From the NCBI GenBank assembly GCA_965637545.1, contig OZ281500.1, positions 3,534,001 to 3,598,000 on the forward strand: a DNA stretch of 64,000 bases, in the 5' to 3' direction. The notes under the pieces are model-generated. The model was not told the DNA's origin and made no database searches. It saw only the letters and a program-made list of their open reading frames with translations. This document shows positions 1-64,000 of this stretch, piece after piece. Source of the stretch: Phallusia mammillata. Its lineage: Eukaryota. The translations under genes and the position numbers were made by a program. Numbering within the stretch: position 1 is the first letter of the stretch; each line of letters opens with the position of its first letter.

Positions 1-398
1 AACAGCATCACCTTATTGGGTTCTGTTCTGTTCAAAGTGGAGATAGCTTATTGTGAAAGAAGTTGTGAAGAACTATAAAAAAAGTAAAGTTATTTTAAAG
101 CATTCCTTTTAGGACTGTTTTTTTTAACTGAAAACTATACTTCACTAATATAACCTAATAGCAAACCCTGAGGCCGGATGACTATGCCATGTAAAACTTG
201 ACTTACATTTGAAAACTACCAAAACACAACACACATGTTTATGACAATATTGGTTTACTGATAATAGTTTGGAAAACACACAGAAAAGCATAACATGCGA
301 CATTGAAACTGCAATAAGCAATTTGCCACTGTGAACATTCAAATGTTCTGAATACGGAACTTCCATGCTCAACGTTTGGAGACAAACCAATCATTTGT

Positions 399-3300
399 TT
401 AGTGGGGATGATCAGGTCGTCGTTTCCTAAATTAAAAAGTAATTCCATTGATATAAAAGCATTGAACCAATACATTATAAGCTGCAGATATTAATTGATG
501 TTTCTTACATACATTGTATTTTGCAATGAAATCCTTTTTAAAACAAAAAATAAATTGTTGAGATAGTTTGACAGGACGCTAAAGCATAACCATTTTGATA
601 TTGACAGGCCCAACAGACAACATCTAATCTAACTGCCTCTTGTGATGTGTTTTAAAAAAGCTAATGTATAAAATATTTTTTTCATGTTGCTAAAATACCT
701 TGGTGCGGATCTAATGATGTTGTCAACTCTTAGGATCATTTCAGCAGCTTCTGCGGCACTTAGCAGCACCTGTCGTTTGACTTGGTACGACTCTGTGATG
801 CCGAGACTTTTCATACAAGCTATTTCGCCCTCCTCCATATCTGGCAAAAATCAATACTAAATTAAATCAAGGGATGTTTTAAATCCTACATTGAAGATTA
901 TTAAATTGTACAGCGCTTGATAACGAAACACGTAAAATGTCTTATTGCATAAATATAGATTCCCATGAAGTGTTAAAGTTCAAAAAAAACATTAAAATAA
1001 CTACACCCCAACCAGTTAAACTTAAATAACTGCAAAGAGCAATTGTTCCAAAATGGGCTTGATCAAAAAACAAAACTGGCAGGGAGCTTGCAAAAACAAT
1101 TGTAATTCACAATGCATTGAACTGTGTATTTTTGCATGTATGAGATATGACTTCAATTTCATTTTACCAATCTGGTTCTAATGGGTTGGAGCAATGCTGA
1201 TTAAGTCAGAGATACACAAATGGCCAAGACAGGATTAGAAACCAGCTTGTGGTGAAAAGGCAATTTCACCAAACACTCAGTCATCTTGGGGACTAAGTAT
1301 ATCACAACATAAGCATATCACTACTGGGTGGAATGTAGTACAATTGAAACAATATTGGGTCAGTCCTGGAAATAACATTTGCCGAAAAGCAGTAACTTAC
1401 CTAGGCCAAAGGAGTTTTTTCCTTCTGCATGGGCAGCTCTCAATTGAGACACAAGCTCAGCACTGTCAAAACCTGCATTGTCCGCAATGGTAACTGGAAT
1501 CTAAACAAAAAGAGAGTTTAACAAAGTAGTCAATACTATTAAATAAAGTTTAATATGTACAGAGAACTTATAGTCTAGCTTTACTGAGAGAAAACTGCCA
1601 TTGGAGGAGCAAAACTCAGAATTCCATGACGAACAAGCTAACCCAGTGGTTCTTAACCTATGGCACACACACCACTGGTGGTACACCAGTGCTTTTTAGG
1701 TTTTCTGCGAGTATCTTTTTATTGTATTCTTTTAAGTTTTGTATTCATTTTAATTCATTTTTTAAGATTCATAATTGTTACCCTTGTTTGACCCAACTTA
1801 TCAGCCCTGGTTTGGGACAAAACTCTTGTTTAGGACATTTGTCCCGAAATGCTAACTGTGCAGGTTTTAAAAATATGATAGACTGGTCAACAAAAGTAGT
1901 CCTAAATAGAAAAATATCATTTAACCATTTAAACAGGAGTGGTACCCAGCAATAGAAAATTCAGTCAGGTAGTATATGATCAGTATAAGGTTGAGAACCA
2001 CTGAGTTAACCTTTTTTGAATTTATAAAATTTATCAAAACTCAACAAACTAAAAAGCTATCAGGGTACAATACCTGTAAAAGTGCTTTTCCAAAAGATTC
2101 CATGGCCACAGATTCTTTACCAGGGGTTTTCATTGCAGAAATATGAACAGCATTTGCCATTAATGCCTCGCAACAACCTCCACCCTGCACAGTTCGGGTC
2201 TCGGCAACTGTTCGCTGCAAAACGCAAAGGGCATCATGTAGGGAACGCTCGGCTTCATCAAGAATCTGTTTGGTAGCACCGCGGAGAATGATTGTGCATG
2301 CTTCTGCTCTAGCAACACCTAGATAAATGGAAACAAAGTCAAAGAGGTGTTGGTTTTACTGCAAACGATTAAACGAGAGTTTCGTTAACAAATAGTTAAA
2401 TACATTTGGAAACGTTTTTCAGAAAAAGTTTTAAGTAGTGTTTTTAAACTTTTGGGTGAATGACTATTTTCCCTAAGAATACTTTCAACTAAATGAAAAT
2501 AGGAAAAATTCAGTCAGGCAAGCTAGTTTCATGATTTGTGGACCAAGTACTGTTTGGCAAATGAGGCAACATCAAAATGTAAGCACATATGAAATGTAAC
2601 TGAAAAATTTTATCCACAAAAAACTATCTTTGTTCAAACACACAAAACTCACCTGAAAACTTGATCAGTTTGTCTTCACCAATCATCACCTCTTCAATCA
2701 GGTCACAATGTCCGAGTGTTACAAGGTCAGGTCTGTCGAATGTTGAGCAGATTTCTCCACCCAGCACAAGTGCAAGTCTTTCTACTCCCTCAAAATCAGC
2801 ATGTTCGATGGCCATCACATTAGCATCAGCAAATAACTGCTCTGGGTAATTGTAGATTAACTGCCTGTAAAAAAAAAAAAAAAATTTGAAGACTCAGAAG
2901 ATGTAAAAAGGTTTGTTCTGTTGCTAGGGTGTGAAGTTATTCTACTATAAAAAGAGCAGTATTTTAGGCACTTACTATCTATTTTTTTAACATGTTTTGT
3001 TATTTTCAACACACAAACCCCAGCAAAGGCCATATAACAGAACCTTAAACACCCAATCTTATCAAAATTGTTGCTGTTTTCATGCTGTTTCCGTATTCTG
3101 TATTTAAACAACAGCATAACAACGATACATAACGAACATAACAATTTGAATGTTTTGTAGATAATAAATGTAATATCTTGGGGTACCTGTTAATAAAGCA
3201 ATTGATACCATGACTAAGTATCTTTTCACATTTTTCCTTCATCTTAGTTTTTTCCGCAAGTTCAATTTCAGCCACTTTTGCTGTTCCATCTACTCGTACT

Positions 3301-5300
3301 CTTGATCCGAAAATCTAATCAAAGGAAACAACGGTTATTTAACAATTAGTTACAATTGAATTATGTTTCAGTTACTTTAATTTTGTCTGTGTCCATAGAA
3401 GTGTTTGCAATCATAATCTTGGCATTCTCAAGTCGTTTTGGCTGATTCATTCCAATCTTTTTGTCAAGGAGGAATCCTTCATCCAGACAAGAGTCAGTCA
3501 TTGTGCCACCGAGCTTTTTGATGATCTGAAATAAGCATACAGCAAATTGGTTACAAAGCCCATTTACAATAAAAATCACACACATGTTTCATTTTTCCTG
3601 TGTTTTGAATGTTGCTGGTAAAAAACCCTGACAATATTGTCCAAATCTGACTGTCTGTGGCAAAATATTAAGCAAGATACTCTGTTCATTTTAATCTAAA
3701 ATAGGATATATTTTTGGCCATATTATGTGGACAAATGGTTAAATATTTGTTTTACAGTAAATAACAACAAACAAAAGATATATAATGGGTGAATAATTTG
3801 TACTTGCCTGTATAGCTTCAAGATTTCCACTTCCCTTTAATCTTAATATTGCGTCAACAGCCATTTTGGCAAAAAAATCTTTGTGTTGTGTAAGAAGTTT
3901 GGAGCTGAGTGTTGTGCGGGCAACGTTCATCAAATCTTGTTTAAAAAGCTCCTCATTATTTCTGAAACATTAAGAAGCATTTAATATTGCCCCAATCTCC
4001 CAACAAAACTTCACATGTGCGCAACTACAGGCAAATCAACAAAAAGCCAGTTATTTATCCACAAAAACAGCCACCACAGTAAACAGGTAACTTACCCATT
4101 ATCAATGGCAGCATCATCCAATGCTTTTTTTGCAGCTGCAACAGCCATTCTCCATCCTCTGACAATAGTTTGAGGATGAAATTTTTGGGCAATAAGTTTT
4201 TCTGCTTCCTGTGTTTTAACAAAAAATGCTTTGGATATAGTTGGTATTAAAGAAAGAATATATCTCTTTAAAGAATATAATTATACAGCAACTAATTTTT
4301 TTCAAACAATATTTTAAAGCACTGTAAAATGTACTCAATTTAAAATTTTACCAACAAAATTGTTTATTTTACTGGTTGCATCAAACTTTTTTAGTACAAC
4401 TACGAAGTGCAGTTGATCAGTGGTGTCCTTATGTCTTAATAATTGCCTGATAATTTCATCTATTTAATTATATAATATAAATATACAAACAAATTTACCC
4501 TGAGAAGTTCGGCAGCTAACACAGTGACAGATGTAGTTCCATCTCCAACCTCATCATCTTGGACCTTAGCAAGATCTGTAAACCAACACATTTATTACCA
4601 TTTATCCACAAAAAATCTAACCTTGCTTTCAAATAGCATATGTCTACATTATAAAAGGTTCAAACTTTAACATGAATCTTACCAACAAGAACCTTTGCAG
4701 CTGGATTATCAACTCCAACAGATTTCAAGATGGTTGCTCCATCATTGGTTACTGTGATACCAGGTTCAGATGAAGGGCCTTGTCCGGGACTCATAAGAAT
4801 TTTGTCCATTCCTTTTGGCCCCAGAGTGCTTTTTACAAGGTCACCAATTGCAATGGCTCCAACAAAAGAAGACTGACATAAAGAGTAACAAAATAATGAA
4901 CATTTGTTTTTTCCGTATGTTACTTTCACCAAAGTAATAACCTGATTTAATTAACAACAATAAGGTTGCAGATATAAAATCACAACACAAGTTAAATATT
5001 ACATCAGATCATAATAAGCCGCTGAATAGATTTTAACGAACTGATTCAGGTTGATGGAACTACAGACTATTTTACATGAATGCATGTACAAAAAGTCAGT
5101 TGAATTGGAAAAGTTAAGATGTTTCTTGGGTATAGTTCACATTGCATTTAATTTATCATTACCATTCTTGCAATTTCCGCCCTCTCTTCCTCTGCTCCTT
5201 GAGAATAAATCGAAACTGGATTTAGGGACATCTGCAAAAACAGTCATTATGTAAAACTACAATAACTTTATGAAAACAAATTTGTTGAAACTCTTACCAT
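399..5300 (-). CDS. CCT2: T-complex protein 1 subunit beta (chaperonin CCT2), 13 coding exons, 536 aa
   Basis: Exons: 5298-5300 (ATG only), 5163-5231, 4683-4872, 4499-4575, 4096-4208, 3808-3961, 3376-3525, 3187-3314, 2653-2864, 2074-2318, 1401-1500, 699-840, 399-426; total 1611 nt. CCT-beta motifs: [59 protein letters not shown]-terminal RRPDHPH. Confidence 0.97.
1644..2003. mobile_element. hAT (Buster-type) MITE in a CCT2 intron
   Basis: TIRs cagtggttcttaacct / aggttgagaaccactg (15/16). 8-bp flanks agctaacc (1636-1643) and agttaacc (2004-2011) match 7/8 and are TA-centred. Confidence 0.85.
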
Positions 5301-8300
5301 TTTGAAGTATTTTCTGTTTGTTTCAAATCAATGAAAGAAAATGATAAAGTCTTCACTGTTGTTCCGTTTTCCTGTGTATTGATCTACTATTAATTTAACA
5401 GCAAACACCTTATAATTGCAAACTGAAACAAAGCAGGATTTGAAATAATGTGTCTCGCTTTCAGATAATTTTTATAAATTGGGTTTTCACAAAAGCTCAG
5501 CATTGGATCTTAACTCGTTTAAAATGTCTGACCAAGAAGGTCAATATTATAACTCAACGCTCAACATATGATATTTAATAGATAAAAAAGTGAAGCAAAA
5601 TACAACTGACAAATTCACATCATAAGGCAAAAACTAACATTTTGTAGTTAGAGCAAAATCTAGAAACTTCCATGGCCCATATACGTCCAATGAGAGGTTT
5701 GACTTTTTTTAGTTTTGGAACGTTTTTTATTTATAGATTCGTGTCAAAGGTTCAACATTTATTAAAACTTTAATCACAATCGTATTATTTAATATCAAGT
5801 TAGTTACAATTTTGCGTTTTGTGTCGTTTCTTATAAAACCTAACTTAGCAATCATTGGATGCTAGCAAACAGCATGGTTCGTTTCCTGGGGGTGTTGGTT
5901 AATTGTAGCTGTTTCACGATTTTTGCGATATTATATTTTTAACAATGTGTTCCAGTCAAAAATAAAAATCAATCCAAGTTCCAAAACTGGATTACGACCA
6001 AGAGATAATCCTTACAGGGTAAAGGGCACATACACCTAAAAAGAGTCGTAATCAAACAAATGCTTTGAGATAAGTTAGCAGGTGCGTAAAAAACAATGGA
6101 AATCATATGAAAAAAGAACATTACTGATACTATTTAAAACATGTTTTTATTGTGTTATTTTATTAATATGCTTCTGTAGGTCGCAGTGCATCTGAGTAAC
6201 ATGTTTTGGATCGAGTGTTGGTGCATTGCCTAAAGGCTAAAACGATCAGGGTTTCCAAGGACAAAAATCAGTCTAACTTACTGCTTTTTAGAGAAGGTCT
6301 GGATTTGGTATTAGCACATCGATTTAGGAATGTGTCACATGTATTGGTACCCACTGGTGCAATTAGCACACCTGCGTCACAAATACAACAGAATCCTAAA
6401 ACAAAACCTGCAACACAACAAAGAGTCTGACGTCAGTGTACCGCCGCCCACTCAGCATTAAAAGCAGGAAACGTTCTTAGCATAGAGTACTGCATCGAGC
6501 TCAGCAATCGTTAAAACTATTGCATTTCAGGTCCGGTGTTTACAATAGACATTTATAAGCTGAAGTACCATTTCGCATAAACCGATCTCCTTTTGGTGCC
6601 GATTTTTGTTAAAGTGTAAACAAAAGAAAACGCACCTTTGCATGTGCTTCATGTGGACTAAATTACAAACAGTACCAAGAGTATCCATTGCGCTTAGTTT
6701 ATTTCAACAAGCGTTCAGTAACTTTTGCTGCCAGGCTAAGGTCAATTGTTTCTGTGCAAGTCATCACTAGGCAATGTCACTGTATGCAAATTGAGACCTT
6801 TAGACCGTGCCTTGTTGTGATTTATCTTATGTAGCTGAATTGAAGGTAAAAAGGTCCAAGGAAGATGTTTTTCTGCCACCAATACAAGGTTAACAGTGTG
6901 TGGGAACTAACTATATAAAAACGGTTTGAGCTTACTTTAGTTTGGTTTACGCACATCAGTGTTAATGTAATACAGCCTACGTCGTTTAGGCGTGTCAAAA
7001 CTACTGTTGTTGCTGTTGTATAGACGTTGTTTGAGCCTAAGCTTAAAATCTATCGTCGCATAATCTGATCTTAATGTTAACTCTACTCACTGACGAGTAA
7101 ACTAGGAAAGGTGAAACCAAGAAAAATAAATTCCCTTGGTACATATGTCAGCAAATAAACCTAGCACATGTTTGCTAAGGGAACAAAAATAGCAATGACC
7201 GAATCGTAAAAGTGAGCATTAGTATAGTTTTATGTTTCTTAACCTTTATACACATGAAAACGAAAGTAGTAGCCAAGTGACATTTGAAGGACAGACAGCG
7301 GTTTGTTTTTACAGCGCATTATTGGGCCAGTACCGTTTGATATGACTCGCTGTGGTGATATCACTTTTATATGTCATCATGGTATACTGAGCGAAGTGGC
7401 GCAGCAGAAAACTAAACTGTACTGTTTGATTGCAGTGTTGTGAAAGGTTAGCAAAAGAACAAAGCGTTTAAGCACATAGTTTTGGGCACAAACAGTTCAG
7501 GATGTATTGACGTCAACCATACAAGTCTAACCCATTGTAGCGGTGCTCATTGCAAGTTTACATAATGCTAACAAAAACCTGGTTTATTAAGTTGCTTGTT
7601 GTGTTGCATAACAGAGTACACGTTAAACAAACGCCTTGTTTGTAGCCTTAAGCATTGCAAAAGTCAATATTGTCGTGAAAAATATAGACTTTGCAGATCA
7701 ACGAAACCTGCTTAGCTGGATTAGGTACTATGTTGCCGTATAGGCTACCTGACTGGCTGTTTTGGAATTGTTGACTTTATTTAAAAGCTACATTGTATTT
7801 CTGTGTGAACAAAATTTTACAACGTACCCCAAGCAGACCCGAAACAAAAGGGAAAGCCCCTGTTAGAAAACAAACCACCAAGTCTTGTGACAGAGTGTTC
7901 AGCTTTATTAAGGTCGGTTATTTCCTTGTGTGACTAGTAAGCGTCAATCTGTGATGATTGTCTCTATCTATTAAGTTGAGCCACGGGATGGACAAGGAAG
8001 CGCTTTACAGTTGTACCATGCTGAAAGAATGTAATATACCCGTTCGCAAGAAGAATGCTATTCTTGCTTTGGGTTTTGTCAATATTAGTGTAACTTTAAA
8101 TCAAAAAGGAACATATGGGGTCAATGTGCGCCGTTTGTAGATACTATGTAATGCGTTGATTGTATTATTTATGTCAGTAAACGAAGATGACAGGTGCCCC
8201 ATTCATTGGACATATGTCACGAAATAGATTTTGGAACATTGAGCATTCGGCGTTTTAATGTGTTGAAATGATTTTTGTGTTGACAAAAGTTTAAGCGAAT

Positions 8301-8560
8301 CAAGACATCTGTTTTGGCAAATCTTGGTCATTTGATTTTAGTTCTTCAGGGTATTACATGTTTTCAAATAAAAGCTAGTTTTAAATTCGACACGATTTAA
8401 CAGATGATGCTAATGCTTTTGCAAGGAACACTTATGATTTAACACCAAAATAGGTTAACATAACAAATGACGACGTTTCACAAAACATATAGTGACAAAA
8501 ATAGGTTCGCTTTGCGCAGTGGGAAAAAATCACACGAACACACTCTCAACACGCATTTGT

Positions 8561-8604
8561 GGGAAATTCCGGAAAAACTGGCTATGGCGTCATACGTGAC
8601 GTCA
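8561..8604. promoter_or_regulatory. Candidate NF-kB site plus palindromic CRE upstream of the DH-PH gene
   Basis: GGGAAATTCC at 8561-8570 and TGACGTCA at 8597-8604, about 1.15 kb upstream of the ATG at 9751. Motif match only. Confidence 0.35.
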
Positions 8605-8736
8605 TCTCGCCCCCAGTGATGATAAAAAAGTAAACTTCAGTTGCGGCTGTGGGGCGACGTGCTCTGAAAGCACATGCTGTGATGTCAGTTCTTTGCTAAT
8701 CGAGGTGACCTAAACGATTTTGTGTGTATATATATA

Positions 8737-8839
8737 TTTTTTTTTCACGGGGTTCGAACCCAGGACTCTCCCGGGGACGAATCCCGATCAGGGTTTTTTA
8801 TGTCTGTATATGGGTCAGGCGCGCCAGACCATTCGGTCA
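8737..8839 (-). mobile_element. tRNA-derived simple SINE with poly(A) tail and 20-bp TSD
   Basis: Minus strand: A-box-like TGACCGAATGG, B box GGTTCGAACCC, then an A-tail (T-run 8737-8745). Perfect direct repeat attttgtgtgtatatatata at 8717-8736 and 8840-8859. Homologous copies at 35898 and 50029-50412. Confidence 0.88.
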
Positions 8840-9750
8840 ATTTTGTGTGTATATATATACAGTACATGTATATTTTTTCGTTCAGCGCAGGTATGCGGTC
8901 ACTCCGATCTAGCTTCAGGGCAAATGTGTCTCCAAAAAAGATAAAATTCAACGCCTTGATACGATAGAGCCCGAGCGATCAGACCGTTAGATAGAAACAG
9001 CCAGCATGGTAATCGAAGTGGTGAAGTTCAGAGCAGTGGCCATAATTTTAACGTTTGTAATTAAAATCTTGGCTATCGGAGTAACAACTGTGAAATTTGG
9101 CGGCATGCATGCTTTGTGTAAAGATTTGGCTGTCTGCAAACGTACAGAAGCAATAGGTTTAAAGGTCTACACCAGTCAAAGCTAGCATAGATTTAAAGGA
9201 AATAGAATAAAACTAAGACACATTCCTAATGTGAAAAAGGCCCACACGTTATCAGCCGATTCTGGCCAAAGTTCCGGGTATTTTGATTTAACTTTTCAAC
9301 TTTTTGACTTTTTTGGCTGTGAAAAGGGCACATATCTATGTTTGGTAATACCATCACAGTTCTACTTAAGCAATGCACGCTGGTTGAGGCAGCGTGTTAA
9401 TGACACCAGCAGTGGCCGACTGTTCAAAATTAAACATTTTGCTACAGCAACCTTACACAGCCACTGTTGTAGCAATGGAAATTTGATTTTAGAAATCGTG
9501 ACACTGATAATACGTTTCAGTGCTCTTGTTTGAACGCAATTTTATGTGATAAAAACGAAAGTCAGTGGTAACCTATGTTTACACACCCATAACGTGAGGG
9601 TTTGCAAATTTAAACAACAGATTAGATAACACCTACAATACGTTTTGAAACACAGAGGTTTCTTTGTTGTAACAGAACGTTTGTTGTCATTGCAGCACAA
9701 GTTTTTTGACCTGATAAAACTGTTATTAAAACCAAGGCCTGATCCATCCA

Positions 9751-12700
9751 ATGAAAATGATGAACGGGTCAACCTCTCCTCAGGAGGGAGAAAACGAACC
9801 ATCCCCTTATGGAGACCTGAGTCACCAAGCCCAAATCAGGTGCACCGTTGTGGAAGAAATTGTAAACCGAGAGAAGGCTTATCTACAGGTTCTGCACTAT
9901 GCAGTAGATGTAAGTAACAACTGATAAATATCTGACAGTGCAGATATTTTGGAAGATATTTTTTTGGTTTTAACACACATCTCTGAAAGCCGCTGTACCA
10001 TGATTGATACGATTAAATACAGGTATTCATTTAAGGGATAAAATTTTGAGAAAACGACCGAAATTTATATTTCAAATATAAAAACATATTAACAGACGTA
10101 TTCGCATTACCCAATGCTATAAGAAAGAAGTTTGGTAACTTGCAGCTTCACAGATTTAATTGGTGAACCGATGCGGCCTTTCATTTTGAGTTATTGCACG
10201 AAAGAAACCACGGGTTTAAAATTACGAATACCCTCACCCGGGAAGTTAATACGTTACGTCATGTGGTGACGTAATGAGAACGTGACCCCAGTAGCAAACC
10301 AGGGGTTATTTCCAGATCTCATGTATAGGAAATAATTATGCAGTGGTCTGCTATTACCAATCTCACTAAGACAGACCTGTAATACAGGCTGTATGCACCA
10401 AAACATTTTATGGACAGTAGGGCTGGTATTTCGTGGAGAGAATGATGAGTTAACTGTCTACGTTCCAATTGTTCGGTTGCTAATCCTAAAGCAATAACCT
10501 CTCACGAAAGATCAGTATCGGTGAAATTGTGTGAAAAGAATCGCTCAAAAGCGAAACTTCATTGCCTGGCATGTCGTTAACAACACCTACTTTTCTGATG
10601 ATGAAAACAACTTATTAAAAGCAGCTTCCGGTTCCACTTGCCTCTACGTAGGTGTCCTGTCGGTGAACGAAAGGGTAAAACTGTCAAAACAAGTTGCGCT
10701 CGTTAGTGCATCGCTATTAGTGATGTTATGAGCATCACACTGTACCTAAATGGGAACTTTGAAGGAAACTTTAAAGCACTGACATTGTAAAGATTTAGAT
10801 AAGTATTGGAAGATATCCCTCACATTTTGTGAAATTGACCATAAAAATAGTATTGAAATACAATACATTCTTTAACATAATCACATCGATGAAAAATATG
10901 GCATCTTCAAAAATAATTATACACGTTACTTTGTGTGTATTTGATGATTCCAGTGGAGTGTTAAAAAACAATAATTAGGAAACATTGCGAAATACATTTG
11001 GCTGGTTTGCGATTATAACCTAGTAATTAAGTGTGGTTTGTACACATTTGCCTGCTCACGCAGACAGTGGCTCGTCACCTATAAAACGGAAATTAGACTT
11101 TCTGTTGCCATGTAGGGACTTTATGCTGGTAATGGCTGGGTCAAAATGCACCCGTGATTAACGTGGTGTTCAAAGGCTTCCAAGAATATGAAAAACAAAA
11201 CTCTTTCAAATGCAATTTTATGATAACATGAATCAATATATCACCTTTCCCAGTCAGGCTCAAATTATATTATGTAACGTATTCATTATACTTGCGTAAT
11301 GTCAAAACGACGAATTGTTACCCCATAGTGTTCCAAATCACAGAATGGTTTTACATTCAATATTAGTTGTTTCTCATCTTTTATCACTTGTACCACACCT
11401 AAAAACGCCCTTCGTATTTAGGTTATGAAGACTGAATTAGAAAATTGCTGCGAACAAATCGAATTTGAGGTGGAAGACGGTCACGTGAGGGCGCTGTTCG
11501 GAAACGTGGCTGATATCTTGGTATTCCACAAGGCTTTACTGAAATCCCTAGAGTCAGCAGTGGGAATGGCTAATAAGGATCAGGCGGAAAAAAACGAAGA
11601 TTTTTACAGAAAGTTGGCAGAGTCCAACATCGGGGAAACATTTGTTAAAATGGTAATTTTCCAAATGTAAGATGTGTCTGGTTTTATACAATATCCCAGA
11701 ATTTGAATCACATATGTAGGCTATACTCAACATAGGTTTAACTGTTAAACGGCCCCAATTGCTTAAAAGCCTCTGTTGGCCGTAGAGGTTTGGGCGTGGC
11801 TTTTACTGTAAAAAATACGTTGAAATCGTGTGTAACAAGTTTGATCGATTCAACAACATGACTCAATGTATAATGATATCTTTTGCGGAAGTATGAAATA
11901 ATTTGCGCTAAAACCACTAACAAATGCAATTACTGCTGTATGATTTATCGCGGTTTTTGTAATCGTTACCGTGGACATTAGTGATTTATAGGCTGTTAGC
12001 TATTGTTTACCAGACATATAACGCGTTACTGGTCAGTAATTGCCCATTTGCATGGCAAAAACGAAAAACTAATTCGTATAACTACCACAGAAAAGTTCAC
12101 CTTTAGCTTTGAGTAGTAGCATTTACTAAAAAACACAAATTAACCTATTTTAGGACACCTTTGACCAAAAACAATTTGTTTCTTTATCTATCTTATGAAC
12201 GTTTACCCATTATACCAACGTTACATAAACTGTCTCATGCTAAACGAATATTTTAGCGCTACATTCCTTTTACAGAGAGATTCGTTTCGAACTTACGAAA
12301 TCTACTGTGCGAATCACGCCAGGGCAGAAAAAGTGGCAGCCGATCTTATTCAAATGTCAACGCTTAAACGAAATCTCCAGGTTTGTCAGTTTAATGTTTA
12401 CATCCTTATTTATGCTCTCAAACAACTGAAGAGCGTATACTTATCAAATTGTGTTTCACTTTTCGATAAATTTGTGTGTTTTTTCTATTTATTATAGAAA
12501 TGGACAATAGAGGGGCCTTTTGCAGAAACAACGTCCAACGAATCAACAATGTTATCCGCTATTCTTACAGAGCCCCTGCGACACATTTGCAAACTACGCG
12601 TATTACTTAAGGTAAACATTCTCCTACATTACTTTAGCTTGACACTCTAGGAAAACTGTTTTTATAAAGTATAAGTAGTAGTAATGAATGCATTCATGGG

Positions 12701-25675: not shown

Positions 25676-28600
25676 ATGTCGGCAAAACTGATGGTGAAGC
25701 CGTCGACCGATTCTTCGTCTGTGTCAAGTTTTCCCACCACAACTGACAGGTAAAACAGGCACAAATAATGCCTATACTACATCTTAAAAGCGATATGTGT
25801 CAAACCACTATTCACAGAGCGAAATTTCGACGGTCAAATGGTTTGAAAATGCGCAAAATTCAAGTCATTTTTTCATGATTTACAGCAGTTGAGAAATAGA
25901 CAACTATATAACATACAATTCATATACAACATGCAACTATGAAGTAGGATTGAGAAAAATGTCAGACGAAAATGGACGCAAATCTCCCAAATAACATGGC
26001 TCTGACTTAATATAACCAATTTCCCAAAACGGAAATAAGATTTAGTCTTGGCTGAAAAGATCGGTGGAGGTTTCAAAAACGTTGCGCTAAACAAATCAAA
26101 AGTAGATTTGCATATGTACTGCCATTTTTACCCCTTCAAGGAATTGCATAAGCGAGTACTGAAATGTAAACCTATTTATTTTCCATACAGTACATTTTCG
26201 CAACTCAAGGGTGGTTTCCCAGAAACGGTGTATACTTCCAGCGCCTACAACAACGCATTGCTGGACGGCTTTAACGGTCTCAGGTCCGAAAACCTTCTAT
26301 GTGACGTCACGCTCATTGCGGGGAATACCCGCTATCCTGTACACCGATCTCTGCTTGCCGCATGCAGCCCTTATTTCCGCGAGATGTTCACGAAAGACAA
26401 TCAAAATGGTAAGAAGAAATTGTATGATTTGGGAATATTAGCCACTGGACACGCCGTTAAGAGTGCGCCTCTGGATTGAAATTGTGCAAATATGAAAAAA
26501 CATAATATAAGGAGAATATTATATGCCCAACCGGGCGACCATACAATCTTCCCTGAGAAAAATATATTGTGTGATCGTTTACATATGTTTTAGCAGTTAA
26601 AAAAGGTCGAACATAATGACTTCAATGTTTAACTTTTACAATGTCCAACAGTTATAAGGGACGCAAACTTTGTTACGTTGTGCAACAAGCCGCTCGTACA
26701 CCTATAGTGTTTTACTTAAGTACTAAAGGCAGGGAACAGAGAAAACAATTCTCCACAAAGCAAGCGATTCTCACTACAGCATACTTCCGCAATCCTAAAA
26801 ACTGACACTTCCTGAATCAACACTTTTTAACAGCTCAGATTGGTCGCAACGAAGGTGCTAAGTACACCTGGTTTTCGGAATCCATCGAACTTCGGGGTAT
26901 CAGCAGTGATGGACTGAAACACATCGTGGAGTTTATGTACACCGGAAAATTACCCATCAACATGCAATCGGTACAAAACATCCTAGCAGTGGCACGACAC
27001 ATGCAGGTGGGTTTCTCGAGGTCACACGAGGTTATTCAAGGTCACAAAGCGACATATCGAAAAATCCTTTGTTTTTAACGCTTTTTAAAACATACACAAA
27101 TTTAGCGTAATTCTGTTTTCGACTATAGGGGCCAGTTAATTTCTTATGTGAACAAACGTTTTTTTGTCTATCCAAGTAGGCATATATAGACAAAAGGTCA
27201 AGTAACGTTCGAAATAATTTGTTAATACGATGTATTGCAGATTAAACCAGTTCTCGACTTCTGTATGGAATTTCTAATATCAGCAGTCGATGTCAATACA
27301 TGTGTGGACATTATTCACATTGCTGAGGTGTTTAGCATGGCCCAACTTGAAGAAAAAGCTTACAAATACATGTTGGACAGGTAAACTAACACAAAAAAGT
27401 GCACAAAAACATTTTCAGCATCTAAAATTTTTAACAATACAAAACCAAGCCTAAAATTTTAAGTTTGATTACGTTACGATCCGAAAACCGAGCAATAAAA
27501 ATTGCCCTATGAACATTTTTTAAATGCCAGAAATGCTTTGAATTCTGGAACTCTTGCATAATAGTAAACAATGAATTTCGCAGGTTTCCAGATTTCATAA
27601 AATCCAACCAACTACAGAAGCTTACGTTCGAAAACATGAGCTTTCTTTTGGACAGTAACGACCTCAAAGTCATGTCTGAACTCGATGTGTTCGCTGCTAC
27701 CCTCAAGTGGATTATGTACGACCACTCCAGGTACCACTAGACAACATCAAATGCTAACACTTCTTCAATACTGTCAATTTATTGTCATGTGACCAAACTG
27801 TGTGTGCCGTTTGACCCAAACCATGTCATAACAAAAATACCCGAGATTCGTATTGGCACTCGCAAACAAAATCCAATGCCATTAAGACAAAATAGGTACT
27901 TGGACGAGCAGTCTGTGCTTGCCCCAAGTTTCAGACATTAAACTTTAACAGGAATTTCTACCTAGAGTAGCCTTAATCTCAGTAAAAAAATGTAAAAATG
28001 GTTTTGTTTTCTGTAGGCAAGCTTTTATTCGCAAACTTATGGAGAAGATTCGATTTCCACTGATGCCGCCACGTGATCTTATGGTACATGTAAATGTGGT
28101 GGACTTTATGAGAACGAAATGCAACGATTTGCTTTTGGAGGTATGTAAAGCATTCATAATTCACAAACGGTGCTAGTCCGTTAAAAACATATGTTTCAAA
28201 AGCTTGAGTGCGGACCTAAATTACGCTAAGAATTTCATGAGTCACTACCACCTTGAGACGTAATGTTTTAACTCTACTGTTTTCACTACTTTACATCTTG
28301 TGATCTACGCTAGTCAAAGCTGATAAGCATTGTTCCACGGTTGTTTGTTAACCTTGTGCAAACAAAATGTTTTGTACAAGGGTATAACAAACAACATGCA
28401 CGTTTTGTTAACGTATGAACACACAAAAACACCAACTGAACTCAAGCCAACCTCGAGAAACTGACTGAAAACCTAGTGTCGATGGACTTTTTAGACAACA
28501 TAAGTCATATGAGCTATCATCGTATTTCGCAGGCAAGCAGTTACCACATGCTTCCACACTCTCAACCTATCGTTCCATCAGCGAGAACAAGAATTCGATC

Positions 28601-31307
28601 CAGCGACACAAGATTGGTTGTATTGGGCGGGGCAGATAATACTGATGAAGTCTCAAATCAACTTAAAGGTACTTTTCCTTTGATTCAAAGTCATGAGTTG
28701 ACATCAAAGTATAGAAACATATCTTGTATCCATTGCAAGAAGACCAAACACGCTTGTTTTAAAAATTTAAAATTATTGATAAAGATCGATGTATGTCGCG
28801 TTCTGTGACTTGTAAAGTAGTAACTTTTTTAGGTTTCACGGTAGGACATAATAGAAATCTAGCATTGTAAAGACTTTTTGTAGTTGTGACTATTTGTATT
28901 TTTGTATGTGATGCAACACGCGTAATGAACCCAGTGCCTAATTTATACTGTATTAACCCCTTTTAAAATTCTCAAACCATATAAAAAATATCAATAAAAT
29001 GCTTCATTTTTTCATTACCTTGTATCTTTTTAGTGTTCAATCGCGAACTTACTGCTTACACTTTGCTACCGAGCATGGATACCGGCGTGCATTCCCATTG
29101 TGTCGCGGTCCTTAATAACTTTTTATACGTCCTGGGAGGCCAAAATCACTTTGAGGAACGTGGCAAGACCTCTGTCTCAACAGTCACCAGGTAAACATCT
29201 TTAAGAAACAAAATGAACTCTTATTATTACTGCCTTATGCAGCAACATTCTTGCAAGTGTGCATTATCGGATTTTCCCCTTAAACCCTTTCGAAAATATT
29301 GATACATAATATTGAAACCAGGTTTTCTGATTATACCTTAAAACCACAAAAAGCCGTCAATTCAAACCTGGATATACTTGAATTCTTCTGCCACATTGGA
29401 ATATCGTATGGCCTTTTGTGCCAAAGCTATGTTAATATGATTTAAAATTGGACTATAAAACGTATCCTTTTAGATACGATCCCCGTTTCAACACATGGAT
29501 GAAGATAGCAAGCATGAACGAGCACAGAGCTGGTTTCCACGTTAGTGCCATTCCGGCTTACAACAGACTCTACGCTGTTGGGGGAGTTAACTCTGTTGGC
29601 CGCCTGTCCTCTGTAGAGTGCTACTGCGTTGAAGAGGATCGCTGGAAGTACGTGGCCTCAACCCAGGTAAAAAAAGAGTCGCGTATAGCGGACAATTCGA
29701 CATGTGCAACATTTTGATCAGGGAGTCGAACCGCTTGTCATATGGGTTCAGGTTCGGTTCGGCTTTACTGTTTTGGAGGGTTCGGGTTTCAAAAAATGTA
29801 TATTTTTTGTTCCGGTTTAAGCGAATTATCCGGTCCAAACCGGTTTGCGTTTTTCAAACCGGTTCAAAATTCCATTCGTTCGATTTTAAGAATTAAAATT
29901 TTTAATTCTACCTGGCCTTATCAAACTCCAAAATAATTTTGACCGTGTAATTGTTATTTTTGATACGCCATATCACTGTTAATCGCAAAATCTAATACAG
30001 GCTGCATTTTTACTGGTTCAGTTCCGGTCCGGGTTTTTAGGAAATCGTATTTAGCGGTTCGGGTTCCGTTCGGGTTTAATGAAATAAACCGCTCAAACCG
30101 GTTTGCGGGTTCGGGTTCAGTTCCGGTTCGACTCCCTGATTTTGATTGTGAATGCATCTACTTTAGATGTCAAGAAAGTGTATTTTAACGGAAAATATTT
30201 TCACAGAATGCATTGTGTGATCACAACGGTTCAGTGCATCGCGACAAACTTTACGTGAGCGGTGGATTCAGTGACGGTCATTTCAGTGACGCAATGTTGT
30301 GTTACAACCCAAAGCATGATATCTGGGAGCGCAGATCACCAATGCAGTCGCCAAGAGGCTGGCATAGTCAATGTACGCTCAAAGAGAAGTAAGTTCAATG
30401 TTATTGGTTTTAGGAAATGGTGCTTGTAGTAAAAAAATGTGCAAAATGGTTATTCCATAGATATGACGTTATCTATGGAATTTTTCCCTTTCACTTTTTC
30501 TGTGTACCGATTTAAAATTGATTATTCATAGATAACATGGACCAATTTGACTTTTTAGGATTTACGTCATCGGCGGCAACACAGGAATCAACAAACGTAT
30601 TGATGTATTGGAAACAGAAGTTTACAGTCCAGATTTCGATCAGTGGACAAACGTCACCCCGATTTCAATGGGACAAAGCGAGGCTGGAGCTTGCGTGGTA
30701 AGACGAAAATTTTTTTTTAAAACACCATATTTTATTATACAAGTTAGACATAGAAAACAGGGGCATTGGCCGTGGGTAGCCTGCAAAACTTTAGCTTGCA
30801 ATATTATGTTTAAATTTTGCAACCCAAAATCTGTTTTTTAAATTTGGCCAATCAAATTCGCGTTAAATCTCTCTAGTTTGTAAAAATGTATGGGTTTTTT
30901 TCCTACACCAGCTGCAGACAACTCGTGTTTTATGTAGACTTGGCCTAAATAGATGCGTAACGTAACAAATGCCGACTCTTTAACTATACTTCTTAAGCTA
31001 GCGTGTGTTACAATAACAATGTCATGTTATGCTATGCTATTACCAAATATATTTTAACGTTCATCATATTATAAATTTTCAAGTAATATGTTACTGACCC
31101 ATACAAATGTCGTGTTTTTACTTGCCTCAGCTCGACAACAAGGTGTTCATCGTCGGTGGTTACTGCTGGTCTGCAAGAAGATGTATCAAAGTGATTCAAA
31201 CCTACGAGCCAGAAAAGGACGAATGGGAAAGAGTAGGAAACTTGCCTAGAGGTCTGGCGGGTCTTAGACTTTGCACGCTAACCTTGCCGCACCACCTTGT
31301 TCGATAA
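25676..31307 (+). CDS. Kelch-like protein (BTB-BACK-Kelch, KLHL9/13/26-like), 12 exons, 619 aa
   Basis: Exons 25676-25749, 26191-26408, 26834-27006, 27241-27380, 27584-27730, 28017-28140, 28533-28668, 29034-29190, 29474-29666, 30207-30388, 30559-30697, 31131-31307; total 1860 nt. BTB: LCDVTLIAG...HRSLLAACSPYF. BACK: IRFPLM. Kelch: RTRIRS, LYVLGG, YDPRFNTW, GG-Y-W repeats. Confidence 0.93.
29719..30138. mobile_element. hAT (Ac-type) MITE, 420 bp, in a KLHL intron
   Basis: Perfect 15-bp TIRs cagggagtcgaaccg / cggttcgactccctg. Perfect 8-bp TSD attttgat (29711-29718, 30139-30146). Many aaccg/cggtt subterminal repeats. Confidence 0.93.
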
Positions 31308-32118
31308 TAGTTTTCGTAAAACAAAAGCCTCGTTGATAAGATTGGTCAAACTGAAAACAAATGTCAAAACATCATTTTGCAATTCAAGTTTAAACTTATG
31401 TGTGCCTTTATTTTCTAATAAAGATGTAGTGTTTAAAAATTTAAGAAAAATGGTGCTAAAAGTCATGAAAACAAAGGTGACGTACACGTTTGCCCATTGA
31501 CTTTCTTTGCACACAGTCATAAAAACACGACTTCTACAAAAAGATAAAAAATGATTTTGGTTTTGTTGATGTGCGTTATTTTATTGCAAACAGTTTTTGT
31601 TTTTTCGCCACTACTGTAAATAAATGAGCTTTCAAGCCACTTCGTGTTTCAGTGTAGAATAGAACCATAGCTAATCTTAATCAGATGAAACAAAATAAGT
31701 TTAGAAAGTAAGATGATATTGACAAATCAATACCAGCACCATATTACAGTTTGCCTATGTTTTAATTGTACAAAAACATAACGTACTTGGTTTTGACAAC
31801 ACTCCTGGTGTTTCTTGGGTGAACTTGGAAAAGAATTTGCCAGAAAAAGTCTAATAAATAAACCAAAAACACCAAGGCAAGAAAACAGCACAACAATCAA
31901 AAAAGCGCAACCGGTTACGCTTGACTGGCTTTTGATCAAAAAAAACTTTTTATGTGAAGAAGACAGAAAAAAAACTAGGTCTTAGTTTTCATTTGAAAGT
32001 GAAGAAGTAAAAAAATCACAGGGTGTTACAAAATATGGGAGGTTTTCTTGACAGAGTTGCATCGTATATCGACCGAAGTCTTAAACACTCGCTCTCTTGC
32101 GCCGCATGTGGCCTGAGT

Positions 32119-32131
32119 GATACCTGGCAAC
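32119..32131. promoter_or_regulatory. RFX X-box-like motif in the 5' region of EFHC1
   Basis: gatacctggcaac has a perfect RGYAAC half-site and 1 mismatch in the other half. It lies just before a probable non-coding exon donor at 32159 (gtgagt). EFHC1 is an axonemal gene, a class typically regulated by RFX. Confidence 0.45.
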
Positions 32132-32451
32132 TGTAACCAAGACAGCGAACTTGGAAAAGTGAGTAAGCAATGAAAGAAGAAAGTTGATGTTTTAAGGCAG
32201 CCTATGACTCTACTTCTAAACGTGCAGCAAAATAAAATAAACAGAAAAACATCTAATTTTATTGTTTTGTACTTGAATGTGTGGACATAGACAGGGCTTA
32301 ATTCAGAACTTTAATTTAAGACCCATACTTATTTTAATTGAAAACTTACTCATTTTAACAGTACTGCAAACAACATTATTTCCACTTATACTTTGAAAAA
32401 GATAAACAGATTTTGTAGAATCATATTTGCTGCTGTGTTTCTGCAAGAAAG

Positions 32452-35400
32452 ATGGCTACTACCAGGGCAGAAGGTTTACCTTTTCTTCCTGGAAACACAT
32501 TTGAAGATCCAACAGTGAGTCATTTTAAATAAATCAAATAGATACAAAACTCTAAAAACACACCAAGGAAGAATTGGGGACAGATTTTGTCCGATGACTT
32601 TCCAAGAAAATATCCAAGTCCTACTTGTGATAAAAAAGCAGTAAAAATTTCCTGCCCTACTGTACAAGTGTTTTTCATTTTATATTTGCTATAAACAAAC
32701 CAGCCCTTCTATCCTACATTTTTTAGAAAACAACAACAACATAAAACTGCTGCCATAACATGTAAAATAAACATTACTTGAAACCTAAAACAAACCAATA
32801 CATAATTAGTTGAAGGGTGCAGCTGTTGCATCTTTTAACATTGTGTTTCACATTACTATATATATGTATATTTTCTTACATTGCCAAATTTTCAACCACA
32901 AGGTTTTACAGCTGTTTCCTGATCCTGTGGCACTAGTGTAGTGTTTTTGTACTATTTTGTTCCATTTTTTTCCAGTATCGAAATTTATACAATACAAAAC
33001 ATGCAGTTATTTTTTATAGAAAACCCGCTATCATGTGACCAACACCCTCAAGTTCAAGAATGGTTATGCTCAACAGCACTCCCCAGTGGTGGGATTGGGT
33101 GGTGAGCGACTGACAGCGAACCAGCTTTCTGAGGCTGAACTGGATGAGTTGGCAAATAAAATGCCAACCTTAACGTATGGTCAAGCCAAACAGGCTCCAC
33201 CTGAAACTTTTGTTCCTGCCCATTTGGCTTTCGATAAAAAGGTTTGATTTTTAGTCATTAAGTTTTGTATCACCCAATCGCATTCTCTGTGATATGTACA
33301 ACTATATATGGGCTAAAGCTTTGAATAAAGATACAAAGTTTGTGGGTAAATTGTCAGATGATTGTACTAAATTTCAAAAACTGCTCCAAATCATTTACAA
33401 TTTCAGAATAAGTAGTTGTGCAGAATTGTCATTAGTTTTGTAATGATAACCTATCTATTTTAGAATACTATACACAGACCTGTTCACAGGTTTAATGATG
33501 AAAATAACGGCCCAAATACATGTAAAGTTACATGCTTTGTTGTTCAACTGTTTCAGCAAATGCTCATGCCATCATCAGTGATATGAAGGGCCACATCAGT
33601 TACACCTGTTTATAACCACTTGAGTCATATAAAAAGATTGTTCTGTCTATTTTAGGTTCTGAAATTCATTGGCTACTTTAAAGAAACTGTCCATGAGTCA
33701 CCCCAAGAGTATTATCGAGTTCGGCCAGTAGAAATCTTCTACTATTTAGAAGATGACAGCATTTCTGTGGTTGAACCAAATGTGGAAAACTCTGGCATGC
33801 CCCAGGTAAAAGAAACAATATGCAATTCTAACAGCTGTAAAAATAGTCTCTACAAGATACTGTGACAGTATTTAATTTATAGCAATATAACAATAAGTCA
33901 ATCTCCTATGTAAAATTATGAACATCTCTAGTTTCATTGTAATTAAACACTTGTTGTCATGAAAATTACACCAATTATCTTTGTACGAATTGTTGGCACT
34001 GTGCAATAGGAGACATGTTTATCAATTGTTCAGTTCATCCGATTTTTTTTGGTGCCAAGTCAAATTTACTTGTTCGCATAACAAAAACATAACAAACTTT
34101 GTTCTACGGTGCCAGTTTGGGCTGCAATACTGGTTTGGATTGTACTATTTGTTTAAATATGTCCATGTTTTCAGGGCAAACTTATCAAAAGACAAAGGTT
34201 GCCAAAGGATGACCAAGGAAATCACTGGCACTGGAAGGACTTAAACCTTGGAATGAATGTGGTTTTCTATGGAAAGTCATTTAGAATCACGAACTGTGAC
34301 AAGTTTACTTTGGTGAGTTCTAAATTAAAATTGTTTCAAAAATATGTTTAAAAGTTACACTCCAAATACAATACTATACACTGATCGTTTTGAGTATATA
34401 TATTTTGGCGGTCACCACCCTATTACACAGGCTGATTCATGTAGTCTGTTATGATATTACACCTACTGTACACATACAATATATGTTTGGGTATTAAATC
34501 TAACCAATAAAAAGCAAGAACCCAACAGTTAGAGAAAAACTAGTGTCAATTGGATATATTGCTAAAACCAAATTTTAAATCTATATAATGTCCAAAGCTT
34601 AAATTTCTTTATATAGAACTTTATGGAAAGTGAAGGTCTAATATTGAATGATCCTGAATCAGTTCCAAGGGACCCCTACACTGAGGGACGAAAACAACCA
34701 CTTCGCTCCTACACCACACGCTCGGACTTCGACAAGCTCAAGAAATTCCTCAAGTTGGACAGAAAGGTACTTTTTTTCTTTTAAAAAGTGATGGAATATT
34801 ATGACTCACTTAATACTCATGCAAACAGAAACAAAATGCTTGTTTAGGTTATCTTTCAAAGCACTTGCACTATTACCAACATCAGAACGATTGAATTGTA
34901 TTCCAGTTTTTTAATCTCCCCCCCAAAGCAATACCTTTCAAAGTTTGAATTATTTGAATGGGGTGATAATATTTTTCATATATTCGGCTGTATTGTGATT
35001 GTTAAGCAAATTTTATCAGCATAAACACCTCTGAAATGAACTTCTATATTTAAATTAGGTTTTGCGTTTTTACTGTGTGTGGGATGACCGTGATTCGATG
35101 TTCGGCGAGATGCGCCCTTATGTGCTTCACTACTTCTTGGTGGATGACTCCATTGAAATACGCGAAGTGCACAAACCCAACGACGGTCACGACCCCTTCC
35201 CAGTACTACTCCGCAGACAGAGGTTGCCCAAAGATAGAAACAACGTCGATTGTGAGTTGTTTGCCTTAAGTAAACGGTGATTAAACTGTATTCTGATAAT
35301 AGCCTCTTTGACACTCAAAAACTCTCTCAGAAATAAAATATTTTGGGAGCAATATACCTCACTGACGTCTTCTGTACGTTGCAACTTACAACTGCAGAAT

Positions 35401-38323
35401 CCATAATTCGAATCCCTAAAACCTCACAACAACACAAATTTTATTCTAAGCCAAAGCCAAACCCATCATATTGCTGCGTATAGTTACATCAATGACAGTT
35501 GCGTAATACAAATTGTTTTTACTTACCATTGCGGTCTAGCCTCGTTCCCCATGATCGTGATGGAGCTCACAGATCACGAGGTGAAGCAGTGGTTCACGCC
35601 ACAGGATTTCGCCATCGGAAAGACGCTTTTCATCTATGGAAGAAGGGTCCTTATTTATGACTGTGACGAGTTCACTAAAAAGTAAGTAAAATTACTCAGT
35701 TGCGTTTAATTATGTACTGGGGCAAAGACTATAGTAAAAGCAAGAGTCACTGCAGGTGTAAGTGTTCTATTTAAACTTTTAAGCAAATGTAATGAATGTT
35801 TTTTAAATAGGTAAATCTATCATGAAAGGCTTGACTGTCGCTTACGCCACAGCGATATTTAGAAGAATATTTAGAAATATATACATAGGCCTTATTATTT
35901 ATTTTTTTTCACGGGGTTCGAACCCAGGACTCTCCCGGGGACGAATCCCGATCAGGGTTTTTATGTCTGTATATGGGTCAGGCGCGCCGGACCATTCGGC
36001 CAAGTTCCTGCCCATAGGCCTTATCAAGCCAAGTTTTCTCAGCCAGTGCCCTAGCGACCCCCTCTGGGCGGTTTGTACGGTTAAGTGGACAGCGGCCAAG
36101 TTCCTGCCCATAGGCCTTATTAAGCCAAGTTTTCTCAGCCAGTGCCCTAGCGACCCCCTCTGGGCGGTTTGTACGGTTAAGTGGACAGGAGCACCTTGGC
36201 CATGTAGTAAATCGGAACATGTTTGTTAGAGAAAAGCTTTTTTGCAAAAAAAAAACATAAATTAAAGAAGGTATTAGAAAGCATAAATCTAAGTTGAGAA
36301 TATCGTGGTTCGAAAATAGCGAAAACTGAGAGTACAAAACAACTCATTGTCCGACGTTTCCACAGCTATTACAGAATGATGCACAATGTCTTGGACTTCA
36401 CACCTATTCCAGTTACCGGTCCGGCCTGCGATTTGCCAAAGATGGTGAGTAAATCGGAATTCACATAGTAACACTAATAAAATTCAACTAAGAGTGTTAG
36501 ATTTTTTAGTCTGTGCCTTGCCATATGGGAATGCTTGGGAGACCGGCTCGGTATCACGCCGTTAATGGGCCTAGCGTACTATGATAATAAAAATTCAGTG
36601 TTTTTCTTTTAAGGAATTGCCGCCCTACAACGGCTTCGGGTCCTTGGAAGATTCGGTTCAGAACTGTCTATGTCTCGTTCCTCAACCACCGAAAAAGGAT
36701 TTCATCAAAATGCTCGAAAACGACCACAAAGTGTTGAGATACGAAGCCGCAATGGTAAATACAAATAACATAAAAACTGAGTATCACAAAAACTTGAGAC
36801 AGTCCGTGCAAGATCACCCGGTATTTAGTATCGTTACTTTTATTGTTCAGCGGTGAAAAACTGTGAGGCGGATGTTTTGTCACTTAAATACTCGGACCTA
36901 TTCCCAAAATTGTAAAAATACTTCAGTTTAGTTTAAAATATGAGATGCTGGGAATCCAAGGTACATAGTTATATAGGCTTGTACTGCAATTATTAAAGCC
37001 CTACAAAATATTAACATAGGATGCTCCATGCTTTCTTAGCCCATAGTACCGGAACAAGGCGGTTAGAAACCCCACCGCTTAAGGAGTAACATACCATGTC
37101 CCAAAACAGAGCGTCTGGCCAAAAAATGCAATAAATAGTGGAATGGGATACACTTTTCCCACCAATTCCATGGCTAAAATGCAATAAACCTAAAGCGTTT
37201 GGCACATGATGCACTTTTATCATTATCTCCTACCTTGCTATCCAGGACTCCGTTCGACCGGAGGACCGTAACCGTCGCTTCATCATTTCCTACCGCCTCT
37301 CAGATGACATGGTGAGCATCTTTGAGCCTCCGCAAAGAAACTCGGGTATCATTGGAGGAAAATTCTTGGAGGCTACTCGCATCTCGAAACCGGGTTCAGA
37401 TGTTGAGAACCCGGAGTTTTATGGACCGGGAGACTTTGCCGTCGGGGCGACAATCCAGGGTAGGCCCAAAAATATAAGAGTAATGTTGGGACATAAAAAG
37501 TATACACGGATGTGTTAATAAGTCTTATGTGGTGTATATGGTCCCCAATAGGCGTTTTGAAGCGACGTGCTTTATTTTCCTAAACATTTTGGCACGTGCT
37601 TCTGCAATCATCAGTGATATAATAGAGCTTTTCCAGAAATCGTATGTTTCTCTAGCTAGGAGACTTGGTATGAAAATGAAGACACCAGTAGCATATAATA
37701 AGCTCACGTTTTCAGTTCAACAAAGTTTCAGTTCGTTTGAAAAAAGGCGTTTTCAGGGTCGTTGGTATAACCTGGTTTTGAGATTATAAAATTTCGTGGC
37801 AGATTGTATGTATGGTCGGGTTCGGGCTTGGTCGGGTTCTGACTTCAGCTTCGACATAAATTTGCGGCATTTGGGATTTGATTTTGTTTACATCGGGTTC
37901 GGGCTGGATTTGGGCTGGATTTGGGCCAAATTTCAGGCAGGGGTGCAAATTTGTTTGGCGGAGTCAGTGTCCTTTATATTTAGTGATGTTACTAAACCAG
38001 CAACATAACAACATAAAATGTGATTCAAGAGTTAGTATGACGTTGCAAGCCCTCTCATGACGTAAGGGTATACTTGTTGTTTCCACGAACATATTACGCC
38101 ATATGCCAAGACGTCCAGTTACAAAATTTCTACGTTTTAGCTGACTGGCCGGTGTAAGCAATGGATATAGCGTTTGTCCTTTTTGCTTTCAGTTTTCAAG
38201 CATCGGTTCGTAATTACCAACTGTGACGAATATGTGCTGAACTACTTGGAGAAATGTGCTGACCAGTACCCAGGGGCAACAATCAACAGTATCAGGGCGA
38301 TACACAGGAAAGCAGATGCATAA
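32452..38323 (+). CDS. EFHC1: EF-hand domain-containing protein 1 / Rib72 homologue (3 DM10 domains), 11 coding exons, 540 aa
   Basis: Exons 32452-32514, 33020-33241, 33656-33805, 34175-34312, 34617-34766, 35059-35251, 35540-35681, 36366-36444, 36614-36754, 37246-37459, 38193-38323; total 1623 nt. Motifs [60 protein letters not shown] match EFHC1. Confidence 0.95.
35898..36012 (-). mobile_element. tRNA-derived SINE (longest copy) in an EFHC1 intron
   Basis: Minus strand GGCAGGAACT-TGGCCGAATGG...GGGTTCGAACCCCGTG-poly(A). TSD cataggccttatta (35884-35897) vs cataggccttatca (36013-36026). Confidence 0.87.
35997..36188. repeat. 96-bp direct tandem duplication
   Basis: Units 35997-36092 and 36093-36188 differ by one substitution (atcaag/attaag). 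Confidence 0.95.
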
Positions 38324-41300
38324 GCAGAATAACTATTTTACTCCTAAGCGCGTGTATTATTTTTTGTATGTTTTTGCGTCCAACTGTTAAAATACATAGT
38401 TCTTTCAATGCTCAACATTTAAACAGGCACATAAAGACTTGCATTTTATTGGCTGGTGTAATTTCGATATCAACCTGTTTAAATACCAAACTTGTAAATG
38501 TTGTCTGTCAATAAAAGCACTTGTATTAATCCGACCTTGAAAACCATAGCCACCTGTTGTTATGAGTGATTCGTATGTCGCAAAATCTATGGGTGCTGTG
38601 TATTGGAAATTGAAAATCGCAAGCGGTTGATTTGGACAAGCTAGATCGACGTTGGCAGAATATGAATTTTTTTTAAACATGTTAGCTGTGCACCACCGCT
38701 GTGATGCACTGGACATCGAGTGTGATATCACATATATGTGCTTGTGCTTTTTGTGAAATCGAATGTGCCTCGTTTGTAATAAATATAATTTTTTTCCAAC
38801 CAACTACTTAAACGTTCCCATTTTGTAAATATTTTAGATTTAACTGTGTGTAGTATATCCTAAATCACGAGTCAACAGAGACCTAGTACGGCAGAAGGAG
38901 AACAGTCACGTATATAATAATAGACTAAAAACTTTGACGTCCACCGATATATATATATATAAACATAAAAAACCGGATATACTCGTATATATATATATAT
39001 AAATTAGTAGTAGGCATTATCAGTATCTCATTCAAATAGAATTACAAACGATTTTCGATTTATTATTCGCAGAAACACTAGAACACATGAGAATCAGCCT
39101 GATAAAATCATACTACGGAATAAGTTGTATGTGATGAACACGTTGTAACTTATAACATAATTTCAGTGACTTCCTGCAAGTAATGAAATGCCCAACAAGC
39201 TCTCATTACAGGAAGGCCTGGAAAGCCATTTTTTTAGTTATTGCTACGTCTCCTTTTACAGCTGTTAAACACAAACAACTGAATGAGGGATGAGGGGCGT
39301 TGGTCGCCGAGGAGTAATTGGTGCCGGCGGTCGGTTTTAAACAGAAACTCATCAATGATTTACGACAGAAATCCCTATTGCGGACTATTAGAGGCAAATT
39401 GCAGGACCACGATTCACAGGTGGCTGACCAGTGACCAATTCAGAGCTTCGTATCTAGAAGAGATGTGCAACCTATAGTGCACACATACAGCACAAATGTA
39501 TACCGATCTTTTGCTCTTCCGGTGGTATGTAGCATTTAAACTCCGCTTGGGAAAATTGGGTTGTTTTTCACATTGACAGTCAAAACATAAATTTGCGAAG
39601 GTGTGATCAATGTGTGTTAAAAAGGGTTAGGTTTCAAAAGAGCGCTGTTTGCGTGCGAAAGAGCGATAAACAAATTGAGTTGAAAATTTCGCAAGGACGA
39701 CCGTTATGGTTAATGTACAATGTTGACAGATGGAATGCAGTAAGAGTTGATATACTATACCACCAAACGTGGTAGTTAAAGCGCAGTATAGCGTATATGA
39801 GGTCTCACATTTTACTGCTATATAAAGTCTTAAAATGCTGTTTTTTGTTTTTGCTTTTGTTACAAACTTTTTGTTCAGTGTGTAAAGCACTTCCTGCAAT
39901 TCAGCACAAAGTTTAAGACGTTGGGTTGTTGCAATGAAAACAAGTCTACAGTATAAGAAAGTATAAATATAAATATTGCCTCTTAGAAAGCGTGAAGATA
40001 ACCTAAGTAGCTCACAAAAAAGTTTTCAGCAGGCCTACTATGTTTTGGGTTTGGCGTGGAAAAAGTCGCTTACGCCAACTGGAAGATTGCCGCCACAAGC
40101 ATGAAAAAAGCTTCTAGATGTTTCGACAATACTGTATATTTGTCATTTACAAAACTGTTGAGATTGCGAATAAAATAAAGAATTGCCACCTGCTATGTAT
40201 GACATAATATACAAAAAAAACTGCATATTATAAACGTAACTGCGTAATTTATAGTAGACCTGTGATTAATTTTAGATCGCAACTGGATTCTTGAGTACGA
40301 AAAGTCAAACAGTATCTGTTGAAAATTTTCGGTAACTTGAGCATTGAGTTTTTACAACTCAAAGTCGTTCAGGCGGTTCGAGTATTTGACCCGTTTTTCC
40401 GCAAGAAAGCTTATTCCAATGTCCCGTGACCAGACTTACGAGAATTATTTTCGGGTCCATAATAATGGAGACCGAATAATATTTGTTATTATAGTCTACT
40501 GTTTTCATAACCACGGACGTGACGAGATGAATGTAAAAAGTTTTCTGCACTGTAAGTCACGCGCAGAGTAGAGTCAATAGGTCTGCTAATAACAAGATAA
40601 GAATATGAAGTTCTTCATGGCAAACTTTAGCGTTAGGCTTCGTAAAGGACTTTAGTTGTGAGATCAAATGTCCTTAAATATCGACTAATGTTTCCAAGGA
40701 ACATTTATTTCAACACGTTCGCAAAAACCGCACAGAGCTTGGAGAATTGTTTTCAATTTTGAAATTTGTTTTGTAATGAATAGGTTCAAACATCAGGTTT
40801 AAAAGAGGTCAGATTATGAAATGATTTTTAATCGTCAACGCAACCAAATGTGCATCATTTATGACAGGTCATCACAGCAAACAAACGAGATATGACAACG
40901 AGATATGAGCAGCGTTTAGTACGGTTCTAAACAGACCACCTTTGATGGAAAAGTGTTCGAGTCGCGAGATGACAGTCCAATTTCAACATATTGAAAAATT
41001 TGACTGTGCAGCGATAGCCAATGAATAAAATGCTTTAGCTACACCATTACGATTCGTCATTGAGAAGAATAAATCGCAAAAAGCTGAACTTTCGCGGGTA
41101 ACAAACAGTTTAAAGCGCTGGTCACTATTGTCCAAAACGGTCCATTTTACAGTAGTGCTAGCAAAAAAACGTGGCCTTTTGTGATTCGCTTAAGACAGTC
41201 GAGGCTAAAGCGTAAGGTGACACCAAAATGGGCCGAGGAACGCACGAAAACCCATTCCGGACAAAGCATTGGTAAAAGGGTAAGTAGGTATATTTTAGCC

Positions 41301-42633
41301 CTCTCTCACCTCTTCGCTTTTTCGAGGCCCAACAAAAAGGTAGACCCAGTAGACTGTAATAACTGGACTTATAGAACAAAAAAGCCTTGTAAAAGATGTA
41401 AGTTTAAAAAAAATGTTTTGGCGATTTCGGGAATGTTTTTTTTAATTTAAGCAAGGTGCATAAATCGATCAACTGTGCAACAACAAAAATCCAGGGTTTT
41501 TAATTTCCACCTTTAAGCTATAGTTTTGACCGCACTTTTTAATCGGTATTTTTAGCTGGTAAACTATTTACCAGTATACCAGTTATCAAGGCTAGGTAAA
41601 TAAGTTTACAGTCTTATTGAGCTTATATAGGAGAAAACGTCAATACAAAATTTATGCAAAATATCTAATGTGGTTTAGAATTAAATTTGAAGTTGAATTT
41701 AATAAAGTCGTTAAAGAAGTTGCGTAGTTATGCAGCTAGTTTTTCCTTATTTGCAGGTTAAAGCACTAGCTTCAATACACATTACCCAAGATACAAAAAC
41801 TAGTCCAACAAAAATTTGTAACTCCTAAGCAAATTTAGGCGCCCAAAACGATATCAGTGAAATACATCATTGTAACATCGCAATCTTTGTTGGGTTCACA
41901 CGCTTTTTGTTCGAAGCCGTCATTTTATGCCTTGGCGGAAGTCGTACAAGCTTTGCTAAACCGTGGGATTTATGTTCAGGCTCAATGGAGCCACAGGAAA
42001 TGGCTAAACATGTTATTATTTATCAGATTTGCAATTTCTATATTACCTTCAATACAGTTTTCTGCAATGTAGAAAATGCTGTGCAGTAACAAATAGATAG
42101 CACTTAGATCAAGGCTTAAAAGATCTGCTTTTATCACATGAAGGCAAGTTGTAGTGCAGAATTTTTTGACCAGAGATAAATTTAGGCCGAAAGGGCAAAG
42201 TTTAGTTTATCTTCGAAATATGCTAACTAGTTGTCCCTTCGAAATTAACAAGGATAAACGAAGGAGAAAACTTTGTTTCACAATTAATCTTACAAACTTG
42301 CATACAGGTTACTAACAAAGATGACATAGCGATTTACCATTGTAATTATAATGTAAGAAGAGCAGGACATGTAGAGGACTTAATAGCAAACTGTTAAAGG
42401 TTAATTGACGCAATATTAGCACAAAGGGTCTCTTGCGTATAAGTGAGGTTCATAAGGTTAAAGGAAGATGAAAGTAATTGCACTTTACTTTCCCTTTATC
42501 ATGAGACGTTGTATCGCAGGGAGTATGTCCTATGTGTGATAAATAATTTTTTTCTGCAAGCACACAACAATGTGTATGTAAATGTGACATCAATTTTATC
42601 AGCAATTTTTACAGACCTATAATTAGTTAGAAT

Positions 42634-45600
42634 ATGATAATGGATGAGTTTAATGGCGAAGTGGAGGAAAACCCAAAAATCCTCAAAGGATTGTTACCAA
42701 ATTCCAAGACAAAAGATGAAAGTAACAAACGGTGAGCCAAGACATTTAAAACATCATGAATATAAAAGATAAGTTGAAGTAGACGCTAAAAAGTCATGTT
42801 TGATTTCGGTTATAGCTTTGTTTCATGACCGTTTGAGCGGTTTCTGGACTCTCTGGAGAAATGTTTGAACGACCATTTACTCAATTTCATATTCACCTAG
42901 ACTTACTAGTGTTGCATAATCCGAATAATCCAAAAATATTCACTCCCTGTCGGATGTTGATCATAACCACAGAAACTAAACAAAACTATGATTAATTATG
43001 AAAATTGATTAAAGTGTGCCAAATTTCGATCCCCTTAGCTTAGTACGACAGATCCGCGATTTGTCTTCTAAAGCTCAATAAACTATTATTGTTAAAATAC
43101 GTTGATTTTTGCAGTGACTCGTGGGGAAGCAGTCGGGAATCGTTTCTTGTGTTTCTTGGCTATTCTGTGGGGATCGGAAATGTGTGGAGGTTCTCCTATC
43201 TGGCTTTTGTTAATGGCGGAGGTAGATTGCAATCCACCTTGATAGGCCACGACTTTGGCAAATGCCACCGTTTTCAGTTCTTGCCGAAACGATAAAAAAC
43301 ATGTTGCTTTATAAGTCTACTGGGGCTACTTGAAAGAAAAATCCTTTAAGATCTATAGATAGACATAGCTATATGGCCTATATAGCTTAGCCTCCCTAGT
43401 TATTGGAGAAAAAGGCGTTTTACGGTTTAGTTACGAACGGTCTAGCGGGGTAAATAAACAAATATATACAAAAAATTTCAAAAAACTTTAAGACAGGTTT
43501 CTATAGAGCGTACAGAATGTTTTGCACAAATTACTTTAAACTTTATTCTGCAGGATGAAAAGGGTTAGTTTTGTTTACCTTAAATTCTTCCGTTTTTTCG
43601 TAGGGGCATTTCTCATTCCTTACATAATGTTTGCCATTTTTGCCGGTTTTCCTCTATATTTCCTGGAGGTCGCTTTGGGGCAATACACCAAGAAATCTGC
43701 TATTGAAATGTGGAATATTGTTCCTGCTATGAAGGTAAACAACAAAAACATCCAGTTCAAACAGGATTGTGAGTGGGCAGAAAAATAGGACTCGAACACG
43801 AGTACAAACCCAAGTCCGAGCTGTCGTTAAAATAAAGCCCGGATTCAGACTAAATGTTAGACTTTCTAAAGTTAGATTTCAGACCCAAAGTTAGACTTGT
43901 AAAAGTTAGATTTCAGACCAAAAGTTAGAAAGTAAAATTATGAAACAAATGTGGCTTTATGTAATGTCGAGTCTGATATCAACCTTGTTCTACTTAAACT
44001 GAAGATACGCCGCAATGTTTTGCAGGGTATCGGATACGGCTCGATTATTTTATGCTTTTACAGTTCCATGTATTATATCATGGTACTTGCTTGGTCTGTG
44101 TTATACCTCGGACACAGTTTCACGTTGGGAGACCTTAAGTGGAGCACTTGTGGTAAGAAAGACTCAAGTTTTTTAAACCTATTTTAATGCTTAGCGTTTT
44201 TTAGTTTTTATTAACAAAATGCATGATCGTACTAATAATGAAAAGTCCCCATTTACTTTACGTTTGAAAATCACTGGATTAGTGTACAATTAAACACAAT
44301 TGAACATAAAACGTTCATACTTGCTTTTTGTGCCACTTTGGACACAAGTCGTTTTGTTAATAACACTTCACAAATTGACAAATTCGTTAAACGGACGACC
44401 CCGCCCCGCGCATCTAACCAAAAATCCACAAGGAAGGCATCCCTCTGCGACCAATTGTTTCGTTTGTTAATTGGTACTCCAACCTACAACCTTGCAAAGT
44501 ACCTAGCGAAAGTTATTTCTCAGCTTGTGGGCAATACAGTATGGACTGTTTCGAACTCGTCCAAGTTTGTTCAAGGGATAGCACAGTTGCCGCCCCTGTC
44601 CAAAGAAGAGGTAATGGTGTCGTATGACGTCGTGTCACTTTTTACAAGTGTGCCAGTGGACCTGGACATTGGACATTGCGTCATCCAAGATTTTAAATGA
44701 CCATAGCCTTAAAGTCAGAACAACATGGTCCCCGTTGGATATTGTGGACGGTTTGCGGATTTGCTTGGAGCAATCTTATTTAACATTCAGGGGAAGCTTT
44801 TACCAACAGGTTCAAGGCACAGCGATGGATTCCCCGGTCTCTGTGGTTGTCGCAAACATGACAATGGAAGCGCTTGAGGAAAAAGCCTTATCAACATTTG
44901 CCAACCCACCAAGATTCTGGCGGCAATATGTTGACGACATTTTTTGTGTCATTATTACTGAGAATCAGGTTGAGGCATTTTTACGGCATCTCAACGAGGC
45001 GCAACCAGGCATTCGGTTTACCATGGAACTCCAATCGGTAAACTTTCTTCCATTTTTAGATGTTCAAGTCACAAGAACCAATGACGGTGACTTGTACTCG
45101 AGAGTTTACCACAAGCCAACGAGTACCAGCAGGTATCTTAATTTTCGATCTCATCACCCCACATACCAGAAAAGAGGGGTGGTTCGTTCCCTAAAAGATC
45201 GCGCATGACGCTTGTGCACACATAGCGACGACTGCGAGGTGGAACTGACAAAGGTTCGCAAAGCCTTGAAATTTAACGGCAACTTGCCCCGAACAGGTGA
45301 CCCATAAAAAAACAGAGGGTTTTCTGACACTTCTGTACATACCCAAACTGACGGATATTTGCGGCGTATGTTGCGTGACTTCGGCATAGCGGTTGGCGTC
45401 CAACCTGCCAATACTCTCCGCAAGCTGCTGAGTCACCCAAAAGATCCAATCAATACCTTTGAACAACGAGGTGTTGTATATTCCATTCCCTGCGCCGAGT
45501 GTCCGTTAATATATATCGGGGAGACTGGAAGGTCACTCAACACCCGACGAAAAGAACATCAACGGGATGTTGCCAACAACGACGCGAAGAAGTCGGCCCT

Positions 45601-48600
45601 TTCCAATCACGCGGTATCACAAGGCCACTGTATTGATTTCAATGCGGCGTCTGTTGTAGCCCGGGAGCCTGACTACAGGAAAAGACTATTTCTTGAGTCA
45701 TGGAATATTCACCAGCAGGGCAACACAATGAACATCAAAACAGACGTGATGCTTTCAGCGTGCTACAGGCACCTGCTCAAAGATTAGAGGCCCAATCATT
45801 CGTTATCGCGCGGTGTTTTCGTTGCGTTGTGCCATGCTTGCGTTTCATTCTTTTTTCCTTTGTTTATCGTGCACTGTTCTAGTCGCATTCAGTGTTATCT
45901 ACCCTGATGAAGACGACCTGTATGTCGGAATAAAAATACATTTGCCAGAAGAGCTCTATAAACTTGATACTATGTCTGGCAGCAATAGCTTATTTAAATT
46001 CGTAAAACGTTTAGGCGTTTCTGTGACAAAGATTTCGTAATAATTTACTTGTCATTTGTATATTGTTTGCGTAATATTTTTTTAACCTATGCCCGGATTG
46101 CAGGCAACTGGTGGAACACCAATAGCTGCCTTCTTTATTCGTCCATCAGCGAAACTCATAACAATACCATATTACTGAATGGTTCTCTTGTGGGACAAAG
46201 CAATGTAACAGAGGGAGTTTACGCAATCAGCGAATTCTGGCAGTAAGTATTGTCTAAAAGCTTTTCCACATCAGGCATTGCAAGTCAATTCAAAGGGCTT
46301 GCTCAAACATATGGTTAGAGATCCGGCAATAAACAGATGTTACAATATATTTAAAACAACAAAAATTCTTGAAAAAGCTTTTTTTTAATTTAATTCTTTT
46401 ATTTGAATTTAAATGTTTGACTTGGGTTTTGCATTTTGTACGAATTATTTGCGTAAAAAAATGATTCTTACATTTTTTAGGCACTACGTCTTGCGTAAGT
46501 CAACTGGAATCGATGATATTGGAACGACAACCAACTATCCGTTGCTATTGAGTTTTTTCATTTCGTGGATTCTGGTTTACGGGTGTTGCTGCAAGGGAGC
46601 CTCTTCAGCTGGCAAGGTATTGTGAGGTCCTGGGTTCAAATCCTGAGGAACGACAACGTGATGCACCGAAACGACTTTGTCTGAACTGACCGTTACAACC
46701 AAAGTTACCTTTAAATTTTCCCTTAGTTGTCTATAGCCCCCAAAAAGTTGCAAATAGCCCTCATTAAACCCTGCCAATTCATGATTTGAATCGATTAGAT
46801 TATTTAACATTTGACTGATTGCAAGTTCCAAAATTGCCTTGACCTCATGTTTGTTTCGTTTGAAAAAACATGGGCAGAATACTTTTGACCATACGCAAAA
46901 CCCGAAATTTTGTAGTAAAGTAATCAAACTGTTCTGTTAACGACAAAAACAAATGATCTTATGATGCAGCAAAAGGGTAGCTAAAAAAGGTGTATATAAT
47001 GCAAGGAAAAACAACCTACAAACAGGCATAATTTCTTTTCAGCAATCAGATCCCAGAAAATTAAAAACGGTGTCATAATGGGATGCATATTACGCCGAAA
47101 AAAACGCAGGTATATCTTAATCTAGCCATCTGGAAGGTCTACCGGCTGTTTAAATTTCCATTAATTTAAAGGCTTTCGTATTACATTGGAAATCGTTCCA
47201 TGCAGCGAACTGAGGGAGATTGTATGTTTTAAAGATTCACTTTTAGGTCGTGTACGTCACTGCTACTTTCCCTTATATCATACTCACTGTGCTTCTTGTG
47301 AGAGGTTGTACACTACCGGGCGCTGCGGAGGGGGTTCTCTTCTATATAATTCCAAACATGACGAAACTGGCCCAAGCTCAGGTACGATATTTTTACACCA
47401 ATAAAAAGTTTACACCAACGACCACTTAATCTGCAACAGATTAAACGTCAAAGCTTGGCTGCTATTGTTCCTGGTTTATAGGCTAATACGTCAAAAAATA
47501 TAGGATTTTTCCTAATTTTACTACCAACATATGAAAGTTTGTGATCAAATAGGTCAATTTAGACGATCATTTAACACATTCAATCAGTAGTTTCGCTGAC
47601 CCTTTTAATCCCTAGAATGGTTTCTGGGGTACGATATGCATAGCGAGTCCCTATTTTTTCTAATGAGTCCGCAGACCTAAAGTAGTTTATTAAACTGGGT
47701 TCTTTTCTACATAGCAAAGTTGCAAATAACTAAGTTGGCTTGTGTCCTATTAATAGATGTTAAATGTTCGTATTAAACATCTTCTAAAGAGCAAACGCAA
47801 ACTCTATCTGAATCACTGCGTCTTTAATATTAATGTATTATACAACGTTTAGTTTCTCATTGGTCGCTTTGTATTATATTTTCCATTTTAGGTCTGGGTA
47901 CAGGCTGGAAGCCAAGTGTTGTATTCCTATGGAATCTGCTTCGCTGCTTTGGTTACATTTGGAAGTTACAACAACTACAAGACAAATTGTTTCAGGTAGG
48001 TTATAAACTAATCAAAAATGTACTATCCCAAACCGGAGATATATAAACAAATTTATGTTGTCGCAAACATGTGTAATCAAATATAACTTACTTAAGAAAG
48101 GCCGTTTATTGATATATGGTTCAAAGAAACAATTTGGGTTATAAATAAGTTGTTTTTTAAATTTCTGGCCACGTTGAGGTACGTGTTTGACTGTAAAATG
48201 AACCAACCATTTCACTCTAATTACAACATGTTTTGTAGTTTTAGTATTGTACAGTATTTATTGTGACTTTTGTTTTAAGGGTTTGCACACAAATCACATT
48301 CGCAAGCAGCGCAACTTCTGTCTATGCCGGTTTCTCTGTATTCACTGTAGTCGGTCATTTGGCTTACTTGCAAGGAAAAAATGTGTCGGACGTGATTGGC
48401 CATGGTAAGAATATAAATACAAAACAGGGTTACAACGTAACCCAAATTTGTTATTAGCTGAACATTTACGAGCTAAAACGAGCAATTGTCTGCACAACTA
48501 CGTACATCTCTATTAGCCGACTAACATGACCGTGCTAAATCGCGTTTTTTGTAAATTGAGCCGGTCTGAAAACACAGCCATTTTGGCCCTGTTGGTGCGA

Positions 48601-51252
48601 TAATTTTTTTTTTACGTACCAAACAAGTTTGGTCTTGAACCATCGTTAGTAAACGGGATAAAATGGACTAAAAACATCTTGCAACTTTCTAGGTCCAGGT
48701 CTTGCATTTCAAACTTATCCAACTGCAATTTCTTTGATGCCTGCTCCACAAGTGTGGGGGATTTTGTTTTTTCTGATGCTGATAATGCTTGGAATCGACT
48801 CACAGGTAAACAGTTGGCTGTCAAATACCAGATGAGAAGCACAATTAAATATGATCTTATCTTTTATCCTAAAGGATTATTGTTTTGTAATTATTTTTGT
48901 GTGTGAGCTGAGTTCAATCTTTTTTTACATTATACTTTATTAGCCTTCATTAACTTTTTTGTTCTACCTTTGCCAGCAGTACTATTAAAACTCTGAAATT
49001 GAATAATGAAATTATTCCTATTTGTAGTTCACTTGCGTGGAAGCAATAATTTCGTGCACAATTGACAAATGGCCGAAGACATTTGCAGCAACAAAGCGAA
49101 AGAGATTGCTGACACTAGCTGTTTGCGTCATTTTGGCTCTTATTGGTTTACCACTAACCACAGGGGTACGTCTTTAAATACTTATTTTCCATATTTGTTC
49201 TCATAACTGCTATAATGTATCCATGCAAGAACGCAAATTTTAAGGGTGGACGATCGAGCATAAAGGCTTCTCAACCTTTTTTGCTCCAAAACGCATTTAT
49301 ATCACAAGTTCAAGATGTATTTGTTAACAATGTGCTATTTTCCCAACTAATTCAACAAAACGTCTAGGGTTGAATGGTAGGCTATAACATAACTCCTGCT
49401 GTTTATATGCCCTAATCCATAATTTTAGAGAGGTCTACACCATGATAAATTTTCTAAATGTTCTGTCTTCATGTTTTCCGTAACTTTAAAGGTCATTACT
49501 CGATATTTTTAAATTTGGGCTTTGGGCTTTCCTTTCTTCACAAATTCAAGCTTTTTGGTGTCTATGACTTTACCTTACCGTTGGTTTAAATTTAAACAAT
49601 GCTCTTTTGTTCAGTGCGGAATTTATCTCTTTGAGTTGTACAACAACTATGCTGTAAGCGGCTTCAGCCTTCTCATTCTAGCCGGGCTTGAGTCAATAAC
49701 AATTGGACACGTGTATGGGACTGATAGGTTGTACGCCAACATTAAGGATATGATTGGATACCGTCCTAATCCATACGTGAAATACTGCTACAAGTTTATT
49801 GCACCAGTTCTCATATTGGTACGTTGTTTTATAATTGTTATAGTCCTGTAAAAGCAAAAAAACTGTAACAGGCAATCAAGTGTAATTAACTTTGACTTTT
49901 TCCCGTTTGGAGTTAGGCAATATTTTGAAATACCGGTAATTGCATAAATTGTAACTTAGTTAAAGTTTTTTTGCAATTCTTTAAACTTACACGATTTGAC
50001 ATTTAACTAAAAATTATTTTTTTCTAAATGTATATGGTCAGGCGCCCTGGACCATTCGGCCAAATTCCTGCGGCCAAAGGCTGTTATTTTTTTTTGAACG
50101 AACGAATCCCGATCAGTTTTTTATGTCTGTATATGGGTCAGACACACTAGACCAGTGGTCGGCAACCGCCGGTCCGCGGCCCGGTACCGGTCCGCGAGGA
50201 GTTCGTTACCGGGGCGTATAATTTTTCAGGTTAAATGCTATGAACATTTTGCCCATGTATTTCGGGGATGATAAACTAATTTAAGCGTTTTTATTGCTAA
50301 ATATTTGTAGTTTTTTTTTATGACCGGTCCGCGGTAAAATTTTGATTTCAAAAGCGGTCCGCAGTGCAAAGAAGGTTGCCAACCCCTGCACTAGACCATT
50401 CAGCCAAGTTCCGCTGTTATAGCGGTTGTAAGTAAATATAACCGACTAACAACACCAAGCGGTTAATATCGTCATAAAAGTCCAAGAAACTCCGAGAAGT
50501 CTTTCTATGATTTCTTTATGTGATTTCAGGGAATACTTATCTTCTACGGGTTTAACTACACACCTTTAAAATACGGAAAATACGAATATCCAGTCTGGGC
50601 TCATGCATTTGGGTGGTTCACCGCTTTATCGTCCATTTTTTGGATTCCATTCTTTTTCATCAAAACTTTATACAGAACGAATGGTACCTGGAGAGAGGTA
50701 AAAACAAAAAAAATATTATGTACCTAATTAAATCAATTTACATGACCAAGTCTTTCAAATAGACAGCATATACGATTCTTTATCCTAAATGAAATTTAGT
50801 GCATGGATTTATGATTTGATAGTTATATTCGTAGTTGCTATGGCAACAAAACCAGTTTGCAAAGAGATACAATAACATAAAAATCATGTGGTTATTTTGT
50901 TATTCTATATGTTACTTCTACATTGGTTTTCTGCATCGGGTAGCAACACAAGTCGACTACTACAAAAAAAAATATTGACGAAACGCCTAAGCTTTATCAT
51001 GTCGGATTAACGTTTAACTATACCTAAATTAATTATGCTTTTTTGAAAAACTTCCGGTCTAATCTAGTCAAACTTGACTGGAGTGCCCAAATAAATGACT
51101 GGAATGCCCAAAATAAAATATACCACCCCCAAAAAAACACTACACTATAAAAACAAAATTTGTTTCAGAAACTTTGCTTGGTGTTACGATCGGAAGAATC
51201 TGACCAGAAATTTCCTATTGAAACCATTCAGCTGAAACAACCAGAGATTTAG
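42634..51252 (+). CDS. SLC6 (sodium/chloride-dependent neurotransmitter/amino-acid symporter family) transporter, 14 exons, 602 aa
   Basis: Exons 42634-42731, 43115-43221, 43604-43734, 44026-44152, 46104-46242, 46481-46616, 47247-47381, 47892-47995, 48280-48404, 48693-48805, 49028-49165, 49615-49818, 50530-50697, 51169-51252; total 1809 nt. Motifs [47 protein letters not shown]6 resembles the GABA/taurine/creatine subfamily. Confidence 0.93.
43844..43929. repeat. 34-bp minisatellite, about 2.5 copies
   Basis: ttcagac...gttagact...aaagttaga recurs at 43844, 43878 and 43912. Confidence 0.75.
44380..45930 (+). mobile_element. Penelope-like retroelement (RT + GIY-YIG endonuclease), 5'-truncated and defective, in an SLC6 intron
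   Basis: [58 protein letters not shown], then [24 protein letters not shown]...LFLESW. Frameshifts (incl. a 7-bp duplication at 44664-44677) and an in-frame TGA at 45206-45208. Confidence 0.95.
45904..45930 (+). ncRNA. Degenerate hammerhead ribozyme core at the 3' end of the Penelope-like element
   Basis: CTGATGA-A-GACG[ACCTGTA]TGTC-GGAA: intact CUGAUGA box and 4-bp stem II, but GAAA reads GGAA and no stem III is visible. Confidence 0.55.
50029..50071 (-). mobile_element. Fragment of the tRNA-derived SINE
   Basis: tgtatatggtcaggcgccctggaccattcggccaaattcctgc aligns to the 5' half of the 35898 copy. Confidence 0.75.
50087..50412 (-). mobile_element. tRNA-derived SINE copy split by a hAT MITE
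   Basis: T-run, acgaatcccgatcag...gggtcagacacactagac, [MITE], cactagaccattcagccaagttcc. The halves rejoin into the SINE consensus. Confidence 0.8.
50153..50388. mobile_element. hAT (Buster-type) MITE, 236 bp
   Basis: TIRs cagtggtcggcaacc / ggttgccaacccctg. Perfect TSD cactagac (50145-50152, 50389-50396), TA-centred. Confidence 0.92.
50834..50847. promoter_or_regulatory. Near-perfect RFX X-box in the last SLC6 intron
   Basis: GTTGCTATGGCAAC is one mismatch from the palindrome GTTGCCATGGCAAC. Confidence 0.4.
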
Positions 51253-52815
51253 CTGAACAATCACGAAAGAGTTCGATTGAAATGAAAAACTGACCAGAGC
51301 TAGCATATTGCTTGCTGTGGGATTATTAATTCTTGAAGAATTTTAATACTGTTTCACATTGCCAACGGCCTAGACAACGCTAGCACACGTTGCAGAAGTG
51401 TTTTTTTTTGGGGGCTCAATGCAAGGTAGTCTCGTACATTAATTATATAAATCACTTATAATTGTGATTCTTGCAAAAATTAAGCTTATATTAAGCTAAA
51501 TTTTAATTGCAAACTGTATATCCGTCCGCAGGACTTTGACAGATAAATTTTGTTTGTAGCTGCTTTACTGACCGTTAAATGTATTGCTTAACAACAAAAT
51601 TTTCTGCTGATTTGAAGTTTGATATTTTCAAATTCATTGCATTGTTCGCTGTGATAAGGAATAATAAAAAGAATGTCGTTCGGTACTTGGCTGTTATAAA
51701 GTTTTAACTACCTTTATATCATAATTAAATCATCAAAATAAGCTCATTGTTTAATAAGTGAAATGTCAAGCTTGTAAAATGACTTTACATTCGTTTACAC
51801 AAGTACGCCGCTGTTGTTTCCCAAACGAACTTAAGCTGGTAATGGCCGCTGACGCAGCTAACAAGCACCTAAACATTATACGTTTGCACATGCTCAATAA
51901 ACAATAAATTGCTCAGGTAGCATGTGTATCAGAACTTGACTTGTTGGTACATGTTGATATAAGCTGCAGCTATGCCCCAATTAACCTCCAGCATGTAAAT
52001 ATGTGACAACATGTTACAAATATGCAGGCAAGATTTGGGGTTTGTGTAAACTTGTCAAATGCATCACCCTGATTTAGGTTAGCGATATTTGTACTTTGTT
52101 ATGTACACCAAATTAAAACTTCTGAGACCATAATTTCGCAACGTAAAAATGTTTGGTACCTGATAAAACAGCTGATTGATGTACAGTTTCTTTTCATTGT
52201 TCAACAGGAAAAAGCGCCAACCAAAACGTTGAACCATACTGGTGTTGCTCAATTCAGCCTCCATATTAAGTATTCCAGCAGATTGATCACGTTTGTTGTT
52301 TACACAAAACAATATCCTGAAGTTGGTAGCACGATGTCAGGCTTCATAGTGCGTCACATGCACAGCATTGCTCAAAATAAAAGTTCTTTTGCACTTTTCA
52401 GTAGGTAAAGATCCAGAAAGCAATCAACAACCTTAATGAAGAACAATGATCGCGAAATAGGGCGTGACAAACTGTGCACCGATTATAGGGCATGACAAAA
52501 ACCAGAAGTTAAGGAATAAATCAGATTCGTGTTTTTTGGGCTTTGAAATGAACAAGACATTGATTTTAAAGTATCCTTGCCAAAGAAGAAACATCTTCAG
52601 CCTTTCATCATACCAAACCTGGGTGGATAGATGGCACCTGGTTAACAATACAGGCATGAAGATGTAGCAATGCGTATTTAAGGTTATAAAGACACAGAAA
52701 AGACAACATAAATGCCAGTGTTTTACTTTGTATTTTCTGATGTCATAAATTTGATCAAATCAGACACAATTATTGACATAAAATAATGATGCATAACATG
52801 ACAAAAATCAAAATA

Positions 52816-52920
52816 CCGTATTTACTCGATTGTAAGCCGCGGCTTATATTGTTTTTTAGCTGCCGTTTGTGTGGCTTATAATCGAGGGCGGCTTACAATC
52901 GAGGGCGGCTTATATTTTAA
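52816..52920. mobile_element. Tc1/mariner superfamily (Tc2/pogo-like) terminal fragment
   Basis: TA followed by CCGTATTTACTCGA and repeated ggcttat/gcggcttaca subterminal motifs. The other end was not confidently located. Confidence 0.55.
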
Positions 52921-54306
52921 TTTTATACCGGAATTATTTTTACACTCCAACATTTAAATTATTTGGGGTTCAAAACATGTATGCGTGTACAGATTATACG
53001 TCGATATACGTTCTGTTGGGTACAGTTATCAACGTAACTGGAAAAATAGTCATACCAAAAAAATTTAGAGAAAATTTTATTCATGATATCCTCATATAAC
53101 ATGTATTATGAGAACTGGGAAGTATCAGCTGAAATTAAAATAAACAAATAAAAATGCCATTATGGAAATAACATTTTTCACAAAACAAATCTTTGCTTGT
53201 ATGCTGTCCAGGTGGATTAGTTGAAGAATCTTTTCCAATTTTGTTTTCCATTGGTTGTTGCATGTAACAATTTTAGTTGTATTTGTTCACACTGTCTTTT
53301 TTCAAAAATGGATTTGCTGTTGTGCTTCATGGTAATTCTTGTAAAAAAAATGATATGTAGTCCTTGATTGATGCAAAAAATATATTTAGGACTGAAAAGT
53401 GTCAAAGAAATGATAAAATATAAAAAGCAGAATAAAAGATTGTACAATACCTCATAAGATATTGTCAAAAGCTTTTAACATCAAAATACAGTATGTAAAG
53501 AATGACGTCACTATTACGTCATCACTTTTTTGACGTTGGAGGAACATATTCAAACTATTTATTCCAATTTTAGATGACTATACATCACAACCTTTGTATC
53601 TTTCGGGACTTAAGTAGGCTACATGTATATCTGCTGGAAAATTTACCCGCTAAAACCTGATTTAAACTCCATCTCATGTTCATCAGTTCCATTTAAACAT
53701 TATAAGTTGAGCGCAGTTATAGTTTTATTCAAAATTTTGCAGAATTTGCAAAATCAAACACCGCAAAAGTATTCAAATTAATCATTTTATAAATCAGCCC
53801 CTTAAGGCGCAATGCAAAATTCGCGCTAATTTTGCCCCATTTTTGAGTTGAGTTGAGTTTATTTCGCTCGGTGAAAAAATCGTATAGTAACACAATTGCA
53901 CTAAAATATTCACCTTGCCGGAGATAGCTGCGCAACGTTGAGACGTTAAAGAATGCGACACTGTAGAGGGCACAGTTGGTGGAGATATGAGAAACGCGCT
54001 GCAGCTACACCGTTATTATGAGCGTTATGTGACGGGGACTCACATCAGAGGGTGAGGTTGGCGCATTAGGACGTCAAGACTGGGGGTGAAACGTTGGTGG
54101 AACCAGTCAGGTTAGGACCTAATCTAACCACCCGTGTTAGGGAAAGAGGGTGGAAACCCTGCCGGATAGTTTCGAGCGCCGGAAGAAAGGGTGAAGAACA
54201 CACATTGTGGGTGTTAACCTTTGAATTTGTTAAAAATTCTAAAACTTGAAAACTAGTCGTAGTTCGCATTGGACTACATAAAAATAGATAACAGATTGAT
54301 GTAAAG

Positions 54307-56512
54307 CAGTGGTTCCCAACCTTTTTGTTGTCGCGTACCACTTGAAGGCAACGCATTGTTGCCGCGTACCACTTGTTTTTAGAGAAGTATTTTCGAGAAG
54401 ATAACTTTTTTATTTCCCGAATCGACTAATGCAAATGTAACGAAGAAGTAAAAATGAAGAAAAGATAAATTTAATGAGCAATCTGTATTTGTTTGCCTTC
54501 TACAAGTCGATCGATGCGGGGCACAACTTTGCTTACTGCACATCGGAAATAATGGCCGGGGGAAGTAAGGCGGTTACGACTCTTCTTCTTGATATTCATC
54601 ATTGAAGAGAATCCCTGCTCGCACTCCCACGTAGAGGGGAATATTAGTAACTGGGGTGTAGCGCGACCGGCTAATGTGGGATACGAGGAGGCCATATTCA
54701 GCCAAAAAACTGTAGGAGAATATTCCTTGTGCATTGCCTGTGTAGTGTCGTCAGCCTGAATATCGATGAGCTGCTCTTGCTCCCCAGTTCCAACAGGTAG
54801 GTCGGCTGGGTCCACAGAGAATGGGTTAGTGATGCAGGGACAGCAATCCACATCCGGGAAGTAATGAGTAAGCTCAGCTTTTAGTACCGTGAAGTGGCAT
54901 AATATCTCATCATCACTTTGGCCATTGTATCCTCTCGGAAGATTACTAAGTAGTTCGAACATTCCATAGCGCTTGTTTTTTACGTTATTTGACCAAAGTT
55001 CCAGCTTGCGCACAAATGCCCGAAGCCTTGAGATAAACTGAGTGACAGTGCACTGCAGTCAGTTCCTTGCATTGATAGGTTCAGGTGGTTGATGACCCCA
55101 AAAATATCAGAGAGGTAAGCCAACCTTACGATAAACATTTCATCCTCAAAGTCTTTTTGAAATTCATGGCCCTTTTGTTTGAAAAAAAACGTATAATTCT
55201 TCTTTCAGTTCGAAAAGGCGTCAGGTCGCGTTGCTTCGGAAAAGCCAACGCACCTCCGTATAGTAAAGGAGACAAGTGTGTTGAGAGCCCAGATCTTCGC
55301 AGAGTAGTTTGAACAATCGAGTATTCAAGGCAGACGTTTTCACTGCATTAACCATTTTTACAACCCGGTTTAAACAGGCTAACAAATTTGGCGGCAGCAC
55401 TTTAGCGCAAAGGGCGAATCTGTGTATAAAACAATGGACAAAGATGACGTTTGGCGACACAGCTTTTACATGGGCTTGAAATCCGGATTTACGGCCAAGC
55501 ATAGCCGGAGCCCCATCAGTCGTGCAGCCAACCAACTTCCCCCACTCTAGTTCATTCCGCTTGAAAAAGTCGTTCAAAACATTAAAAATATCCACTCCTT
55601 TGGTTGTGGCTTGAAGGTCTGACTTAACAGTAATTCGGTATTTACAAGTTGAATTGCAAACCCATACTTTGAAGATCTCACTGCTGCAACAACTTGGTCG
55701 GCAATGTCGATCGACATTTCCTCAATACGACGCTTCACAGTGTTATTAGACAGGGACACACTGGACAACTTGGCCTCCGCCTCCACCCCGATCACGTTTC
55801 GAATCAAGATTTTCGCCGCTGGCGTAATTAGAGACTCAGCAATTGTATGCGCATTCATGTTTTGGGCAACCAGGAGGGAAACTTCAAATGAAGCTTTTAC
55901 ATTCCCAGAGCTGCTCTGGTACACGGCGCCTGTTTTATCAATGCGTTGCTGTTTAGCTTTTTCTCAAAGGCGCTGAAAGTAGCTAAGATCTTGGTCCTTT
56001 TTTGTAGGATGGTTTGTTTCAAGATGCCGCTTGAGCAGACTTGGTTTCATGGCACTATTCGAGAGCGTCTTCATGCAAACCATGCACTGCGAGACAACCT
56101 CGCCTCTGTGTTCAATTTGTACGAATCCATATTTTAGATAACCCGTGTCATACTTTCGCTTCGACATTTTTCGAAATCAAATTGGTAAAACGTTTGTAAC
56201 GCACTTTCTACAGTAGACTACAACTCTCAAGCACACTAATTCAACTACAGGCGTATTATCCCTACGTTTGTTATTGTTACCACGAAATAATAAGAACAAA
56301 GACATATTATTTTCAAACAATGCCTACCTTACTGGTGGCACCTTAAATGGGTTAGTTGGAGCAAACATAGAAGTGACACGTAACCCGGTGGATTCAGTAA
56401 CAGACATTTTGTTATCACTTCTGATTTGTGTGCAAAAAAACGGAAATCGCAAAATACCAAAAGGTGTTCGCGTACCACTAGTGGTACGCGTACCACCGGT
56501 TGGGAAACACTG
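54307..56512 (-). mobile_element. Buster-type hAT DNA transposon, 2206 bp, defective transposase (copy A)
   Basis: TIRs cagtggttcccaacc / ggttgggaaacactg (14/15). Perfect TSD atgtaaag (54299-54306, 56513-56520). Transposase 56167 to 54471 with BED finger (C-x2-C...H-x4-H), TTDGAPAMLG, HCFIHR, STWECEQGFS. Premature stops, frameshifts and loss of the DEST catalytic region. Confidence 0.96.
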
Positions 56513-57050
56513 ATGTAAAGGAACACTTCCTCTATAAATGTACACGATTAGTAAAAAGAAAAAAAGAAAAAAAAATCGAAATTCAGAAGCAACATGTATT
56601 CGGTCGAGGGCATCGAAGGGGGACGTGGGTCGCAGTATCAAATCCATCCAGGTTGTTCGACAGCTGTCTGTAAAAATATTGGCAGCAAGTCAACTGCTCG
56701 AGCAATTACCAGACAACAATCACACAACGCAAGTGGTTTTGTTAGTTAACACACGTGCACACACATACTAAAACAGGTGTTCGTGACAAACCAAACTTTT
56801 ATAGTGTAGGCTATAGGTGTATTATCAAAAAAATACAGATTATAAAGTCGTAGCTTGGCAACTTAATCGACCACGTAATTTGTGGCGAACTTTCACTCCG
56901 AAAAATTTGCATTTATTGTTTGCTGTTGAAGTTACTTTTATTGCGTCACAATGCGCATTGTTGCGTATCCCAACTTTTACATTGTTACGTCACAATCTGA
57001 CCCGTGCTTCAAGAGTCAGTCAGTAATGTTTCTTGGTTCATTGAGATACA

Positions 57051-57123
57051 TCTGGTATCAGAGACTCGCGCAAAAGCAGTAAAAACTCTGGTATCAGAGA
57101 CTCGCGCATTTTGCAGTAAAAAC
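57051..57123. repeat. 36/37-bp tandem duplication
   Basis: tctggtatcagagactcgcgca-aaa-gcagtaaaaac followed by tctggtatcagagactcgcgca-tttt-gcagtaaaaac. Confidence 0.85.
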
Positions 57124-57232
57124 ATCTTCCGCACCCTGCAGTGATATAGATTATGCCCAACAGGAAACAAAAAGCAAGTAACGCTAACAGAACTTTCCAA
57201 GAAAGGTTGACATGTGACTTTAGGTCCCTGTA

Positions 57233-57588
57233 AGATCAGTAATTTCTGACAGCCAGATGGAAAAATTGCTTCGCATTGCTCCATCGACCATCCCACCGAA
57301 TATTGCCAAACTTGTTAAAGAAGAACAGTGCCAAACTTCACATTAAAAAGTCGCCGTGTAGTAAAAATTTTGTTGACTTTACTATATCTTGGTATGTTTA
57401 TTGTTCCTATAACTGTAAACGACGATAATACACATTTCTAAGATTAGAATTTCGGTGTGAGGATTTTAATTAGAAATTATAAGACAGCTATTTCTAAGAT
57501 TCCAAATTAGCAGCAAAAACTCAAGTGGCCCGCGCAATCTTTCGTAAACCGCATGTGACCCTTTGGCTAAAAAGGTTGGACACCCCTG
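57233..57588 (+). mobile_element. 3' remnant of a second hAT family (SPIN/Charlie/GTF2IRD2-like transposase C-terminus plus TIR)
   Basis: 57233-57346 reads RSVISDSQMEKLLRIAPSTIPPNIAKLVKEEQCQTSH*. It ends in ggcccgcg subterminal motifs and TIR aggttggacacccctg, with TA-centred flank ttgtagac. No left TIR found. Confidence 0.75.
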
Positions 57589-57869
57589 TTGTAGACTGTA
57601 GTAGTGTAGTCTAGCCTGGCTAGTGCTAAAAAAACGCGGCTGTGCGGTTACGTATTGTCACTATATAACCAATACAGACATCAGACAGGAAGGTGCCGCC
57701 TAAAATGCCTCATGTAGTGTTTTTATCGGAATGTTTTGTGGTTTCTCATACACAGTGTGGTGCTAGGAATGAATAGATTCACAGAAACAAATCCAGGCTT
57801 TAGTTTTAGTTACTGTTTACTGTCATTTAGTTTGACACAAACAAACAACACAAGAAGGTTATTTCTAAA

Positions 57870-57943
57870 TTTTATTATACGGTCCGGTAATGAACTCGTT
57901 GCGGACCGATACCGGGCCGCGGGCCGGCGGTTGCCGACCACTG
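57870..57943. mobile_element. Single-ended fragment of the 50153 hAT MITE family
   Basis: Reverse complement of the 50153 left end, ending in cggcggttgccgaccactg. Confidence 0.8.
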
Positions 57944-58776
57944 GCTTATCGGATCAATTCGAACTTTTCATGTTTTAGCCTCTCATGCATATCTTCAAAA
58001 TAAGGCATCGCACGATGTTCTAACTACGTAGCGATTAAAAATTATGACAAATGTCGAAAATCAACCTAAATTTTTTTTATTGCATCGTATAATTTATTGC
58101 ATCAACTTAAATTGCATGGTTCGTTTTACAGCAGCGATTTGTTTTAAACATCAATGATGACATGCGCGCTTCTGCAAATGACAAAGCCTACAGCTGCAGT
58201 ATTTAATATGGCATTTAGTGTTGATGTGTAAACTAGAAGTACATTAAACTTTCTCTAGAAGCTTGCACGAAAAACACGCCAATTAGCATTTAGCTTATTT
58301 TGATGTACTGTAATTTAATGTAGTGACTCAACATGGGGCAGATAATACTGTTGTTTTGTTAAGGTGCCTTATTTTCGGTGGTTAGTTTCTGGTAGCAAAT
58401 TGGAAGTAATCTACAAGATGGATGTTGCAATAAACCTGCTGGATAAAGATAAAGACATGAAAGTCCAAGTGAAACAGAGCAGCACCGCTTCGGGAGAAAA
58501 GGGAAGGTAGTTAAATTTCTTTCTTAAAGAAACTAGATAAAATGTGCATACTTTGCCGACTTTTTGCCAGTCATGTGTATTGTAAATCTGGTGTGTTTTT
58601 ACCACATTGATACGCGTAAGAAATTCTAATTACAGGCAGTCTTGGGGAAGCAACGTTCAACCCTTTCTAGCCCATCTCGGTGCTGTTATAGGTCTCGGAA
58701 ACATATGGAGATTTCCGTATATCGTTTATGCATACGGCGGAGGTACGAATAAATGTTCGTGTTATATGACATAATG

Positions 58777-58900
58777 CAGAGGTCGGCAACCTTTTTTGCA
58801 CAGTGCATCGGTTTGAAACTGAAAATTCTCGGGCCGGCCTTTAAAAACCACAAATGTTCGGCACTGAAAACTAATACAGTTATTACAACTTTGATTCAAT
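58777..58900. mobile_element. Single-ended hAT MITE fragment in an SLC6-2 intron
   Basis: Starts cagaggtcggcaacc and matches the reverse complement of the right half of 62293-62489. Confidence 0.7.
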
Positions 58901-59307
58901 ACTAAAATTACCCTTTGCAGGGGCTTTTTTGATTCCTTACCTTGTATTTGTGATCTTTGGTGGATTTCCACTTTTGTTTCTTGAAGTTGCAATGGGCCAA
59001 TATACACGTGAAGCTGCAATAAATATGTGGAACATCGCACCCATCATGAAGGTAGCTGAATTTGTATGTTTTTCGGTGTTGTAAACGTAAAAAAATCATG
59101 CTTTTTAGGGTGTCGGATTTGCCTGTAGCCTACAGTGCTCGTTTTGTACAGCAATGTTTATTACATTACCGTTATGGCCTGGTCAATATTCTACTTTGTA
59201 CATTCTTTAACGACCAGTGTGTTACCATGGATGCACTGTGGTAAGCCAAATGAAATGTTGAATGACATAGCCATAACATTGTTTTTATTTTTGATGTATT
59301 TTATCCC

Positions 59308-60776
59308 ACGCCTGTAGTTGAATTAGTGTGCTTGAGAGTTGTAGTCTACTGTAGAAAGTGCGTTACAAACGTTTTACCAATTTGATTTCGAAAAATGTCG
59401 AAGCGAAAGTATGACACGGGTTATCTAAAATATGGATTCGTACAAATTGAACACAGAGGCGAGGTTGTCTCGCAGTGCCTGGTTTGCATGAAGACGCTCT
59501 CGAATAGTGCCATGAAACCAAGTCTGCTCAAGCGGCATCTTGAAACAAACCATCCTACAAAAAAGGACCAAGATCTTAGCTACTTTCAGCGCCTTGGAGA
59601 AAAAGCTAAACAGCAACGCATTGATAAAACAGGCGCCGTGTACCAGAGCAGCTCTGGGAATGTAAAAGCTTCATTTGAAGTTTCCCTCCTGGTTGCCCAA
59701 AACATGAATGCGCATACAATTGCTGAGTCTCTAATTATGCCAGCGGCGAAAATCTTGATTCGAAACGTGATCGGGGTGGAGGCGGAGGCCAAGTTGTCCA
59801 GTGTGTCCCTGTCTAATAACACTGTGAAGCGTCGTATTGAGGAAATGTCGATCGACATTGCCGACCAAGTTGTTGCAGCAGTGAGATCTTCAAAGTATGG
59901 GTTTGCAATTCAACTTGTAAACCGAATTACTGTTAAGTCAGACCTTCAAGCCACAACCAAAGGAGTGGATATTTTTAATGTTTTGAACGACTTTTTCAAG
60001 CGGAATGAACTAGAGTGGGGGAAGTTGGTTGGCTGCACGACTGATGGGGCTCCGGCTATGCTTGGCCGTAAATCCGGATTTCAAGCCCATGTAAAAGCTG
60101 TGTCGCCAAACGTCATCTTTGTCCATTGTTTTATACACAGATTCGCCCTTTGCGCTAAAGTGCTGCCGCCAAATTTGTTAGCCTGTTTATACCGGGTTGT
60201 AAAAATGGTTAATGCAGTGAAAACGTCTGCCTTGAATACTCGATTGTTCAAACTGCTCTGCGAAGATCTGGGCTCTCAACACACTTGTCTCCTTTACTAT
60301 ACGGAGGTGCGTTGGCTTTTCCGAAGCAACGCGACCTGACGCCTTTTCGAACTGAAAGAAGAATTATACGTTTTTTTTTCAAACAAAAGGGCCATGAATT
60401 TCAAAAAGACTTTGAGGATGAAATGTTTATCGTAAGGTTGGCTTACCTCTCTGATATTTTTGGGGTCATCAACCACCTGAACCTACCAATGCAAGGAACT
60501 GACTGCAGTGCACTGTCACTCAGTTTATCTCAAGGCTACGGGCATTTGTGCGCAAGCTGGAACTTTGGTCAAATAACGTAAAAAACAAGCGCTATGGAAT
60601 GTTCGAACTACTTAGTAATCTTCCGGGAGGATACAATGGCCAAAGTGATGATGAGATATTATGCCACTTCACGGTACTAAAAGCTGAGCTTACTCATTAC
60701 TTCCCGGATGTGGATTGCTGTCCCTGCATCACTAACCCATTCTCTGTGGACCCAGCCGACCTACCTGTTGGAACTG
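59308..60776 (+). mobile_element. TIR-less internal copy of the Buster hAT element (copy B), inverted relative to copy A
   Basis: Matches 54785-56254 (reverse complement) with roughly 9-10 differences seen by eye. No TIR or 8-bp TSD at either end. Contains ORF 59395-60339 (314 aa). Confidence 0.93.
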
Positions 60777-61963
60777 TGTTTTATTTTAGGCAAAACGTTG
60801 TTGCTTAACATAAAGGTCAAAAATAAACTAGACGAAAGCCACGATAAATGGTCAATAAACGGTAATTTTTTGAAACATACGAAATATATAAGAATACCAC
60901 CTTTCTAGTTGCCTATCATTGCATTCAGTCCGTTTCGATAAGAACTTTCGAGACCTGAAAACGTTCAAACACGTAAAAGGACGAATAATAAAAAGGACGA
61001 ATCTCGACCTTTTTGTGGTTAACAGTGAAGTCTTAAAACAGTTTTTGTCCTTTTCAGCAAATATGTTCTGCGAAAATCAGCCGGTTTGCATGAATTGGGT
61101 TCACTGAACAACTGGCCCATGGTGCTGTGTCTTGCAGCAGATTGGATGATCGTGTATTTTTGCGTATTTAAAGGCGTGAAATGGTCTGGAAAGGTGAGAG
61201 TTCGGTTGTTAAATGGCAAGATGTTAGTAGTCTTCGAATTCAAAATTACAAAGTTGTGGTGGAAATTCGTACATATGGCGCGGGTTTGTTTCCTACATTT
61301 TTAGTCTGGTTGAAAAAGTCCAAATTTGCACACACACTAAATTAATTAATTATGTAGCCATTTTGTAGAATGGGGCACAAATTGCCTTGATAATTAAGCT
61401 TTTATTTCTTTTTACTAGCCGTTACAAAATTTGCAGTATATGCAAATGGGAGTTTCAGTCAGTGGAAACAACCGTGTTATCTACGAATATGTCAAAACAC
61501 ATGAAAACTCAGTTCACTGTAACCAATTCAATGAAACTAACAGATCCATCATTATTGTCATAATTTTCAAAATACCCGCTTTAGAAAGGCCCTTATTTGT
61601 ATCAAATCTAAGGAACTAAGATGCGATGCTATCAGAATAAGTATTTTATCCATTTAAAACCACAACACAATACAAATCATGATTTTAATGTGCGTTTGGG
61701 TGCGGTGCATCGTCTGCATATACACTCGTGGCGCCTGTCAAAGGCAATTCGCTGCTTTCCTGTCACAAACAATAGAGCGTTGTTTTCTGTTCATATTTCT
61801 GGAAAATTAATTTATTGTTTCCTTCCATTAAAAACAGGATTGTAGAGTTTCTATTGTCTTTTTCCGTCCGGATAATACCGGATGCTGAATGTAATTCATC
61901 ACTTTTTTAAACCGATATATGACAGTATCATTTTGTGGCTAATCCACAAATAACAACCTAAAC

Positions 61964-62185
61964 CAGTAGTTCTGAAACTGTACGTCGCGACGCCCTGGTG
62001 CGTCGTTTCAATTTTCCAAGGGCGTCGCAGAATAGTTCCTTTTCGTGGCTTTTTGTTGTTGCACTTGCATCAATAAACACAACTTTAAAAATAAGTTTCC
62101 TCATTAACTTGTATTTCTGGTGCGTCGCAAGTCCTGAAAAACTTGTCCAGGGGCGTCGCAACAATGAAAAGTTTGAGAACCACTG
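61964..62185. mobile_element. hAT (Buster-type) MITE, 222 bp
   Basis: TIRs cagtagttctgaaact / agtttgagaaccactg (14/16). Perfect TSD acctaaac (61956-61963, 62186-62193). gcgtcgc subrepeats. Confidence 0.92.
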
Positions 62186-62292
62186 ACCTAAACCATTGTG
62201 TAGAATTAGAAATGGAATTTTAAAGTTAAACCACAGATTAACTAAAACGAAATTTAGATTGTAGTTTAAATCGGCAGGGGAATGCTTGAGCG

Positions 62293-62489
62293 CAGTGGTC
62301 GGCAACCACTAGGCCGCGGTGTCACATAACTCTTGGTCATGACCTTGCAAGGTTTCACATTAAATCAAAGTTATAATAACTGTAATTAGTTTTCAGTGCC
62401 GTACAAATATGAGGCTTTTAAAGGCCTGCCCGTGAAAAAAGTTTCAGTTTCAAACCGGTCCGCAGTGCAGAAAAGGTTGCGAACCCCTG
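62293..62489. mobile_element. hAT MITE related to the 50153 family (older copy)
   Basis: TIRs cagtggtcggcaacc / ggttgcgaacccctg. Flanks only 5/8 identical. Confidence 0.8.
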
Positions 62490-64000
62490 TTTTATCGTAC
62501 CATTATAGTATCAGGATCCTTGGTTAAAACCATTAAATCTCAAAAGCAATCCGTTGTTGTATCTTGTTGAACTTTCAAGATGTTACGTTTTGTAAAAAAA
62601 TTCAAAACACTAGACAAAAATCATTCCTTTAAAATTTGCCCCAATACTTTTAACCGGATTTCAAATCGTGCCTTTTCTTGGGCTTGATGCATGGCACGTT
62701 TTATTTCCCCAAAACCATAACTTTTCCGGGCCATTACTAAGAACCCCGCCATAAAACCAACCACATGTTAATGGTAGCATTAACTCTTGACCTTTTCCAT
62801 TAACCTATAAACGTTAACCTTTTGAAGGTTCGTGAAACCAACGTCTAAACCCCAAATATCTGATTCATAGCAGTATCGCATTACATTGCAACAAAACAAA
62901 ACAGTTTGTTCTTACTGTAACGTTTTCTGTCGCGTGTTCCCCTTTTTCACGCAAACGTCACACAGTGTGGCTCAATAAAAAACGCGGACACCATAAGGGA
63001 ACGACAATTCGTTTTAATGGTATGGTCAATTCCGCTTTTTCTGCACAAGAAAAACGAAAGCATATAAAGCATGAATCACAATATAACACGCAATAAAGTA
63101 AACATACCGACTGTTTGGCCACAGGGGTTTTGGTATTAAATGATGCTTTAAAGGCCGAACAAATCCTGCACAAACAACCAAACATTTACAGGTTTAGAAC
63201 AAAACTTCACATTACAGTACAAAGCCAAACTTACCCGCAAAATGATTCACAAATGCAGCTTTATCAAACTCAGCAATTTATTTATACTTTCTAGCTGCTA
63301 AATAAAGGTATCAGAGTTTAGATTGATGGCTTCAATTCAAATTATGCCTGTCAGCAGTTCACAAACGTACACCACGAGGAACACTAACTGTTGCGTCACA
63401 GGACAATTGTTATACGTTTTGCTGGGCAAAGTTATGTTCACAACAGTTGGCGAAAACGACGTAACAGTTACGTTGTTTACTAGCTACATGAAAAGAAGCG
63501 AGTTGCATCACAAAATGTTGAACTATGCATCTCAATTTTCTAACATGGTTAATACCAACAGTGCAGTTTTAGTCTTAATTATTTCCCCTTTTAGGTCGTC
63601 TACTTCACTGCTACATTCCCGTACATCATCCTACTGGTGCTTTTAGTGCGAGGATGTACGCTAGACGGCGCTCTTGGAGGCATCCATTTTTATCTCAAAC
63701 CCAATATGACCAAGCTTCTAGAACCCAATGTACGTTTCAATTATTTTTTTGTTGTACCACATATGTGCTTGTATAGTTTAACCGGGTCACTATTGACTCG
63801 TAACAAAACGACGATTGTCTGGTTTTCGTGACCACGTCACGTAGTCAGTTTGCCGTCATTCTGCAATACGTCACTCTCCTTTACATGTCATTGTGTTATT
63901 CCTATGCAATTTGTTTTGCTACTATGGTGGCTTTCGGTAGCTACAACCAGTTTCATATGGACTGTTACAGGTACTGTATTTGTTCGTGCATGTTTTTATC

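What the first reader, a model, noticed from the sequence alone, without database searches (positions are those of the whole stretch)
59241..61057. Inverted, TIR-less copy of a neighbouring transposon sits where an SLC6 exon should be
Copy B (59308-60776) is about 99% identical to the interior of copy A 3 kb away, in opposite orientation, yet lacks 258 bp and 478 bp of the ends, both TIRs and any TSD, so it cannot have arrived by normal cut-and-paste. The flanking exons end in phase 1 and start in phase 2, requiring the EL2 exon (139 nt in the paralogue, with the second disulfide Cys), and none is recognisable. B starts 67 nt into the intron after a pyrimidine tract, where the acceptor would be expected. 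This fits templated double-strand-break repair that replaced an exon. The pair forms a 1.47-kb-arm inverted repeat able to fold back or recombine.
Basis: partly seen in the sequence, partly recalled or inferred. Interest (0 to 1): 0.7.

Follow-up and report, generated by a model that had tools for sequence, protein, structure and literature searches.

The report
Transposon fragment replaced exon in dead gene
In a sea-squirt genome, a 1.47-kb end-less piece copied from a hAT transposon 3 kb away fills a deletion that removed one exon of a tandem SLC6 transporter gene; the gene copy is a decaying pseudogene, so this is a clear scar of DNA break repair and not a functional novelty.

Summary
Copy A (54307-56512) is a complete non-autonomous hAT element with terminal inverted repeats and an 8-bp target duplication. 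Copy B (59308-60776) is A's positions 479-1948, inverted, 99.3% identical, with no ends and no duplication.

A and B are sister copies. They alone share a 69-bp deletion and 14 substitutions that 14 other family copies lack. No other genomic copy has B's breakpoints.

A third SLC6 paralogue just downstream of the window is about 91% identical to the affected gene and preserves the ancestral state: a short intron, the acceptor AG, then a 130-nt EL2 exon. Homology to it stops exactly at B's first base, 2 nt before that AG, with a 2-nt overlap (AC).

The right junction appears without a mismatch in contigs of three independent sequencing studies, so misassembly is unlikely.

The best reading is one break-repair event that deleted the acceptor, the exon and part of the next intron, and filled the gap with DNA copied from nearby A. 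This is a large "repair-mediated duplication".

The host gene is a pseudogene. It also has a 5-bp frameshift and a 30-bp splice-site and exon deletion. The only spliced transcript seen comes from the intact downstream paralogue.

It is a new member of a known kind, of modest interest.

The parts
54299..54306 (.). Left 8-bp target-site duplication of copy A (ATGTAAAG)
   Evidence: Read directly. It is identical to 56513-56520.
54307..56512 (-). Copy A: a complete but non-autonomous hAT element of 2,206 bp, with broken transposase frames on the minus strand
   Evidence: The terminal inverted repeats match at 14 of 15 bases and the element has an 8-bp target duplication. Pfam finds Dimer_Tnp_hAT in 54474-55013(-) and zf-BED in the B copy of the N-terminus. 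It lacks 69 bp that other copies carry.
54785..56254 (-). Donor segment of A, positions 479-1948 of the element, which B duplicates
56513..56520 (.). Right 8-bp target-site duplication of copy A
59109..59240 (+). TM3 exon of SLC6 gene 2. It ends in phase 1 and carries a 5-bp frameshifting insertion at 59126-59130.
   Evidence: Alignment to gene 3. The insertion is absent from gene 3 and from its mRNA contig. It is present in the run X2 contig covering 58915-59161, which has no gaps.
59241..59307 (+). Remnant of the short TM3-EL2 intron: donor GT and pyrimidine tract are present, the acceptor AG is missing
   Evidence: It aligns to gene 3's intron up to 2 nt before gene 3's AG.
59308..60776 (+). 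Copy B: an inverted internal fragment of A with no ends, 1,469 bp. Its first two bases (AC) fit both A and the ancestral intron.
   Evidence: The junctions are unique in the genome.
60777..60870 (.). Internal piece of an old multi-copy repeat, truncated on both sides and abutting B's right end
   Evidence: It matches many genomic loci at 77-91% identity. Family sequence continues upstream and downstream in the other copies but not here.
60871..61057 (+). Unique remainder of the intron, ending in the acceptor of the TM4 exon
   Evidence: It has no other genomic match. Homology to gene 3's intron is weak from about 60939 and clear from 61033.
61058..61193 (+). TM4 exon of gene 2; it starts in phase 2
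   Evidence: Pfam SNF profile positions 162-204. Read directly.
63889..63890 (+). Site of a 30-bp deletion in gene 2 that removed the acceptor and about the first 21 nt of the TM6 exon
   Evidence: Alignment to gene 3. Gene 3's mRNA carries 23 letters here that gene 2 lacks (table 5c).
46104..46242 (+). EL2 exon (139 nt) of the upstream paralogue, gene 1, used for comparison

Best explanation
A DNA double-strand break, or a collapsed replication fork, in SLC6 gene 2 was repaired imprecisely in the germ line. The repair lost the last 2 nt of the short TM3-EL2 intron (the acceptor AG), the whole 130-nt-class EL2 exon and part of the following intron, up to a point inside an old repeat copy.

One resected 3' end, ending in ...AC, paired through this 2-nt microhomology with the hAT copy A 3 kb upstream, on the same chromatid, the sister or the homologue. 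About 1.47 kb of A's interior was copied. The new strand was then released and joined to the other broken end. This is synthesis-dependent strand annealing or microhomology-mediated template switching, that is, a 'repair-mediated duplication' with deletion. No transposase step is needed, which explains the lack of terminal repeats and target duplication and the inverted orientation.

Shown: the donor-copy relationship, the exact breakpoints, the ancestral state, uniqueness in the genome, and presence of the right junction in three samples.

Inferred: that it was a single event and that the fragment was synthesised from a template and not ligated in.

The gene carries two other disabling lesions, so the event has no present functional consequence. 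It leaves a 1.47-kb inverted repeat around the gene's first four recognised exons.
For: B equals A positions 479-1948, inverted, at 99.3% identity.

A and B alone share a 69-bp deletion and 14 substitutions that 14 other family copies lack. Other copies are at most 98.3% identical over partial overlaps and at most 96.9% over near-full overlaps.

The A/B differences are spread evenly, with none piled up at B's ends.

Gene 3 is about 92% identical across the TM2-TM3 exons and the short intron, and it shows intron, AG and a 130-nt EL2 exon at the homologous place. Homology ends at 59309, with AC shared between intron and donor.

No other genomic locus holds either junction, and no other scored family copy lacks both ends.

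The right-junction contig 60747-61085 has 0 differences in X1, X2 and X3.

The features fit those described for repair-mediated duplications: donors mostly under 5 kb from acceptors, microhomology of 2-9 nt, and accompanying deletions (PMC2671141).
Against: The fragment (1,469 bp) and the deletion (at least 132 bp) are larger than those reported for proximal repair-mediated duplications in human, where the largest was 619 bp and deletions were 1-15 nt.

Microhomology at the right junction cannot be fixed, because the ancestral sequence there is unknown.

Templated synthesis cannot be told from ligation of a free hAT fragment by sequence alone.

A contig bridging the left junction was not among the pieces listed.
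Confidence: 0.6

Rival explanations
1. Capture of a free hAT fragment by end joining. A copy of the A lineage was excised by transposase supplied in trans, or existed as extrachromosomal DNA. Its ends were nibbled back by 258 and 478 bp. The fragment was then ligated into a nearby break whose ends had also been resected, deleting the exon.
For: The sequence outcome is the same as in the best explanation: no ends, no duplication, either orientation, and only 2 nt of overlap at the left junction. The family has many young copies at 94-98% identity, so transposase activity was recent. hAT elements are known to reinsert near their donor site (general knowledge of Ac/Ds).
Against: A is still in place with intact ends and target duplication, so the fragment would have to come from a sister chromatid, a homologue or a replicated copy. 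Losing several hundred bases from both ends of a free fragment and then ligating it is a less common outcome than copying from a proximal donor. Proximal donors dominate natural repair duplications.
Confidence: 0.15
2. Ordinary local transposition followed by separate deletions. A daughter of A hopped into or beside the EL2 exon. Two later deletions each removed one element end plus adjoining host DNA. Optionally, gene conversion from A kept the remnant nearly identical to A.
For: The host gene is a pseudogene in which deletions are neutral. It shows a separate 30-bp deletion and a 5-bp insertion. Inverted repeats 3 kb apart can undergo gene conversion.
Against: It needs three or more events where one is enough. 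The left breakpoint falls 2 nt before the acceptor with an AC overlap to the donor, as expected of a primed junction. There is no trace of a terminal repeat or target duplication. A/B differences are evenly spread with no more diverged edges, which argues against a conversion tract laid over an older fragment.
Confidence: 0.12
3. Assembly artefact: reads of copy A or of another family copy were wrongly placed in a gap of gene 2.
For: The arms are nearly identical and close together, a layout that can confuse assemblers. No listed contig bridges the left junction.
Against: B differs from A at 10 sites and 2 indels, and at about half of them B keeps the family's consensus letter while A does not, so B is not a pasted copy of A. 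The right junction is present with 0 differences in three independent runs. The contig is 25 Mb long. An X2 contig confirms gene 2's own 5-bp lesion nearby.
Confidence: 0.03

Closest known systems
Repair-mediated duplication by capture of proximal chromosomal DNA (Pace, Sen, Batzer and Feschotte 2009, PMC2671141)
   Same: A unique duplicate of a nearby sequence sits at a former break site. The donor is within 5 kb, there is no target duplication, the junction has short microhomology, and target DNA was lost.
   Different: It is much larger than the proximal cases in that survey (1,469 bp against a maximum of 619 bp) and the deletion is far larger (at least 132 bp against 1-15 nt). The donor is a transposon and the acceptor is a gene, so an exon was removed. 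The organism is an ascidian.
Microhomology-mediated break-induced replication or fork-stalling template switching, which gives inverted templated insertions (my own knowledge; PMC8421209 was listed but not read)
   Same: An inverted copy of a nearby segment is inserted with a deletion and with microhomology of 2 nt or so at the switch point.
   Different: Only one template segment is seen. Nothing here separates a replication origin from a break origin.
Aberrant or alternative transposition of hAT elements, such as the fractured Ac elements of maize (my own knowledge)
   Same: A hAT-derived fragment that lacks a terminus lies next to a rearrangement close to its parent element.
   Different: Fractured elements keep one true end, and their breakpoints lie at transposase cleavage sites. 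B lacks both ends, and neither breakpoint is at an element terminus.
Abortive gap repair giving internally deleted hAT or P elements (my own knowledge)
   Same: Repair synthesis uses a transposon copy as template. The same family shows many such derivatives in this genome.
   Different: Those products keep both ends and lose the interior. B is the reverse.

Membership tests
hAT superfamily DNA transposon (copy A) | 8-bp target-site duplication | tested here: met
   An identical 8-mer flanks 54307-56512.
hAT superfamily DNA transposon (copy A) | Short terminal inverted repeats | tested here: met
   The first 15 bases match the reverse complement of the last 15 at 14 of 15 positions.
hAT superfamily DNA transposon (copy A) | Transposase with a BED zinc finger and the hAT C-terminal dimerisation domain | tested here: met
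   Pfam zf-BED scores 22.4 bits (cut-off 20.6) and Dimer_Tnp_hAT 21.9 bits (cut-off 21.4). The frames are broken, and a 69-bp deletion removes the region that encodes the conserved acidic motif in other copies, so the copy is non-autonomous.
Canonical cut-and-paste insertion (copy B) | Element termini and a target-site duplication at the insertion | tested here: not met
   B begins at element position 479 and ends at 1948. Its flanks share no duplication.
Repair-mediated duplication / templated insertion | The insert is a copy of a single identifiable donor elsewhere, here a nearby one | tested here: met
   A is the only copy that shares the private 69-bp deletion and 14 private substitutions. 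It lies 3,053 nt away.
Repair-mediated duplication / templated insertion | Repair signatures at the breakpoints: microhomology, deletion or filler | tested here: met
   The left junction has a 2-nt overlap, AC. The acceptor, the 130-nt-class exon and part of the intron are deleted relative to gene 3. The right junction cannot be determined.
Repair-mediated duplication / templated insertion | An empty (ancestral) site can be shown | tested here: inconclusive
   Only a paralogue, gene 3 at about 91% identity, shows the ancestral layout. No ancestral allele of gene 2 itself was seen in the four runs laid.
Repair-mediated duplication / templated insertion | The fragment was synthesised from the donor, not ligated in | not testable with these tools
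   Sequence alone does not distinguish the two.
SLC6 / SNF sodium:neurotransmitter symporter (host gene) | Match to the SNF family profile | tested here: met
   Single exons score 36-70 bits against PF00209 (cut-off 27).
SLC6 / SNF sodium:neurotransmitter symporter (host gene) | An intact open reading frame across all exons (functional member) | tested here: not met
   There is a 5-bp insertion in the TM3 exon, the EL2 exon is absent, and a 30-bp deletion removes the acceptor and start of the TM6 exon.

The most novel reading that the evidence does not exclude
The A/B pair is more than a scar. Read-through transcription across the 1.47-kb inverted arms, with a spacer holding the pseudogene's promoter and first four recognised exons, would give a long hairpin RNA. 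That RNA could feed small-RNA silencing of this still-young hAT family, so the dead SLC6 copy would have been turned into a transposon-control locus. The only hint is an A-like 2,015-nt contig in an RNA-like run, which could equally come from any family copy or from DNA carry-over.
Probability: 0.05. Interest if true: 0.55.

Novelty: new member of a known kind. Interest (0 to 1): 0.3.

Why it matters
This is an unusually well-documented natural example of break repair copying a large piece of a nearby transposon into a gene and deleting an exon. The donor, the copy and the ancestral layout all lie within about 20 kb, so both breakpoints can be read to the base. It shows that transposon-derived sequence without ends in an intron need not come from transposition. 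It extends the size range of proximal repair duplications, and it does so in a chordate outside the vertebrates. For annotation, it marks the middle gene of a three-gene SLC6 array as a pseudogene with three independent lesions. No new mechanism or function follows from it.

Tried and rejected
- **Hidden EL2 exon in gene 2.** A search with gene 1's EL2 exon peptide against 57-64 kb gave only one weak hit (39% over 38 residues), downstream of the TM4 exon and partly against intron-derived query. I rejected it as chance.
- **Apparent small exon after B.** The stretch at 60790-60861 right after B, with its AG...GT borders, is part of a multi-copy repeat and not coding.
- **Repeat piece right of B as a second templated segment.** I rejected this because its best genomic match is only 91% over 73 nt.
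- **Spliced RNA contig as an intact allele of gene 2.** I rejected this because 16 of its 17 listed variant letters are gene 3's.
- I repeated it with sequences read from files.
- **Exon joining.** Exons were searched one at a time. The joined spliced protein was not built or searched.
- **Earlier notes of the scan.** A word search for similar cases gave nothing.

Full report
**Setting.** The window is C7:3,534,001-3,598,000 of a 240-Mb assembly. Three SLC6 (SNF family) genes lie in tandem on the + strand. Gene 1 is at about 43.0-50.7 kb and gene 2 at 58.4-67.3 kb. Gene 3 is at 71.7-79.1 kb in window numbering continued past the window end, held as L031 and L032. Single exons match Pfam SNF at 36-70 bits. 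I searched exons one by one and built no joined protein.

**The observation.** The repeat finder reports three collinear inverted blocks, 54785-56254 against 59308-60776, at 99-100%. The alignment shows 10 substitutions and two small indels in 1,468 aligned bases, or 99.3%.

Copy A spans 54307-56512. Its terminal inverted repeats match at 14 of 15 bases and it has an identical 8-bp target duplication on both sides. It encodes broken frames with a BED zinc finger and the hAT dimerisation domain. It is a hAT element.

B corresponds to element positions 479-1948. The spacer is 3,053 nt.

**The missing exon.** Gene 2's TM3 exon ends at 59240 with one extra base, followed by the donor GTAAGC. The TM4 exon begins at 61058 after a clear acceptor, with a single base that completes a codon. 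An exon of length 3n+1 must lie between them.
- In gene 1 it is 139 nt (46104-46242).
- In gene 3 it is 130 nt (72682-72811 in continued numbering, L031:8682-8811). It encodes the second EL2 cysteine and three N-x-S/T sites.
- In gene 2, nothing between 59241 and 61057, or elsewhere, resembles it.

**The ancestral state.** Gene 3 is collinear with gene 2. Segments 58904-59309 and 72283-72679 align at 92%, and the next shared block starts at 61033 against 74931. The first block ends exactly at B's first two bases.

In gene 3 the short intron runs on for two more bases, the acceptor AG, and the EL2 exon follows directly. Gene 2 keeps the donor, the pyrimidine tract and the intron up to ...CCAC. 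It then continues with the interior of the hAT element, whose copied stretch also begins with AC. The left junction therefore has a 2-nt microhomology, and the acceptor and exon are deleted.

**The right side.** The 94 nt after B (60777-60870) belong to a multi-copy repeat. Other copies continue for roughly 90 nt or more upstream and 100 nt or more downstream with family sequence that gene 2 lacks. The best genomic match is only 91% over 73 nt, and typical matches are 77-86%. This piece is therefore old. It is not a second segment copied in the same event.

Bases 60871-61032 are unique in the genome. Weak similarity to gene 3's intron starts near 60939. The right breakpoint thus fell in gene 2's own intron, inside or at the edge of an old repeat copy. 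The deletion is at least 132 nt, and its full size cannot be measured.

**Where B came from.** The family has many copies at 87-97% identity to A. Most are internal-deletion derivatives that keep their ends, and none of the scored ones lacks both ends.

In an alignment of A, B and 14 other copies, A and B share 14 substitution states found in no other copy. They also share a private 69-bp deletion in the region where the other copies encode the conserved acidic motif. The next closest copies are 96-98% identical to B.

At the sites where A and B differ, A carries the derived letter at about half and B at the other half. The differences are spread evenly, with none near B's ends. B is therefore a copy of the A lineage, made recently compared with the 8-9% divergence between genes 2 and 3. 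It is not a pasted duplicate of the present A sequence.

**Uniqueness and assembly.** Searches of the whole assembly with each junction find the junction only here. The hAT part hits other copies, the left flank hits gene 3, and the right flank hits the old repeat family.

I laid contigs of four public runs on 58300-64000. A 339-nt contig covering 60747-61085 has no differences in X1, X2 and X3, which come from three studies. That is what a k=31 unitig ending at a repeat boundary looks like. An X2 contig (58915-59161, no gaps) confirms gene 2's own 5-bp insertion in another sample.

**Transcripts.** X6 behaves like RNA, with no depth over the unique intronic bins. It holds a 2,088-nt spliced contig with joints at GT..AG borders. 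That contig has 130 letters between the TM3 and TM4 exons and lacks the 5-bp insertion. Sixteen of the 17 variant letters listed, including all of those listed for X6, are gene 3's letters. The contig is therefore gene 3's mRNA laid onto gene 2's similar exons. No gene 2-specific transcript was seen, although contigs cannot prove absence.

**Gene 2 is a pseudogene.** Besides the lost exon it has two further lesions.
- A 5-bp insertion (59126-59130) shifts the frame of the TM3 exon relative to gene 3 and its mRNA. The scan had noted this separately (s1-349204).
- A 30-bp deletion at 63889/63890 removes the acceptor and about the first 21 nt of the TM6 exon.

The HSP-covered parts of the other exons show no stops or frameshifts.

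**Mechanism.** The simplest account is one imprecise repair event. A break or collapsed fork occurred in gene 2 and the ends were resected, with loss of the acceptor, the exon and part of the intron. A 3' end ending in AC primed on copy A 3 kb away, about 1.47 kb was synthesised, and the new strand was joined to the other end. This corresponds to 'repair-mediated duplication by capture of proximal DNA' (PMC2671141). In that survey most donors lie within 5 kb, and junctions show 2-9 nt microhomology, deletions and filler. Here both the copied piece and the deletion are larger than in that survey.

The shown facts are the donor relationship, the breakpoints, the ancestral layout, the uniqueness and the presence of the right junction in three samples. 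The single-step nature and templated synthesis are inferred.

The rivals, with my estimated probabilities, are:
- ligation of a nibbled free hAT fragment (0.15);
- insertion followed by separate deletions, possibly with gene conversion (0.12);
- misassembly (0.03).

**Comparison and verdict.** B fails the defining tests of a canonical insertion. It also differs from fractured hAT elements, which keep one true end, and from gap-repair derivatives, which keep both. It meets the testable criteria of a repair-mediated duplication, except that the 'empty site' is seen only in a paralogue. It is a new, unusually large and well-documented member of a known kind of event, sitting in a dead gene.

The inverted pair could in principle recombine, which would invert the pseudogene's 5' part, or form hairpin RNA. 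Nothing here shows that it does. Interest is modest.

Noticed in passing
window 59121-59137 (insertion at 59126-59130): A 5-bp insertion, plus one substitution, frameshifts gene 2's TM3 exon. It is absent from gene 3 and its mRNA and present in an independent run (X2). Whether it is a transposon excision footprint was not tested.
   Followed up: partly
window 63889-63890: A 30-bp deletion in gene 2 relative to gene 3 removes the acceptor and the start of the TM6 exon. This is a third independent lesion.
   Followed up: yes
window 44240-45800: A retroelement with a reverse-transcriptase-like frame (44615-45205) and a weak GIY-YIG hit (45308-45784; 20.2 bits, below the cut-off of 22.6) sits in gene 1's TM3-EL2 intron. 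It is probably a Penelope-like element.
   Followed up: partly
window 61929-62119: K-mer depth is about 1,000 to 1,900 times that of neighbouring bins in three DNA runs. This is a very high-copy repeat in gene 2's TM4-TM5 intron. I did not identify it.
   Followed up: no
window 50152-50222 / 57874-57944; 50315-50388 / 62416-62489; 58771-58827 / 62439-62495: Short dispersed repeats at 77-90% identity, in direct and inverted pairs, look like members of a miniature transposon family.
   Followed up: no
window 54307-56512 (laid on 59308-60776): The RNA-like run X6 holds a 2,015-nt contig of A type. It carries A's 2-bp AT and A's letters at two sites, and it extends beyond both ends of B into hAT sequence. 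Copy A or a close relative may be transcribed, or DNA may have been carried over.
   Followed up: no
L031:7700-L032:5100 (gene 3, continued numbering 71.7-79.1 kb): The downstream SLC6 paralogue is intact in all exons examined and is expressed as a spliced mRNA. It is the functional counterpart of the pseudogene.
   Followed up: partly
window 58417-59161: Gene 2 contigs from X2 and X3 differ from the assembly at a few sites, and nearly all the variant letters equal gene 3's letters. This could be shared ancestral polymorphism or gene conversion between the tandem paralogues.
   Followed up: no
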